DNA of 64,000 bases, from NCBI GenBank assembly GCA_039799905.1, contig JBDLRP010000021.1, forward strand, positions 192,001-256,000, given 5' to 3'. A model generated the notes under the pieces. The model was not told the DNA's origin. It worked only from the letters and a program-made list of their open reading frames with translations, and searched no databases. The DNA is from Pseudomonadota bacterium. GTDB lineage: Bacteria; Bdellovibrionota_B; Oligoflexia; Silvanigrellales; Silvanigrellaceae. The translations under genes and the position numbers were made by a program. Shown here piece by piece: positions 1-64,000 of this stretch (position 1 is the first letter of the stretch; every line of letters begins with the position of its first letter).

Positions 1-434
1 GATGCCGCAACTCTGCCGATTTTGACTGTGGCATCGGAATCGGTAACGTTCATTACCTGAATATCCTCAAGTGAGACGCCGACAGGGAACTTGAATTTAA
101 GACTTGCGACACTGAGCCTGACAGGCATTCTCCGCTGGATGAACAATTCATTTACTTTACTGACTGCGACCTCCTTAACGACGTTTATCGGAAAGGACAG
201 ATAGAGAAAAAACAAAAAAGAGACGAAACCAACCGCCGCATATATTGCGATCAATTTCGCCCTTTTCGATTTACGGATGCGCAGCTGCGGAAAATCACCA
301 AAAAGATCTGCTCCGTATTGAGAGCGCGCTGGTGCGGCAATCATGCTGACCGCTTCCTCAGCGATTTCTTTTTGAGCGGCAAGAACCGGAAGATCCTCAA
401 CCAGCAAACTACCTTTAGGTGGTTGTGTATCCAT
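1..434 (-). CDS. gspN: Second GspN-like type II secretion protein (tandem paralogue of 469..1674), runs off the window edge
   Basis: Not in the ORF track. Manual translation from ATG at 434 (GGGAG upstream) gives MDTQPPKGSLLVEDLPVLAA...FFLYLSFPINVVKEV...FPVGVSLEDIQV, which aligns without gaps to 469..1674. Confidence 0.75.
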   Translation of the reverse strand, partial: MDTQPPKGSLLVEDLPVLAAQKEIAEEAVSMIAAPARSQYGADLFGDFPQLRIRKSKRAKLIAIYAAVGFVSFLFFLYLSFPINVVKEVAVSKVNELFIQRRMPVRLSVASLKFKFPVGVSLEDIQVMNVTDSDATVKIGRVAA

Positions 435-468
435 GGAAATCAGCTCCCTTTAGAAAAAAAAATTGTCC

Positions 469-1674
469 TTACCGGCAAGACAGAGCTGAAAAATTTCCGG
501 TGAGTTCAACATCCATTTTTCCATTCACCATCTTTTGCGGATCGCAGCCAATCATTACGAGCAAAAGCGTTTTGAAGTTTTCCTCTATCTTGCCCTTCAT
601 GAGCATCGACAGGGCCAATTTGACATCGTTGACGGAAAGCGATTCGGAAACGTTCATACTTCCGGAGAGTTCAATTCCGACATCACTTGCCAACAGCTTT
701 GTTTCATTAGGTATCGTGATTGTCTTTTTTTCCAGCTTCGCCTTGATTCTTGCCTCGTTGAAGTCCTGCCGTGGAATCGCAAAGGTCTCGTCCTTCATCT
801 CGAAATACGCCTTGCCAATTTTCAGATCCAAATCTCCCTTTGCCAAATTGAACGACTCGCCCGGCGCCGGCAGGTTCAACTGGATCGCCCCGGAAATCTG
901 GCCGCCCACCTCTGACTCCAGAAATGGCTGTATGGCGACCGCCAATGTGGAGGATAACAGCTGGCTCGCAAATTCTGACATGTTTGCCGAACTGCCGCCG
1001 CGTCCACCGACCGAAGAACCCTCTGGTTTAAGTAGCTCAAGCAGGCTTGTCGTATACTGAAGAATCTCAAAATTGCTGAACGTGATTTTCACATTTCCTG
1101 ATGGAATACGCACATTCTTCTGAGTCATCTTTACCAAGTCGATAATGCTGTCGTGATATAATAGCCCGACGCTGCCGCCAGACTGCGTGACCCTGAAATC
1201 AGCACTCAGCCTGCCAATGAACACGGGCAAAAATTTAACAGTTGCGTCTAGCTTTCCAATTTTAACGACTGCCGCCGCGTTGTTGATGTTGCTCACCTGA
1301 AGATCTTCAAGACTAACCCCAAGCGGAAATCTTACTTTGAGCGAACCCACATTCACCCGAACGGGTACATTTTTCTCCGAAAGAGCCGTGTTAACCTTGG
1401 TGACAATCACTTCTTTAACTACATTCAACGGAAAAGTCAGATAAAGGAACAAGAAGAAAACAACCATTCCAAAGAGAGTCTGCGTCAGAATAATTCTGGT
1501 CCGGTTTAGCTTCTTAATCCGATGGGAAATAGTATCACCCCATGACTCGCTTCCGAACTGCGAGCGCAGCGGAGCCGCAGTGACAGCCATGCTTTCGTCA
1601 ACTGCAGTGTCGTCGGCAGCCAAGACCGGAAGGTCTTCTACCAAAAGACTACTTTTAGGCTGTGTCTTATCCAT
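469..1674 (-). CDS. gspN: Type II secretion system protein N-like (delta-type GspN)
   Basis: Single TM ending in FLYLTFP, then a beta-rich periplasmic domain; lies downstream of gspL/gspM-like genes. Confidence 0.7.
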   Translation of the reverse strand: MDKTQPKSSLLVEDLPVLAADDTAVDESMAVTAAPLRSQFGSESWGDTISHRIKKLNRTRIILTQTLFGMVVFFLFLYLTFPLNVVKEVIVTKVNTALSEKNVPVRVNVGSLKVRFPLGVSLEDLQVSNINNAAAVVKIGKLDATVKFLPVFIGRLSADFRVTQSGGSVGLLYHDSIIDLVKMTQKNVRIPSGNVKITFSNFEILQYTTSLLELLKPEGSSVGGRGGSSANMSEFASQLLSSTLAVAIQPFLESEVGGQISGAIQLNLPAPGESFNLAKGDLDLKIGKAYFEMKDETFAIPRQDFNEARIKAKLEKKTITIPNETKLLASDVGIELSGSMNVSESLSVNDVKLALSMLMKGKIEENFKTLLLVMIGCDPQKMVNGKMDVELTGNFSALSCR

Positions 1675-1698
1675 GCTGGTTGCGCCCCCGTGCCGTGA

Positions 1699-2373
1699 TC
1701 ATTTTTTGGGTTCGATTCCATCCACCGCGAAGGTCGCATCAAAGAAGAGTTTGTTTTGGTAGAGACCTTTGATGCGAAGATCGCTGACACGCAGCATCTT
1801 GTCGTCCGACTCAATGGCAACCACAAGATCAATGATTTTCTTGAGACTGACGTTTGAGACGCGGAACTCAGATCTCGTTGATTTGTACTTTTCAGCTAGC
1901 GGAGTGCCGCGGATGAAATCTTTCTCATTTGAGCCTTTGTCCGTTTTTGTATTTCCGCTGATTTGGAGATCCAATGATTTAGCTTTGTCCTCAAGCAACG
2001 AGAGTATTTGCAAACTCCCGGTGACATTCGCGATCCTGCGGTCGAGCTCGTCGAACTTCTTCTTCGTGACGGCATATTCAACCTGTTTCGCCCGCAGCTT
2101 GTTCATCGCCTGAAATGAACCGTCAAGTTTTGCCTGCAGATTGCTCAGGGCTGAAAGGTAAATGCCTATAAAGGCAAATACAACGAGTCCAGCAGCAATA
2201 AATGCACCTGCGATGACCGCAGTTCGTCCTTCGGACGGGAGCTTGAAATAGCTGTCCATGAAGTATTCGATGCGCTCATTCTGCTTGCCAAAGATCACTT
2301 CCCTGACAGGAAGAAGCCAACGCGGGACGTCACCTTGTGAATGTTCCTGAACGTCGTTCATCGCTCCGCTCAT
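1699..2373 (-). CDS. gspM: Type II secretion system protein M-like (GspM/PilO family)
   Basis: TM, coiled coil and a ferredoxin-like C-terminus (VSLKKIIDLVVAIES...LRVSDLRIK); located between gspL and gspN. Confidence 0.65.
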   Translation of the reverse strand: MSGAMNDVQEHSQGDVPRWLLPVREVIFGKQNERIEYFMDSYFKLPSEGRTAVIAGAFIAAGLVVFAFIGIYLSALSNLQAKLDGSFQAMNKLRAKQVEYAVTKKKFDELDRRIANVTGSLQILSLLEDKAKSLDLQISGNTKTDKGSNEKDFIRGTPLAEKYKSTRSEFRVSNVSLKKIIDLVVAIESDDKMLRVSDLRIKGLYQNKLFFDATFAVDGIEPKK

Positions 2374-2374
2374 A

Positions 2375-4072
2375 TCAGTTTTCCTCTTTGATCGTTGCTG
2401 TCATGCTGAATTTTACTTTATCTGAACCCGGAATTCGCTCAGGGTTGTTCAGTTTGATGCTCTGAAAACTACCGATTCCCCGAATGATCGTGCCGATCCG
2501 TTCTGCAGTCGCCAGGTCGACGGTTTCGCCCTCAATGTCTGCAGTTCCATTTGCGTGGACGTGGAAGTTTGTTATGTCGAGGGTTGTCTTTTTGTCGATT
2601 GCCTGAGAGACGTCCCGCAGGACCTTAAGCGGCACTGCGCTGCGCAAACCCAGGAAATTGTCAATCGCCGCCTTTTTTGACCGCAGGTCTTCGTCCATAA
2701 TTTTGAATGCGCGGTTTGAGTAATTTGTCAGGTCCCAGCTTGACTGACTTGCAATGTTTTTTAATTCTTTCGGCTCGGCTCCAAGTGTCTGTTTGATTTC
2801 AGTTTGGAACTGCTTCTTCAAAGTATCTATTTGGTCTGTGTACAGCCACCAGCGAAGAGCATAACTTCCCATAAGACAAGCAACCAGTCCGAAAGCAAGC
2901 AAAGAGATATTAGATATCTGCTTGAAGACTGCATCGTAACTACCAACGAGCGCCAGCTCACCCTTGCGCAAGTTAATTTGCGAATGGTGCTTTCCAGGCA
3001 CTCCACGCAGCGCGATTGCAAGTGCCTGTGATAGAATTGGGGCTTTGTCATCGTCTCCGTCATCAAGCCGCAGTCTTGTTTCATCGAAGGTCATCAATTT
3101 TATCGGAATCTCAATTGAATCTTCCAAAAATTGCGTGATGTTTCTGATACAGGCCGTGCCGCCCGTCACAATGATTTGCGACGGTACGAGTCTTTCTTGT
3201 GCTTTGAAGGAGTGAAGTGTTCGGATGATTTCTTTGACAAGATCGGTTGCGGCAAGACCCATTTGATATGCAACGTTGAATTCACGTTCATATCCGGCCG
3301 CCGGCTTTGCATCGGGTTTGTATTCCAGATAGCTAACCGCATGCTTGAGACGCTGGGCTTCACCATAAGTCACACCCAGTCCTTTTGACAGCATCTCAGT
3401 GATGTAGCGGCCACCCATTCGAATGGTCCGCGCGGTAACAAACTTATTGTTGTTGATGAGAATCATCGCAGTCTTTAGATGGCCAATGTCAAGAATCAAC
3501 TTGCACTTGTCACCCGGATCCCAAACCGGATTGCGCAAATCCGCCGGGCCGTATGAGCGCTGTTCAGATGCTTTCAGGAACGGGAACAGGTTTATAAAAG
3601 TCAGGTAGTCGACATCAATGACTTTGGGTTCGATTTCCAAATCCTTCAGACCGGACAGAAAAGCCTCGATACTCTCCTTGCGGCACATTGCTGTCAGCAC
3701 GCTTGTCGTGCCGCCGCTCGTGTCAATGATCTGCTGATCAATGATCGTTTCTTCCAGACTGAAGGGTGCGTTCGTTTCAAGTTCGTTCTGAACAACAAGC
3801 GGCACATCTCTTTTTTTGACATTCTGAAAAACAAAGGTGCGCGTCGAGACCATGAGTCCGTTCATTGCCGTATACGTTCGGTCGAACTCGATCGAATTTT
3901 CGGTCAGCAGTTGGCGGATGGCGGTATATTCGACCAATTCCTGATCGAGGCCGTCGATTTCCGGCACTGCAACTTCGTAGAAACGCTCTACTCTGTAGGC
4001 ATTAAACGTCTGTGTAATCTCAACTGCCTTGATACTATAGCTGCCAAAATCGAGCCCTAGAATTTTCTGCAT
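2375..4072 (-). CDS. gspL: GspL-like protein (PilM actin-like cytoplasmic domain, TM, PilN-like periplasmic domain)
   Basis: ILGLDFGSYSIKAVE, LILDIGH and IIVTGG actin-fold motifs; INLRKGEL before the TM; AGGAG upstream of the ATG. Confidence 0.75.
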   Translation of the reverse strand: MQKILGLDFGSYSIKAVEITQTFNAYRVERFYEVAVPEIDGLDQELVEYTAIRQLLTENSIEFDRTYTAMNGLMVSTRTFVFQNVKKRDVPLVVQNELETNAPFSLEETIIDQQIIDTSGGTTSVLTAMCRKESIEAFLSGLKDLEIEPKVIDVDYLTFINLFPFLKASEQRSYGPADLRNPVWDPGDKCKLILDIGHLKTAMILINNNKFVTARTIRMGGRYITEMLSKGLGVTYGEAQRLKHAVSYLEYKPDAKPAAGYEREFNVAYQMGLAATDLVKEIIRTLHSFKAQERLVPSQIIVTGGTACIRNITQFLEDSIEIPIKLMTFDETRLRLDDGDDDKAPILSQALAIALRGVPGKHHSQINLRKGELALVGSYDAVFKQISNISLLAFGLVACLMGSYALRWWLYTDQIDTLKKQFQTEIKQTLGAEPKELKNIASQSSWDLTNYSNRAFKIMDEDLRSKKAAIDNFLGLRSAVPLKVLRDVSQAIDKKTTLDITNFHVHANGTADIEGETVDLATAERIGTIIRGIGSFQSIKLNNPERIPGSDKVKFSMTATIKEEN

Positions 4073-4083
4073 GACTTAACTGC

Positions 4084-4212
4084 GCTCCTCTCATGCCGTG
4101 AGAGAGCCCCCGCCTAGGGGGCGATCCGACACCGCTGGACCTCTTGAGTGTAACTGATTGGCTCCCCGACCTCTGATGCCAATTCAATGGCAACCGAGAT
4201 CGAGGACAGCGA
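4084..4212 (-). promoter_or_regulatory. Candidate structured 5' leader RNA of the gspL operon (four hairpins, the last sequesters the SD)
   Basis: Inverted repeats at 4164-4205, 4123-4141, 4106-4122 and 4084-4107; G-U wobbles in the first two stems work on the minus strand. Confidence 0.4.
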
Positions 4213-4312
4213 CAAAGGAACAACCCATGTCAACCCAACGGGCTGTCAATTCGCCTCTCATATTGATAGTCTGCATCTGTCGGTGTTTTGAATGCAAGGA
4301 GAATGCGTCTCG

Positions 4313-5551
4313 ATGTTTCGCGCGACAGACAGAAAAGAGTCTGAAGAGTTAATCGTTCGGCGCATTGCACGCAGGCTCGACCGTTACCTTAGTGAAATGG
4401 AACGAAGTCTGGCAAGCCGGCCACTGAGCGTTGCAGACGGCACGGCGGTTGTTTCTCTTGGACCAAATGAAAAAGCGGAGAATTCCTCGGACGCGCCGAC
4501 TGCGGAAAAAAACGGCCAGCTATCATCGGGGACAGGACCGATGATTTTGCCTGCGGAGCCTCTGAACGACCAGCAACAAAATTCCCCACACTTTGAGAGC
4601 TTCTCGCCACCCCATTCGTTGACTTCCGAACAAGGAGTCGATGGGGCACCATCAGCTCCGCCACCTGCGCCACCTGCGCCACCTGCGCCACCCGCACCAC
4701 CGGCTCAAGCTGCACAGGCAAAACCTCAACCGCCAGCGCCTCCGCCGGCACCACCAGCTCCGCCACCTGCGCCACCCGCACCACCAGCTCAAGCTGCGCA
4801 GGCAAAACCACAACCGCCGCCGCCACCGCCGGCACCACCAGCTCCGCCACCTGCGCCACCCGCGCCACCGGCTCAAGCTGCGCAGGCAAAACCGCAACCA
4901 CCAGCTCCGCCACCTGCGCCACCCGCGCCACCGGCTCAAGCTGTGCAGGCAAAACCGCAACCGCCAGCGCCACCCGCGCCACCGGCGCCACCGGCTCAAG
5001 CTGTGCAGGCTAATCCACAACCGCCAGCGCCACCGCCGGCACCACCAGCTCCGCCACCTGCGCCACCTGCTCAGGCTGCACCAGCATCACCAAGCCCACC
5101 GCCACCTGTGCCATCAGCACCTATGTCGGGTGTAAAAAAAACTGAATTGCCACCGCCGCAGTCGGTGCCGCCACTCTCTCAGGCAACTGACTCAAAGCAG
5201 CAACCTCCGCCCCAGCCGAAGCCTGATGCACTCGGCGAAGGGACTAAAAAAGAAGCCACCACTGACGCAAAATTAAAATCTGAGAAAACTGAGGCGGCAA
5301 AAGATAGCTCCAGTGCCAATGCAAATCTGGCAGCGGCATCACAAGCACCCAAGTCTGCAGCTCACAGTATGCATCACTTCGACGCGCCCCCCCCATCCGG
5401 CGCCCCCAAAGACCTTGAAGTCCTCCTTCACGGAAAGCCACAACAGCCTTTAATTTTTGGAATACAACGTAATTTTTTTCTTTGGTTTGTGTTGTTTGTC
5501 TTGCTGTTCGTGGTGGTCTACTTTTTTGTTGGCAGCGGTTACACCTACTGA
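4313..5551 (+). CDS. Proline/alanine-rich protein with C-terminal membrane anchor
   Basis: ORF 4292..5551; AGGAG at 4297-4301 favours ATG 4313; long PPAPPA tract; hydrophobic C-terminal helix FFLWFVLFVLLFVVVYFFV. Confidence 0.75.
   Translation: MFRATDRKESEELIVRRIARRLDRYLSEMERSLASRPLSVADGTAVVSLGPNEKAENSSDAPTAEKNGQLSSGTGPMILPAEPLNDQQQNSPHFESFSPPHSLTSEQGVDGAPSAPPPAPPAPPAPPAPPAQAAQAKPQPPAPPPAPPAPPPAPPAPPAQAAQAKPQPPPPPPAPPAPPPAPPAPPAQAAQAKPQPPAPPPAPPAPPAQAVQAKPQPPAPPAPPAPPAQAVQANPQPPAPPPAPPAPPPAPPAQAAPASPSPPPPVPSAPMSGVKKTELPPPQSVPPLSQATDSKQQPPPQPKPDALGEGTKKEATTDAKLKSEKTEAAKDSSSANANLAAASQAPKSAAHSMHHFDAPPPSGAPKDLEVLLHGKPQQPLIFGIQRNFFLWFVLFVLLFVVVYFFVGSGYTY
4650..5110 (+). repeat. Intragenic tandem repeats encoding (PPAPPAPPAQAAQAKPQP)-like units, about 5 copies
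   Basis: Recurring DNA such as ccaccggctcaagctgcgcaggcaaaaccgcaacc and 9-nt gccacctgc units. Confidence 0.9.
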
Positions 5552-5691
5552 GCTCTAACGCTCAGTATTGCCAAAAAAACCTCCCCTCTTGTTTCGATTA
5601 ACCAATCAGAACAACAACTTTTTGCCTTCAGTTCTGCGCAGAGACTCCGATGCTGTCCTCTGGATGATGCTCTTTTTTATGGAGATCTCTC

Positions 5692-8511
5692 ATGGTGTCA
5701 GGACGCTCACGGATGAAGTCTGGACAGCAACCTAGTCTTCGCAGAACAGCACGGCAGAGCGATGTTAGCCGAAGAAAAAGGCTGGCACGTTACCGCAGGC
5801 ACACTGCGAGGCAGAGCTACAAAGCAACTTTGTTTGCGGAAGTAAACAAACTCATCTTTGTTCAGGATTTTGAGGCCGCAGGAAGACAGCTCGCGCAGCT
5901 TGCAAGTCTCTACTGGAACGACGCAGAAATTCATTTCCGCAGGGTCGAAGTCGCTTGCCGTACAGAATCTCTGCCCGACGTCGTTGAAGATTACCGGAGA
6001 CTGAGAGCCCTCAACCCCGAACATCAGATCATCGAGGCTGCGGCGCTGCTCAGCCAAATTCGCTACGAGGAACTGACCTCAGGCGAGGCGACCTTTGTCA
6101 AAGACACGATCGATGAACGGGAGTATGCACTGTTGGCGCAGCGCGATGTTGTTGCACTTGACTCCGGAAGTGAGACCTCAACTTCGAAAAGAGGTTCGCA
6201 GAACGACGAGGCAACGCGTCAGTTGCTTGCGCGCTGGGAGTCGAGCCGCTCGATGACGGGTGCAACTGCCTCGCGTGGTTGGCGTGTTGATCGTTCTCCA
6301 CTGGTTCCTGACGACGTCATGCCCAGCGAACTGCCAACACTTCCCGATGCATCAGCAGACAATGACCCCAACCATGCGCTGAGACGAATGTCCGAAGATG
6401 ACAGGTCAGAGCCAACACGCATCGGCGAACATCCACAGCACCCGCTACTTCACGCAGCCGTTCGCCTGCGTGACAACCAACCGAAGAGTTCTTGGGCATG
6501 GTTCGTTCTTGGCTGCGCCTTGGAGCTGACAGGTCATCTGCAGGAGGCTGTCGACGCGTGGACGCGCTCATACCAGCTCAATCCAGAGTCCCTCGCAGTT
6601 CTTGCCACCATGGCCGAGCTGCAACAGATTGGCGCGCTACCCGACAACAGTCCAGATTACGCAGAGCGCTTCGAAAAGCTCGACAAATATCTCGTGCACG
6701 GAACTTACGAAAGTCACATTCAACTTTACCGCCACTTCATCGAGAAACGCGAAAGCCATCATGCCATCGCTGCGCTGCGCACACTCGCAGACTGGATGCA
6801 GCGCCAGCGCGGAGAAGTTCCGCCGGAGATTGAAATTCTCTGCCTTCTCGGAGCAATGAATGCATACAAACTGGACGGAAACACCGCAGCTGCAGAAGCC
6901 TGCCGTCGCGAAGCTGAAAACATTGCGATAGCCTGCAAAAAAGCACCCAAAAGCCCTGCACAAATTGCCTTCATCGGTCAGATTGCGGAAGAATACGGAC
7001 TGCCGAACCTTGCGCGCTTGTGCTTTTACTCCGTGCTCATTGCCAAAGACACGCCTCTCGAGCTGGCAAGCAAAACAGCAGCTCACTGCGTGGCCCACTA
7101 TGCCTCGCTTTCACTGAAAGAATGTTTAAAAACAACCTATCTGAATCACTCAGGCAATCCTGAAATTAGGTTCTGCCAGCTGTTGTGTGAGCTGACTTTA
7201 TCCTCTGTTGCCATACGTCCGTACATGGAGCGCAAAAACAAAATCCGCGATGCATTGTCTAAAAACCATGCGGCGGTTGCGCTGCAGTTGATGCAAGAGG
7301 CTCTACAGGACACAAACGACGACGCGGAAATTCACTTCTACATGAGCGAGATGCTCTCTCGACTTGGAATAACCGACAGGGCAAAACATCACTTCTCGAT
7401 GATGTATGAACTCGACTCTTTGAACGTCGAGTCGGTTTTGAGGTACCTCAACTTCCTCATCAAGAACAAAGAGTTCTTTTCTGCCCAGGAAATTGCACGC
7501 AAGACGAACGAGATTCCCGCTTTGACAACCCAGCAGCGCAGCGAGTTGCATTGGGCACGCGCCAGCGCTCTGCTCGCAGTCGGCGAGGCGGAAGAGGCGA
7601 AGCAAGAGATCGATCGTTCACTCAAAAGTAATCCATGGAGCACGCAGTATCTGATAGTCGCTTTGCGACTGTCGGTTCCGGCAAACATCAAAAACAATGA
7701 TCCAAATTTCGGAGAATCCGCACTGGCGGTGCTGGAAAATCACATCACATCCACGCCTGCGGGCATGCTGAATGACGACCAGCTGACCATGTTGATCGAT
7801 CACGGCCGCAAGGCACTGCAGGCCGGACTCAGCGAATATGCATACACACTCGGAAAAATTCTCTTCATGATGAACGAGAAGAATGAGAATGTGATCGAGT
7901 TTTTCAGCAAGGTCGGAGCGAGTTATGAGCCGCGGCTGGCTGCGCAGCAGACACTTATGCTCCTGCAGACCAACACAAAGCAGTGGTCTTTTTCGCAACT
8001 CGCCGTTTGTATTGCGCGCATCTACAGCCAGGCTCTTGAATGGCCGCTGGTTGACGAATGGCTGGATATTGCTGTGAAGGCAGGAGTCGAAGACAAGCAG
8101 GTCCGATCAAAATTGTTTGAACTTGAAGCCTTGAAACTGGCACTCCACGGGACCAATTTCCGCAAGGCACAAAGCCTGCTTGAGGCTGCACTCGATATCT
8201 ACGACGGCCAGCAAAAGGTTCCGGCCGACACCGGAGTGCTGCACGGTTATCTGATACTTGCGCAGGGCAATATCAAGGCTGGCATCGAAAAGATGCAAAC
8301 CTGCATGGGTGAAAACAGCTCCATCCAGAGTTTGTACTTCCTAATCAAGGGCCTTGAGCGGGCCGGCAGACTGTCGGGCTCCGAATGCGACAATATTCTG
8401 AGACTGTATCATTTGGCGCCGACGAATTTACTGGAGCAAAAGCTTATTGAGGAAATCTACTGCACCGTTGGCTCATACAAAGTTGGCGTGCCGGTCAACC
8501 TTGCCTGCTGA
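5692..8511 (+). CDS. Large TPR-repeat protein
   Basis: 939 aa, all-helical, with TPR-like segments (WAWFVLGCALELTGHLQEAVDAWTRSYQLNP; IHFYMSEMLSRLGITDRAKHHF); GGAG RBS. Confidence 0.75.
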   Translation: MVSGRSRMKSGQQPSLRRTARQSDVSRRKRLARYRRHTARQSYKATLFAEVNKLIFVQDFEAAGRQLAQLASLYWNDAEIHFRRVEVACRTESLPDVVEDYRRLRALNPEHQIIEAAALLSQIRYEELTSGEATFVKDTIDEREYALLAQRDVVALDSGSETSTSKRGSQNDEATRQLLARWESSRSMTGATASRGWRVDRSPLVPDDVMPSELPTLPDASADNDPNHALRRMSEDDRSEPTRIGEHPQHPLLHAAVRLRDNQPKSSWAWFVLGCALELTGHLQEAVDAWTRSYQLNPESLAVLATMAELQQIGALPDNSPDYAERFEKLDKYLVHGTYESHIQLYRHFIEKRESHHAIAALRTLADWMQRQRGEVPPEIEILCLLGAMNAYKLDGNTAAAEACRREAENIAIACKKAPKSPAQIAFIGQIAEEYGLPNLARLCFYSVLIAKDTPLELASKTAAHCVAHYASLSLKECLKTTYLNHSGNPEIRFCQLLCELTLSSVAIRPYMERKNKIRDALSKNHAAVALQLMQEALQDTNDDAEIHFYMSEMLSRLGITDRAKHHFSMMYELDSLNVESVLRYLNFLIKNKEFFSAQEIARKTNEIPALTTQQRSELHWARASALLAVGEAEEAKQEIDRSLKSNPWSTQYLIVALRLSVPANIKNNDPNFGESALAVLENHITSTPAGMLNDDQLTMLIDHGRKALQAGLSEYAYTLGKILFMMNEKNENVIEFFSKVGASYEPRLAAQQTLMLLQTNTKQWSFSQLAVCIARIYSQALEWPLVDEWLDIAVKAGVEDKQVRSKLFELEALKLALHGTNFRKAQSLLEAALDIYDGQQKVPADTGVLHGYLILAQGNIKAGIEKMQTCMGENSSIQSLYFLIKGLERAGRLSGSECDNILRLYHLAPTNLLEQKLIEEIYCTVGSYKVGVPVNLAC

Positions 8512-8590
8512 GCGTCATTGCACCGCGGTGAGCATGGTCATAGACCTATTTTTATGAGATGCTCGCCGCTCTGGTGAAGGACGTTTCGTC

Positions 8591-9373
8591 ATGGCTTTGC
8601 GCAAGGGACAATCCGAACGAAAAAAGGCGATGCAAAACATCGCGCAACTTAAAACTATCCGCAGCAGGGTGAGTCTCGCACCTGAATGGTGGAATGGCAA
8701 AACGCACGTTCTGATTGACATGGACGGAACTCTGATAGGTCAACCTGGAGCACTCTTCCATAACCTTTTTGCAATTTTTGCGCTGCTTCGGCTGAAAGGT
8801 CTCGGCTCATACACCGAACTTTACCGCGCGGTGAACAAAACGATCCGCACTGTTTTGTCCCCCCATCCATATGCGAACAACGAAGATGCGTTTTTCGAGA
8901 CCCTGGCACGCGAATTGAATGTGACCCGACAGAAGCTCGAACGATTTGCCGGCCGGTTTTTTGATTCTGATTATCCTTTCATCTGCCTCATTCTTCACTC
9001 CGAGCCACATGCGCGCCGTCTGCTCGATCTTCTGCACGCAACTGGAAGACACGTGACACTTGCAACAAACGCCATCTTTGGCAGACGCGAAATTGAATTG
9101 CGCCTCAAAGCCTCGGACCTGTACCTACATGATTTTGATTTGGTCACATCATGGGATGTGATGAAATCAACCAAGCCTCATTCAGCCTTTTTCGAGGAAA
9201 CACTGAAGAAAATCGGCGGCACTCCCGAATCCACGGTGATGATCGGCAACGACCCTTTTTACGACCTTCCTGCCTATCAGCTTGGCATCGAAACGCTTCT
9301 TGTCGGGCAACGGCTATCGATTGGTGACATTGCTGACTCGCTTGAAGCAAGCCTGAAGAGTTCCAACACCTGA
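8591..9373 (+). CDS. HAD-superfamily hydrolase
   Basis: DMDGTL, LATN, KPH and GNDPFYD motifs. Confidence 0.85.
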   Translation: MALRKGQSERKKAMQNIAQLKTIRSRVSLAPEWWNGKTHVLIDMDGTLIGQPGALFHNLFAIFALLRLKGLGSYTELYRAVNKTIRTVLSPHPYANNEDAFFETLARELNVTRQKLERFAGRFFDSDYPFICLILHSEPHARRLLDLLHATGRHVTLATNAIFGRREIELRLKASDLYLHDFDLVTSWDVMKSTKPHSAFFEETLKKIGGTPESTVMIGNDPFYDLPAYQLGIETLLVGQRLSIGDIADSLEASLKSSNT

Positions 9374-9379
9374 ATTGGA

Positions 9380-9970
9380 TCAGGACTTGACTCGTCCGCG
9401 AAGGTAGGGCTCTGCAACAAGGATTGCGAGCGCAGCCAGTGCGTGCTGTATTTGTCCCGAACGCGCCATCATGATTGCCTCCTCGATTGGCACTGTGCGG
9501 ATGCGTATCACTTCGAACGGGTCGTGGTGATCCCGCTTCACAACGAGCGGCTGACAATCAAATGCAATGAAATAGGTGATGCGATTGCCTTGAATAGCTG
9601 GGTTGGGTGCATATCCTGGCAGCGACAAAACACGCTGGCTTGTCAGGCCGGTCTCTTCTTCGAGTTCACGCAGAGCAGCCATGGTCAGATCTTTTTCGTC
9701 TGGGTCAACTGCACCACCTGGCGTTTCGAGCGTGATGGAATCGGTGCCGAACCTGTGCTGCTCGATGAGCACAATGTGGCCGTCGGCAGTGACAGGCACC
9801 ACGTTCACCCATTGCGAGCAGCGGATTGTATACATCGATCTGCGGTGCACCCCGTCAAGACTGGTAGCCTCGCGTGATTCAATCTTGAAGATCGGGCAAC
9901 TGTAGGCTTCCCGGGGCTCGCTCAACGGAAATTTGCGCAACTCTAAAGAATCATGGCCGTCTGTTGACAT
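9380..9970 (-). CDS. Nudix hydrolase (ADP-ribose pyrophosphatase-like)
   Basis: Nudix box [29 protein letters not shown] and PNP motifs. Confidence 0.88.
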
Positions 9971-10067
9971 TTTTTTTTCCTCTGCTCTTGAGCCGATTTT
10001 GCCAGTCCGTCGAAGACAATGCTATGTAGGGCCGTCAGTTAGAAACATGCTCACAACGGAGGCCCAA

Positions 10068-11105
10068 ATGGCTCTGATTTCCCTGCGCCAGCTTCTCGAT
10101 CACGCAGCTGAAAATACATACGGAATTGCAGCATTCAACGTCAACAATCTCGAGCAGATTCAGGCGATCATGGAAGCCGCAAAAGAGACCAACAGTCCGG
10201 TCATCATCCAAGCCAGCCGCGGTGCACGCTCCTACACCAACGACGTGTTTTTAAGACACCTGATGTTCGCCGCGGTCGAACTGTATCCCGAGATTCCGGT
10301 CTGTGTTCATCAGGACCATGGAAATTCCTTGACCACCTGTCTTTCGGCCATCCGCAACGGCTTTACCAGCGTCATGATGGACGGCTCTCTGATGGAGGAC
10401 GGCAAGTCTCCCGCCAACTACGACTACAACGTTAAGATCACTCGCGATGTTGTCCGCTGTGCACATGCCATGGGCGTGAGCGTCGAAGGCGAGCTGGGAT
10501 GTCTTGGCTCGCTCGAAACAGGCATGGGCGAAAAGGAAGACGGCCATGGCTTCGAAGGCACACTCTCACACGACCAGCTGCTCACCGATCCCGATGAAGC
10601 TGCCCGCTTTGTTGAGGAAACAAAAGTTGACGCACTGGCAATTGCCATCGGTACAAGCCACGGCGCATACAAATTCACCCGTAAACCCGACGGTGGAATT
10701 CTCAACATCGAACGCATCAAAGCCATCCACAAAAAATGCCCCAACACGCACCTTGTGATGCACGGTTCGAGTTCTGTCCCTCAGGATTTGCAGGAAGAAT
10801 TCCGCAAGTTCGGCGGAGAAATGAAGGCGACCTGGGGCGTTCCAGTTTCTGAAATTCAAGAAGGCATCCGCAACGGCGTCCGTAAAATCAACGTCGATAC
10901 CGACAATCGCCTTGCGATGACCGTCGCAATTCGCAAAGTTTTCAAGGAAAATCCCAGCGAATTCGACTTGCGCAAGTACATGGCACCCGCGCGCGCGGCG
11001 ATGCAGAAAATTGTTGCCGAAAGAATGGTCCAATTCGGTCAGGCGGGTCAGGCGAGCAAGATTAAGCCCATGGGCTTGGACGTTATGGCCAAGAAGTATC
11101 TTTGA
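10068..11105 (+). CDS. fba: Class II fructose-bisphosphate aldolase
   Basis: [29 protein letters not shown] and HGSSSVP motifs; GGAGG before ATG 10068. Confidence 0.95.
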
Positions 11106-11958
11106 GCTCCGGCCTGAGAGAGTTCAGGGTATTTAGCAGAAAATCTACGACATGCGCTGGTCCTGCAACGATATGTTTATCGTTCAGGACGTCGAATACT
11201 TGCCCTTCGTAATTGGTTGTCTTGCCGCCCGCCTCACGGACCAGCAAATCACCCGCGGCCATATCCCACGGCGACAAGCGCGATTCAAAAAATCCATTGA
11301 AGATGCCGCGTGCGGTCAGCGCCAAGTCGAGCGCCGCGGCGCCGTTAATGCGCGTTCCGAGAATCTGATTTTGCAAGGTTTCAATGCAGCGGATGACCCC
11401 ATGCAAACTGCTCCCCTTGTTGGAACTGAAGCCCGTCACAATACTCCAACGGCGCACCTCGCTCCCTGCATTCACATTCATGGGCTGCTCGTTGACGAAG
11501 GCACCCCCACCACGAGAAGCGGTGTAAAGGTCGGCCAATGCCGGCTGATAGATTGCAGCTCTTTCGCAGACAAACTTGCCGCCGTTGATGCGTCCGCAGG
11601 CCACTGAAATACAATGAAAAACGTTGCCCTTTGAAAAATTGGTCGTGCCGTCGATCGGGTCGAGAATCCATACGACGTCTCCCTCACGGGGACCTTCCGA
11701 CGAACCTCCGTTGGACCAGCCGGACTCCTCGCCCAGAACACGGTGTTCCGGAAAAAGCTTACTGATTTCAGCTTTGAGATATGTTTCGGAGGCCAAGTCA
11801 GCCTCGGTGACAAGACCTAAATCGCCTTCTTTCTCATCAATTTTGATCTGCCGGCGAAAGAAGGTCTGAGTCAATTCGCCGGCTGCGCGCGCAAGACTGC
11901 CGATAGTTTCGCGGCTGGGAAGTTGGAGGGGCGATGGGGTGCCGGGCAAGCCTGTCAT
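11083..11958 (-). CDS. suhB: Inositol monophosphatase family protein (SuhB-like)
   Basis: [22 protein letters not shown] and WDMAAG motifs; AGGAG before ATG 11958. Confidence 0.85.
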
Positions 11959-12061
11959 GTCGTATTTCTCCTGTCTCATGCCTTCAAATAACGCGCCTTT
12001 CCATGATAGGGTCGAGCAGGTCACAAGGTCCAGTGTCCTTGTCCACTTTGAAAGGTCCCTC

Positions 12062-13648
12062 ATGGAAACGTCGACCCTCCTCACAACGGCAACCGTCAGT
12101 GTCATTAGTGCCGTCGTCGGAGCAGTACTCGCCCGCAAGTTTGTCATCAGAACCCAAAGCGCCGTCGCAGGTTTGGGAGAATCAGCAGAGCAAGTTGTTC
12201 GCAACGCAAAACAAAGACGCGACGCCATTCTTGAAGAGGCGCTCAAGGCGGCCCGCGAGGAATTGGCCGCTGAAGCGGAAAGACTCGAAGAAGACCGAGC
12301 AGTCGTCCGCGGATTTCAAGATGAGTTTGAACGCGAGCTCAACCAGCGGCAGAGCAAAATCGACCGCAAGTGGAACGACCTGCAAACTCAGGAAAGTCAA
12401 CTAACGACAAGGTTGCAAAAAAGCCACGAGCGGCCGCCTGAGCTCGATCAGATTCAAGAACAGAAAACGCAGTTAGAAACCTCGTTGGTGGAGTCGTTGA
12501 TTGTAAAAACGAATGCGCGACGCGATGAACTCAGCGCCACGATTCACGACGAAGTTCTCAACGCCGAAAAGCTGGGAATCTCAAAGTGGATGCTCGAAAA
12601 TCAGGAACGCCTCAAAAATGAAGCTCAGCGCGGAGCGCGCGATGTGCTGCTCAACATTTACAACCGCTATAGCCCTCGCTTCATCTGGCCGAAAACGAGT
12701 TTCAACGTCGAGGCCCCCTCAAAAGATGTCGTCGCTCGTCATTTTGCTGAAGGCTCTCCACTGGTGGCACTATTGCTTGAAGGAACCGACACGGCGCTCG
12801 ATGCTGTGATTGATCCTCAGTCCAGCGAACCGCCCACGCTGAAAATTTCCAGCGGCGCGGGAGTCGACAAAGAGATCATCCGTCTCACGCTTGAGGAGAT
12901 GTTTGGACGCAACCAATACAATCCGGATCGCGTCAAACAGATTCTACAAAAGCACCGGCAAAACCTCGACCGGACGACGCTCCGCATGGGGCAGGAGGCG
13001 ATCAAAATCCTTGGGCTCGACAGCATGCATCCGGAAATTCTCAAGCTCATTGGAGCTCTGAACTACCGCACCAGCCACCGACAAAACCAATACTTTCATT
13101 CGCTGGAAGTGGCTCGGCTGGCTGGCATGCTCGCAGACGAGGTCGGGGTCGATCCAAAGCTTGCCAAACGGGCAGGAATTCTTCACGACATCGGCAAAGT
13201 GCTCGACTATAAAATTGAAGGTAGCCACGCAGTGATCAGCGGCGACTACGCCACTCGCTTCGGAGAGGCTGAGAATGTCGTCGATACGGTTCTTTCTCAT
13301 CATGACGACAAAATTGTGGAAACTCCGCACGCATATATTCTCAAGGCGGCCGATGCCATGTCGGGTGCACGCCCCGGAGCGCGTGTCGACATGGAAGAAG
13401 GATTTCAGAAGCGCATTGAGGGCATTGCAGAGGTCATCAACAGCTTCCAAGGTCAGGGCGTGACGGGCTCCGCCATTATGCACGCGGGTCGCGAGGTTCA
13501 CGTTTTTGTTGATAACCGCAGGATCAAAGAAAAAGACATCGATCCGCTCGCACAGAATATTTGCCGCAAACTTGAATCGGACGTTCAGTTTCCCGGACAA
13601 ATCAAAGTTACGGTTGTGCGGCGGATCGAGATTTCGGAAGTGGCCTGA
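12062..13648 (+). CDS. rny: Ribonuclease Y-like HD-domain protein with a degenerate KH domain
   Basis: N-terminal TM, coiled coil, YRTSHRQNQYFHSLEVA, LHDIGK, ADAMSGARPGAR and FPGQIKVTVVR. Confidence 0.8.
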   Translation: METSTLLTTATVSVISAVVGAVLARKFVIRTQSAVAGLGESAEQVVRNAKQRRDAILEEALKAAREELAAEAERLEEDRAVVRGFQDEFERELNQRQSKIDRKWNDLQTQESQLTTRLQKSHERPPELDQIQEQKTQLETSLVESLIVKTNARRDELSATIHDEVLNAEKLGISKWMLENQERLKNEAQRGARDVLLNIYNRYSPRFIWPKTSFNVEAPSKDVVARHFAEGSPLVALLLEGTDTALDAVIDPQSSEPPTLKISSGAGVDKEIIRLTLEEMFGRNQYNPDRVKQILQKHRQNLDRTTLRMGQEAIKILGLDSMHPEILKLIGALNYRTSHRQNQYFHSLEVARLAGMLADEVGVDPKLAKRAGILHDIGKVLDYKIEGSHAVISGDYATRFGEAENVVDTVLSHHDDKIVETPHAYILKAADAMSGARPGARVDMEEGFQKRIEGIAEVINSFQGQGVTGSAIMHAGREVHVFVDNRRIKEKDIDPLAQNICRKLESDVQFPGQIKVTVVRRIEISEVA

Positions 13649-13654
13649 GGCCGA

Positions 13655-14290
13655 TTACAGAGAAATTCCAAAGACAGCGCGCACAGCAGAGTAGCTGTAC
13701 TTCATTTCGCCGTGTTTCTCGTAGGTCATGGCGCCGTTGCCCAAGCTGTACTCAACACCGAGTCGTGTGAGCGGAAATGGAGTGATGAGCGCGCGCAGAG
13801 TGGCACCAACCTCGGACCCCTTACTCGCCTTGCCTGTCTCGGCTGCAGCCAGTCCCTTGGTCACTTCCTTGCTGCCACCCATTGGGAAAACATAGTTCAA
13901 TCCGCCCTGCAGCGTGACAATCGGAATCAAGCCGACATGCACACCGGCCTCGAGTCCGGCGTTGTTGCTCTTGACGATCTCTTTGTTCTTGACGGACGCG
14001 CTGTCGTATTCACGGACAGAAGTGCCGACGTGCAGTTCAGGCCCCGCATAAATGGTGACACCCGGAATCGGACCGAAGACGTCAAAATGCGCTGCCAGTT
14101 TTCCTTGAACACCAACAAGCTCTTTGCTCGAAAGAGTTGAACCTGCATCAGGAGTCTGACTCGTCAGACCGCCGGCAGCAAAGACGCGCACCAGATCCGC
14201 AGAAGCGGATGCAGATGACAACAACTGCACAAGACCCACGGCGCCCAGACCAACAAATTTCAACAGCGGACTCGGACGTGCATTCAACAT
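13655..14290 (-). CDS. Small outer-membrane beta-barrel protein
   Basis: Signal peptide (ASA-D), alternating amphipathic strands, terminal strand AVRAVFGISL. Confidence 0.65.
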   Translation of the reverse strand: MLNARPSPLLKFVGLGAVGLVQLLSSASASADLVRVFAAGGLTSQTPDAGSTLSSKELVGVQGKLAAHFDVFGPIPGVTIYAGPELHVGTSVREYDSASVKNKEIVKSNNAGLEAGVHVGLIPIVTLQGGLNYVFPMGGSKEVTKGLAAAETGKASKGSEVGATLRALITPFPLTRLGVEYSLGNGAMTYEKHGEMKYSYSAVRAVFGISL

Positions 14291-14305
14291 AGACGGTTCT
14301 CCTTA

Positions 14306-15439
14306 TTATTTGAGCCGTATTTCGATCACGAAGCCAGTATTGTTGTTTTTAAACTCAAATTCTGTGGCGCAAGCGTGAGCCAGATCAATCCAAGTGATCA
14401 GACTGATGAGTGCATAAAGCGTGTTGGGCGAATTCGCAGGATCGGGAGCAAGTGCCGCAAGCCCCTTCTCAATCCGATCGTTGACCGATGCAGTCGAGTC
14501 ATTCGCAAGCGCAAGATAATCTTCGGGCATCGAAAATCCATCGACCTCCCAGCGCGCGACAACCCTTCCCTGCACACTTTTGGCCGAAAAAACTACACTT
14601 GAACCGCGTCGCGCAAAATAGGCTGATGCTCGCCAAGGACCAACCAAAAGACGGCGCAAGAGACCTTCCTGCGCGGTCGCGCGCAGAGGAGTCACGATCG
14701 CGGCCTCGATGTTGATCCCCTTGCGGCGCCATGTGGTGTCGAAGGAATCGGCCACCTCACGAAAAACAACAGCGGCATCGAGCTGCTTGGGTGGATTTTT
14801 ACTGACAAGCTTGCTGATCATGCCTTGCGGATCGTTGGCCAGATAAATTTCAAACTCATCAAGACTGTCGACAACCTCGTTCCAACGGCGCTTGAGGAGG
14901 TTAGCCGATTCCGAAACTCCGGCCGACGGTTCCACTGCTGCTCTGTCGGAAAATGGTTTCACATTCTGAAACGACTTCTCGCTCGCATAAGCGCGCACCT
15001 GAGAAACGAATTGCGAGAGAGCCAGTTCGGGGGCAGGGGGTCCGCGGCGCCCTTCGTCGAGATTCAACTGCCCGCGCAGCCACTTTAAAGCCACAGACAT
15101 CGACGGCTCTCCGGAATGCAGCGGAAGCAGGGCAGAGAATTGGCCGCCGACAAAGCGAATCAAAATAAAAAACGCGATGATCGGACCGAGAGCGGTCACC
15201 AATGTTCCTATTATGGCTGGACTGCCCGAGTTCATCAGACGCGCGCCGGCAAAAGCCAAGACTGTACTGACCACGAGTGCGAGGATAATTGCGCGCAGGC
15301 GCATCAATTGCGAGAATATTGAAAGCAAAACATGAACGGCTTTGGGTGCCTGCTCGGGCGCCAAAACAGGCGCGGCGGCCTGTGCTTTCTTTTTACCGGA
15401 CGGTGCGTACCACGGCTCCGGATTATTGTGTTGACTCAT
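14306..15439 (-). CDS. Membrane protein with a degenerate histidine-kinase ATPase-like C-terminal domain
   Basis: Two TMs; the C-terminus follows the HATPase_c pattern but lacks N/G1/G2 box residues; GGGAG before ATG 15439. Confidence 0.6.
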   Translation of the reverse strand: MSQHNNPEPWYAPSGKKKAQAAAPVLAPEQAPKAVHVLLSIFSQLMRLRAIILALVVSTVLAFAGARLMNSGSPAIIGTLVTALGPIIAFFILIRFVGGQFSALLPLHSGEPSMSVALKWLRGQLNLDEGRRGPPAPELALSQFVSQVRAYASEKSFQNVKPFSDRAAVEPSAGVSESANLLKRRWNEVVDSLDEFEIYLANDPQGMISKLVSKNPPKQLDAAVVFREVADSFDTTWRRKGINIEAAIVTPLRATAQEGLLRRLLVGPWRASAYFARRGSSVVFSAKSVQGRVVARWEVDGFSMPEDYLALANDSTASVNDRIEKGLAALAPDPANSPNTLYALISLITWIDLAHACATEFEFKNNNTGFVIEIRLK

Positions 15440-15455
15440 CGGGAACTCCCGAGCG

Positions 15456-17228
15456 TTACGTTTGGGTCGATACAGCCAAATCAATGATGCGCAGTTCCGA
15501 CTTCAAACGCCCTCCCCAACGGGAAAGTCGCCCCTCGACCACAAGATCGACAGCTTCCTTGCTGGCAACAAACTGCTCAATTTCGGAAGCCAAGCCAAAT
15601 GCCGTCAGGGGAGTCGCTTCGTCTTGCGAAAGCCACACCCTTGCATGCTTTGAATCCGGTGCCTGACCGATTCGTTTACTATGCCCCAGCTTGACCCGCC
15701 TTATCAACCACTTCGGACGAGGATTTTCAGCTCCGAACGGCTCCATCGCATCCATCAGGCGGCAGAGTCGGTTTGTGATCAAATCGCAGGGAACTATGCC
15801 GTCCAATTCCAATTTAGGAGACGGCAAGCGACCACCCAGCCCATCGCGCACTGCTGTTTCAAAGGTTTGAGTCAGCCAAGGCAAATCAGCCGGATCGAGG
15901 GTCATACCGACGGCGTAGCCGTGTCCGCCGAAAGAAATGAATTTCTCTCGGTAAGGAGCAAGAGCCGAATAAATATCGTAACCAGGAATACTGCGACCGC
16001 TTCCTTTGATCTTGCCGTCGGCATGGGTGAGGATCAGCGTTGGTTTATGAAGCTTCTCGGCAACCCTCGAAGCGACCAGACCAACCACACCCGCATGCCA
16101 GTTGCCGTCGCACAACACCACTGAATAGTACTCATGAGTCCAGCGCGTGGTTTGCAATAAAGCCTGTTCAACAGCCTTTTTTTCCAACTCCTGCCGTGCA
16201 GCATTTTCGCCATGTAGAAACTCTGCGATTTCCTGCGCGCGCAGGGGATCCTGAGTCATAAGCAGTTCGGCCGATGCCATTGCTGAACCCAAGCGTCCGG
16301 CAGCATTCAGGCGTGGACCGATTTTGAAGCCGACGTCGGTTGCATCGACGATCCCGTTTTCTTCCTTCCAACCGGCCAGCTTGAGCAAAGCGGTCACTCC
16401 GGATCGCTGGCCGTTCAAAACATTTTCATAGATCACCGACAATCCAATGCGACACAAAATATGATTCACACCGTTGAGCGGAGCGACGTCGGCGATCGAA
16501 CCAATCGCAACCAAATCGAGATATTTTTTGAGATTGAGTTTTTCAGCTGCCGCAACTCCCTGCTCACGCAGTTGCGCGCGCAAGGAAATCAATAGGTAGA
16601 AAGCGACACCTACTCCGGCGAGCATCTTGAACGGATATTCGCAACCGGGCTGCTTGGGATTCAGTATGGCAAAAGCATCGGGAAGCACTTCAGGCGGCTC
16701 GTGATGGTCGGTGATGATAACATCGAGACCAAGTTCGCGGGCACGCTCGCACGCTTTCACTGCAGAGATTCCGTTGTCGACGGTGATGATCAATCCGCCA
16801 CCGGATTGAGAGATTTTTTCGAGGCCTACCGGATTCAAGCCGTAACCTTCCGTCAGGCGATCCGGAATATAAACATCAACCTGATACCCAAGCTCTGCAA
16901 ATGCGAGTTTGAGCAACGCGCACGAAGTTGTGCCGTCCACGTCATAGTCACCGAAAATAACAATCCGCTCGTTGCGCGACATCGCCAGCTGAATGCGCGC
17001 AACCGCCTTGCGGATGTCTTTCATAAGTTCCCAGCGCGGCAGATGCGCCAACAATTCCCTGTCGGCAAGAATGCCTTTTTCGCTGATTCCGCGCAGGCGC
17101 ATGAGACGGTCTGAAAAATACGGTTCGTACGATTCGCTCTCTGTCAGTGAATCGTCACGTAGGAACCAACGGTAGCGGGCAGATTCTCCGACAAACGCGG
17201 AGGAGTCATCCATGGAGTGAGTCTGCAT
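15456..17228 (-). CDS. recJ: Single-stranded DNA exonuclease RecJ
   Basis: GDYDVDG, TVDNG, TDHH, IGPRLNAAGRL, GSGRS and GGH motifs. Confidence 0.95.
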   Translation of the reverse strand: MQTHSMDDSSAFVGESARYRWFLRDDSLTESESYEPYFSDRLMRLRGISEKGILADRELLAHLPRWELMKDIRKAVARIQLAMSRNERIVIFGDYDVDGTTSCALLKLAFAELGYQVDVYIPDRLTEGYGLNPVGLEKISQSGGGLIITVDNGISAVKACERARELGLDVIITDHHEPPEVLPDAFAILNPKQPGCEYPFKMLAGVGVAFYLLISLRAQLREQGVAAAEKLNLKKYLDLVAIGSIADVAPLNGVNHILCRIGLSVIYENVLNGQRSGVTALLKLAGWKEENGIVDATDVGFKIGPRLNAAGRLGSAMASAELLMTQDPLRAQEIAEFLHGENAARQELEKKAVEQALLQTTRWTHEYYSVVLCDGNWHAGVVGLVASRVAEKLHKPTLILTHADGKIKGSGRSIPGYDIYSALAPYREKFISFGGHGYAVGMTLDPADLPWLTQTFETAVRDGLGGRLPSPKLELDGIVPCDLITNRLCRLMDAMEPFGAENPRPKWLIRRVKLGHSKRIGQAPDSKHARVWLSQDEATPLTAFGLASEIEQFVASKEAVDLVVEGRLSRWGGRLKSELRIIDLAVSTQT

Positions 17229-17240
17229 GATTTGCTTTGC

Positions 17241-18278
17241 TTAAGACGGACGGCGACGGATCACCACCGGAGGAATTTCATTGGGGTCTTTTTTCTGTTT
17301 AGCCTTCTGCGCCGGATCGGTCGGCCGCCAGCCGGCTTTCTTGAGCACATCATCCATCCAGATGGTGAGCGGCGCTGCAACGTAAATAGATGAATAGGTA
17401 CCGACCAAGATACCGATGAACATTGTCAGCGCGAAGTCTTCAATCGCACCGCCGCCCAAAAAAGTCAGAATCAGCAGTGCACCCAAACCCGTCGCCGAGG
17501 TGAGTACCGTACGGTTCATAGTTTGGCTAATACTCCGGTTGATCACATCGAGCATTGGCATCTTGGGCGAGGTTTCCTGAGTTTCTCGAATGCGGTCGTA
17601 AACGATCACCGTGTCGTTGATGGAATAGCCGACAATCGTCAGGAACGCGGCGATGGATGACGTCGAAAAAGGCTTGTCGAGCGCGGTCATGAAGCCGAGC
17701 GCGATGATAACGTCGTGAATAAGGCAAACCACCGCACCGGGTGAAAAGCGCGCGTCGAAGCGGAGTGCAATATAAGCCAAAATTCCGAGGAACGAGAGAA
17801 TCAGCGCGAAGTAACCCTTGCGTTCTTCCTCTTTACCAATTTTTCCGGAGATATTGGTTTTGGAATCCAACTTGATTTTGTCTGCACCGACAGTTGACTC
17901 GAGTTTTTTGTAAAGCTCGTCAGCCTTCCCGCCGATTTCCTTTTCATCTTGTCCGCGTTCGCGCTGGATGCGCAGAACAAACGAAGCCACTTTGTCTTTG
18001 GCGACGTCCCCAATGCTGGTCACTTCTAGCTTGCCGACGTTGGCCTGCTCGGCGATCTGCAGGATCTTTTCGCGGGTGTAACTTGTGTCTGTCAAAGACA
18101 CATGAATCTCGGAACCACCCAAGAAGTCGATGCTGTAGTTGACTCCCTTGATGCCCACAACGAGCAGCGAGGCGATCACCATGACAAGCGAAATGCCGAT
18201 CGTCACTCCCCGCCACTTCATGAAATCAAATGTGTACTGCGGCGGAAAAATTTCAACGTTACCAAATTTAAGTCTCAT
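17241..18278 (-). CDS. secF: Protein translocase subunit SecF
   Basis: IDFLGG, HDVII, GYSINDTVIVYDRIRE and GTYSSIYVA motifs. Confidence 0.95.
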   Translation of the reverse strand: MRLKFGNVEIFPPQYTFDFMKWRGVTIGISLVMVIASLLVVGIKGVNYSIDFLGGSEIHVSLTDTSYTREKILQIAEQANVGKLEVTSIGDVAKDKVASFVLRIQRERGQDEKEIGGKADELYKKLESTVGADKIKLDSKTNISGKIGKEEERKGYFALILSFLGILAYIALRFDARFSPGAVVCLIHDVIIALGFMTALDKPFSTSSIAAFLTIVGYSINDTVIVYDRIRETQETSPKMPMLDVINRSISQTMNRTVLTSATGLGALLILTFLGGGAIEDFALTMFIGILVGTYSSIYVAAPLTIWMDDVLKKAGWRPTDPAQKAKQKKDPNEIPPVVIRRRPS

Positions 18279-18302
18279 GTCGGAATCCTCACTCAGGCAT
18301 CT

Positions 18303-20123
18303 TCAGCTGAAACGGCGGATGCGGGTTTTTTCAATCAACCACTGACCAATCACTTCGGTCACATAGTATGAAGAAAACAGCGTCGAGATGATTCCCGCCA
18401 ACAGCGTAATGGCAAAGCCCTTGACCGCAGGGTTGCCGTAAATCAGCAACACCAAACCAGCGACAGCCGAGGTCACATGCGCATCGACAAGCGTTTCAAA
18501 ACTCTGGTTGTATCCGCGATAAAAAGCTTGTTTTGAATTGAGTCCGTTGCGCATTTCCTCACGGATGCGCTCGTTGATAATCACGTTGCCATCAACCGCA
18601 ACCGCCATCGTCAGCACGATTCCGGCAATTCCAGGCAGCGTGAGGGTTGCACCAAATGCCGCCAGAAAGGCGAGAATCAACACGGCGTTCAGAAGCATGG
18701 CGATGTTTGCGACCATTCCGGAAACGCCATAAAAATAGAGCATGAAGCCTACAACGAGCACACCGGCAAAAACTGAACTGACAACGCCGGCTTTGATGTT
18801 TTCTTCGCCTTCACTCGGACCGACCTGACGCTCTTCGATGATTTTCACACTGGCCGGAAGCGCACCAGCACGCAAAACAAGCGCGAGATCCTGAGCGTCC
18901 TTGCGTTGCTGCTCCATATCTTGCCCACGGCCAAGGGTGATTTGCGCGCGGCCTCCCAAAATCGGCTCGTTCACAACCGGTGCGCTCGTGATGTTCTCGT
19001 CGAGGATAATAGCAATCTGATGCGGCGCGTTTTGCGGCTCACGCGCCTGCTTGGTCAGGTCACCAAAAACTTTTGTGCCCTGTGGATTGAAGTTCAGGCT
19101 CACAACATACTGCGGAACAAGGCTACTTTGGTCTGCGTTCTCGACAGCACTTTCGATCATGTCTCCCGTTAGGCGTGAGGTTGCCTCAACAAGATAAGGA
19201 ACAGCGTTGACAACTTTCGAAACTCCACCCGAAACCTCGAGTTTGCGGTCGAGCATAACGGTCAGTGAGGATGCGATTTTGCGATTATCCCTAAGCCACT
19301 GAGAGATCTTTTGAATAGTTTCCGGCTTGGTGTCGTCTTTGGGAAGATTGAGTGCCGTGCGAGCCTCAGCCATCGCAGTTTCAAGCTGGTCGGTTCTGAG
19401 CTCAGCCGAAACCAAACGGAAGTCGAGCTGCGCCGTGTTGCCAATCAGCTGTTTTGCGCGGGCCGGATCCTGCAAACCTGGCATCTGAACAACAACGCGG
19501 CGATCGCCCTGACGAAAAATGTTGGGCTCAGCAACGCCGAATTGGTCAATACGGTTGCGGATGGTGTTGATGGCCTGCTGGAGAATTTCCGCACTGTACA
19601 CCTCGACACTGGCTGGCTGCGCGACGAAGCCCACAGTCTTGCCTTCGGTCTTGTCGAACTGAATCAGGATGGTTTGCTCGGAAACAATTTTCTTGAAGGC
19701 GTCGGCTTTTGTAGCGTCCTCCAATTCAACCGTGGTGCGATAGTCATCGGCCACGTTGGCAGAGACAGATTTGATTCCTTCCTTTTCGCCCAAGTCGCGC
19801 GCGCGCGCCACGGCTCTCAAAACAGAGTCCTTGACCGATTTTTCGACGTCCACCTCAAGCACCAGATGCAAACCGCCCTTGAGGTCGAGACCGAGTGAAA
19901 TCCGCTGCGCAGGCAGAACCGATTCGGCAATGCGGTGATACCACTTCACTGGCTTGCCCACGGTTTCCTCGCCGACGGGAGCCTCACGCTGCCACGTCTG
20001 CGGGTCACCCAAAAAAGTCGGAATCGTGAATGCGACTGAAAACAGGAGTGCACAAAGCGTCAAAGAAAACTTGACCCACCACATCAGCGGCAGGCCTGTG
20101 AAAATTCCCTGGCCTTTTTCCAT
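18303..20123 (-). CDS. secD: Protein translocase subunit SecD
   Basis: LGLDLKGG, RIDQFGVAEP, LRAGALPA and AVDGNVIINERIREE motifs. Confidence 0.95.
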   Translation of the reverse strand: MEKGQGIFTGLPLMWWVKFSLTLCALLFSVAFTIPTFLGDPQTWQREAPVGEETVGKPVKWYHRIAESVLPAQRISLGLDLKGGLHLVLEVDVEKSVKDSVLRAVARARDLGEKEGIKSVSANVADDYRTTVELEDATKADAFKKIVSEQTILIQFDKTEGKTVGFVAQPASVEVYSAEILQQAINTIRNRIDQFGVAEPNIFRQGDRRVVVQMPGLQDPARAKQLIGNTAQLDFRLVSAELRTDQLETAMAEARTALNLPKDDTKPETIQKISQWLRDNRKIASSLTVMLDRKLEVSGGVSKVVNAVPYLVEATSRLTGDMIESAVENADQSSLVPQYVVSLNFNPQGTKVFGDLTKQAREPQNAPHQIAIILDENITSAPVVNEPILGGRAQITLGRGQDMEQQRKDAQDLALVLRAGALPASVKIIEERQVGPSEGEENIKAGVVSSVFAGVLVVGFMLYFYGVSGMVANIAMLLNAVLILAFLAAFGATLTLPGIAGIVLTMAVAVDGNVIINERIREEMRNGLNSKQAFYRGYNQSFETLVDAHVTSAVAGLVLLIYGNPAVKGFAITLLAGIISTLFSSYYVTEVIGQWLIEKTRIRRFS

Positions 20124-20228
20124 AGCCCGTAGTTCCTCGGCAGCTGTGAACGTTCAAACGATAATAAATGGCAACAGTAGCAAAGAAGCATTCACTTTGG
20201 CCACCTGCGGAGAAAAAATTACGAATAG

Positions 20229-20275
20229 CAAAACCGCCCTTTGGGTTCAGATTGCTTACCCGAAGAGCGGTTTTG
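20229..20275 (-). terminator. Long hairpin between yajC and secD (terminator or mRNA-stabilising stem)
   Basis: caaaaccgctcttcgggt...acccaaagggcggttttg stem on the minus strand. Confidence 0.55.
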
Positions 20276-20318
20276 AAAGATAGTCACTGAGAGCGCAGTT
20301 GTCGGACTGTCTGCTGAA

Positions 20319-20765
20319 TTATTGTGCAGCTGAAAGGCTTGGCTTGCCCAGTTCTCCGGAGATCGTTGTCTTGAGGACGCGGACGCTCGTGCTGCCGAGG
20401 TCAAGAGTGACAATCGTGTCGGTGATGGTTGTGATGCGGCCAATGAGTCCGCTGGCCGTGACAACTTCCATACCCGTCTTCAGGCTCTCAATAAAATTCT
20501 TGTGCTCTTTTTGGCGCTTTTGCTGCGGACGGATGACAAAAAGGAACATGAACAGAATCATGCCGCCAAAAATAACAAGATTCATCCACGCCGGTGCTGC
20601 ACCCGAAGCTGCAGGCACTCCCGCAGGTGATGCTCCACCCGGAACCGCCACAGGACCGTCTGCGGCAGGAGCCTGAGCAAGTGCAGCCAGAGAATAAGAC
20701 ATCGAGTAAATAGACGCTGAAACTGCAACAGCTGCGCCCTTGAAGAATGTGCCAACGTTCGCCAT
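20319..20765 (-). CDS. yajC: Preprotein translocase subunit YajC with N-terminal extension
   Basis: FLFVIRPQQKRQKEH...LKTGMEVVTASGLIGRI; upstream of secD. Confidence 0.93.
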   Translation of the reverse strand: MANVGTFFKGAAVAVSASIYSMSYSLAALAQAPAADGPVAVPGGASPAGVPAASGAAPAWMNLVIFGGMILFMFLFVIRPQQKRQKEHKNFIESLKTGMEVVTASGLIGRITTITDTIVTLDLGSTSVRVLKTTISGELGKPSLSAAQ

Positions 20766-20792
20766 GACATTTAACTCCGTGTGAATGACCCG

Positions 20793-20826
20793 AAAAAAAA
20801 GCAGACCCTTTGCTCAGGCCTGCTTT
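20793..20826 (-). terminator. Rho-independent terminator after the acyl-CoA dehydrogenase gene
   Basis: aaagcaggcct-loop-agggtctgc followed by U8 on the minus strand. Confidence 0.6.
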
Positions 20827-20854
20827 ACCTTTGATTCGGCCGATGTCCGCCTCT

Positions 20855-22021
20855 TTAACGGTTCAGACACAGCTTTGCAATCGTCTGCAACTGCATATTC
20901 GAGGTGCCTTCGTAAATTTTCCCAATCTTTGCATCGCGGTAAAATTTCTCGGCAGGGAATTCCTTGATGAAGCCATAGCCGCCAAAAAGCTCGAGCGCGA
21001 TGCTCGAAACACGCTCGGCCACATCGCTGGCAAAGTGTTTGGCCATTGCAGCTTCGCGGACAAAGTCCATGCCGGCATCCTTGAGTCGCGCTGCATTGTA
21101 TACCATCAATTTTGCCGCCTCGATGTCAACCGCCATCTGCGCGATCTGGAACTGGACTCCCTGAAACTCGCTGAGTGCCTTGCCAAACTGCTCGCGCTGA
21201 CGAACGTAGGTCATTGCGGCCGCGTATGCGCCCTCGGCAAGACCAAGCATTTGCGCCGCAATACCAATGCGGCCTTCATTGAGCGTCTCGATTGCAATCT
21301 TGTAGCCCTTGCCGACTTCACCGAGAAGGTTCTCCTTGGGCACCTTGCAGTCTTCGAAAATGAGCTCGCACGTGCTGCTGGCGCGGATGCCAAGTTTCAT
21401 TTCCTTTTTGCCCAGAGCAAAACCGCTCATGCCTTTTTCAACAACAAAAGCTGTGATGCCTTTGTAGCCCGCCTCGGGGTTGAGGTTTGCAAAAACGATG
21501 AAAATATCTGCTTCTTTGGCGTTGGTGATAAAGACTTTCTTTCCGTTCAGACGGTAATGGGTTCCTTCGTCCCATGCACGGGTGCGCAACGCGAAGGCGT
21601 CGGAACCACTGTTGGGTTCAGTCAAGCAGTACGAACCAACTTTAGAACCGGTGAGCTGCGGCAGATATTTGTTCTTGAGGTGCTCAGTTCCCCATTTGAG
21701 GAATGCGTTTTCCACGAGAGTATTTTGCACGTCCATGAGAACGCTGACGCTCGGATCGACCTGTGCAAGAGCCTCGATAATCAAAATCGCATTGAAAAAA
21801 GTACTGCCTGTTCCGCCGTATTTTTCGGGAACCTCGACACCCATAAAGCCGAGCTCATGCATCTTGCGGATGATTGACGGATCCATCGTCTCGGTTTCAT
21901 CCATCGTGTGCACGAGCGGCGCGATTTCTTTTTTTGCAAAATCCAGCGCCGACTGGAAAAACATTTTTTCGTCTTCAGAGAGATGGGTCAGAGGTACTGA
22001 TTTTGCGTGTACGTCGGTCAT
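20855..22021 (-). CDS. Short/branched-chain acyl-CoA dehydrogenase
   Basis: YCLTEPNSGSDA, KLGIRASST, RIGIAAQ, GGYGF and IYEGTSNMQ motifs. Confidence 0.93.
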   Translation of the reverse strand: MTDVHAKSVPLTHLSEDEKMFFQSALDFAKKEIAPLVHTMDETETMDPSIIRKMHELGFMGVEVPEKYGGTGSTFFNAILIIEALAQVDPSVSVLMDVQNTLVENAFLKWGTEHLKNKYLPQLTGSKVGSYCLTEPNSGSDAFALRTRAWDEGTHYRLNGKKVFITNAKEADIFIVFANLNPEAGYKGITAFVVEKGMSGFALGKKEMKLGIRASSTCELIFEDCKVPKENLLGEVGKGYKIAIETLNEGRIGIAAQMLGLAEGAYAAAMTYVRQREQFGKALSEFQGVQFQIAQMAVDIEAAKLMVYNAARLKDAGMDFVREAAMAKHFASDVAERVSSIALELFGGYGFIKEFPAEKFYRDAKIGKIYEGTSNMQLQTIAKLCLNR

Positions 22022-22122
22022 GTGTCGTTCCTTCCTGAAATCGGTCAGCCGGCTGCGCCCTCCGGAGCCACGGCTGATTCAACCTTAGAGCGTCCGCGAT
22101 CCTCTATGCAACTTATCGGGAT

Positions 22123-23475
22123 TCATTTTGCCAAAACTTGAAGAAGTGAATCTAGAACCAGATCAAAGTGCCGATGGTCGGCGATCAGCGGCGGGGTAAA
22201 TGAAAGCACATCGCCGCGCGGTCCGGAGGGCAGCGTAATGAAGCCAAGCAACAGAAGTTGTTCAGAAATTCCTGCGGCAAAACCGGCCGGAGCAGCCGGA
22301 AACCAGATCCCGCGCATGTGACCGCGTCCCCGCAATGCAATGGGCTGTTCATTGCCAAGACCACGCTCGCGGTAGGTATTTAAGAAGCGCTCAAAACTCT
22401 GCTCAATTTTTAACAATTGCTGTTTAAACTCCGGCATTTTCCGGATGATCTCACTCACAGCCGCATGACCCACCGCACACGCCAGCGGATGACCCAGAAA
22501 AGTGCTCGTGTGGCGGGCTTCACCAGATGATTTGCCCCATGCATCCAGACAATCACCTACACATGCACTCAGCGGAAGGCCACCTCCAAGCGCCTTTCCA
22601 AGCACCATCAGATCTGGAACAACTCCCTCATGCTCATATGCGAACAATGTTCCGGTGCGCCCGAATCCAGTGTAAATCTCATCAAAAATCAACATGGTTC
22701 CAAACTGGTGCGCAAGCTTTTTTACATGCGACAAAAATCCCGAAGGCCAAGTGCGTTCCCCACCGCGACCCTGCAAAGGCTCCATCACAACTGCGGCTAC
22801 CTGACGGCTGCGCAGTGCATCCTCGAGCCGTTCAAGCACTGTGTCCCAGTGTTCGAGTGAATGTTGTTTTTGAAAAAAATCGTCATCCAGCTTTTCGCAA
22901 CCAACCGAACTTTCGAGTTGAGTGCGCGGAAATGGAATCACTGAATTTTTATTCTCGAGCCAAGGCTCAAATCCGCGGGTGAATGTGGACCGATCCGAAA
23001 GCGCGAGAGGTCCGAAATGCAATCCGTGATAGCCGCCGGAAAAACTCACGAAGCGATGCCGTCCCGTGACGATCATCGCCGTCTTGAGCGCAGACTCCAT
23101 TGCCTCGCCACCTGAAAGACTCAACACGGACTTGGCCGCATCATAGGGCGTGATGCGAGCGAGCAGCTCAAGCAGCATGACCTTGGATGCCGTGGGATGA
23201 ACGTCACCCATGCCGTGAATCAACTTCGCGGACTGCGCGCGCAAAGCGCGGCGCACCACGGGATGCCCGTGTCCCAGCGCGACAACACCAAAACACGCCG
23301 TAAAATCGAGATACCGGTTGCCATCAACGTCACTCACACGCATGCCGCGCGCCTTGTGCATCATGATCGGAAAATTTTCCGACACGTATGTCACATCGGG
23401 TGATTCAACCTTTTGCAAGCGCTCGAGCCAGCGTTTGCTTTGAGTGGTGACGCGCGGGCCCCGCCGATGTCTCAT
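22123..23475 (-). CDS. Class III PLP-dependent aminotransferase
   Basis: GYHG, EPLQGRGG, DEIYTGFGRTG, GKALGGG and HTSTFLGHPLAC motifs. Confidence 0.9.
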   Translation of the reverse strand: MRHRRGPRVTTQSKRWLERLQKVESPDVTYVSENFPIMMHKARGMRVSDVDGNRYLDFTACFGVVALGHGHPVVRRALRAQSAKLIHGMGDVHPTASKVMLLELLARITPYDAAKSVLSLSGGEAMESALKTAMIVTGRHRFVSFSGGYHGLHFGPLALSDRSTFTRGFEPWLENKNSVIPFPRTQLESSVGCEKLDDDFFQKQHSLEHWDTVLERLEDALRSRQVAAVVMEPLQGRGGERTWPSGFLSHVKKLAHQFGTMLIFDEIYTGFGRTGTLFAYEHEGVVPDLMVLGKALGGGLPLSACVGDCLDAWGKSSGEARHTSTFLGHPLACAVGHAAVSEIIRKMPEFKQQLLKIEQSFERFLNTYRERGLGNEQPIALRGRGHMRGIWFPAAPAGFAAGISEQLLLLGFITLPSGPRGDVLSFTPPLIADHRHFDLVLDSLLQVLAK

Positions 23476-23486
23476 CAGTTCAAACC

Positions 23487-26400
23487 TCAGAGTGCGCGGC
23501 GGTATTGGCCGCCGACAGCATAAAGGGCCTCGGTCATCTGCCCCAGAGTCGCAACTCGTGCGGTCTTTAGCAGCTCCTCAAAAATATTGCCATTGCGCAG
23601 TGCAACCTGCTTGAGGCTTGCGATCGCAGTATCGGTTGCCGGTGCATTCTGCTCACGCCATCCGGCAATGGCGGCAAGCCGCGCATTCTTTTCTTCGTAC
23701 GACGCGCGCGCAAGCTCGATGTTCATGTTCGCAGAAATTTCATCCTGCCGCGGATTGAGATACGTATTCACGCCGATGATGGGCAACTCTCCCGTATGCT
23801 TGAGTGTCTCGTAATAAAGGCTTTCTTCCTGAATTTTGCCTCGCTGGTACTGAGTTTCCATCGCACCCAGCACACCTCCGCGTGACGAAATACGGTCGAA
23901 CTCGGCAAGCACCGCCTCTTCCACAACGTCCGTGAGTTGCGACAAAAAGTACGAGCCCTGATTCGGATTCTCATTTTTTGCTAGACCAAATTCTCGATTG
24001 ATGATCATCTGGATTGCCATGCTTCTGCGCACGCTTTCTTCCGTAGGAGTGGTGATTGCCTCGTCGTAGGCATTCGTGTGCAGCGAGTTGCAGTTGTCAT
24101 TGATCGCAAGAAGCGCCTGCAGGGTCGTGCGGATATCGTTGAAGTCGATTTCTTGCGCGTGCAGAGAACGTCCGCTCGTCTGAATGTGATATTTGAGCTT
24201 TTGCGAGCGCTCGTTGCCGTTATACTTGTCGCGGATGGCAATAGCCCAAATCCGCCGAGCAACGCGACCGATCACCGAATACTCTGGGTCCATGCCGTTG
24301 CTGAAAAAGAACGACAGGTTGGGTGCAAAGTCGTCGATCTTCATTCCGCGGCTAAGGTAATATTCGACGTATGTGAACCCGTTGGCCAATGTGAACGCCA
24401 GCTGGGTGATTGGGTTCGCGCCCGCCTCGGCAATGTGATAGCCAGAAATGCTCACAGAATAATAATTTCGAACGTCGTGGCGGATGAAATACTCCTGAAT
24501 GTCCCCCATCATTTTCAGCGCAAAATCGGTCGAAAAAATACAGGTGTTCTGCGCCTGATCTTCCTTGAGAATGTCGGCCTGCACCGTACCGCGCACCTTC
24601 TTGAGCGTTTCAGAGCGGACTTGCGCAAACTCATCGGCATTCAAAACCCGCCCTTTGACTTTCTCGGCAGCATCTACCTGCTGATCGATTGCTGCATTCA
24701 AAAAGAAGGCAAGGATGATTGGTGCGGGACCATTGATGGTCATGCTGACGCTGGTGTTTGGGTCACACAGGTCAAAACCGGAGTATAGAGTTTTCATGTC
24801 CGCAAGAGTGGCAATGCTCACGCCGCTTTCACCAACCTTGCCGTAAATATCGGGCCGCTCGGCAGGATCATCGCCATACAATGTGACGCTATCGAAGGCT
24901 GTCGACAGTCGTTTTGCCGGATCATTCTGTGTCAAATAATGAAAGCGGCGGTTGGTTCTTTCTGGTCCGCCCTCACCCGCAAACTGCCTTTTGGGGTCCT
25001 CATCGGCGCGCTTGAAGGGAAACACACCTGCTGTGAAAGGGAACGCCCCCGGGACGTTTTCCGCACGACTGAATTTTAAAATTTCACCCCAGTCCTGTGT
25101 CTGCGGCAGCGCGACGCGCGAAATTTTTGTTCCCGACAAACTCACGTTGGTCGTGGGAACCTCAAAAAGTTTTCCGCGTACTTCATATTTGTACTTGTCA
25201 CCACGATAGTTTGCACAGAGTGCATCCCAATCAGCCAGAGTCTTGCGGTAGTCTTCCGACAAAGCGGCCCTGCGATCTTCGAGAGTTTTTTGATTTTGTG
25301 TCGAAGGTGGAAGAATTTTTGCCGCACGTTCCAGAGCCTGAACATCGCGGGCAAGCTCAGCAACCGACTCGGTTTCCTGATGATACGCGCGCACAGTGGC
25401 AGCAATTTCGCTCAGGTAATTGGTTCTGTTTTGCGGAATAATGGGAGCCACTTGAGTGCTCTTTTGCGCGGCCGGCAAGTTCAGATGCGGTACCCATTGC
25501 TTCGAACCGCAACGCTGGTTGAGAGTTTCAACCAACGCACCGTATAGGGCATTGACACCATCATCGTTGAATTTGGATGCAATTGTTCCGAACAACGGAT
25601 AGGCGTCTTCACTGATATGCCGCCCCTGAAAACGCGAACGGCGCAGCTGTGCCCTCACATCCCGATAGGCATCTTCCGAGCCGCGCCGGTCGAATTTATT
25701 GATTGCGATAAGGTCGGCAAAATCGAGCATATCGATTTTCTCAAGCTGTGTCGCAGCGCCGTACTCGCTTGTCATGACGTACATCGCCAAATTGCTCACA
25801 CCGAGAATTCCTGTATCGCCCTGCCCGATTCCACTGGTTTCGACGATGACCAAATCAAACCCACTCGATCGCGCCAAAGCAATTGCATCATGCATCACTG
25901 CGGCAAGTTCGCTCTTGCTTCCGCGTGTGGCAAAGCTTCGCATAAAGACGTTTTGGTGATTGATGGCATTCATGCGGATGCGATCGCCCAGCAGAGCTCC
26001 GCCGGTTTTTTTCTTGGACGGATCTACACTGAAAATACAAATTTTTCGCTCAGGAAAATCGAGGGTAAAACGCCTGATAATTTCATCGGTCAGACTGCTC
26101 TTTCCGGCACCGCCAGTGCCCGTCACGCCCAACACCAGCGGGTGACTTGCCTTGTGTTCAGCACCTTCGGATTCCAGAGAACCCTTCAGCCTGCCAGCAA
26201 CGATCTGCTGTTGCACTTTGGGCGGCAAAACACGCGCTTCGTTTTCCAACAATGTCAAAGCGCGAGCGAGCCTGAGCGTTTCCTCGGCACGGATTTCGGT
26301 CTCGTTGAGAGCAGGATTCCATGCGCTGAAGGAAAAATCCGAGCGTTCGAGCATGTCGGCAATCATGCCGGTCAGACCAAGCTTCCGGCCATCGTCAGGG

Positions 26401-26768
26401 GAGTAGATGCGTGTCACACCGCCACGATGAAGGTCCTCAACTTCGGATGGGATAATGACTCCGCCCCCGCCGCCAAAAATTCTTACGTCCGAGCGGCCGG
26501 CTGCATTGAGGCATTCGCGCATGTATTTGAAAAATTCGACGTGACCGCCCTGATAAGAGCTGACGGCAACGGCCTGCGCATCTTCCTGCAGAACAGCGCG
26601 GACAATTTCCTGCACGCTGCGGTTGTGCCCGAGATGAATGACTTCGGCACCCCCCTGTTGCAGCAGGCGCCGCATAATGTTGATGCTCGCATCGTGTCCG
26701 TCGAAAAGAGCAGTCGCTGTCACGAAGCGGATTTTGTTCTTGAGCGTGTAGGGGATTGTCGTGTCCAT
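23487..26768 (-). CDS. icmF: Fused isobutyryl-CoA mutase / MeaB-type GTPase (IcmF)
   Basis: N-terminal B12-binding [23 protein letters not shown]-loop, NKFD, RQFAGEG, and a mutase barrel ([11 protein letters not shown]); 1093 aa. Confidence 0.95.
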
Positions 26769-26914
26769 TCTGTTCTCCGAACCCGTAGGCTGTCTGATTG
26801 CCGACTTTCATAGCGCGCAAAGCCCCCCAGACTCAACAGCGTGGCGGCTCTGACACGATAATATCGCCTTAAGTTCTAAGGCATTGTATTCTTTGTCATC
26901 CTTGGAGGTGTGTC

Positions 26915-28450
26915 ATGTGGCCCAAGAAGCTCAGCGAGATTGCACAGATTTTGGGAGTTCCGAGTCCGTCCTCATATGCGACGGCGAGTTCTGACTCACA
27001 GCCTGTGGTTCACTCTCTTTGCACGGACAGCCGTAAACTTACCCGTGGAGAGCTCTTCGTCGCCATCAAGGGAGACACTCATGATGGTCATAAATTCGTT
27101 GAAAACTCTTTGAAACAGGGTGCAGTCGCAGCCTTAGTTGAAAAATCATGGCTCGACGGGCATCCGGCGCTGTCGGAGCTCTGCATTGCCGTCGCGGACA
27201 CGACTCAGGCACTCCGCACTCTTGGTAAAGCTTTCCGCAGTGAGTTTTCATTTCCCTTGATTGCGGTCGGCGGCAGCAACGGCAAGACGACGACAAAAGA
27301 GATGCTGGCGAGCCTTTTGAGCGGCACAAGCAATAAAATCACACGCACACACAAGAGCGAAAACGGATTTCTTGGGCTGGCGGTGACCCTCACCCAAACT
27401 GCCCACAACAAGTCACAGCCGCCCAAGGCTTTGGTAGCCGAAATCGGTATCGATGATGTCGGAGCCATGAGCGAACACGTCGCAATTGCCACTCCCGATT
27501 TTGCGCTTCTGACCGCTCTCGGTCCGGAGCATCTCGCGGGATTAGGCACTTGGGATAAGGCTGTTGAAGAAGAGCTTTTATTATTCCGTAACTCGCCCAA
27601 AGATTGCCGCCGCATTTGGCAACTCTGTGAGCCCCGACTCGCAGAAGTTGCCGACGAGGTTCGGATTGGAGACGCTGTCGTCATCGACGTTCTCAGCAAA
27701 ATTCAGCTGCCGGCGCAGCTCCAACAGCTCGTGGCAGAGAAAAAAATTGCGACTCTCCAGTTTGAACTGATTGAACAAAAGGCAACCTTTTCGACAGTGA
27801 GGGCGGTCTGGCTGAGCGCGATAACAAATGGCCAGAGCGATCAATGGGAGGCAGCATTTAAAGTGCCGCTTCCCGGAATTCACAATGCACAGAATTTTGC
27901 GCTCGCACTTGCGACAGCTGCGCACACTGGCTGTCAAAAGAACGAACTTGAACAGGCATGGATGACCTTCACGCCGCCCGAGATGCGCTCGCGCATTGTG
28001 AATCTGAACAAAGGCATCACGCTCTACGACGACTGCTACAACGCAAGTCCGGCGAGCATGGACGCTGCATTCGACGCCCTGCTGTCAGATGAATGGAAAG
28101 GCCGTCACAAGGTTGTGATCCTCGGCGACATGCTCGACCTCGGCGGGGAGTCAAAGAGTTGGCATCTCAAACTGGTCGAAAAACTACTGAAAATCGAAAA
28201 CTCAGACTTGTGCCTGTTCGGAAGCGCCATGTATGATGTCTACAACGAAATCAAAACCAATTATTCCCGAGAATTGCAGACAGGAAACATCCGTCTGCAG
28301 CACGCGGGCGCAGACGTGGATCCGGCTCGGTTTGTTGATGAACTGGACGGAAAAATTGCTGGCGCCGTCGTGTTGGTCAAAGGCAGCCGGGGCATGGATT
28401 TGGGGCGTTTTGTGAAATCATGTGAGGCATGGTCTGCGGCTCAGGGTTGA
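26915..28450 (+). CDS. murF: UDP-N-acetylmuramoyl-tripeptide--D-Ala-D-Ala ligase
   Basis: TDSR, GSNGKTTTKE, DCYNASP, LGDMLDLG and VKGSRG motifs. Confidence 0.92.
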   Translation: MWPKKLSEIAQILGVPSPSSYATASSDSQPVVHSLCTDSRKLTRGELFVAIKGDTHDGHKFVENSLKQGAVAALVEKSWLDGHPALSELCIAVADTTQALRTLGKAFRSEFSFPLIAVGGSNGKTTTKEMLASLLSGTSNKITRTHKSENGFLGLAVTLTQTAHNKSQPPKALVAEIGIDDVGAMSEHVAIATPDFALLTALGPEHLAGLGTWDKAVEEELLLFRNSPKDCRRIWQLCEPRLAEVADEVRIGDAVVIDVLSKIQLPAQLQQLVAEKKIATLQFELIEQKATFSTVRAVWLSAITNGQSDQWEAAFKVPLPGIHNAQNFALALATAAHTGCQKNELEQAWMTFTPPEMRSRIVNLNKGITLYDDCYNASPASMDAAFDALLSDEWKGRHKVVILGDMLDLGGESKSWHLKLVEKLLKIENSDLCLFGSAMYDVYNEIKTNYSRELQTGNIRLQHAGADVDPARFVDELDGKIAGAVVLVKGSRGMDLGRFVKSCEAWSAAQG

Positions 28451-28483
28451 GCCGCTGTCCAGCCTGACTTTCTTGGAGTGTTC

Positions 28484-28756
28484 ATGCGACCTGAGACACT
28501 ACAGGAAGAACTCTCAAGGATTCTGGAAGCCAGCTTTTCCAGACACGGTGCAGACGAAAGCGAGGAGCTTTGTCTGTCCGAGGATGAAATGTTCGAGCTG
28601 TGGAATCTTCTCGGCGAAGAGCTTGGGATCGATCTGTCGTTTGCGACTCCTGACCAGCGGCAGCTTCTTTTCGAATCCTGCGAACACGGTAAAAAACTCT
28701 CTCCGAAAGCGTTTGGCTCGCTTCTCTGGCTGGTCTATTACGGCGACCTCATGTGA
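28484..28756 (+). CDS. Small acidic hypothetical protein
   Basis: GGAG before ATG 28484; fills the gap between murF and tRNA-Arg. Confidence 0.6.
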   Translation: MRPETLQEELSRILEASFSRHGADESEELCLSEDEMFELWNLLGEELGIDLSFATPDQRQLLFESCEHGKKLSPKAFGSLLWLVYYGDLM

Positions 28757-28769
28757 GGACATGAAAGCC

Positions 28770-28798
28770 TTGCCGCCCCGACAGACTGGTGCTATCAG
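28770..28798 (+). promoter_or_regulatory. Putative sigma70 promoter of tRNA-Arg
   Basis: TTGCCG-N17-TATCAG with an extended TG, 10 nt before the tRNA. Confidence 0.4.
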
Positions 28799-28808
28799 CT
28801 CGGTCAAC

Positions 28809-28883
28809 GGTCCCGTGGTGAAGTGGATATCACGCAAGCCTCCGAAGCTTGAAGCCCATGTTCGATTCATGGCGGGACCGCCA
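28809..28883 (+). tRNA. tRNA-Arg (anticodon CCG)
   Basis: GGTCCCG/CGGGACC acceptor stem, GTGA/TCAC D stem, CAAGC-CTCCGAA-GCTTG anticodon arm, CCATG-TTCGATT-CATGG T arm, encoded CCA. Confidence 0.95.
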
Positions 28884-28965
28884 GTCTTCTGACCCACCGT
28901 CAACCCCACTCAAACGCTCAGCAATGCTAGACTTTACGCATCAGAGAGCTGCGTGGGGTGCAATT

Positions 28966-30465
28966 ATGCGCAAATTTATTTCTCAGGCGACACTGGTCGC
29001 TTTTGCGGGCGTTTTCGTGTTCCAATCACGTAATGCACACGCACAAGAGACTGTCTCACAGCAAGACACACAACCAGCAGCCACAACTACGGACCCAGAG
29101 CAAAACGGGACACCAGCACCCACAACGATTGAACCAAAGCAAGGCGGGATACCTAAGCCGAATCCGATCAAAGTTCAGCCGCCAAAGTCAGACGATGAGA
29201 ATGCAAAAGTCGAAGAACAGTCAAAAATCAAAGAGCGTATTGAGCGGAAAACAAAGACCAAAGTTGTCAAAGGCGACATTACAGGAACTGGATTCGGCAT
29301 TTTCGGCGGAGCCGATCTTGGGCTTATTTTCACGGCACCCACCGACGAAGTTTACAAATCCATTGAAAGCTCACAATTGGGAGTCGCCCCGACGTTCAAA
29401 TTCGGTGGCAGTGTTTTCACGCGCCGCATTGCGCTGGATTTTGGACTGGGACTTCAATACGCCTATTACACTGGAACACTCATCGCGCTCCCATCCATTG
29501 ATGATTTCGGAGACGTCGAGTTTATTCCGCTCAATAAAAAATACTCCAACACGCAAGCTGCCATGCACATCGAGGCAGCCGGTCGACTCCGTTTCAAAGA
29601 AAAATTGCAGGCAGGCTTGCTCGCGAATGTTCTCTTTTCTGCCTCGTCCGGTGCATTCTCGTCACTTCCGGACGTCGAGGGCGACAATGCAGAAAAATAT
29701 ATCGCTCTTATCGGACCTCAGCTTGTTTATGAAACCAATTTCAAAAACTACATTTCAAGAATCTACGGCAGCTTTCTCATTTCACTGACGAGCACCAGAC
29801 GAACCGCTTATGTTGCGACGATCGGCACTGGCCTTGGCTCTTTTCTGGTCAACCCCGTATCAATTGTCAAAACGCAATCAGAAACAAAATTTCGCACAAA
29901 GATCACCCGAGAAACAATCAACTTGAAGGCCCAAAGTGCTGACGTAAGCGACAACGTGAGCTTTATTTTTGACTCGCAGATGGTCAACTTCAAACTCAAC
30001 AGCGCAGAGCTCAATCCAAAATCAGCTGGATTCATCGGTGAGCTTGGCGAAATGTTTGCGCGCGAGCGGGACCTGTGGGGCAAGCTATTGATTGAGGGCC
30101 ACACAGACTCGCGCGGTTCACAGGCGTACAACATGAAACTATCGACGATGCGCGCACGTTCGGTGCTTGAAACACTCGAGAAAGCAGGGGTTGCGCGTGA
30201 GTCGATGGAAGCAGCTGGACTCGGTCCGACTCGCCTCCTTGTCAATCCAGAGCAGAATGACGTCGATTACGCGCGCAACAGACGCGTTGAAATTCGAATT
30301 CTCGGTCTTAAGGATGCTCGAGCCCTGCGAAAATACGTCGATGAGATTCAGGCAAAGTATTTCGGCAAACCTGCAGAGGTCAGAACCGTACCGATTCCAA
30401 AGCGCATGACGCCGGATGAATCAGCAACACCTCAGGAACCGGTCTTTGATCCGGGGCTTGAGTAA
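28966..30465 (+). CDS. OmpA-family outer-membrane protein (beta-barrel plus peptidoglycan-binding domain)
   Basis: Signal peptide (AHA-Q), barrel-like middle, C-terminal IEGHTDSRG...NMKLSTMRA...NRRVEI. The track start at 28849 lies inside the tRNA, so ATG 28966 is preferred. Confidence 0.85.
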   Translation: MRKFISQATLVAFAGVFVFQSRNAHAQETVSQQDTQPAATTTDPEQNGTPAPTTIEPKQGGIPKPNPIKVQPPKSDDENAKVEEQSKIKERIERKTKTKVVKGDITGTGFGIFGGADLGLIFTAPTDEVYKSIESSQLGVAPTFKFGGSVFTRRIALDFGLGLQYAYYTGTLIALPSIDDFGDVEFIPLNKKYSNTQAAMHIEAAGRLRFKEKLQAGLLANVLFSASSGAFSSLPDVEGDNAEKYIALIGPQLVYETNFKNYISRIYGSFLISLTSTRRTAYVATIGTGLGSFLVNPVSIVKTQSETKFRTKITRETINLKAQSADVSDNVSFIFDSQMVNFKLNSAELNPKSAGFIGELGEMFARERDLWGKLLIEGHTDSRGSQAYNMKLSTMRARSVLETLEKAGVARESMEAAGLGPTRLLVNPEQNDVDYARNRRVEIRILGLKDARALRKYVDEIQAKYFGKPAEVRTVPIPKRMTPDESATPQEPVFDPGLE

Positions 30466-30495
30466 AAACCGAAAATGTTTTTCCGCGAGGTAAAG

Positions 30496-31740
30496 ATGTA
30501 TTGCAGATCCAAACACGTCGCTCTCTGCGCATTGATCCTTTCTGCGCTGCTGAACTTCTCAACGGCTGAAGCGCAATGGCCGTCCGGTGGAAACACGAAA
30601 AGCGCCCCCGCCGCAAAGCCTGCCGAGCCTGTGACGCAAAAGCAGGAAACAACAAAGTCTTCGACACAGACAATACGGAAAGTCATTCGCAGCAACGAAA
30701 AATCCCTTCTCGAAGAGATGGGAACGAGCCTCATCTTTTCCGCCGATATGGGCTTGATAACAGGCTTTCCTTCAACACAACTCGCAAACTACGGAACAAA
30801 AACAGGACTGGCTATTGAAGGTAAAGCGCTCGGCAGCGTGCTGCTCGACAATTTTATTTTGGACGCCGGACTCGGATGGTTTTTTTACAGCGTGAGCGGA
30901 GACGAACCCGTTTTTGTCGATGGCTCGAAAATTTTTGACGAAGCGGGACAAGTTGTAACTGACGACACCGGCATTAAATTATCAGGTACGATTATCGAAA
31001 TGTCGCCGAGTTATCGAATCAGGCAAAATTACTTCGCCGGTCCGACCCTGCAGATCCGCTACCCCTCCGACCTTGGCTATGACAGCCTGATTGCCCGCAA
31101 CGCACTGGGTTTATATTTTGGCGCTCAGGGTGGCTATCAGATGTTCGACGAAGACCTCAACACGCGCTTCGTCGGTCGAATCATGCTACCCATCAACTAC
31201 AAGGATTGGCTTGGGCTTATGTTCATGGCAGGAGTCCAAATTGGCCTTCCGTTCTCCCAGCCCGACAATCTGATCGTTCAGGAGTCGACGATCAAAACAA
31301 GCGAAAAGCGAATCGTCGAATACAAAAAAAAGGTCTACAAGTTCAAAGTTGTGCGTGACGTCATAAAACTCGTGCTGGATGACTTGGTTGTGTTCTATCC
31401 AGAGCCCGGATTCCCGACACTAACGACCGAATCGCAAAGCTTCCTGATTGATTTGAGCAATTCTTTGTCTCAGACAGAAAATGAATGGGGCAATCTTCAA
31501 GTCGACACTGTGACAAAAGACCACGGTCAGGTGATTCGCGACGCACTCGTCTCGGCAGGTATAAACGACAAGAAGGTCAAAGTAGGTCCAGCCTTGGGAG
31601 GCGACAAAGAGTCGGCAACTCCGCCGGTCGAATTCACTTTCAAGAACGTCAAACAGCCACAAAAGCTCATGGACGCAGTGAGACAGGCGATGAGTTCAAT
31701 GTCGATTCCGGAAACCTGCGAGGGCGGCGAATGCCAGTAG
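30496..31740 (+). CDS. Paralogous outer-membrane protein with a degenerate OmpA-like C-terminal domain
   Basis: Signal peptide; ADMGL / LDAGLGWFF barrel strands parallel the upstream gene; GAGG before ATG 30496. Confidence 0.7.
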   Translation: MYCRSKHVALCALILSALLNFSTAEAQWPSGGNTKSAPAAKPAEPVTQKQETTKSSTQTIRKVIRSNEKSLLEEMGTSLIFSADMGLITGFPSTQLANYGTKTGLAIEGKALGSVLLDNFILDAGLGWFFYSVSGDEPVFVDGSKIFDEAGQVVTDDTGIKLSGTIIEMSPSYRIRQNYFAGPTLQIRYPSDLGYDSLIARNALGLYFGAQGGYQMFDEDLNTRFVGRIMLPINYKDWLGLMFMAGVQIGLPFSQPDNLIVQESTIKTSEKRIVEYKKKVYKFKVVRDVIKLVLDDLVVFYPEPGFPTLTTESQSFLIDLSNSLSQTENEWGNLQVDTVTKDHGQVIRDALVSAGINDKKVKVGPALGGDKESATPPVEFTFKNVKQPQKLMDAVRQAMSSMSIPETCEGGECQ

Positions 31741-31743
31741 AAA

Positions 31744-31819
31744 TGGAGCTGCGTAAGGGAATTGAACCCCCAACCGGTTGATTACAAATCAACTGCTCTA
31801 CCAATTGAGCTAACGCAGC
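31744..31819 (-). tRNA. tRNA-Thr (anticodon UGU)
   Basis: Reverse complement GCTGCGTTAGCTCAATTGGTAGAGCAGTTGATTTGTAATCAACCGGTTGGGGGTTCAATTCCCTTACGCAGCTCCA folds as a cloverleaf. Confidence 0.96.
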
Positions 31820-31928
31820 GGCCGGAGCGGAGATAGTTCACTGCTGCAGGGCTTGTCAAGTATTCAACATCTTCATGAATCGCTCCAATGTTACGCTTAG
31901 GGCAGAACGCGTCAGAGGAGGCGAAGCC

Positions 31929-32351
31929 ATGAGCAGGCAAGCGAACCGTTGCAGTGCAAAAATGTTAGCAACCCTCGGAGCTTGTGTAGCGTTGATACCT
32001 GCGACAGCCGGCAAGGCAAATGCGCAAGGTATAATAAATACTGAACAATATCAGGAATTATTCATAAATGCCGGTTATAGCGCGCTTTTTGGTGCGGCGC
32101 TCGGAACCGCCGTACTCCCATTCCTGCCCTCAAGTTCAATCTCGAACCTGCGCGTGATTGCCGGAGGGGCTTCAATTGGCTTTGTCGCTGGGAGCATTAT
32201 GGCTCTCTACAATTTGAGACAGCAGCAAAATTACGGAATGCAATACTACCCAGAAGTTGCTCCTGAGGCCGACGGTGCGGGGCAATGGCAATGGGACATC
32301 GGCAGCTCGACCGGAAAAGATGTCTTCGTAAAGATGGACTCACGCTTTTGA
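31929..32351 (+). CDS. Exported/membrane hypothetical protein with glycine-rich helices
   Basis: GAGGAGG RBS, signal peptide (ANA-Q), GAALG and GGASIG hydrophobic helices. Confidence 0.7.
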   Translation: MSRQANRCSAKMLATLGACVALIPATAGKANAQGIINTEQYQELFINAGYSALFGAALGTAVLPFLPSSSISNLRVIAGGASIGFVAGSIMALYNLRQQQNYGMQYYPEVAPEADGAGQWQWDIGSSTGKDVFVKMDSRF

Positions 32352-32419
32352 GCTGCTTTTAAACGGCAACTTGGTCTGCTAAACGTTCTCCTTGAAAAAA
32401 AACAACGCGGGGAACTTCC

Positions 32420-33517
32420 ATGACAACCCACTATTTCAGCCCTGGACCGGCATCACTGCCATCGGCAGTGCGTGAACTCATTCGCCACGAATTGCTTGAC
32501 ACCTTTGGAATCGGCGTCAGCGTCATGGAAATCTCGCACCGCTCGAAACACTATGAAGCCCTCAATGACGAAACTCTTCGATTGGCGCGCGATATTCTTG
32601 AAGTACCCGCGTCCCACAAATTGTTGCTGACGCCATTCGGGGCTCAGCAGCACTTTTCCCTGCTGCTAAACCATCTGTCTCTTCCCAACGACACTGTCGC
32701 CTACACGGAAACAGGCGTCTGGGCTCACTTGGCAACACTTGACGCGCAGGCAGCAGGCCGCAATGTGGCGGTTGTCTTTGACGGTGGTCCAAAGCTCGAC
32801 TCGCTCGGTGAGCCTGCCCAATGGCAAATTCCACAGAACTCAAAATACCTTCACCTGACCGTGAACAACACGGTCGAGGGGACCGAATATCAGACGCTTG
32901 ATTTTGCCGGCAATACGCCACTTGTACTCGATATGACGAGCGCGCTTGCTTCACGACGCGACATCCCGTGGGACAAGACAGCCCTGATATACGCAAGTGC
33001 ACAAAAAAACTTTGGTATCGCCGGTTGTTCGATTGTCATCATCCACAACGATTACTTTGAGCGCGCGCGCGAAACTGCAAAGAAAAACAATCTCGGCAAC
33101 GCTCTCAATTACTGCTCAATTTTCGATGCAAAAAGTATTTTAAACACCCCTCCGGTTTTCCCGATCTACGTTTGCAACCGGTACTTCCACTGGATGAAGT
33201 CGGTCGGCGGAGTGGAGACCATGGAAAGGTGGGCGCAGGAGCGCGCGCGGCTGGTATACTCGGAGCTAGATGGAGAGTTCTACAAAGGCCATGCGGTCAC
33301 CAACAATCGTTCACGGCATAATTTTGTGTTCAAACTGCCAACACCGGAGCTCGACGCCCTGTTCATAGCAGAGGCTCAGAAGGAAGGAATTCTCGAGGTC
33401 AAGGGCTACCGCACACTCGGCGGTATCCGCGCATCGATGTACAATGGCATCAGCATTGAATCAGCAAACTTCTTTGCACATTTTATGCGCCATTTCAGAA
33501 AGAAACACGGTTCATAA
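32420..33517 (+). CDS. serC: Phosphoserine aminotransferase
   Basis: FSPGPASLP, SVMEISHRS, NNTVEG, DMTS, AQKNFG, NTPP and GGIRASMYN motifs. Confidence 0.93.
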   Translation: MTTHYFSPGPASLPSAVRELIRHELLDTFGIGVSVMEISHRSKHYEALNDETLRLARDILEVPASHKLLLTPFGAQQHFSLLLNHLSLPNDTVAYTETGVWAHLATLDAQAAGRNVAVVFDGGPKLDSLGEPAQWQIPQNSKYLHLTVNNTVEGTEYQTLDFAGNTPLVLDMTSALASRRDIPWDKTALIYASAQKNFGIAGCSIVIIHNDYFERARETAKKNNLGNALNYCSIFDAKSILNTPPVFPIYVCNRYFHWMKSVGGVETMERWAQERARLVYSELDGEFYKGHAVTNNRSRHNFVFKLPTPELDALFIAEAQKEGILEVKGYRTLGGIRASMYNGISIESANFFAHFMRHFRKKHGS

Positions 33518-33518
33518 A

Positions 33519-33833
33519 ATGAAGGGCAGCCTGCGCAACGTTCGCTCCGAAATCCGGCTCGCATTCCACGAATGGAGAGGCCTGCTCGGAGAATCCCTCA
33601 GTTATGAACTGCAAAAACGGGTGATTGATTCGCAAATACTCGGACCCGCCCACTCCTCTTTGCGCATGATCGAGGAAAACGTCAAACAGATCGCATCGCG
33701 AGGCTTTGCAGCTCGCGTGAAGCTCACTAGGATCATGGTGAGGATGACTTCAGCCGCGCTGAACAACAACAGAGAAGCTCTGCAGCTCGCCCTGAATGAC
33801 TTGATCGAACTCGGAAAGAAGGTCTCACAGTGA
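33519..33833 (+). CDS. Small helical hypothetical protein
   Basis: ATG immediately after the serC stop; GTGA overlap with the next gene. Confidence 0.55.
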   Translation: MKGSLRNVRSEIRLAFHEWRGLLGESLSYELQKRVIDSQILGPAHSSLRMIEENVKQIASRGFAARVKLTRIMVRMTSAALNNNREALQLALNDLIELGKKVSQ

Positions 33834-34624
33834 TGCAGGACAGCACCCGCGTGAAAAAAACTGCTGAGTCAGCTCACGACGCAGGAACGGACAAAAAACG
33901 CGGGGCCGCGTTCAAGCCCGTTCCCGCCAGCATAAAACTCGATTTGTTCGGCGATTTATTGAAGTTTTCCAAGAAGTCCTCTGCGGTCGTTTCATTCCGA
34001 AAATTCGACCAATTGGCAGTTTTTCTCGCACAAAAACCCAGAGAAGAGCGAATACTCATTTATAAAATGTTTTGCGGCCTCAGCCTGACGGCGCACGCAC
34101 GGCGGACACCTGAAACTGCCGAGAGAAAGAAAATATTTGACCTGAAAAACAAGCTGTTCATCTCGATTGCAAATGATCCGAACATGCGAAAAATGACCAA
34201 TCTGCGCATCGGTGTCAGCAAGCGTTTCAAAGTCATTTCCTATTGCGCCGAATGCACAGAGAAAAATACAAACGAAAAAATCCCGGCTCGCGAATGGAAA
34301 TTCTGCCACAAATGCAAAATTGATAGAAACTATTACAACATAATCAGCATGCAGCATAAATTCAGTGAAGGTTCAGCGGCGTTATTTTTAGGCCAAGAAC
34401 ACCTTGAATCGCTTCATTTTCACAAAATGATAAAAAAAGTTCCTCTAGCACAGATTGTTGAGGAAATGAGTTTTGCGAAATACAAATTTTCGCCCAAAAC
34501 CCTCATTTCAATTGAAATTGAAAGTCTTCGGCAAACCGCACTCAAGCTTCTCGAGCTGAGTGTCAAAATCTCCGGACCGACTCCTCAGCCCCGAATTGAC
34601 GGCCCCAAACCGGTAAAGAGGTGA
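33830..34624 (+). CDS. Basic hypothetical protein with CxxC...CxxC motif
   Basis: Lys-rich; YCAEC and FCHKC pairs. Confidence 0.7.
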   Translation: MMQDSTRVKKTAESAHDAGTDKKRGAAFKPVPASIKLDLFGDLLKFSKKSSAVVSFRKFDQLAVFLAQKPREERILIYKMFCGLSLTAHARRTPETAERKKIFDLKNKLFISIANDPNMRKMTNLRIGVSKRFKVISYCAECTEKNTNEKIPAREWKFCHKCKIDRNYYNIISMQHKFSEGSAALFLGQEHLESLHFHKMIKKVPLAQIVEEMSFAKYKFSPKTLISIEIESLRQTALKLLELSVKISGPTPQPRIDGPKPVKR

Positions 34625-34630
34625 ATTGCT

Positions 34631-35749
34631 ATGGCAAGTCCGGCCGCCCTGATGCTCGCGTTTTCGCCCTTTTCAGGTGATGCATCGCCAACATCAATGG
34701 GACTTGGACACGAACAGTTGATTCAGACTGAAAATGCCTGTGGAGCCTTTTGCCTCAGTTCAGCAAACGTTCAATTCGACAACACGATGCACGCGAGTTT
34801 TTCGCAGGCTCAGGCTCCGCAAAAGAAGGCATTGACTGATGCGTCTGTTGCAGCAAATCCGATCGACGTGACGACCTACAATGTGAGTTGGCACCCTTTC
34901 TATGACGCTGTTGTCTCGACAGGATATCGAACGACAGTCCGAAGCGCCGAACGATCGACGGCCGGCAAGGTTGTCAAAAGAATGCACGCCTCGACCCAAG
35001 AGATTCCCGTTTCCGTCGCTGCCCGCCCGTTTGAGGGTTTCTCAATCGGCGGACGTTTTGTGATCCGAAATATTGAACTCAAACAGGAGACCTCGGCTGG
35101 TGCGCTGGGCAAGTCCGATTCGCACACGGTGACGGCAAATCGCTGGTCAGCGGATGCGCTGTGGCAAAGAAGCGAATCGACGGGATATGGAATTTCCTAT
35201 ATTTTCCCGACACTGAATCAGATGACTGCAAAGAGCCCAAACTCTGGGACGCTCACCTCAGTTGCCACTCCACAATGGACCGACCCACAGGAGTTTTCGT
35301 TCTCGCTTGCGCAATTTTCCAGCATCACTCCTCCACCGGGTGTCACTTTCGGCCCGTTTGAAAATGTTTTTCACGCATCCATTTCCGCTGTCACCTGGGA
35401 AACCGGAAGTCCGACAACTTATGCCGCACTTGTCACAACGAACGTTGGAAAAGACGGATGGAATCTGAACGACACCTCCGGCCAGACGAATGAGTACGTC
35501 TTCGACACGCTCGATCCGAGCCTTTCGGCAAGTGTGGGTCTCGAAAGCACATGGATGCGTGCAGCATTGGGAAGCATTTCAACCATGACGCACATCAGGC
35601 TGAATCACCTTGCCGCAAAAACCAATTCCACCGGCTGGCAGGGAGGTTTTGGAATCAGTCTGTCGACCCCATATGTTTCGCTGCAAGCAGCGACTCTGTT
35701 GCGGGACGAAGACGCAGGTTATGCTTTCGCACTTTCCTCATCGTTTTGA
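34631..35749 (+). CDS. Hypothetical protein, probable outer-membrane beta-barrel
   Basis: Ser/Thr-rich amphipathic strands, terminal Phe (YAFALSSSF). Confidence 0.55.
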   Translation: MASPAALMLAFSPFSGDASPTSMGLGHEQLIQTENACGAFCLSSANVQFDNTMHASFSQAQAPQKKALTDASVAANPIDVTTYNVSWHPFYDAVVSTGYRTTVRSAERSTAGKVVKRMHASTQEIPVSVAARPFEGFSIGGRFVIRNIELKQETSAGALGKSDSHTVTANRWSADALWQRSESTGYGISYIFPTLNQMTAKSPNSGTLTSVATPQWTDPQEFSFSLAQFSSITPPPGVTFGPFENVFHASISAVTWETGSPTTYAALVTTNVGKDGWNLNDTSGQTNEYVFDTLDPSLSASVGLESTWMRAALGSISTMTHIRLNHLAAKTNSTGWQGGFGISLSTPYVSLQAATLLRDEDAGYAFALSSSF

Positions 35750-35873
35750 ATCATCCCAAAATAAGCCGAGTAGCCCGCCACAGGAAATCTATAACGTCAT
35801 TTCACGCACAAGCACTTCACGACAAACGAATGATTATTCCCTAGAATCAAGCTGAACAACGGAGTCAGCGCAG

Positions 35874-38387
35874 ATGTTCAAAAAAATCTTGTTGATAGCC
35901 TTCCTCGGAAGTGCGGTTGTCGTTGTTGCGACTTCCGCGGCCGGCGGAATCTACGTCTACAAATACGTTGAAAAAGTCGAAAAGACTTTGCCGGCTGTGG
36001 ATGTACTCAAAACCTATTCGCCCGCAGTTCCGACGCAGATCTACAGCAGCGAAGGAACAAAAATCGGCGAGCTTTTTGAAGAAAAAAGATATCCCGTTGA
36101 GCTTTCGGACATTTCTCCGCTATTGGTCAAAAGCTTTTTGGCCTCGGAAGATGCTCGCTTCTACGAACACTCGGGAATCGACCCGCAGGGACTCATGCGC
36201 GCAGCGATCTCCCATTTTCTCAAATCCGGCCCGAAGCAGGGTGGCAGTACAATCACCCAGCAGTTGGCAAAGAATGTCCTGCTGACACGTGAGCGGACCA
36301 TTGAACGCAAGGTTAAAGACATCCTTCTTGCGCTGAAAATTGAAAAAGCCTTCAGCAAAAACGAAATTATTGAAATGTATCTGAATACAATTTTTCTCGG
36401 CAACAACTCCTATGGAGTGGAAGCAGCCGCGCGCAATTACTTCCGCAAATCATCAAAGAAGTTGAAATTGGCTGAAGCTGCGATGATCGCAGGTCTGGCA
36501 CCTGCGCCTTCCGTTTATGCTCCGACTGAAAATTTTGACAAAGCAAAGGCCAGACAGAAATTTGTGCTCGACCGCATGGTGCAAAATGGCTGGGCCAGCA
36601 AAAGCGATGCAGATGCGGCCTATGCCGAACCGCTGAGCGTGCATTTTGCGGAAACACCTAACACGCGCTCTGCTCCCTACTTTCTCATGGAAGTCAAAAA
36701 ACAGCTGGAAACGTCGCTCAAGCTGCCCGACCTGCTCACTTCCGGTTACAAAGTTCAAACTTCCCTGAATCTGCAGCTGCAGAAATTCGCCCAAAAAATC
36801 GTATCCGGTTACCTTGAGCAATTTGAGACGAAGAAGGCTTTTCGCAAACCCATCCAAAAGCATGGCGCACAATATCAGACGGCGTTGGACAAACTGGCCC
36901 GCAGCGGCTGGTCGCCTGAAGAAGAAGAGGACATGCGTGGAATCATCATTGACCTCAACCCTTCTCTCGACGTGGCGCTCATCGCGACACAAACAGGTGT
37001 CGGCTTTTTGCTGGCTGAGGACCACCGCTGGGCATTGCGCGCGGCTGCAAGTAAGAAATCCAGCAACATAATGGACTTCGCAGATGTTCTTGCTATCGGC
37101 GACGAAGTTCACATAAAAAAAGTTGACTCGAGAGCTCCGAAAAGATTGGGCAAGACGGCCCGCTTTTTTGCCGAGCATGGCGAGACTCTCAAGTTATTCG
37201 GTGTGACGGAAGAAACAGTTCAACCTGCCTTTTACCAACTGACCGACACAGAGGGCATCGAGGCCGCAGCGGTCGTTATGGACGCGCAATCAGGCGACAT
37301 CCTGTCGATGGTCGGTGGAAGCGGATTTCAAAACAGCCAATTCAACAGAGTCACGCAGGCTTTGCGGCAGGTCGGAAGCAGCGTCAAACCGCTCTACTAC
37401 GGCCTCGCCCTGGATCATGGTTTTTCGCCAGCCTCTCGCATCGACAGTCCCCCTATCGTCATCGGTGACTGGAAGCCCGAGAACTATGACAAGGAATTCA
37501 CAGGCAGAACAAATTTCCGAACCTCAATGGTTCACTCCTACAACATCAGCAGCATCCAGCTCTTCAAAGCACTCGGACTTAGCCTCAGCGGTGAACATTT
37601 TAAAAGACTTGGTTTGCCTTGGGATGACGTCAATCTGGCTCATGCTCTAGGTGCGGGTTCGGCAACGGTTCTGCAAATGACTCAGGCGTATTCTCCCTTC
37701 GCCAATTCAGGCCGTCTGACAGAAGCGCGCTACATCAAGTCTATCGAAAATCGCAGCGGCGAAGTGATTGTCAATGGCAACGATCGCAGGCTTCTCGCCG
37801 CTCCAGTCCGACGAAATGCAGCAGCGCAGACTGACGCTGTTCAGGACTCACTGCAGGTGCTGTCCCCGGCCGCCTCGTACGTCATGGTACGCGTGATGCA
37901 GGACGTCATACGCTTTGGAACCGGAACTCGCGCGCAGGGCATCCCACATGCAGCGGGCAAGACAGGAACGACCAACGGTTACACGGATGCTTGGTTCATT
38001 GGCGTCACACCACGGCTCGTCTGTGCCGTTTGGGTTGGATTTGACGATGCGCGTAAAAGTCTCGGAACAGAAGGCTCCGGTGGTAAAATGGCGGCCTCGC
38101 TCTGGAAACAAATCATGGAGGGGGCAATCAAATTGTATCCCTCTTCCGAATGGAGCATTCCACCGAACATCGTCAGCGTACGTGTCGGGTTTGGCGGAGA
38201 ACGCGCAGGCACTGGCGGGATTGTGATGCCGGCCGTTGCAGGAAGCGAACCAGGGAGCCCACGCGCGCGCGATGCACTGGGACTTGATTTGGGCTCACCT
38301 TTCACCGGAGCAGCACCGGATTCAGCAGAGAACGAACCGAAAGCAGAAAATCACGACGACAGCACATCCCTCAGAAGAATGTTCTGA
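35874..38387 (+). CDS. Class A penicillin-binding protein (PBP1A family)
   Basis: Transglycosylase EDARFYEHSG, GGSTITQQLAKN, YLN; transpeptidase SSVK, SYN, KTG. Confidence 0.93.
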   Translation: MFKKILLIAFLGSAVVVVATSAAGGIYVYKYVEKVEKTLPAVDVLKTYSPAVPTQIYSSEGTKIGELFEEKRYPVELSDISPLLVKSFLASEDARFYEHSGIDPQGLMRAAISHFLKSGPKQGGSTITQQLAKNVLLTRERTIERKVKDILLALKIEKAFSKNEIIEMYLNTIFLGNNSYGVEAAARNYFRKSSKKLKLAEAAMIAGLAPAPSVYAPTENFDKAKARQKFVLDRMVQNGWASKSDADAAYAEPLSVHFAETPNTRSAPYFLMEVKKQLETSLKLPDLLTSGYKVQTSLNLQLQKFAQKIVSGYLEQFETKKAFRKPIQKHGAQYQTALDKLARSGWSPEEEEDMRGIIIDLNPSLDVALIATQTGVGFLLAEDHRWALRAAASKKSSNIMDFADVLAIGDEVHIKKVDSRAPKRLGKTARFFAEHGETLKLFGVTEETVQPAFYQLTDTEGIEAAAVVMDAQSGDILSMVGGSGFQNSQFNRVTQALRQVGSSVKPLYYGLALDHGFSPASRIDSPPIVIGDWKPENYDKEFTGRTNFRTSMVHSYNISSIQLFKALGLSLSGEHFKRLGLPWDDVNLAHALGAGSATVLQMTQAYSPFANSGRLTEARYIKSIENRSGEVIVNGNDRRLLAAPVRRNAAAQTDAVQDSLQVLSPAASYVMVRVMQDVIRFGTGTRAQGIPHAAGKTGTTNGYTDAWFIGVTPRLVCAVWVGFDDARKSLGTEGSGGKMAASLWKQIMEGAIKLYPSSEWSIPPNIVSVRVGFGGERAGTGGIVMPAVAGSEPGSPRARDALGLDLGSPFTGAAPDSAENEPKAENHDDSTSLRRMF

Positions 38388-38395
38388 GGCTTCTA

Positions 38396-39952
38396 TCAAG
38401 CCTTCCCGCCGGTGCCGCCACCCTGAATCACTTTGGACAAATCTTCGACCAGCGTCTTGAGTTGCTCGGCCTGAACTTGCAGCTTCTCAGAAGCCTGCGC
38501 CGACGAGTCGGCTGACATGGCATTGTTCTGGGTCGTTTGGTCGAGCTGATTCAGCGCGCTGCTGATTTCGGAAATTCCCTGCACCTGCTCCTCGCTTGCT
38601 GAGGAAATCGAACTTGTCACTTCATTCACTTTGCTGATGGCCTCGATGATTGAATCGAAGACTTTGCCGGCGCTGTCGGCAAGGCGTGCGCCCTGCTCTG
38701 CAGTTTCGGTGCTCTCGGAGATCAGCTTGGTGATGTCAGTCGCTGCTGCAGACGTTCTTTGTGCAAGTGTTCGCACAGCATCGGCAACCACGGCGAAGCC
38801 CTTGCCCTGCTCACCCGCTCTCGCAGCTTCGACGGCCGCATTCAGAGCCAACAGGTTTGTTTGGAAGGCAATATCGTTGATGAGGCTGGTAATCTCCCCG
38901 ACGCGCCGAGAGCCTTTGTGAATTTCACCCATTGAGGAAATCAGCTCGCGGATTTCCTTTTGTCCTTGCCGTGCGGTTGTCTCGGCAGACTGTGCGACCT
39001 CGGCGCCTTGCCGTGCGCTCTCGGAATTCTGCGAAACAATCCGCGAGAGCGCCTCGATAGCAGCCACAGTTTCTTCGAGCGACGCAGCAGCTTCGTTTGC
39101 AGCAGATGCAACACTCGAGCTGACCTCGTTCATCTGCCGGCTTGCTTCCGCAATTTCCTCACCCGATGAACCCAAGGAGCGCGACACACTCCAAAGTTTG
39201 TTCATCGGTGTCCTCACCAAAAAGAGGCCGATGATGAGTGCAAGGGAGGTAAACACCGCCCCACCCATCGCAATGTTGCGCGTGGTCACTGCGGTAATTT
39301 CATCAACATGCTTCATGTTGAGGGTAACAGTATAAGCGCCGCGGAGCGTGCCATTTTTGAGGTCTTCCATTGGATAACCAAGGATGTCCTTGCCATTGTT
39401 ATAAGGGCTCGTCGACGGATGCCCATGACACAGTAAGCACCCCTGCTTTTCTTGGATACGAACCGGACGAGTCATGCTGAAGAACTTGCCGTCTGGTGAT
39501 TTTTCTACGACCTCTTTCAAAAACGGGTCCTGCTCGAAAGTACGCAGCACTTCCATTTCCTCTGGTGAAGCCTTGTGCTCTTCACGGCGGGGTGAGTCTG
39601 AAAATATGCGGAACTTGTATCCGTCAGTCTTTTCGCCTGAGTATCCCATGCTGAAAAGCACATAGACAGGGACGGCCTTGAGAAGTTTTTCCTTATGTTC
39701 CTTTGGCAGATTGCCGTCTGGGAACTTGGTTTTCGTCTGTTCGATGAGTTCCGACAAGACGCCCATCTCGCCCACATAATTCTGTGCCTCTTCAATGCGC
39801 GAGAGGATGGCACCGGACTTCTCCAACAGTGCCTGCTCGGCGTTGTCGTGAACCAAATAACGAGCAACAAAAATCGCTGAGAGTGTGCACAAAACACACG
39901 ATGCGAAGATGACACTCAAAACTTTGGTGCGAAAAGTCAGTTTCATTTCCAA
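38396..39952 (-). CDS. Methyl-accepting chemotaxis protein with a periplasmic heme-c (DUF3365/Tll0287-like) sensor
   Basis: Two TMs flanking [35 protein letters not shown] signalling tip. Confidence 0.9.
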
Positions 39953-40120
39953 ACCTCGGACTAATGGCGAATCTACAAACTAATATCCGACACATTGAGT
40001 GTAACAACGGACAGTTGAGTTCAAAAGACGCCATTCTCGTCGACCGCCAAAATTACCCGCACTTTTGTTTTTAGTCTTCAACGCATGGCATAACTGCCAT
40101 TGGCAACCGCGAGGATCACC

Positions 40121-42418
40121 ATGGCCGAAATGAAATTTACGACCGACCTTCCGCACTGCGAATTTTTCCTCGCAAGCGAAAACGTGGGCTTTCTTATGCT
40201 CTCCGCTTCTGGAGACATCTACAGAAAGTGGCAGGGACTCACGGCTGGTGAAACGTCGATCCTGGCCGACATCGAGTGGAGCTTCAGACACTGTGACGAA
40301 GACAATTTTTCAAGCGAAGGGCAGAGCAGAACTTGGCTTTCCGCAACACGCACATGCGATTCCATCACGCGTGTCTGGAAACTCGGCTGTGGATGCTCCT
40401 TGAGTCAGGAGTGGAGTTGGCCCGCATTGTCGCAATCCGTGGAAATTAAACATCGCTGGCAGGCGACTCCACAATGCCAGCGCAAAAACTCTCGCCTGAC
40501 GCTCACTCCTCTGTGGACACTGTGTCCGGCAGGCTCTCCGCACGCAGGCGGTGCGATGGCACAAATCACAGATTCTTCCGAGCATCCGGATATTCTCACA
40601 GTTCACTCGCAAACTATTCCAAACAAAATAGAGGTGACCGCGCCTCAATTGAGAAATCAGGCCCGCGGACAATGGCAGCCGCTGAGTGAGCCGGAGCAAA
40701 TTGATCTGTGCACACAACATGATGCTGTGCGTGGCGAAAATCACTGGAGAAGTGTCATAAAAACACATCACTGCGAAGTTACGCTCAAACCCGAGCAGAC
40801 CGCAGGCGTGTGCATCCGCTTCTTAGACGGGCCCGCGCTCAGTGAACCTTTTTCCAAAACAAAATTGGTCCATCCGTTCGCTGATTTTAAAACTACGGAC
40901 AAGCACCAAGAGTGGACGCAGGCCTTTGTAAATTCACAAGTCAGCCTCAATCAGCTTGTGCGCCTGAGGAGCGACGGAACGCTAGGACTGCAAGCAGGAC
41001 TTCCATGGTTTACCCAGTTCTGGACACGCGACCTCTGCCATAGTTTTCGTGCCGCGTTCCTCTGGTCGGGCCGTTTTTCTGACGGCGAAAAACTCATCTG
41101 CGACTTGTGGATGCGCTCGAGTGCGACAATTCCCAACTACACAACTACAACAGCAACAACCAACAATAGTGCTGACGCCTTGCCATTGCTGCTCCTGACG
41201 ACCGCCGATCTGGCCGACGTCACTGGAATCACAGCATTGCTCAACGAACGCCTCAGCATTATTACAGCCCATCTGCGCGCCGGAGCTCAACTCTTTCTCA
41301 AGGGTGAGCTCTTCCGCCACGGCCCCGCAGACACTTGGATGGACGCGCAAAAAACCTCGCCGTCGGGAAAGTTGATTGCCTGCAGCCCGCGTGCAGACCG
41401 TGCGTTCGAAATTCAAGCCTTCTGGCTCGCAGCTCTGTCCCGCTGGTCAGGACTGCTGCTGAGCATCAATGGTTCAGACGATGCCGAGCTTCTTGCTAGC
41501 GCGGTGCAACGCGGAATCAAGACGCTCAGGCAATCTTTTTATTGCATAGAAAAATGCCGCTGGGCTGATCATCTACGCAGCGACGATACAAAAGAACTCA
41601 GCCTGCGACCGAACATATTTCTTGGTTTTTCCGCGCTCCAGCGAGCAGGCATTCTGTCCAAACTCATATCTGAGCAGGAGATAAATCTTGTACTGACGGA
41701 CGCGATCGATGCTGATTTGATTGTTTCTTATGGCGTCAGAACTCTCAGCCCCGATACGTCGATAAGACATCCGTTGCCGATTAACGAGCTCTTTGCCGAA
41801 GAAAGCGCCTACATTCACGAAAATAAAATCCATTTTCATCCCTATCATGAATTTGGATCGCGCAGGGGTTTGGAACATCCGGATTGGGCCTACCACAACG
41901 GAACGATCTGGCCATGGCTCAGTCATTCGGCAGCGCAATTCCTGCTCGGCAGCGAACACGCAGAGCTCGCAATGCAGCTCATGGAAACACTCATCTGGCA
42001 CTCGAACCACGGTTCTCAAGGCGGCGCACTGACAGAACTTCTGGACGGCTTGTCGAGCCATTCGCATTGGAGCTGGCCAAAAGGAGCGCCGCATCAAGCC
42101 TGGAGCGAGGCGGCTCTTATTCACATCTTCTGCGAGGAGCTGCTCGGAATCAGAATTGACAATGCGTCACGACGTCTACATTTGTGCACGCGGCACTGGC
42201 AGAAATTCTCTGAATTCAGTTTCTCTTTGAGTACGCTTCACGCAAGAATAAACATCAGTAAAAAAGCCGAAGAATGCTCGATCGCAATAATCGAATCAAT
42301 TTCACATTCGCCTGAAACAGAGATCCACGTCTCAAATTTCCAGCCTGATAAGCCAGACGTTCAACGCCTTACAATCACGGCAAACACACCTGTCAGCTTC
42401 AAAATCACTTATTCATAA
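40121..42418 (+). CDS. Glycogen debranching enzyme (amylo-alpha-1,6-glucosidase family)
   Basis: AGLPWFTQFWTRD, TWMDA, GVRTLSP, YHNGTIWPW and QAWS motifs; GAGGA before ATG 40121. Confidence 0.85.
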   Translation: MAEMKFTTDLPHCEFFLASENVGFLMLSASGDIYRKWQGLTAGETSILADIEWSFRHCDEDNFSSEGQSRTWLSATRTCDSITRVWKLGCGCSLSQEWSWPALSQSVEIKHRWQATPQCQRKNSRLTLTPLWTLCPAGSPHAGGAMAQITDSSEHPDILTVHSQTIPNKIEVTAPQLRNQARGQWQPLSEPEQIDLCTQHDAVRGENHWRSVIKTHHCEVTLKPEQTAGVCIRFLDGPALSEPFSKTKLVHPFADFKTTDKHQEWTQAFVNSQVSLNQLVRLRSDGTLGLQAGLPWFTQFWTRDLCHSFRAAFLWSGRFSDGEKLICDLWMRSSATIPNYTTTTATTNNSADALPLLLLTTADLADVTGITALLNERLSIITAHLRAGAQLFLKGELFRHGPADTWMDAQKTSPSGKLIACSPRADRAFEIQAFWLAALSRWSGLLLSINGSDDAELLASAVQRGIKTLRQSFYCIEKCRWADHLRSDDTKELSLRPNIFLGFSALQRAGILSKLISEQEINLVLTDAIDADLIVSYGVRTLSPDTSIRHPLPINELFAEESAYIHENKIHFHPYHEFGSRRGLEHPDWAYHNGTIWPWLSHSAAQFLLGSEHAELAMQLMETLIWHSNHGSQGGALTELLDGLSSHSHWSWPKGAPHQAWSEAALIHIFCEELLGIRIDNASRRLHLCTRHWQKFSEFSFSLSTLHARINISKKAEECSIAIIESISHSPETEIHVSNFQPDKPDVQRLTITANTPVSFKITYS

Positions 42419-42504
42419 GATTTGCTGCGTGCAGTCGTGGATAAATTTAGATAAAAAGCAGATGGGATTTATCTGTCTGTCGAACGCCAACAGGGAGGTC
42501 TGCG

Positions 42505-42963
42505 ATGCACCATGATCTCAACATGAACGGACTGCAAAAAGGCAGACCAATCCTTGGTGTGCTGGGCAGGCTGAGCCCACGCAGCGAACATATGGCGAAG
42601 CGGGTTCGGACTTTGTGGAACCATCTGTACAATGACGCCCGTTCGCTGTTCGTCCAGCAGGAAGTGCGGCACGTTCATCCGCGCATCGACGTGCTCGAAA
42701 ACAAAAACCTTTATGACATCCGAGTCGACCTCCCCGGAGTGGATGCTGGATCCATTGATTTGAGGACAGATGGAAAGACATTAACAGTCAAAGCTAAACG
42801 GCAATGCGGTGAGGCCGGAGATTTCAAAATGTCGCACTGTGAGCACAATATCGATATATACGAACGCGGTATTCATCTGGCAGATGATGCGATACCAGAA
42901 GAAAAATCAGCAACATTCGCAGACGGAATTCTCTCCATCAGAGTTCCGCGCAAGGCTGCATGA
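42505..42963 (+). CDS. Hsp20/alpha-crystallin family small heat-shock protein
   Basis: PRIDVLE...VDLPGV...ATFADGILSIRVPR; GGAGG RBS. Confidence 0.88.
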   Translation: MHHDLNMNGLQKGRPILGVLGRLSPRSEHMAKRVRTLWNHLYNDARSLFVQQEVRHVHPRIDVLENKNLYDIRVDLPGVDAGSIDLRTDGKTLTVKAKRQCGEAGDFKMSHCEHNIDIYERGIHLADDAIPEEKSATFADGILSIRVPRKAA

Positions 42964-42987
42964 TTGATGCACAAGGCTTCCCTAGCA

Positions 42988-44241
42988 TCACTCCAAATAC
43001 CAATACCAGTTTGATTTTGATGACTGCCATGAGCAGCCAAATGAATCAAAGTTCGCTAACTCTGAAATTCGAACTTTATCAAAAATCATATAAGAGCCGA
43101 CCTTTTGTCCCCATTGTCCACTGAAGGGTGTGCCGTCTCCCTTGATGTGGACACAATAGTATTTCGGCTCCGTATTGCGAAAGAAGAATAGAAAAGAGCG
43201 GGAATACTTTCCTTCGTTGCGGTCACGAATTTCACCAAACGACTGCGTTACCCGTCCCTGCTGAATATCCAACAAAAGCGCAAAGGCACCTTCAACAATT
43301 GCGGTGTATGGAGCCGGCACCGGCGGACGCTGGGAACCATCCGGGGGCGGTTGTCCGTTACCCCCAATAAGTCTGTCGGAGTTCAGTTGCCCTTTGCTGT
43401 TTGAAACAATCCAGTCGGCATATTGCCTGACGTCTGTGAAAACAGACAAACCATTCTCGCAGCGCGAGTAGCCCCACGAGGTCACACCCGACACAACAAG
43501 CCCGTTTGCATCAGATGTCGCAAACGCAGGACCGCCTGAGTCACCGCTGCACACGGCTTGCTCGTTATTGCTGGTCACCCTCAGCTGCTTCGAAGCAAGC
43601 AGAACTCCATTCAACGGCAGGGTGACCTTTCGCAATGTACCAGCACCGCCACCCGTGCGCTCTGAACCCGAGCCTTCGGTATAACTCAGACCAAAACCGG
43701 CCATCACGAGCGGCTCTCCGGCTGTCAGCACGAATGTTGCATTCGGAACCAGCGCAAGTGCAGTTCCCGTGGGAGCATCTTCACTCAATTCCACGAGCGC
43801 TATGTCGAATAAAGGCGCCGTTTCGCCCAACGGACGGTCGGGACTGTATTGCGGATGCGCTGAATAGCTCTGTACTGAGCGGGTCGTCAGACTTCCGGTG
43901 GTGAGCCCGAATCCAATCTTCAGACCATTGTTGTCCAATCCCGGATCCACAAAACAGTGCGCAGCCGAAAGCACCAGACGCGGGGCTATCAAAGTCCCGC
44001 TGCAGCGCATCTTGCCCGCGCTGTTCAGAAGGACAACTGTCGACGCTGCAATTGGGTCGCCCGACGTTACTTCCTGTCCACCAACAATGTATTTCCGCTG
44101 GCCATAGCTGACCCGGTCGTCTGTATCGGAGTTACTTTTCGTATTGCAAGCCAGAGAGGCAGTGCACAGAGACAGTAAACCAAACATCAACTGAACGGAG
44201 CATCGTCCCGTCGATGCCGAGGCAAACGATTTGCGATTCAT
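42988..44241 (-). CDS. Trypsin-like (S1) serine protease lipoprotein with an extra C-terminal domain
   Basis: Lipobox SLAC, IVGG, SAAHC, DIAL and GDSGGP motifs. Confidence 0.9.
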   Translation of the reverse strand: MNRKSFASASTGRCSVQLMFGLLSLCTASLACNTKSNSDTDDRVSYGQRKYIVGGQEVTSGDPIAASTVVLLNSAGKMRCSGTLIAPRLVLSAAHCFVDPGLDNNGLKIGFGLTTGSLTTRSVQSYSAHPQYSPDRPLGETAPLFDIALVELSEDAPTGTALALVPNATFVLTAGEPLVMAGFGLSYTEGSGSERTGGGAGTLRKVTLPLNGVLLASKQLRVTSNNEQAVCSGDSGGPAFATSDANGLVVSGVTSWGYSRCENGLSVFTDVRQYADWIVSNSKGQLNSDRLIGGNGQPPPDGSQRPPVPAPYTAIVEGAFALLLDIQQGRVTQSFGEIRDRNEGKYSRSFLFFFRNTEPKYYCVHIKGDGTPFSGQWGQKVGSYMIFDKVRISELANFDSFGCSWQSSKSNWYWYLE

Positions 44242-44451
44242 GATGGACTCTCCGACTCACACCAGGCCACTGCGGTGACTATCGGCATCAAGTCGCGCGG
44301 ATTCCGGAAAAATTTGCCGACTGCGGCAAACAAGATTCATTTGGATAAAAACAGAAAGTTAAAATTGTTTTAAGACACATTAGAAGCTTAAAAGTTAAAT
44401 CGCGACGCTGTTGAACGCTTGTTTCATCCACTCATCTTTGTGAGGTCTGCG

Positions 44452-45216
44452 ATGCAAAATTCTGCTGGCGTAAATGCAATTCACTGTCTGATCGGGTCTG
44501 CGGCAGTCTTCCTTCCCACTGTCGCTACAGCTGAAACACCATCTGTTTCACTTGAACCAGCTCCGGTCGAGAAGGTCTTCGTGCCGCAGGGATTCGATAA
44601 CAATGACAATACAGAGGTCATCATTCAGGGGAGATTTCCCAACGCCTGCATGAAGACTGGGCCTGTCGGTGCGAAAATTGACACTCAAAATCAAGTCATC
44701 ACTCTCAAGCCTGAGGTCTATGTCTATCGCGGTGAACCCTGCGCACAGGTGGTTGTGCCATTCACCCAACGAGTGACTTTTGGGACACTGACCGCAGGAA
44801 CCTGGAAAATAATTGTCGAGGATATGCCGGCAATCAATCCTCTGCCGCTCGAAGTCGCACGTGCGCGCAGCGCCGCACCGGACGATTTTCTCTATGCCCC
44901 AGTCGAGGAGGTCGTTCTGCTTCCTGCAGGTATTTCCAACAGGCAAAAGCTTGTCATCAGCGGAAACTGGCCACAGATTCAGGGGCGTGGTTGTTTTTCT
45001 TTAAAGGAAATACGCACACACCTTGGCGCCGACAATACTCTTGTTGTCCAGCCAATTGCCGAGCTTCTTCCAGCCGCAAGGTGCTCTTCAGGCTCAGCTC
45101 GAAAGAGAGTTTTTCAGGGCTCGGTCGTCCTGGACAAGCCACTCAACAGCGACTCACTCATACATGTCAGAACACTCAATGGAGAGTCGCTGAATAAATT
45201 TTTTGAAGGTCAGTGA
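44452..45216 (+). CDS. Exported two-domain beta-sandwich hypothetical protein
   Basis: GAGG before ATG 44452; signal peptide; internal duplication (APVEKVFVP...IQGRFPNAC / APVEEVVLL...ISGNWP). Confidence 0.7.
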   Translation: MQNSAGVNAIHCLIGSAAVFLPTVATAETPSVSLEPAPVEKVFVPQGFDNNDNTEVIIQGRFPNACMKTGPVGAKIDTQNQVITLKPEVYVYRGEPCAQVVVPFTQRVTFGTLTAGTWKIIVEDMPAINPLPLEVARARSAAPDDFLYAPVEEVVLLPAGISNRQKLVISGNWPQIQGRGCFSLKEIRTHLGADNTLVVQPIAELLPAARCSSGSARKRVFQGSVVLDKPLNSDSLIHVRTLNGESLNKFFEGQ

Positions 45217-45248
45217 ATGCATCAAACAAATCGCGGCTGGAGGCAAAT

Positions 45249-46181
45249 ATGAAGGCGGAATACAGCACAGTTACGAAGAATATCGTCTCCGTTTCATTCG
45301 CTCTTCTTACGATTTTTGCAACCGCGTGCGGTCAAAGACCTTGGTCTGCCGAGAGCGTGGAGTCGGAACTGAATATTGTTGGCGGTCAAGCGGTTGGGTC
45401 GGATGTCGATGATGCGCGCAGACTCTCCACAGTCGCTCTAACGACTGACCACCGCAGCGCAAGAAGAACGGATAATCCCCATCTTCTCAGTCAGGGGCGC
45501 TCCTTCTGCTCGGCCACAATTATCGCTCCACGAGTGTTGATGACCGCCGCGCACTGTTTGCAGGATTTCAACCCTCAGACGAATACTAAATCCTCGTCAT
45601 TTATTCTGCCCTCGACTTCTGCGTTCATCGCCTATTTCGGAACACGAGTTGCGATGCAGGGAGAATGGCTGCGTGCCGTGAATGTCATTGCCCATCCAGA
45701 ATGGAATCCTGCACTCACACTGCAGGCTGGAGGCGGTCTGCCGGCGCATGACATCGGACTTGTCATTCTTGAAAAGGATGTTCCGGCTCCCTACACACCC
45801 GTCGCCATTGCAGATGAATCACTCAGCGTCCAGGTGAGTCTGCCCGTAACGATTGTCGGATATGGTGTCACCCGCAGCCGCAGAAACAACAACACCGGCA
45901 CTCTTCGTCAGGTGACAGTGCCGCTTAAAAAGATTGACACGCATGCTCAATTGTTGGGTGTTGGCGCATTCATGCGAGGGGCTTGTGCAGGCGACTCGGG
46001 CGGCCCCATGTACATCCGCGGCGAAGATAAAAAATGGTCGGTGATTGGCGTGACATCGGCAGGAACCGAAATCTTTCAAAACTGCATTGGCTTAGACAAC
46101 ACTTTCACTGACGCACGAGCGTATAAAAAATGGATTGAGTCCTCACTGGCAGAAAATGGGCTGGCAATAAAAAATCAATGA
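45249..46181 (+). CDS. Trypsin-like (S1) serine protease lipoprotein
   Basis: GGAGG before ATG 45249; lipobox ATAC, IVGG, TAAHC, DIGL and GDSGGP motifs. Confidence 0.9.
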   Translation: MKAEYSTVTKNIVSVSFALLTIFATACGQRPWSAESVESELNIVGGQAVGSDVDDARRLSTVALTTDHRSARRTDNPHLLSQGRSFCSATIIAPRVLMTAAHCLQDFNPQTNTKSSSFILPSTSAFIAYFGTRVAMQGEWLRAVNVIAHPEWNPALTLQAGGGLPAHDIGLVILEKDVPAPYTPVAIADESLSVQVSLPVTIVGYGVTRSRRNNNTGTLRQVTVPLKKIDTHAQLLGVGAFMRGACAGDSGGPMYIRGEDKKWSVIGVTSAGTEIFQNCIGLDNTFTDARAYKKWIESSLAENGLAIKNQ

Positions 46182-46203
46182 AGAACTTGCAGCCTGAATA
46201 ACA

Positions 46204-47253
46204 TCAGGTTGACGAGCTGATACCTGCTGCCACCAGATCATGCAGGCGGAGCAAGCCAAGTGCCTTTCCGGATTCATTGATAATCGGCAGTGCATTGAGC
46301 GGACGGGGGCGGTTTTCCATCAACTGGAGTGCCTCAACCGCCAGCGTACCCGAGGGCAAAGTCACCGGCTTTGAATTCATGATGTCTGCGACAATGGCAT
46401 CAAAAACGGCCGGACCGCGTGCTTCCATGGCAGAGCGCAGATCACGCTCTGCGATAAAACCGATCAGCGAGTCTGTCTCGTCAACCACAAGCAAGGCGCC
46501 AAGAGCGCATTCTGTCATCCGCGAAACACAGCGCATAAAATTTTCGGACGGTGAAATGCGCGGAAGATAACGTCCGCCCACCATCAGATCATCCACACGC
46601 ACAAAAATTCGCTTACCGATGGCACCACCCGGATGATTCCGGGCATACGCTGAAATATCGAACAAGCGCCGCTCCATTGTTGCAGCAACCAACAATTGCC
46701 CGAGGGCAAGAGTGGTGACCGTGCTCGTCAGCGGAGCCTGCCCAAGCGGACAAGCCTCACCCTGAACCGGCATCTGCAAAACAACATCACAGTTTTGCGC
46801 CAGCGGTGAATCTGGACGAGCAGTGAAAGCGACAAGTTTGCAGCCTCGATCGCGCAACAGCGGAACAATTGCAAGCAGCTCGGCGCTGCGTCCGTTGTTG
46901 GAAATCATCAAGACCGGATCATTGCCGGCAACCGATCCCAAATCGCCATGCAGCGCTTCGGTAGGATGCAAAAAACGCGCCTGAATTCCGACACTGGCAA
47001 GCATCGAGACAAGCACTTGCGCAACGCCGCCGGACTTTCCGACAGCCACAAAATAAACCGTTTGGGTGTGGGCGGGTGATAATTTTGCAGGTTCATTCGT
47101 TTGCCTGATCCGACACCCGCAAATGAGTTCAACAACTTCGGAAAAGGCAGTTTGGAATGATTTTGAAGTGCTTAGCTGAATGCCCAATTGCTCAATACTG
47201 CGACTCATATGACCAGCACGCTGTGCAGCACTCACCAGTACATCGAGATCCAT
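46204..47253 (-). CDS. kdsD: KpsF/GutQ family arabinose-5-phosphate isomerase (SIS plus 2 CBS)
   Basis: GKSG, EALHGDLG, EACPLGQAP, HPGGAIGKR and a CBS pair. Confidence 0.88.
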   Translation of the reverse strand: MDLDVLVSAAQRAGHMSRSIEQLGIQLSTSKSFQTAFSEVVELICGCRIRQTNEPAKLSPAHTQTVYFVAVGKSGGVAQVLVSMLASVGIQARFLHPTEALHGDLGSVAGNDPVLMISNNGRSAELLAIVPLLRDRGCKLVAFTARPDSPLAQNCDVVLQMPVQGEACPLGQAPLTSTVTTLALGQLLVAATMERRLFDISAYARNHPGGAIGKRIFVRVDDLMVGGRYLPRISPSENFMRCVSRMTECALGALLVVDETDSLIGFIAERDLRSAMEARGPAVFDAIVADIMNSKPVTLPSGTLAVEALQLMENRPRPLNALPIINESGKALGLLRLHDLVAAGISSST

Positions 47254-47891
47254 CAGTGCACGTCCACCTTCACGGGCATGACAAATACACTTGCAGGAGA
47301 ACTCTCTTGTGCGCGCAGGTCCGACTCGCCTGCAACCGTATCTTCCGGATCCATTATCTGGCTACTTGGACGCAGAGGATCACGTCGTCTGCGGATCCGC
47401 TCGGCTCTCTTAGGCATCGCCTGAGAGTTGATCTCGTCGAGCATCTTGTTCGCTTCATCAAGCTGATCGTCCATCATATCGGGAGTCAAGTCGTCTATCT
47501 GCACACCGAACGCCTTTTCCACCGGACTCCCCATGTCGACACCGGCGAGGTCCTCGAGACTGCGCCACTGTGCCTCTTGAAGCGAGACAAGACGCTTTGA
47601 GAACTCCATCTGCCATGCAGCGAGTGCTTCTTGTCGTTCACAAAGTTCTTCCAAAACTCCATGAATCAGACTGAGCTGATCCTGAGTTTCGGCGAGCAGT
47701 CTCTTCAATTCCGATGGTGAAGTTTCTTTGATTGTGCGCCGTGGAGAATTTTTAAGAGGAAGTTCACGTGCGGCGTTCGCACCGGCGCGTCTGAGCGAAG
47801 CTGCAACCTGAGGCGAATCACCCGCAGGTTTTGCGGCACGCGAGCGGGCCTTGCTCTGACTCTCTGCTTTTCCTTTGCGAACTTCAGTCAT
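47253..47891 (-). CDS. Coiled-coil hypothetical protein, translationally coupled to kdsD
   Basis: TGATG overlap at 47253; heptad region. Confidence 0.65.
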   Translation of the reverse strand: MTEVRKGKAESQSKARSRAAKPAGDSPQVAASLRRAGANAARELPLKNSPRRTIKETSPSELKRLLAETQDQLSLIHGVLEELCERQEALAAWQMEFSKRLVSLQEAQWRSLEDLAGVDMGSPVEKAFGVQIDDLTPDMMDDQLDEANKMLDEINSQAMPKRAERIRRRRDPLRPSSQIMDPEDTVAGESDLRAQESSPASVFVMPVKVDVH

Positions 47892-47959
47892 TCAGCGGGA
47901 CTCCAAATGCAAAAAGACAATGCTCTCACACCATCCGAACCGACAGACCAAAGCGCAAA

Positions 47960-49021
47960 TCAGGCCTCAAGATGGGCGTCAACGACACCGTCCTTTGCCT
48001 CAGGCTGTGACATAGGTGGAGGATTCTTGTCAAAGAGAATGTTGCCGTTTTTGTTAATTGCCTCATGTTGATGCATTGCCTGCCAGAAGTTGGGATCAGG
48101 CATCACTCCCACCTCAAAGGGCGAGTTCTCGAACAGAGCCTGCTGGCCTTCAACGATGCCGTTCCTGATGTTCAGGCTGAAAGCCTGCATATCTTCGGGC
48201 GACTCTGTGAGTCCAGAAACCCGCAGGAAGATAGTGCGAATCCATCCATCTTGGCCCGCGTTCGGCGGCAGGATTGCACCTAAGACCGCAGCCTCTATGC
48301 TGGAGTTGGCTGCCAGAGCATCGGCTGCATGGGCACGCTGCTCCGCTGTAAAGACGTCCGGAGGGAAGGCAACCTGCATTTGACCGTCTCCACCGCCAGC
48401 CTCTGCGCCCTGTTCAGGATTGCCGGCCGCAATTTGAACCGGACTATTGGCGGTTTGAGGAACAATGCCCATGGCGAGTTGGCGGTATTCGACCTTGTTC
48501 AGAATAATGAAGGGGGCGCTGCCAGGGTTGACGACAATGACTTCGGCCGGACTCGGCTCGAGAAGTTTGAAGATGTCCTGCCCCTTGACGGACACATATT
48601 GACCGCCGTCAGGACGCCAGCGCCGTGCGGCAGCTCCGCTTGTGAATGCTGCGGCAAAGGGCGTCCCTGCTGAATTCTGAAGAATTGCGACGGTCATATT
48701 CTGACCATCTTCACCCGCCGCTGGTGCAGCGTTGGGATCCGGCTCGGCGAGTGCGAGGAGAAGCTCGGAGAAAAGTAATTCCTGATAAACTTTTCTGCGG
48801 CTGTCAGGGGTATCGTTACGTGCATTCTCGACCATGGCCAACTCAAGATACTCTGCTGCCTTGGGTTCACCTGATTCCTGACCAGATTCTTGTGCGGTAC
48901 TTGCTCCGACGTCGGAGTTTTGCGCCGGAACAGCCGACTGTGCCGTCGAGGCAGCAGCCGAGTTCGCTGGAGTTTTCGCCGATTCCGCTTCACGCTTGCC
49001 GAACAATTTCTTGAGAACCAT
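47960..49021 (-). CDS. SseB family protein
   Basis: YQELLFSELLL...AAAFTSGAAARRW...IVVNPGS, with a C-terminal SseB_C-like half; GAGG before ATG 49021. Confidence 0.75.
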   Translation of the reverse strand: MVLKKLFGKREAESAKTPANSAAASTAQSAVPAQNSDVGASTAQESGQESGEPKAAEYLELAMVENARNDTPDSRRKVYQELLFSELLLALAEPDPNAAPAAGEDGQNMTVAILQNSAGTPFAAAFTSGAAARRWRPDGGQYVSVKGQDIFKLLEPSPAEVIVVNPGSAPFIILNKVEYRQLAMGIVPQTANSPVQIAAGNPEQGAEAGGGDGQMQVAFPPDVFTAEQRAHAADALAANSSIEAAVLGAILPPNAGQDGWIRTIFLRVSGLTESPEDMQAFSLNIRNGIVEGQQALFENSPFEVGVMPDPNFWQAMHQHEAINKNGNILFDKNPPPMSQPEAKDGVVDAHLEA

Positions 49022-49119
49022 AAACGCCTCTTGGATAAGCAGAGCCAAAACCACTTGTAAACTGCACCGAAGAAGGATGCCCCGAAGAGGTAGCCTTTGC
49101 AAGCAATCTGCAAGTCAGT

Positions 49120-51852
49120 TCATCGATATTTTCTGCGCTTGGCTTCTCGCCAGAGCTCGTCCCAGACGTCCAGACTCAAGCCTTTTGCATACTCCTCAGT
49201 GACGTCAGCACCACGCTCGCGAAGAATGTTCTCCATTCCTTCAAATCGCGAAAGAAACTTGGCAACGCTCGCACGCACCGACAAATCAAAGTCGAGCTCA
49301 GACCCGTCCTTGAGATGCGTTTGATTGAGATAGACGACGACGTTGGTCAGCGCGAAAACGATGTCACCCAGTTCATCGGCAACCTTCTGCCAATCCGGCT
49401 TCTCGACGAAAAGCTCTCGCCGTAGTTCCTCAACTTCAGAAGTCAAATCCGCAAATGTTTGATCAAGAGTTTTCCATGCAAATCCAAGCTTCCACGAAGA
49501 TTTTGAAACGGCGGAAGAATAGCTCAACGTCGGTTGGGCATGCTTTTGGGCAGCCTTGTGGAGCAGCGATTTACTTTGCACCGGCCCATCTTTGTTCTCC
49601 GCCGACTTAATCACATCCCATTGCTTCACAACTTCACCCGCCGTGGTCAGCGTTCCGCTTTCAGGAGCAAAAACGTGCGGATGCCTGCGGATCATCTTTT
49701 CGATGATGCCCCTAAAAACGTCGGACACTTTAAAATGCATCTTCTCGGAAGCAATCTGCGAATTGAGATAAATCTGCAGCAGCACATCTCCGAGTTCGCC
49801 GCAGTAGTTGCGCGCCGATTTCTCATCGCCTTCTTTCGCATAAAGCGCGGCGGCTTCAACAGCCTCATAGGCCTCTTCAATCAGGTAAGATCGCAACGAT
49901 TCAATTGATTGCTCCTTGTCCCACGGACAGCCATCCGGCGCCCGCAGGGCGGCGACGGTCTTTGCAAACAACACTGAATTCAATGCGAGCGAGTACATCT
50001 CGCGGCCGGCATTCAACGTCAGCGGCTGGGCGAGCTTGTAATGCTGGGCAGGATCACCGGAATTTTTTTTTTGTGCCTCTGCCGACTCGCGGGAGATTTT
50101 TTTGTCGGAACCGCCCTGCACAAGATTGATGAGACTCGGCTCGTACTCCGACGGAGAGTCAAAACCTGCCAACTGAAAGATTGTTGCTGCTACGTTGGCA
50201 AGACCTGCTTTCGGCAAATCTTCACGCATTTCAAGAACGCACGGGAGAATTTCCGAATTAAAGATAGCAAATGGAACAGGCGACAGCGTGTGGCTGGTCT
50301 TTGCACGCGGCAATCCATTTTCGCCCATTTGGATTTGGCCGGTTTTTTTGTCTGCTTCAAACATCTCGTCCGCGTTGCCGTGGTCCGCTGTCACAACAAC
50401 GATCGTGTTGGTCTCGCGCGCAGCGGAAAGTATGCGACCCAATGCCAAATCGGCAGCTGCAACCGACAATAACGTGGCAGCAAAATCTCCGGTGTGACCA
50501 ACCATGTCGCCGTTGGCGAAATTGATTCGTCCGACACGGAATGAGTTTTTACGCATCTCGGCGATGGTGCGGTCGGCAATCTCGGCGGATTTCATCCACG
50601 GACGATCCGAAAATGAAGACATATCGGATGGAATTTCGACATAGTGCTCGAGTTCGTCGTTGAATTTTCCGCTGCGATTTCCATTCCAGAAATAGGTCAC
50701 ATGCCCATATTTTTGCGTCTCGCTGCAGGCAAATTGTCTGACTCCGGCGGAGGAAAATAGCTCACCCATCGTATTGCTGATTTGCGGTGGTTCGACCAGA
50801 TATATTTCGGGCAGCTTGAGGTCGCCGTCATATTGCATCATGCCTGCGTAAACTACGCTCGGAAATCTTTTTCGCGTGAATGCCGAAAAATTCTTTTCCG
50901 TCAGTGCCCGGCTTATTTGAATGGCGCGGTCACCGCGGAAATTGAAAAAAACAAAACTGTCACCATCATTCACTGCACCGATGGGTTTGCCATTGGTTCC
51001 AATCACAAACGGAGGAAGATTCTGGTCAGTTTTGAGCCCCTCGCTGCGGAATGTCTTCAACGCGTCATCGAGAGATGCAAACTCGCGCGCCTCGCCCAAA
51101 ACATGGGCGTTGTATCCGCGCTCGACTATCGACCAATCGCTGTCATAACGATCCATGGTGACAAACATTCTTCCGCCGCCACTGGCGACACGGCAATCGA
51201 ATTGAGTGTCGTTGACTGAGTCGAGAAACTCGCGCAATTGACCAGCGTAGATTTCAGCAGTGTCTGGACCGACATCGCGTCCGTCCAACAAAACATGCAG
51301 ACGCACCTGTCGCACGCCATCATTTTTTGCAGCACGAATCAGCGCAAACAAATGAGCAATGTGGCTGTGGACGTTGCCATCGGAAAGCAACCCGCAAAAA
51401 TGCAGGCAGGCGCTGCCGCTTTTGAGTTCCTGCCGGTGCACCGCCGACTGCCAGCCACGCCCTTCAAAAAGGCGACCACTTTCGATTGCGGCATTTACGA
51501 GTTTTGCGCCCTGCGCAAAGACGCGCCCAGCACCGAGGGCATTGTGACCGACCTCGCTGTTGCCCATATCGTCGGCAGACGGAAGTCCAACGCTGGGACC
51601 ATGTGCCAGGAGTGTCCTGCTCAGGGGTTGCTGCATCAGGCGCGTGAGGTGCGGTGTGTAAGCCGCGGCAACCGCATTGCCCGAAACAAAGGCAGCAGAG
51701 GGCAAAACCCCTGCGTGACGGTCGAGTTGCAGTGTGAGATTGTCTTGGGTGTCCTTCCAACCGACACCATCAAGAACCACGACAAGTACTTTGTGGTCGA
51801 TGCTGTTGTTCAGGATAGAATGACGCAGACCGGATGACATTTGGGTTGCCAT
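49120..51852 (-). CDS. gpmI: Fusion of cofactor-independent phosphoglycerate mutase (GpmI) and a two-domain MazG NTP pyrophosphohydrolase
   Basis: N-terminal VLDGVG, GNSEVGHN, DGRD, NFRGDR, DMVGHTG, TADHGN; C-terminal LRAPDGCPWD, EEAYE, ELGDVLLQ, RRHPHVF and a second ELGD; all one frame. Confidence 0.9.
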   Translation of the reverse strand: MATQMSSGLRHSILNNSIDHKVLVVVLDGVGWKDTQDNLTLQLDRHAGVLPSAAFVSGNAVAAAYTPHLTRLMQQPLSRTLLAHGPSVGLPSADDMGNSEVGHNALGAGRVFAQGAKLVNAAIESGRLFEGRGWQSAVHRQELKSGSACLHFCGLLSDGNVHSHIAHLFALIRAAKNDGVRQVRLHVLLDGRDVGPDTAEIYAGQLREFLDSVNDTQFDCRVASGGGRMFVTMDRYDSDWSIVERGYNAHVLGEAREFASLDDALKTFRSEGLKTDQNLPPFVIGTNGKPIGAVNDGDSFVFFNFRGDRAIQISRALTEKNFSAFTRKRFPSVVYAGMMQYDGDLKLPEIYLVEPPQISNTMGELFSSAGVRQFACSETQKYGHVTYFWNGNRSGKFNDELEHYVEIPSDMSSFSDRPWMKSAEIADRTIAEMRKNSFRVGRINFANGDMVGHTGDFAATLLSVAAADLALGRILSAARETNTIVVVTADHGNADEMFEADKKTGQIQMGENGLPRAKTSHTLSPVPFAIFNSEILPCVLEMREDLPKAGLANVAATIFQLAGFDSPSEYEPSLINLVQGGSDKKISRESAEAQKKNSGDPAQHYKLAQPLTLNAGREMYSLALNSVLFAKTVAALRAPDGCPWDKEQSIESLRSYLIEEAYEAVEAAALYAKEGDEKSARNYCGELGDVLLQIYLNSQIASEKMHFKVSDVFRGIIEKMIRRHPHVFAPESGTLTTAGEVVKQWDVIKSAENKDGPVQSKSLLHKAAQKHAQPTLSYSSAVSKSSWKLGFAWKTLDQTFADLTSEVEELRRELFVEKPDWQKVADELGDIVFALTNVVVYLNQTHLKDGSELDFDLSVRASVAKFLSRFEGMENILRERGADVTEEYAKGLSLDVWDELWREAKRRKYR

Positions 51853-51881
51853 ATTTGAACTTTCTTTGAATCGGGGCTTGC

Positions 51882-54059
51882 ATGCTTCAAAACGCTCATA
51901 CTCTGACATCGGCCGGCTTGCCGCGCAATCTGTTCGCAATGTTTGTGCTCATGGTCTGCACAGCATGTCTGCTGTCCGGAACTGTCAAATCGCAAACGGC
52001 ATTCGCCCAGACCGACCCGTTCCTCGTTCCCCTCAAATCTCTCAACAAGATTGATCCCGCCAACGTGGTTCAATTTAAAGTTGTCGCGTTAACAACAAAA
52101 GGCAATGCAGCGACTGCCGAAGTTGAAGTCAGCATTCGCGGCGGCTTCAAGATTTATGACAAGGGGCTGCGCTTCGAATACAAAAGTACTGCCACGCTCA
52201 ATGCGCTCATCCCTTTGACTTTCCAAGCCAATCCGCCTGCCAAGGTGATTCAAGATCCATTTTACAATGAGCCTCGGGCCGTGCACGAGAGTGCTGCACG
52301 CTTCGCACTCGCGAGCGATTTGCCCATGGAGGAAACTGGCACCCTGCGCGTCCGTTTCGAGGCTTGCTCGGTTAACACGTGTCTTTTGCCTGCATATTTC
52401 GTCATTCAGGCCCGCGTGGGTTCATCTTCACGCCCGGAGCCAAAAGGCGACACTGTGACAGGAGCATCCGGCTCAACGGGCAGCCTGAGTCCTCCCTCCA
52501 TGGAAAGTTCGACGCTCGCCTCCGGAAGTAGTGCAGCGTCTGCAGCACCCGCGATGCCCACGCCCGCAATCGAACAATCTCCCGCTCCATCCGCTCCTAC
52601 GCCCGCAGTTGAACTAACACCCAGCCAAGCAGCTCCCGCCTCCACGCCGGCACCTTCATTCCGCCCTGAAAAATCGGCCGATACTTCGCTTGCTGATTCA
52701 ATCACAGCGCAAGTGCAACGCAGCCTGGTTGAACGCAGCTGGTTGCTGTTTCCGGCGTTGTTTCTTGCCGGTCTGCTAATGAATCTGACGCCGTGTGTTT
52801 ATCCGATGATTCCCATCACACTGAACGTTCTCAGCCGCACGGCACCCGCAGATTCTACTGGCCAGCGCAGCCCGTCGCAGTCTGCCGTTCCGGCAATGAT
52901 GTACGTTTTGGGAATTATACTTGCCTATTCTGCAATGGGTGTTGTTGCGGGAATGACCGGCTCAATTTTTGGCAGTCTGCTGCAGAGCAAACTGGTCAAT
53001 GGTGTTCTGGCACTCACCATGTTTCTGCTGGGCCTTTCCATGCTGGATGTTTTTGATCTCAGCAAAATTCAAACAGCCGCCAACAGAATTCCTCTTTCAA
53101 AGAAGTCTCCCTACATGTCCGTTATCACCATGGGAGCAGTCTCGGGTCTGGTGGCCGCACCATGCACCGGGCCAGTTCTCAGCATGCTTCTTCTCTTAGT
53201 GGGACAAACAAAGGATCCCGTTTATGGGTTCGTGCTCATGAGCGTTTTTGCAGCTGGATTCGGAGCCCCTTATTTGGCTCTCGGACTGCTTTCGCAGCAG
53301 CTCAAGCGACTCCCCAAAGCTGGTTTTGCGATGAACATCGTCAAGAATGTATTTGCAGCCCTGATGTTCTCTTTGGCGCTGTATTATCTGAAACCGATGT
53401 TGCAAAACTTGGAGTTTGTCGCACTGCTCTATATCCGCCCGCCGGTAGTCGGTGTTGCTGCGGTCGTTATGCTCACTGTGGTATTTCTCGTTCTGCAGTC
53501 AAAGAAACCCACCAGCGCCCTGCGCACAATAGGACTGCAGACAGGCCTTTCGCTCCTCGCCCTGTGGATGGCGCTCTACCTGATTAAAGGCTTCATCGCT
53601 GGCGAAAAAACAGCTCTGCCTTCTCTGAGCCGAATCAATGATCCGCTCGAAATTCCAAATCCGCAGTCGCAGGAGACCGACGGCGTCCGCTGGATGAAAG
53701 ATTGGCAACAGGCTGTGCGCGCCGCGAAAGAACAAAACAAAGGGCTCATCGTGGATGCGTGGGCACAATGGTGTGCTGCGTGTCTGAAGATGGATGCCGA
53801 AGTCTGGAACGAGCCCGGAGTTGAGGCCCTCATCAATCAGCACTTCATTGCGCTTAAGATCGATTTCACAGAATCAAATCCGCAATCCGAGGAGCTCACC
53901 AAACGTTGGGATTTGTCGGGACTGCCGGCAGTGGGAATTTATCCGGCCGGTTCAGACTTTGCCGGACAACCGGTGGTCTTGTTCCGTGAAGCCGCCACAG
54001 TCAGCAGCTTCCATCAGGCGGTGCAGAAAATCTTCAACGGAGAGCTGCAGAAAAAATAA
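51882..54059 (+). CDS. dsbD: Thiol:disulfide interchange protein DsbD
   Basis: N-domain CSVNTC, TM cysteines TPCVYPMIP and APCTGP, thioredoxin WCAAC. The start could be 51939. Confidence 0.88.
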   Translation: MLQNAHTLTSAGLPRNLFAMFVLMVCTACLLSGTVKSQTAFAQTDPFLVPLKSLNKIDPANVVQFKVVALTTKGNAATAEVEVSIRGGFKIYDKGLRFEYKSTATLNALIPLTFQANPPAKVIQDPFYNEPRAVHESAARFALASDLPMEETGTLRVRFEACSVNTCLLPAYFVIQARVGSSSRPEPKGDTVTGASGSTGSLSPPSMESSTLASGSSAASAAPAMPTPAIEQSPAPSAPTPAVELTPSQAAPASTPAPSFRPEKSADTSLADSITAQVQRSLVERSWLLFPALFLAGLLMNLTPCVYPMIPITLNVLSRTAPADSTGQRSPSQSAVPAMMYVLGIILAYSAMGVVAGMTGSIFGSLLQSKLVNGVLALTMFLLGLSMLDVFDLSKIQTAANRIPLSKKSPYMSVITMGAVSGLVAAPCTGPVLSMLLLLVGQTKDPVYGFVLMSVFAAGFGAPYLALGLLSQQLKRLPKAGFAMNIVKNVFAALMFSLALYYLKPMLQNLEFVALLYIRPPVVGVAAVVMLTVVFLVLQSKKPTSALRTIGLQTGLSLLALWMALYLIKGFIAGEKTALPSLSRINDPLEIPNPQSQETDGVRWMKDWQQAVRAAKEQNKGLIVDAWAQWCAACLKMDAEVWNEPGVEALINQHFIALKIDFTESNPQSEELTKRWDLSGLPAVGIYPAGSDFAGQPVVLFREAATVSSFHQAVQKIFNGELQKK

Positions 54060-54087
54060 AGACCAACCTTGGCAGGTTGGTCTTTAT
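54056..54087. terminator. Hairpin between convergent genes, probably a bidirectional terminator
   Basis: ataaagaccaacct-tggc-aggttggtctttat perfect 14-bp stem. Confidence 0.75.
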
Positions 54088-54118
54088 CACGACACGGACT
54101 CGAGACAGCCCGCGGGAT

Positions 54119-54451
54119 TTACATGTGGGCTGCAGCAGGAATGTAATCGTGCTGGTCGCGGGACACATGCGAACCTTCGCGTGCCGTTGCAACATAGCGG
54201 TTCACGATGTTGAGCGTGTACACCAACAGCGTTGCCTTGAAATTGCGCCAGTTGGAATCGTCAAGGCACATCAGAAGCTCATCATCAAAGTACATGTCGG
54301 TATTGGTCAGCAAGGCTTCGATGGCTGCGAAAACCTGCTCGAAATTGCCCGCAGTCGCCAAATCATTGAGGTCTTCTTTACTGCGGATGGCGTTTGCCAA
54401 ACGAGCGGCGTTTGTCCTGATAAGCTGAACCGTTGAGCTGTTAAGAATCAT
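54119..54451 (-). CDS. Small all-helical hypothetical protein
   Basis: 110 aa ORF between terminator-like hairpins with plausible composition. Confidence 0.65.
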   Translation of the reverse strand: MILNSSTVQLIRTNAARLANAIRSKEDLNDLATAGNFEQVFAAIEALLTNTDMYFDDELLMCLDDSNWRNFKATLLVYTLNIVNRYVATAREGSHVSRDQHDYIPAAAHM

Positions 54452-54520
54452 GTGAAGGCCCCCACAAGCTGATATTTATTGGCTGACTATGGCTGTTTGC
54501 TGAGTGTACGGCTCAGCGAA

Positions 54521-55663
54521 TCACTGCGGCAAGGATTCAGGAGCGTCAATTCTCCAACGAGCCCTGCGGACAAACAACGTCAGAGCCACGCCAAACAAAA
54601 CAGCACCTACCAACGAGCCGAGAATAATCAGAGGCATCCGGTTGGGAACAACGCCAATCACCTCGAAACTGAAAAACGGCAGGCCATTACCCTCGCCACG
54701 GTTGACTATCTGTACACGGCGGGGTGGCATGCTGGGGTTCATTTGCACTTCGCGCTGACTCACCTGAGTCGCCAGTCCGGCGTTGGCGATGCGTGGCGGC
54801 CACACATTCCAGTTCTCACTCAGCGAACCAAAAAGCCCTTTGAAAGGAGCAGGAACTTCAAAGAGAATTGCGACCTGTTCACCGGGAAATCCGGCAAGTT
54901 TGGAATTCTTCCAAACCGCACGCCCGGAAGGAGCCCTCAGACGAAAATCACTCGAAATCGTGACGGCCAGCCCCTGACTGCCCTCGGGAAGTACGACTGC
55001 AGGCAAACCGTTCCAATTGACCACTTGAATGGACTTGGCAAGCTGCTCGGGCTTGGTCTCAACAATTTGCCAGTCGTACAAATCCTCAGGCACCGCCATG
55101 ACGACCATCGTCGACCCACCCTGTGACGAAGGCACCGCAAAACTTGTCACATAATGCGCAACAATTTCTGATTGAGCAGGCGAGACAATGTAGCGGCTGG
55201 AGGTCGGCAAAAAGACGCCGGGTTCAAGGATGTGCAACGACTCCTGAGCGCGCTCGGCTTTGGCGATTCCAGAAAACAAAAGCGCACACACACCCACCAG
55301 CAGCAATGCAGCAAGGCTGGCTGAACCCTTTTGGGATTTCGCCGTGCTAAGCGCCGCGCCGGCAGAATTCTGCGGCAAAAAAGGAAGCTCTGCGCGCTGA
55401 AGCCGAAGGCAGAGCGAAACCAATGCATCGAAGCAATCAGTGTCACTGAGTGCACCTAACCTCTGTTCGCTCGACTGACCGGTCGTTAGGCGGGAGAGCA
55501 GCTGATCACGCAAGTTGAGCGCCTGCCGGAGCTCAACCTCATCCGAAAAGCCTTTGTATGAGGCCGAGAACACCTCCATGTTTTCGGCGACGAACAAAGG
55601 CGAAAGTACAAACCAAATGACCAACAATGAAAGAGCGATCGCGAGAATGAGTGTAAAAATCAT
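54521..55663 (-). CDS. Cytochrome c biogenesis-associated membrane protein (CcmI-like N-terminus)
   Basis: ATGA overlap with ccmF-H; N-terminal TM (WFVLSPLF) plus helix, second hydrophobic segment, periplasmic domain, C-terminal TM. Confidence 0.55.
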   Translation of the reverse strand: MIFTLILAIALSLLVIWFVLSPLFVAENMEVFSASYKGFSDEVELRQALNLRDQLLSRLTTGQSSEQRLGALSDTDCFDALVSLCLRLQRAELPFLPQNSAGAALSTAKSQKGSASLAALLLVGVCALLFSGIAKAERAQESLHILEPGVFLPTSSRYIVSPAQSEIVAHYVTSFAVPSSQGGSTMVVMAVPEDLYDWQIVETKPEQLAKSIQVVNWNGLPAVVLPEGSQGLAVTISSDFRLRAPSGRAVWKNSKLAGFPGEQVAILFEVPAPFKGLFGSLSENWNVWPPRIANAGLATQVSQREVQMNPSMPPRRVQIVNRGEGNGLPFFSFEVIGVVPNRMPLIILGSLVGAVLFGVALTLFVRRARWRIDAPESLPQ

Positions 55664-58155
55664 CCCTGCCCTCCTTCGAGCTTGCGGGCAGAAATGAAGT
55701 CGCGGAGCGCTTTTTCCATCACTTCGCGCTCAGCGAGTTCGCGTCTTCGCGAAGTGCGGATCGCACCGACGAGAAAAACAGGCCCCAGAACAAGTCCGGC
55801 AATTGGAATCACCCAAATTGTTTTTCCGAATGTGCTGCCTGAATCCGGCTGGCGCAAAATCCATTCTCCATAGCGATCTCTAAAAAAGCTGATGATTTCT
55901 GCCTTGCTCTTACCTTCTGCAACCTGGCGCTCAATCTCGCGCCGCATCGCCGTACTCTGCGGAGTCTCGCTCTCAAGTATGCTCACACCCTGACACGTAG
56001 GGCAGCGAAGTTCATCGCCTATCTCGAGCAGTTCTTTTGAGTACTGCAGACGGGCTTTGGATTCATCCGCCATCGCAGTTCCTGAAAAACCAAACGCAAC
56101 GAGCAATACAGCAACGCTGATAACGAGTGCCGATTGAACCTTGTGAGCACGCTTGACGGGAGCCAGCACATCATCCAAAAGGTCGCCCTCGTCGGTTGCC
56201 GACTCGAGCATCAGGCCGTTTGAACTCACGTCAACACTGCGCCTTTTGATGCGGTGACTGAGGCCAACCAGAGTTCCCAGAACCATTATCACCAAACTCG
56301 TCCAGACGAATTTGACTGTGGGATTGACGTGCATCTTGAGTGAAATCTGATTGGTCTTTGAATCAAAAAACGCGAGCACCAGATAGAGATCGTGCCAAAA
56401 AGTCGAGTGAATACCAATTTCATTGAGCCACTCTTCCTTGTTTGTGTATTTACTGCGTGTTGGCAAAACTTCTGCCACGTTGCCCCGACTGTCTTTGGCC
56501 TCAATCACGGCAGCAGCGTAAGTTGCGTTGAACTCCTGCTTGTAATCCATTCCCTTGAAGGTGAGGGTGTAGTCATAAAATTGTGTCGACTGCCCCTGTG
56601 AGAGCTGGGCCTCGGCCTGAATGCCGCGATAGCCTCCCAAAAAGCCAGCCATCGAAAGCAAAAATCCAAGATGGACAATCCATGATCCCAAGTAGGGACG
56701 ATTGAACTTCAACAACGCCTGCGCGTTCCAGCGGATAGCCTTGAGGCGGAAAACCAGGTCCATGACCATGACAAACGCAGTCCAAAGAATCAGCGCAAAG
56801 CCAATGATGGAACGGACATCAAGACCCTTGTGCCAAGCCAGCACAGCTGTCAGCGCAATCGCCCAGATGGCAGGATAGAGGAGTCCACTGACAGGATCTT
56901 CAATTTTCCCGCTCCGCCAACGCATCAGGTTGCCAACACCTAGCAGACCAACCAACCCCACTCCGATCCACGGAGCAAATGCATTGAAGAATGGCTGCTG
57001 GATGGAAATCTTGATTCCGCGCACAGCCTCGACAATCAGCGGCAACAACGTTCCGATGCAAACCAGGGCGAGCAGGAAAAGCAAAAAGAAGTTTGTAAAC
57101 AACAGCGCGCTTTCCTTGGACACCGTCCATGTCTGGGCCTGCGCAGCGCCCTGAAGCAAATGACCGCGCATGGAAACAAGGACAATCATAATCAGGGTCC
57201 AGACGACAATATAAGTCAGGTAGGCGGGACCTATGTCGCTCTCGGCGAATGAGTGGACTGAACTGATGACACCTGAACGGGTGATGAACGTACCCAAAAA
57301 GGTCAACACGAAAGCCACTGCCGAAAGCGATACAGCAAGGCGCGGAAGACGGTTGGTTTTATCGAGAATCAACAACGTGTGCAGCAGGGAAGTTCCCGCC
57401 AGCCAAGGCATGAACGAACTGTTTTCAACCGGATCCCACGCCCAGTAACCAGCCCACCCGAGCTCGACGTAGGCCCATTTTCCACCAAGAAAAATACCCA
57501 CCGTGAGAATTGCCCAGCCCGCCAATGTCCAACGCCGAACGCTGACAAGCCAGTCGGGCGTAAAAGAACCGCGCAAGAGAGCAGCGACTGAATAGCCGAA
57601 GGGAACTATCAAAGAGCAATATCCAATAAACAGACTCGGAGGGTGAGCTGCCATGTAAGGATTCTGCAAGAGCGCATTCATTCCTTGCCCAACTTGCTGC
57701 ACCGGAAACATACGCGTCAGAGGCGCAGAAGCCCAAACCAACAGCAAGGTCATAAAAGAAAGGCTGAAGCCGTATGCACACAAAAGACCCGGCATCAGCG
57801 GTTCGTTTTTTTCCCGCACAGAAACAAGTGAAATCGTCACAATGACAGCCATGATCATTGTCCACAGAAGGTGGCTTCCCTCGAGGGAGCTCCAAAATGC
57901 TGTCAGCAGATAAATCGGCGGCATGTCGGCGGCCGAGTTTCTGAACACATAGCCTATCGAAAAGTCATGTGTGATGAGCGAAATCCAGAGAACACCCGAG
58001 GCGAAGAGCACGCAGGCGCTCACACCAATCAGGGCGTTGCGTCCGCTATACAACACTCCGCGCTGCGGTCGTGCCAGCGACAGAAAACCCATGCTCATCC
58101 CGTAAACCGACAAACACAGTGCCAATACGAGTGCATAAAAACCAAGTTCTACCAT
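55660..58155 (-). CDS. ccmF: Cytochrome c heme lyase CcmF fused to CcmH
   Basis: WSSLEGS, HPP, WAGYWAWDPVENSS (WWD motif), SVHSF; C-terminal LRCPTCQ...RYGEWIL CcmH domain. Confidence 0.9.
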   Translation of the reverse strand: MVELGFYALVLALCLSVYGMSMGFLSLARPQRGVLYSGRNALIGVSACVLFASGVLWISLITHDFSIGYVFRNSAADMPPIYLLTAFWSSLEGSHLLWTMIMAVIVTISLVSVREKNEPLMPGLLCAYGFSLSFMTLLLVWASAPLTRMFPVQQVGQGMNALLQNPYMAAHPPSLFIGYCSLIVPFGYSVAALLRGSFTPDWLVSVRRWTLAGWAILTVGIFLGGKWAYVELGWAGYWAWDPVENSSFMPWLAGTSLLHTLLILDKTNRLPRLAVSLSAVAFVLTFLGTFITRSGVISSVHSFAESDIGPAYLTYIVVWTLIMIVLVSMRGHLLQGAAQAQTWTVSKESALLFTNFFLLFLLALVCIGTLLPLIVEAVRGIKISIQQPFFNAFAPWIGVGLVGLLGVGNLMRWRSGKIEDPVSGLLYPAIWAIALTAVLAWHKGLDVRSIIGFALILWTAFVMVMDLVFRLKAIRWNAQALLKFNRPYLGSWIVHLGFLLSMAGFLGGYRGIQAEAQLSQGQSTQFYDYTLTFKGMDYKQEFNATYAAAVIEAKDSRGNVAEVLPTRSKYTNKEEWLNEIGIHSTFWHDLYLVLAFFDSKTNQISLKMHVNPTVKFVWTSLVIMVLGTLVGLSHRIKRRSVDVSSNGLMLESATDEGDLLDDVLAPVKRAHKVQSALVISVAVLLVAFGFSGTAMADESKARLQYSKELLEIGDELRCPTCQGVSILESETPQSTAMRREIERQVAEGKSKAEIISFFRDRYGEWILRQPDSGSTFGKTIWVIPIAGLVLGPVFLVGAIRTSRRRELAEREVMEKALRDFISARKLEGGQG

Positions 58156-58167
58156 TAGAAAGTCACC

Positions 58168-59151
58168 TCACCAGCGGACCACAGGCGGCAGCGAAGCAAA
58201 GATCGCCTCGATATTTCCGCCCGACATCAAACCAAAACGAGTCCCGCGATCATGTATCAAATTGAATTCAGCGTAGCGGCCGCGCCAAAAGAGATGCTGT
58301 TCCTTTTGCGCGTCCGTAAACGGCATACCAACTCTGCGCTGCAAAATTTCCGCGTACATGTGTGCGAACGTTTGACCGGTGCCCAGCAACAGACCCAAAT
58401 CATCCTCACCCGACACATTCAAATAATCAAAGAATATTCCCCCGACGCCGCGGGTTTCACCTCTGTGCGGAATAAAGAAGTATTCGTCACACCATTTCTT
58501 GAACTTACCGTAGTCGCCCAGTGGGTGTTTGTCGCACACATCTTTGAAACCGGCATGAAAGCTTTCGGTGTCTTCCTGAAAGCGCTGCATTGGTGTCAAA
58601 TCACCGCCGCCACCTATCCAAAACAGAAGACGGTCGCCTGAGCCCACCTTCAGCATGCGGATGTTCATATGAGCAATTGGAGCATTTGGATTGTAGGGGT
58701 GACAAATCAGCGAGACACCGGCCGCCAAAAAAGGCTGACCGGAGTATTCTTTCTCTATTGATGGATAAGACGGCCCCCAAACGACACTCATGTTCGCAGC
58801 AGCTTTTTCAAGCACAGGGCCGCGCAGAATACTCATAACGCCGCCACCCTGCGGTGAGCCGTCATCACCGGTTTTGTTCCACGGCTTGATGGTGAGTTCA
58901 GCTTTAGGGTCGATGGTTTTGAAAACAGTTCGGTTCAAATTGCGAACAAAAGTCAGCAGGCTGAGTTCGCGTGCCGAGATTCGCTTTCCGAGAACAGGCT
59001 CAGCAATTTTTAAAATCGGATCTGCCGAATCCGTTGGCACTTGCATCACTTCTGCAAGCGGACGCAGCGGATTTGCGGCTTTGAAGGCGATAAATCTTTC
59101 AGGCGCGCCCTGAGCTTCAGCAAGAGCAGCTTGATCAGCAGACGACGACAT
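58168..59151 (-). CDS. hemF: Oxygen-dependent coproporphyrinogen III oxidase
   Basis: HPYNPNAPIAHMN, GGGDLTP, WCDEYFFIPHRGETRGVGGIFFD and RGRYAEFNL motifs; GGGAGG before ATG 59151. Confidence 0.93.
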   Translation of the reverse strand: MSSSADQAALAEAQGAPERFIAFKAANPLRPLAEVMQVPTDSADPILKIAEPVLGKRISARELSLLTFVRNLNRTVFKTIDPKAELTIKPWNKTGDDGSPQGGGVMSILRGPVLEKAAANMSVVWGPSYPSIEKEYSGQPFLAAGVSLICHPYNPNAPIAHMNIRMLKVGSGDRLLFWIGGGGDLTPMQRFQEDTESFHAGFKDVCDKHPLGDYGKFKKWCDEYFFIPHRGETRGVGGIFFDYLNVSGEDDLGLLLGTGQTFAHMYAEILQRRVGMPFTDAQKEQHLFWRGRYAEFNLIHDRGTRFGLMSGGNIEAIFASLPPVVRW

Positions 59152-59241
59152 TGGAGCCCCTCCCAAACATGGGAGAAGCTTAAATTGTCCGAAGTCAAAA
59201 GACTATCATCTGATCGACGTCAAGAAGGACCGCAACACGAC

Positions 59242-59982
59242 TCAATAGAAACGCACTTCGCCATCGAGGGTTTGCCGGTGACGAAACCGTTCTGCCTCAA
59301 ATGAGAACATCCTTGGTGGACGATACGCCATGCCGCGCGGACGATGGGGCGATTCGGAAAGGATATCCAGCGACTCAATCTTTTTGCGGAAGTTTCGAAC
59401 ATCCATAGGACGGTTGAGAATTGCCTCAAAAACTCTCTGAAGTTCACTGAGAGAAAATTCATGCGCCAAAAAAGCAAATGCCACTGTCTCAAAGCGGCTG
59501 CGTCTGCGCAGCTCAGTGAGCGCAGCCTGAGCCAGTTCGCGGCTGTGGGGTGCAAGAAGCTCAGACTGTTCGTGGACTTCAATGAAGCGGTAATTGTCCA
59601 TTCCGGCAGTCGCAACGAATTCGAGGTCATTGGGAGAAGCAACTGTAAAGTAACAGATCTCGATTCGCTTTTCCGTATCAGTTGAGGAATCGGCAGATCC
59701 ATCAAAGGCACCCACCTGAAAAAAATTCGAGAGCTCAAGCGGAAGGCGCGAGCGAATCACCTCGCGGGCCGTGGCCTGCAGATTGTCGGTAAATTCGAAG
59801 GGAAGAGATGGCAAATGATACCGCTCCGCATCACCGCCGGAGCGCACCGCAAGCAGACGCAATCTTGCGCCGTCAAAGGAAAACACGACTGTCGTAACAA
59901 GCAATCCCGCCTGCATCAAACCCGCAGTTGATCCTGCAGGAACTTTTCCGCGTGCTGCTACAAGTTCTGTTCGCATTTCCAT
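59242..59982 (-). CDS. NrtR-like transcriptional regulator (degenerate Nudix plus winged HTH)
   Basis: C-terminal EFSLSELQRVFEAILNRPMDVRNFRKKI...RPPRMF is the NrtR wHTH pattern. Confidence 0.8.
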   Translation of the reverse strand: MEMRTELVAARGKVPAGSTAGLMQAGLLVTTVVFSFDGARLRLLAVRSGGDAERYHLPSLPFEFTDNLQATAREVIRSRLPLELSNFFQVGAFDGSADSSTDTEKRIEICYFTVASPNDLEFVATAGMDNYRFIEVHEQSELLAPHSRELAQAALTELRRRSRFETVAFAFLAHEFSLSELQRVFEAILNRPMDVRNFRKKIESLDILSESPHRPRGMAYRPPRMFSFEAERFRHRQTLDGEVRFY

Positions 59983-60069
59983 GGCCTGACCCCGTTGAAA
60001 AGGTTTCCTTGCTCAATCGGCCCATGGAGGAGCTTAAGTCCACAAAAAGCATTGCTCAAGATGTCGAAC

Positions 60070-60109
60070 AAAAAAAGTAACAAGCCGGCTTACGCAGGCT
60101 TGTTACTTT
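60070..60109 (-). terminator. Rho-independent terminator after the transglutaminase-like gene
   Basis: aaagtaacaagcc...ggcttgttacttt stem followed by a U-run on the minus strand. Confidence 0.75.
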
Positions 60110-60127
60110 AGTTGACAGTCAACCTCT

Positions 60128-61879
60128 TTAGCGGCGGATGCTCACCAGTGAAAAATACATCAGGTCGATTTTCATCGCGAAACACATATTCCCAAAACCG
60201 GCGGACAAGCACTTTTCAGAAAACTCGGCGCTGAAGGGTCCAAGTACCGTAGTGCCCTCAAGACAAGCTCCCCATTGCGGATCGTAGGAAGAACCCGACG
60301 GGCATACATCGCTGCCACGCAAAGCGACGTAGACGTCAGTCGACCACAACGAGTCAAAACATCCGGGCATCGATTGGCGCTGGCATTCTTGCAACATCAG
60401 CTGTGTGTAAGGTGCAAAGGCCCTGTAGCCATCTGTGCAGAAACTCACCGGAGAGAAAACCGCAAATGATCCGGCCGGACAATTCAGTGTTCCGGGTCCG
60501 CGGTTGATTGCCGTCGGAGGAACGACAACCGGGTCTGCCGGAGGTGCTGGTGGCGCGGGCGGCGTGTCAACCGGAGCAGCGGGAGTCGGGATTGGCAACG
60601 GCTGAGTCAACACCGGGCCGATCGGTTGATCTGGTAGTGTTGCTGGCGGAACCGTCGGCACAGCCGGAGCGTCGGCGACCGGCGGCACTGTCGGAGTAGG
60701 TGCAGCGGTCGGAACAGGCGGTGGAGTCACGCGCGGCGTGGGCTGCGCCGAGGGCGGCGTTACCACATCCGACGGGGAACCGACGGAGTTCAGATATACA
60801 CTTTCGATAGCGGCATAATATCCGCGAAAGTCTGCCTTTTCCTGAACCCACAAGAAATCGGGACGCTCTTCGCTCAACCAGCGTCCGCCGACAATACGCC
60901 CTAAAGAATCCAATTCGACCGCATACTGATAGCGATATTTCTCGGTTGCAACGCTGCGGCTGTCTCCCAGATGATTCCATTCGGGCCGCTCAATCTCGAC
61001 GATAAAATCAACGTCCGTTTCAACAATCACTTCAGAGACAGCCTGTGGTGCCGCACCCACCGATGCAGCCTGCCTGTAAAGTTCACGCGATGAGTATCCG
61101 TAGATTGGAAAATTCCAAACCTCGTTGCCGTTGCTGAGGTCGGCAACCACAGTCTGGCCTTGTCGGCCGACGAGGTTGGTCAAAATCAAATGAAACGATC
61201 CGGCATTCGTATCGCGACACGCTGCGGTGTTCCTCAATTGCGGACTGCTGGTCAGATCGATCTCACAGCGCTGTCCGAGAACTTTTGCCACAGGCATAAA
61301 AACAACGCCCTGTGCGTATGCGAGAAGCGCTTTCACGTCGCTGCTTCCGAAAGGAATTTCGATTCCTGTCGAGCTTTTTATGGTGACAGCTTTGGGCTCG
61401 TCAAAATTCAAAGTTGCCGAAGCCCAGCCGTGACACAAGCCGTACCATTGCGGCATTGCAGGGTGCGTTCTCATCAGTTCGGCCTGAACCGTCGGAAAGT
61501 CGAACCGGCCCATCAGGATGTCATACTTTTCAGCTGGTGAAAGTGCCGCGATCTGCTCGGGTGACATATCACGCACTTCCGACTCGGAGGGGCGCTGTGT
61601 GGAGAATGGTGTTTGCGTTCCGTTTCGCCAGCGCAGAGCGATACCGCCAAGGTTGCTTGGCCAGTAAATATCGCTCCACGGCACTCGGACCGATGAGCCT
61701 GCAGGCGGGAGTTCGTTGAAAACAACCACCGAACCGGCATCCAACTGGGCCGGATTGTTGTAGTCATCCCAAGCCTCTTGAACCTTGTCTCGGGAGATCT
61801 TCGGGCTGCTATCACAACCGCTTTGCATGTTCACAAAAAACATCAACAATAACGAACACGTGCCAGCTTTGCAGCGCAT
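60128..61879 (-). CDS. Transglutaminase-elicitor (GP42-like) family protein with Pro-rich linker and Cys-rich C-terminal repeats
   Basis: PWSDIYWP, LSPAEKYD, WYGLCHGW, DVKALL, DTNAGSFH, VWNFP, YQYAVELD...IVGGRW and PDFLW motifs; possible lipobox QSGC. Confidence 0.75.
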   Translation of the reverse strand: MRCKAGTCSLLLMFFVNMQSGCDSSPKISRDKVQEAWDDYNNPAQLDAGSVVVFNELPPAGSSVRVPWSDIYWPSNLGGIALRWRNGTQTPFSTQRPSESEVRDMSPEQIAALSPAEKYDILMGRFDFPTVQAELMRTHPAMPQWYGLCHGWASATLNFDEPKAVTIKSSTGIEIPFGSSDVKALLAYAQGVVFMPVAKVLGQRCEIDLTSSPQLRNTAACRDTNAGSFHLILTNLVGRQGQTVVADLSNGNEVWNFPIYGYSSRELYRQAASVGAAPQAVSEVIVETDVDFIVEIERPEWNHLGDSRSVATEKYRYQYAVELDSLGRIVGGRWLSEERPDFLWVQEKADFRGYYAAIESVYLNSVGSPSDVVTPPSAQPTPRVTPPPVPTAAPTPTVPPVADAPAVPTVPPATLPDQPIGPVLTQPLPIPTPAAPVDTPPAPPAPPADPVVVPPTAINRGPGTLNCPAGSFAVFSPVSFCTDGYRAFAPYTQLMLQECQRQSMPGCFDSLWSTDVYVALRGSDVCPSGSSYDPQWGACLEGTTVLGPFSAEFSEKCLSAGFGNMCFAMKIDLMYFSLVSIRR

Positions 61880-61948
61880 GAAAAGGCCCCCTGTTTTTCA
61901 ACATGGGGCTGGGCTATTGCCATCTGCAGGGTGCGTCAACAGAAATTA

Positions 61949-63556
61949 TCAATGCTGCTGGGGAGACAACAACTGCCGCAGAGCCTCAGTTGTCTTTTTG
62001 GGATCGTGTCGCGCCAGATAGAGAATCTGCTCTTTGTGGGACAACTTCTCGAACGGAACTTCTTCCTGCACCTGAACGCGTTTAGCTGCGGATCCGGAGC
62101 GCTCCAGTTCGTAGTCGGCGATAGCCAGTTGCTCATCCGAACGTTTGTCCGGATCGAATGTCAACCAGCGGAAGTATGGTCTCAACAGCGCGAAATAGAG
62201 GAAAATCATCGCCAGCACTGAAACCGATGCAATGATCCCCGTCTGAATCAGCGAAGTCTTGCGCGCCGTGAGCGATGCCGCCTCTGCCACAGCCATTTCG
62301 TCCATCTCGAACGGAGCGTTTTCGACCGTGATGGTGTCACGCCCTTCTTGAAAACCAATGGCATTTTTGACCAGCTTGGTGATCATGGCCACTTCTTCGT
62401 TCGTCCTTGCGACGTATTTTCCATCAACCAATTTTCCATCAACAAGCACTGCGGTGGAAATCTTTTTGAGTGATCCGACGGGCTCAATAATCTTGCTGAC
62501 CGTGCGCTTGACATCGAAATTGAGAGTTTCCATCGTCTGTTTGTTGCTGCTTGAACTCCCGCCACCCGTCGTGTCCTCTTTCTCGCCCGGAAGATTACTT
62601 TTGGCGCCGGGTACTCCTGTCGGATTGAGACCCTGCCCCTGCGACGATTGTTCGTTCTTTTGCGAACCAAGAACAACAGTGCGTTCGGGGTCAACATCCT
62701 GCACGGTCGTCTCGATCTTCTTGAAATCAACCTCGGCCTGAACCTTGGCAACGACCTTGTTATGACCAACAACGCGACCCAGTATCTCGCGGATGCTGGT
62801 TTCGAGTTCCCGCTCCACGCGCTTCTGATACTCTCGCTGCGCACTGGTTACCCGATCGAGTCCGCCGTCTTCCTCTTCGGGCTTGGTCAGCATGTTGCCG
62901 AGTTCATCGACGATCGCGATATTCTGCGGCTCCAAGCCTTCAACAGCACGGGCAACCAGATGCAGAATACCCTGCACCTGTTTTGGACTGAGCTGTTTTC
63001 CGGGCTTCATTCGGAGCATGATGCTGGCTGTCGTCGGCTTGCGATCTTGCGTAAAAATTGCAGGGTCCGGCATCACTATATGCACTCTGCTCGACTCAAC
63101 CGGATCGAGTTTGTTGATGCTGCGAGACAATTCCCCTTGAACAGCACGCAGCTTGCTGATGCGCTGATCAAAATCGGTCATGCCGAACGAACGGTCGTCG
63201 AACTTTTCCCAACCAGTCGAGACACCATTGCTGGGCAATCCCTCTTGGGCAAGAATCATCTTGTATTCGTTCAACTTAGTATCTGGAAACAGCAGTGTCT
63301 CACCTTCAATTTTGAAGTCCTGAACGTTTTGCTTCTTGAAGAGAGCAAGAATTGAAGTGCGGTCTTCATGTGAAAGATTGGAATAAGCAATTTCATAGTT
63401 GGAATCTGGACGGTAAAATGCGACCGCCAGCAAAATAGAAAAGACCGATGCGACACCGACAAGCAACGCAATTTTGCGTCCAGTCGTCAGTCCCTTGTAG
63501 AATACAGCCGACTGCGAACGGAATTGATCGAAGAATGTCTTTAAGCGCTCAAACAT
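61949..63556 (-). CDS. fliF: Flagellar MS-ring protein FliF
   Basis: GWEKFD, FGMTDF, RAVQGELSRSI, RVHIVMP, GVPGAKSN and NAIGF motifs. Confidence 0.95.
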   Translation of the reverse strand: MFERLKTFFDQFRSQSAVFYKGLTTGRKIALLVGVASVFSILLAVAFYRPDSNYEIAYSNLSHEDRTSILALFKKQNVQDFKIEGETLLFPDTKLNEYKMILAQEGLPSNGVSTGWEKFDDRSFGMTDFDQRISKLRAVQGELSRSINKLDPVESSRVHIVMPDPAIFTQDRKPTTASIMLRMKPGKQLSPKQVQGILHLVARAVEGLEPQNIAIVDELGNMLTKPEEEDGGLDRVTSAQREYQKRVERELETSIREILGRVVGHNKVVAKVQAEVDFKKIETTVQDVDPERTVVLGSQKNEQSSQGQGLNPTGVPGAKSNLPGEKEDTTGGGSSSSNKQTMETLNFDVKRTVSKIIEPVGSLKKISTAVLVDGKLVDGKYVARTNEEVAMITKLVKNAIGFQEGRDTITVENAPFEMDEMAVAEAASLTARKTSLIQTGIIASVSVLAMIFLYFALLRPYFRWLTFDPDKRSDEQLAIADYELERSGSAAKRVQVQEEVPFEKLSHKEQILYLARHDPKKTTEALRQLLSPQQH

Positions 63557-63622
63557 CGTTCCTCAACCCACCCAAAAACGTACAATTAAAAAAAATACGA
63601 ATTTCGATAAAACACGGAAAAT

Positions 63623-63961
63623 TCAGACCTGCATGCGCATGACGTCCTGATAGGCCTCGATGGCCTTGTTCCTCATCTGGACAAGCATGTTGAATCCAAG
63701 CTCCGCTTTAGACATGGACAACATAGTTTCATGAATGTTGCTTGACTTGCCAGTTGCGAGATCCATGCTCGCCTTGTCGCTTTCACGCATGCTCTTGTTG
63801 ACGTCGGAAAGCCCCTCTTTGAGCAGATTGAGAAACTCGCCTGTTTCTCCCGCACCATCGACGCCTGACGACTTTTTACCTGCGGAACTGCCGCCCAATG
63901 AGCGGAGGTCCGAATCAATTGAACCCAAGTCCATAGGCTTGGAAGTTGCACTGCGTATCAT
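63623..63961 (-). CDS. fliE: Flagellar hook-basal body protein FliE
   Basis: IHETMLSMSKAE...RNKAIEAYQDVMRMQV. Confidence 0.95.
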   Translation of the reverse strand: MIRSATSKPMDLGSIDSDLRSLGGSSAGKKSSGVDGAGETGEFLNLLKEGLSDVNKSMRESDKASMDLATGKSSNIHETMLSMSKAELGFNMLVQMRNKAIEAYQDVMRMQV

Positions 63962-63972
63962 CCGTCAGCTCC

Positions 63973-64000
63973 TTATCCGCGACCAATGTTGATTGCGGTG
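63973..64000 (-). CDS. flgC: 3' end of an upstream gene, probably flagellar rod protein FlgC (partial)
   Basis: Reads ...TAINIGRG-stop just before the fliE RBS; matches the usual FlgC terminus and flgC-fliE-fliF order. Confidence 0.6.

Follow-up and report, generated by a model that had tools for sequence, protein, structure and literature searches.

A family-wide gpmI–mazG fusion in Silvanigrellaceae with a linker poly-A run that probably makes RNA polymerase slip

What is made from one reading frame that joins a phosphoglycerate mutase to an NTP pyrophosphohydrolase? The question is raised by a gpmI–mazG fusion ORF in a 64,000-nucleotide stretch of contig JBDLRP010000021.1 (assembly GCA_039799905.1; the whole stretch is hereafter the window) from a bacterium of a freshwater family that was assigned as Silvanigrellaceae by the names of homologues. 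A preliminary description of this DNA proposed that the fusion could couple 3-PG/2-PG flux to control of the NTP pool. The feature that stands out when relatives are compared is one that it did not mention, a run of 10 A's in the linker between the two enzymes.

Results

The fusion ORF (P0001; 49120..51852 on the minus strand, stop included) encodes 910 amino acids from the ATG at 51852, and the frame from 51852 to 49120 is a single ORF with zero internal stops. Pfam places iPGM_N, Metalloenzyme, and MazG domains in P0001, which is the sole match to the full-length protein within its own genome. The preliminary description had reported a single ORF holding a complete iPGM and a two-domain MazG with both ELGD motifs, and this is borne out by TIGR01307 and TIGR00444, which both match above their cut-offs; its linker of roughly 50 amino acids agrees with the ∼50 residues that separate the two family matches. 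Co-oriented genes downstream (46204..49021, minus strand) encode an SseB-domain protein, a hypothetical protein, and a KpsF/GutQ isomerase, and the SseB and KpsF genes also lie 3' of the locus in genomes G008, G018, and G021. Scans for promoters (4 promoter-like sites versus a background of 2.9 ± 1.9) and terminators (14 terminator-like sites versus 8.1 ± 3.1) were uninformative. A homopolymer at the junction could raise the suspicion of an assembly or sequencing artifact, but this reading is refuted: contigs of five sequencing runs other than the three flagged as possible sources (X4, X6, X7, X9, and X11) bridge the linker with 0 gaps, and the in-frame architecture occurs in 21 genomes and in >40 protein clusters. 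This junction-spanning support consists of assembled contigs, not raw reads, and the A-run lies outside the coverage of runs X14 and X18 and of the RNA run X19, whose share (0.13) consists of two pieces away from the junction. We consider the chance of an artifact negligible and the iPGM–MazG fusion almost certainly real.

The N-terminal half of the protein (residues 21–577; 50122..51792, minus strand) is a cofactor-independent phosphoglycerate mutase domain of trypanosomatid-like type according to TIGR01307 and PDB matches. TIGR01307 matches residues 21–571 over profile positions 2–499 of 504 (383.4 bits versus a cut-off of 330.65), and the top PDB matches, 3NVL and 3IGY, are 46–47% identical to the window's iPGM in fold alignment. 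Ser99 of P0001 is aligned to Ser62 of 1EJJ; PDB entry 1O99 is an S62A mutant. Invariant in 26/26 fusions are D28, H162, R192, D193, R228, R235, R306, R309, K381, D449, H453, D490, H491, and H521, which we take to be the two-metal and substrate ligands of iPGM; no literature support for the roles of these ligand residues was found. The catalytic Ser and the metal and substrate motifs are invariant, a likeness to the trypanosomatid-type enzymes, whereas the default product of the window's gene additionally bears a C-terminal MazG. As judged from these positions, the window's iPGM half is predicted to be a GpmI-type mutase with its catalytic residues kept.

The C-terminal half (residues 613–910; 49123..50016, minus strand) resembles two-domain MazG by TIGR00444 and, in both sequence and fold, 3CRA. 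TIGR00444 matches residues 633–905 (185.4 bits versus a cut-off of 148.3), and under the stricter equivalog NF007113 the MazG half falls below the cut-off (193.9 versus 208). Two PF03819 matches in the MazG frame correspond to the tandem domains, and the first MazG helix begins at residue 613 in the structure model. In E. coli MazG, the C-domain alone is reported to be active. The N-domain ELGD (E686–D689; 49786..49797, minus strand), which forms the first acidic site with E659, E660, and E663, is invariant in 26/26 fusions, and the C-domain ELGD (E827–D830; 49363..49374, minus strand) together with E806 matches the E. coli Mg ligands. These ligands are E172, E193, and D196 in the part of the source that was available (PMC10014863), and alignment to 3CRA equates them with E806, E827, and D830, all of which are invariant. 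The likeness to E. coli MazG (3CRA; TIGR00444) further includes tandem all-alpha domains and a kept equivalent of E175. Within the six-acid E. coli site (E171, E172, E175, E192, E193, and D196), five of the six positions are acidic here and E171 is replaced by Ser805; because Ser or Ala also occupies this position in every aligned stand-alone MazG of other Oligoflexia, the replacement was not caused by the fusion. This difference from E. coli is class-wide, whereas that three residues earlier is family-wide: Asp802, a Lys in E. coli, is Asp in all family rows and different outside the family. The window's MazG half is accordingly predicted to be a two-domain MazG with both acidic sites kept. 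MazG is already known with N-terminal modules, such as that of YabN (NF052436), but the N-terminal partner here is an entire iPGM.

The same data bear on a physical or allosteric coupling of phosphoglycerate flux to MazG activity, as in the preliminary description. The conservation of both active sites, the adjacency of the two genes over most of the class, and the uniform Asp802 would be in line with coupling; however, Asp802 is also found in MazGs that are not fused to iPGM (P0044, P0045, and P0047), the linker is variable and predicted to be disordered, and we know of no substrate that the two enzymes share. Moreover, gpmI and mazG are separate genes in other families, and within this family MazG has been lost (G021), reduced to its C-terminal domain (G046, P0163, P0170, P0173, and P0175), or given a different N-terminal domain (G018). 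Prediction of a complex between the two halves, which scored 0.24 against a mark of 0.32, plays no part in this assessment. The proposal is unsupported, and we regard coupling as highly improbable.

In the other Oligoflexia families, gpmI and mazG are adjacent but separate at 20/20 junctions checked, mazG having its own ATG or TTG start at all 20, and the adjacency is kept over most of the class. Long open frames in six genomes of the class were considered as fusions outside the family and rejected, each being two genes with a stop and an own start. Because the ancestral genes were adjacent, a plain operon fusion would be easy, and the joined gene of this family is most simply seen as an older gpmI–mazG operon that became fixed as a fusion.

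The linker of the window's protein (residues 578–612; 50017..50121, minus strand) is poorly conserved, and residues 581–598 have a pLDDT under 50 and are predicted to be disordered. Its A10 run (50063..50072, coding strand of the minus-strand gene), which supplies the codons Q-K-K-N, is a candidate RNA polymerase slippage site; a second, shorter A7 run (50097..50103, minus strand) is under the usual 9-nt threshold. By computation, one extra A in the A10 run would bring the ribosome to an out-of-frame TGA (50054..50056, minus strand) and give a 599-residue free iPGM ending in QKKKFR. This nearest out-of-frame stop, 2 codons past the run, is unremarkable on its own. An internal start at Met619 (ATG 49998) was rejected, as no SD was seen by eye in the 16 nt upstream, in agreement with the preliminary description of this first internal Met, and the Met is unconserved. 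Only three coding-strand A10 runs occur in the 1,556 long ORFs of the genome, two of them being those of dnaX and the gpmI–mazG linker, and uninterrupted stretches of at least nine A's are under-used in its coding sequences (10 observed versus 35.8 ± 4.7 after codon shuffling). A10 is not rare for Q-K-K-N, because 3 of the 20 [QE]KK[NK] motifs in the proteome have it, about the number expected from codon use.

Junction DNA was available for 29 of 33 family genomes, with linkers of 101–171 nt; 21 are fused in frame and 8 are shifted. A run of at least nine A's is present at 14 of the 29 junctions, namely in all 8 shifted genomes (A9–A11) and in 6 of the 21 in-frame genomes (A9–A12). The linkers hold these 14 runs in 3,955 nt, whereas the domain-coding parts of these genes hold 0 in 73,139 nt. 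Within the window's genus, 3 of 12 genomes have such a run, in addition to G008 and L032; the sister species keeps A9 exactly where the window has its A10, and the A9–A10 runs of G010, G008, and L032 are similarly placed. A free iPGM is not required everywhere, because 15 of the 21 in-frame genomes, including 9 of the 12 in the window's genus, have no run.

Every shifted genome requires exactly +1 A for fusion and none requires −1 A, and a stop follows 0–3 codons after the run. When read with one A fewer than fusion requires, 11 of 12 loci have a stop ≤1 codon past the run; G000 and G003 are left out of this count, the background is 0.05–0.19 per position, and the loci are not independent. The shifted mazG frame has no ATG or GTG before GCPWD in any of the eight genomes and no TTG in four, although ATT, ATA, or ATC, a conceivable start, is present inside the first MazG helix in all eight. 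Their MazG has no stops and keeps all metal ligands, and its dN/dS is 0.15–0.19 in four shifted–shifted pairs; as judged from these values, it is under purifying selection. The reading frames demonstrate that the predicted MazG of these eight relatives can be reached only by a change of frame at the A9–A11 run, and we consider it very probable that recoding operates there. The preliminary description had looked to split relatives and a stop or indel at the junction as the sign of a false fusion. In the window's species the contigs are gap-free at this place, and eight relatives do look split in form, yet they appear to be joined by a frameshift.

The runs of the window and of its relatives meet the 9-nt threshold for slippage as given in the available parts of two sources (PMC1088944 and PMC5009743). 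The alternative that ribosomes instead shift by −1 on A_AAA_AAG or A_AAA_AAA draws on two facts: MazG lies in the −1 frame at all eight shifted junctions, and each has an in-phase A_AAA_AAA, three of them also A_AAA_AAG. Such a heptamer needs 6–7 A's, yet all eight have 9–11, and the base 3' of the run varies (G, T, or C). A simple look at the shifted junctions revealed no conserved SD within 25 nt upstream and no stable or conserved hairpin in a 60-nt downstream fold (MFE −1.7 to −10 kcal/mol at seven shifted loci, G042 not among them), so that the heptamer of an E. coli dnaX-type frameshift is present but its conserved stimulator was not seen. We therefore favor slippage of the polymerase, with ribosomal frameshifting being very improbable.

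The short form recurs across sources, accounting for 5/5, 2/2, 4/4, and 7/9 full-length members of clusters 1, 2, 4, and 6, respectively, and for 6 contigs of cluster 7; a clade of eight diverged clusters ends KK(N/S/K) at the same place throughout, with downstream DNA known for G017 only. Among clusters of the short form, 19 end in K and 14 do not. Named species are found among both the short (P0122, P0128, P0143, and P0145) and the fused forms (P0031 and P0154). Seven of the eight shifted genomes belong to genus g5. The seven other members of the cluster that holds G041 are 901-residue fusions, so that the shifted state of G041 may stem from an assembly error. Sister genomes that are almost identical differ in phase (G043 versus G023; G022 versus G047), clusters 3 and 6 contain both forms, and at least 8 changes of frame state occur on the iPGM tree (FastTree); because 38 of its 96 inner branches are open, we only infer the ancestral frame state. 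The RpoB tree, a quick version, covers 27 of the 33 family genomes.

Out-of-phase sisters, mixed clusters, and repeated state changes would also be seen at a DNA-level contingency locus, where replication slippage toggles MazG in subpopulations and the shifted genomes are in the off state, and, according to the portion of PMC1088944 at hand, runs of this kind are hypermutable during replication as well. Against this stand the single phase of all eight shifted genomes, the short ending retained by an entire diverged clade, the purifying selection on MazG between shifted genomes, and the absence of length variants from the five sets of contigs for the window's species, contigs being prone to drop rare variants. 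We judge a contingency locus to be quite improbable, and slippage during transcription remains our preferred reading.

A profile search of 1.84 billion representatives gave, among the best 150 matches, one full-length two-half protein and two fragments, and a locus scan of metagenomes yielded 4 usable junctions from 80 loci. A scan of genome contigs returned mostly unrelated iPGMs. Annotation has a blind spot here: fused forms are labeled phosphoglycerate mutase only, and in at least one shifted record the annotated MazG (P0134, 296 residues) starts at an internal position.

A parallel is found at dnaX, which has an A9–A10 run in 11/11 genomes of the window's genus. Among family dnaX genes with the run, +1 A leads to an immediate stop in 12 of 14, and the window genome's own dnaX has the conserved A10-TGA; no such run was found in dnaX of genus g5 (0/11 parsed), home of seven of the eight shifted genomes, which is a point against our reading. 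By its predicted frames, the window genome's dnaX is of the same design as the Thermus dnaX slippage gene. This matters for the view that the window's species has a plain, neutral operon fusion with one product, the A10 run being a side effect of a linker that is rich in lysine and tolerates indels, with no meaningful second protein resulting even if some relatives recode. The many genomes of the genus and of the in-frame set that lack the run, the ordinary frequency of A10 in [QE]KK[NK] motifs, and the ease of fusing adjacent genes all speak for one product. The A9–A10 runs at the same or similar place in the sister species, G010, G008, and L032 speak against it, as do the dnaX of the same genome and, in the available parts of the sources, the slippage of described systems on 9 or more A's with no extra signal. 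We hold the one-product view to be unlikely.

Discussion

We propose that the stop of gpmI and the start of mazG disappeared in the ancestor of the family and that RNA polymerase adds extra A's on the linker run, as it is known to do at 9 or more A's. In relatives that default to the iPGM stop, MazG would come from +1 A transcripts; the window's species would make the 910-residue fusion by default, with +1 A transcripts giving a free iPGM of about 599 residues. The likely point would be dosage, that is, how much of a bulk enzyme of glycolysis and gluconeogenesis is made relative to an NTP pyrophosphohydrolase; iPGM and MazG would work independently on a flexible tether, and slippage would then likely set the MazG dose. 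Overall, the results point to a family-wide fusion whose linker run probably makes the polymerase slip, so that one gene gives two products. We somewhat favor the view that slippage is also appreciable on the gene of the window itself. The chances are about even that some species of the family obtain MazG, and others free iPGM, through slippage alone, that the default frame has flipped many times, that the A-run allows the ratio of MazG to iPGM to be tuned in evolution, and that dnaX slips too.

Schurig et al. reportedly described a pgk–tim frameshift fusion in 1995, in an organism that we take to be Thermotoga maritima. This fusion is made by transcriptional frameshifting (PMC4256274, available part) and, like the present one, joins the 3' end of a glycolytic gene to the next gene by a change of frame to give a bifunctional chimera; both partners are glycolytic there, whereas a house-cleaning NTP pyrophosphohydrolase is the partner here and the default frame flips repeatedly between species. 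According to the same part of that source, tssM1 of Citrobacter rodentium (A11) and tssM3 of Yersinia pseudotuberculosis (A9) undergo +1 slippage of about 15–25%, experimentally shown, to give long and short forms. Their poly-A run, nearby stop, and orthologues with short or long defaults recall G043 and G023, but tssM makes one protein in two lengths, not two enzymes, and slippage in our case is read from sequence. Closest in configuration to the window is Thermus thermophilus dnaX (tau/gamma), in which, as far as the available parts of PMC1088944 and PMC5009743 go, slippage at a 9-nt run yields an in-frame long product and short ones via extra A's and nearby stops; it truncates one subunit, whereas the window's gene would release one enzyme from a two-gene fusion.

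The architecture is apparently uncharacterized, as the preliminary description suggested: no published description of it or of a slippage site in its linker was found in the literature within our scope, outside which lay most subscription papers and the supplements of recoding surveys. Nothing usable on MazG toxicity was found in the literature. In the portions available, reviews name few housekeeping genes on the chromosome in which transcriptional slippage is productive (dnaX, pgk–tim, and tssM), IS elements being the largest class. If the fusion alone holds without slippage, what remains is an operon fusion specific to this lineage and of modest interest. With slippage, the gpmI–mazG gene would be a new candidate that joins two unrelated enzymes and has both phases among close relatives, and, if this is true, the family, with dnaX as a second such gene, would lend itself naturally to comparative study of how housekeeping genes make productive use of slippage.

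A Single ORF Joins iPGM to MazG

The gpmI–mazG ORF is a stop-free 910-aa frame on the minus strand (ATG at 51852, stop at 49120), in which residues 21–571 and 633–905 match the profiles for the phosphoglycerate mutase iPGM (TIGR01307) and the NTP pyrophosphohydrolase MazG (TIGR00444), respectively, above the curated cut-offs. Because contigs from five sequencing runs (X4, X6, X9, X7, and X11) cross the linker without gaps, an assembly slip as the source of this frame was ruled out, and the uninterrupted ORF of the preliminary description was thus confirmed. The nearest solved structures come from Trypanosoma and Leishmania for iPGM and from Escherichia coli for MazG, and the predicted structure (AlphaFold, mean pLDDT 80) contains two folded parts separated by a low-confidence stretch (residues 581–598). 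This ORF is the sole match to the full protein in its own genome, which elsewhere holds two histidine-phosphatase-family matches and one weak, small MazG-like match. A divergent dsbD-like ORF lies 29 nt from the gpmI ATG (51852–51882) if its first ATG is assumed; its real start is probably further downstream.

Judged by score and core ligands, the halves are members of the iPGM and MazG families, and both enzymes are predicted to be intact. In iPGM, the counterpart of Ser62 of 1EJJ is Ser99, and the metal- and substrate-binding motifs are invariant in all 26 fusions aligned. Equally invariant (26/26) are the acidic residues of the MazG N-domain (E659/E660/E663/E686/D689) and C-domain (E806/E809/D826/E827/D830), as well as K865, R869, and W901. 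In the alignment, E806, E827, and D830 correspond to E172, E193, and D196 of E. coli MazG, given as its Mg ligands in PMC10014863. The fusion has Ser at the E. coli E171 position, where stand-alone MazGs from other Oligoflexia carry Ser or Ala, and this change is therefore older than the fusion. Residue Asp802 (49447–49449) is conserved as Asp across all aligned family rows, where E. coli MazG has Lys and other Oligoflexia have Gln, Lys, His, or Val; this difference could change MazG substrate preference. Among solved structures, the iPGM domain (50122–51792) scores ∼547 bits to trypanosomatid enzymes versus ∼300 to Bacillus-type enzymes, and this trypanosomatid-like type is found class-wide.

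The Fusion Is Restricted to the Silvanigrellaceae

The iPGM–MazG fusion is real and restricted to the family, its homologues bearing the names Silvanigrellaceae, Silvanigrellales, and Fluviispira. MazG is present in 32 of 33 family genomes, and junction DNA was readable in 29, of which 21 carry the fusion in frame. The four excluded are G008, where the contig is broken; G018, with a different N-terminal domain; G046, with just the C-domain; and G021, in which mazG was not found. Outside the family, none of the matches listed (104 class genomes; a further 27, weaker matches fall outside this list) spans both halves stop-free. All 20 outside junctions picked, including the six most suspicious, comprise two genes, with mazG having its own ATG or TTG start and often overlapping the gpmI stop; 8 more outside junctions show this arrangement too. 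The fusion therefore derives from an older gpmI–mazG operon, and a fast iPGM tree, on which most of the deep branches of the family carry the fusion, suggests one early fusion event. Of the protein clusters, 48 are fused and 19 have a terminal KK run; another 14 are short and lack that run, and 7 are long but have no N-domain motif. As the preliminary description had supposed, the architecture is apparently undescribed: neither this iPGM–MazG fusion nor its candidate slippage site was found described in the literature searched, the coverage of which excludes most subscription papers.

Other arrangements also occur. In G018 (L198, G018:C755), MazG occupies the corresponding locus, flanked by dsbD and an SseB-like gene; here and in P0044–P0047 and P0049–P0052, an N-terminal domain of ∼230 aa, with no precomputed Pfam match, replaces iPGM. 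The C-terminal MazG domain alone is joined to iPGM (∼730 aa) in L199 (G046:C138), P0163, P0168, P0170, P0173, and P0175. These forms keep the acidic ligands and fit the view that MazG activity resides in the C-domain. In one lineage (L024, G021:C16; P0178–P0180, P0183–P0186, and P0189), iPGM ends without a K-run; mazG was not found in G021 (1.8 Mb, 94% complete), where the SseB-like gene directly follows iPGM. P0116, a 541-aa protein known from a single 4.3-kb contig, has MazG ahead of an enolase C-terminal domain and may be a chimera. The proposal of the preliminary description that the fusion couples 3-PG/2-PG flux to NTP-pool control is unlikely because the linker is unconstrained and because some family members have lost MazG, shortened it, or attached it to another partner.

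Out-of-frame mazG Remains under Selection

In the other 8 of the 29 genomes (G017, G022, G024, G041, G042, G043, G045, and G048), the genes look split: an A9–A11 run closes gpmI, with a stop 0–3 codons later, mazG is encoded in the −1 frame, and adding one A computationally rejoins the fusion (8/8). Upstream of the GCPWD motif, the MazG frame contains no ATG or GTG in any of the 8, and TTG is likewise absent in 4; the only near-cognate start common to these loci is an Ile codon conserved within the first helix. The shifted MazG frames are stop-free and keep every ligand. With dN/dS of 0.15–0.19, compared with 0.02–0.06 between fusions within the window's genus, shifted MazG is clearly under purifying selection, albeit with weaker constraint.

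Short iPGM forms recur across NCBI, ENA, JGI, and Logan records. Full-length members of clusters 1, 2, 4, and 7 are all short, and cluster 6 has 7 short and 2 fused members. Cluster 3 has 1 short and 7 fused, and therefore the shift in G041, which falls in this cluster, may be an error or polymorphism. One diverged clade (8 clusters) retains a KK(N/S/K) ending, and near-identical sister genomes on the RpoB tree are in different phase.

The Linker A-run Is a Probable Slippage Site

The 3,955 nt of linker DNA contain 14 runs of at least 9 A, and the 73,139 nt coding for the domains contain 0. Such runs occur in 8/8 shifted and 6/21 in-frame genomes (p = 0.0007 by Fisher's test, a significance exaggerated by the non-independence of related genomes). 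In four in-frame genomes (G010, G014, G023, and G047), a stop immediately follows the run in the register seen in shifted genomes, against a background of 0.02–0.10 per position. Beyond the observed architecture, frame relations, run placement, and selection on out-of-frame MazG, we consider the linker A-run a probable slippage site, on which RNA polymerase would add A's. Ribosomal frameshifting is less favored because the runs are always at least 9 long, the base on their 3′ side differs among loci, and no conserved stimulator was seen. Phase variation is also less favored than polymerase slippage because all 8 shifted genomes share one phase and MazG selection persists.

The window's candidate site is an A10 run (50063–50072, minus strand), at which a computed +1 A yields a 599-aa iPGM ending KKKFR and −1 A yields 610 aa. 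This genome under-uses coding runs of at least 9 A (10 observed versus 35.8 ± 4.7 expected), and its three coding A10 runs include this linker and dnaX; the third is at codon 150 of a 383-aa ORF (G000:C32:46558-47707, L257). Outside the window, dnaX (G000:C3:51283-53284, minus strand; L256, L279) has an A10 run, with TGA after it, near codon 603 (667 codons in total). The run (A9–A10) is present in 11/11 genomes of the window's genus, with an immediate stop upon +1 A in 10/11; family-wide, 14 of 27 parsed dnaX genes have at least 9 A, 12 giving that stop, and G012 dnaX has the opposite phase. The family dnaX run is a candidate tau/gamma slippage site, its design in the window's genome being that of Thermus dnaX as described in PMC1088944 and PMC5009743. 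Against slippage, genus g5, which holds 7 of the 8 shifted genomes, lacks the dnaX run (0/11 parsed); at the window's own site, the gpmI–mazG run occurs in only 3/12 genomes of the genus (plus G008 and L032), and Q-K-K-N alone predicts A10 ∼15% of the time (3/20 motifs).

The proposed mode resembles pgk–tim and tssM1/tssM3 in PMC4256274, which reports opposite default phases for tssM1/tssM3 orthologues; gpmI–mazG is a candidate member of this slippage class. By polymerase slippage, one gene would yield both free iPGM and iPGM–MazG, the likely purpose being to set the dosage of MazG against that of a bulk metabolic enzyme.
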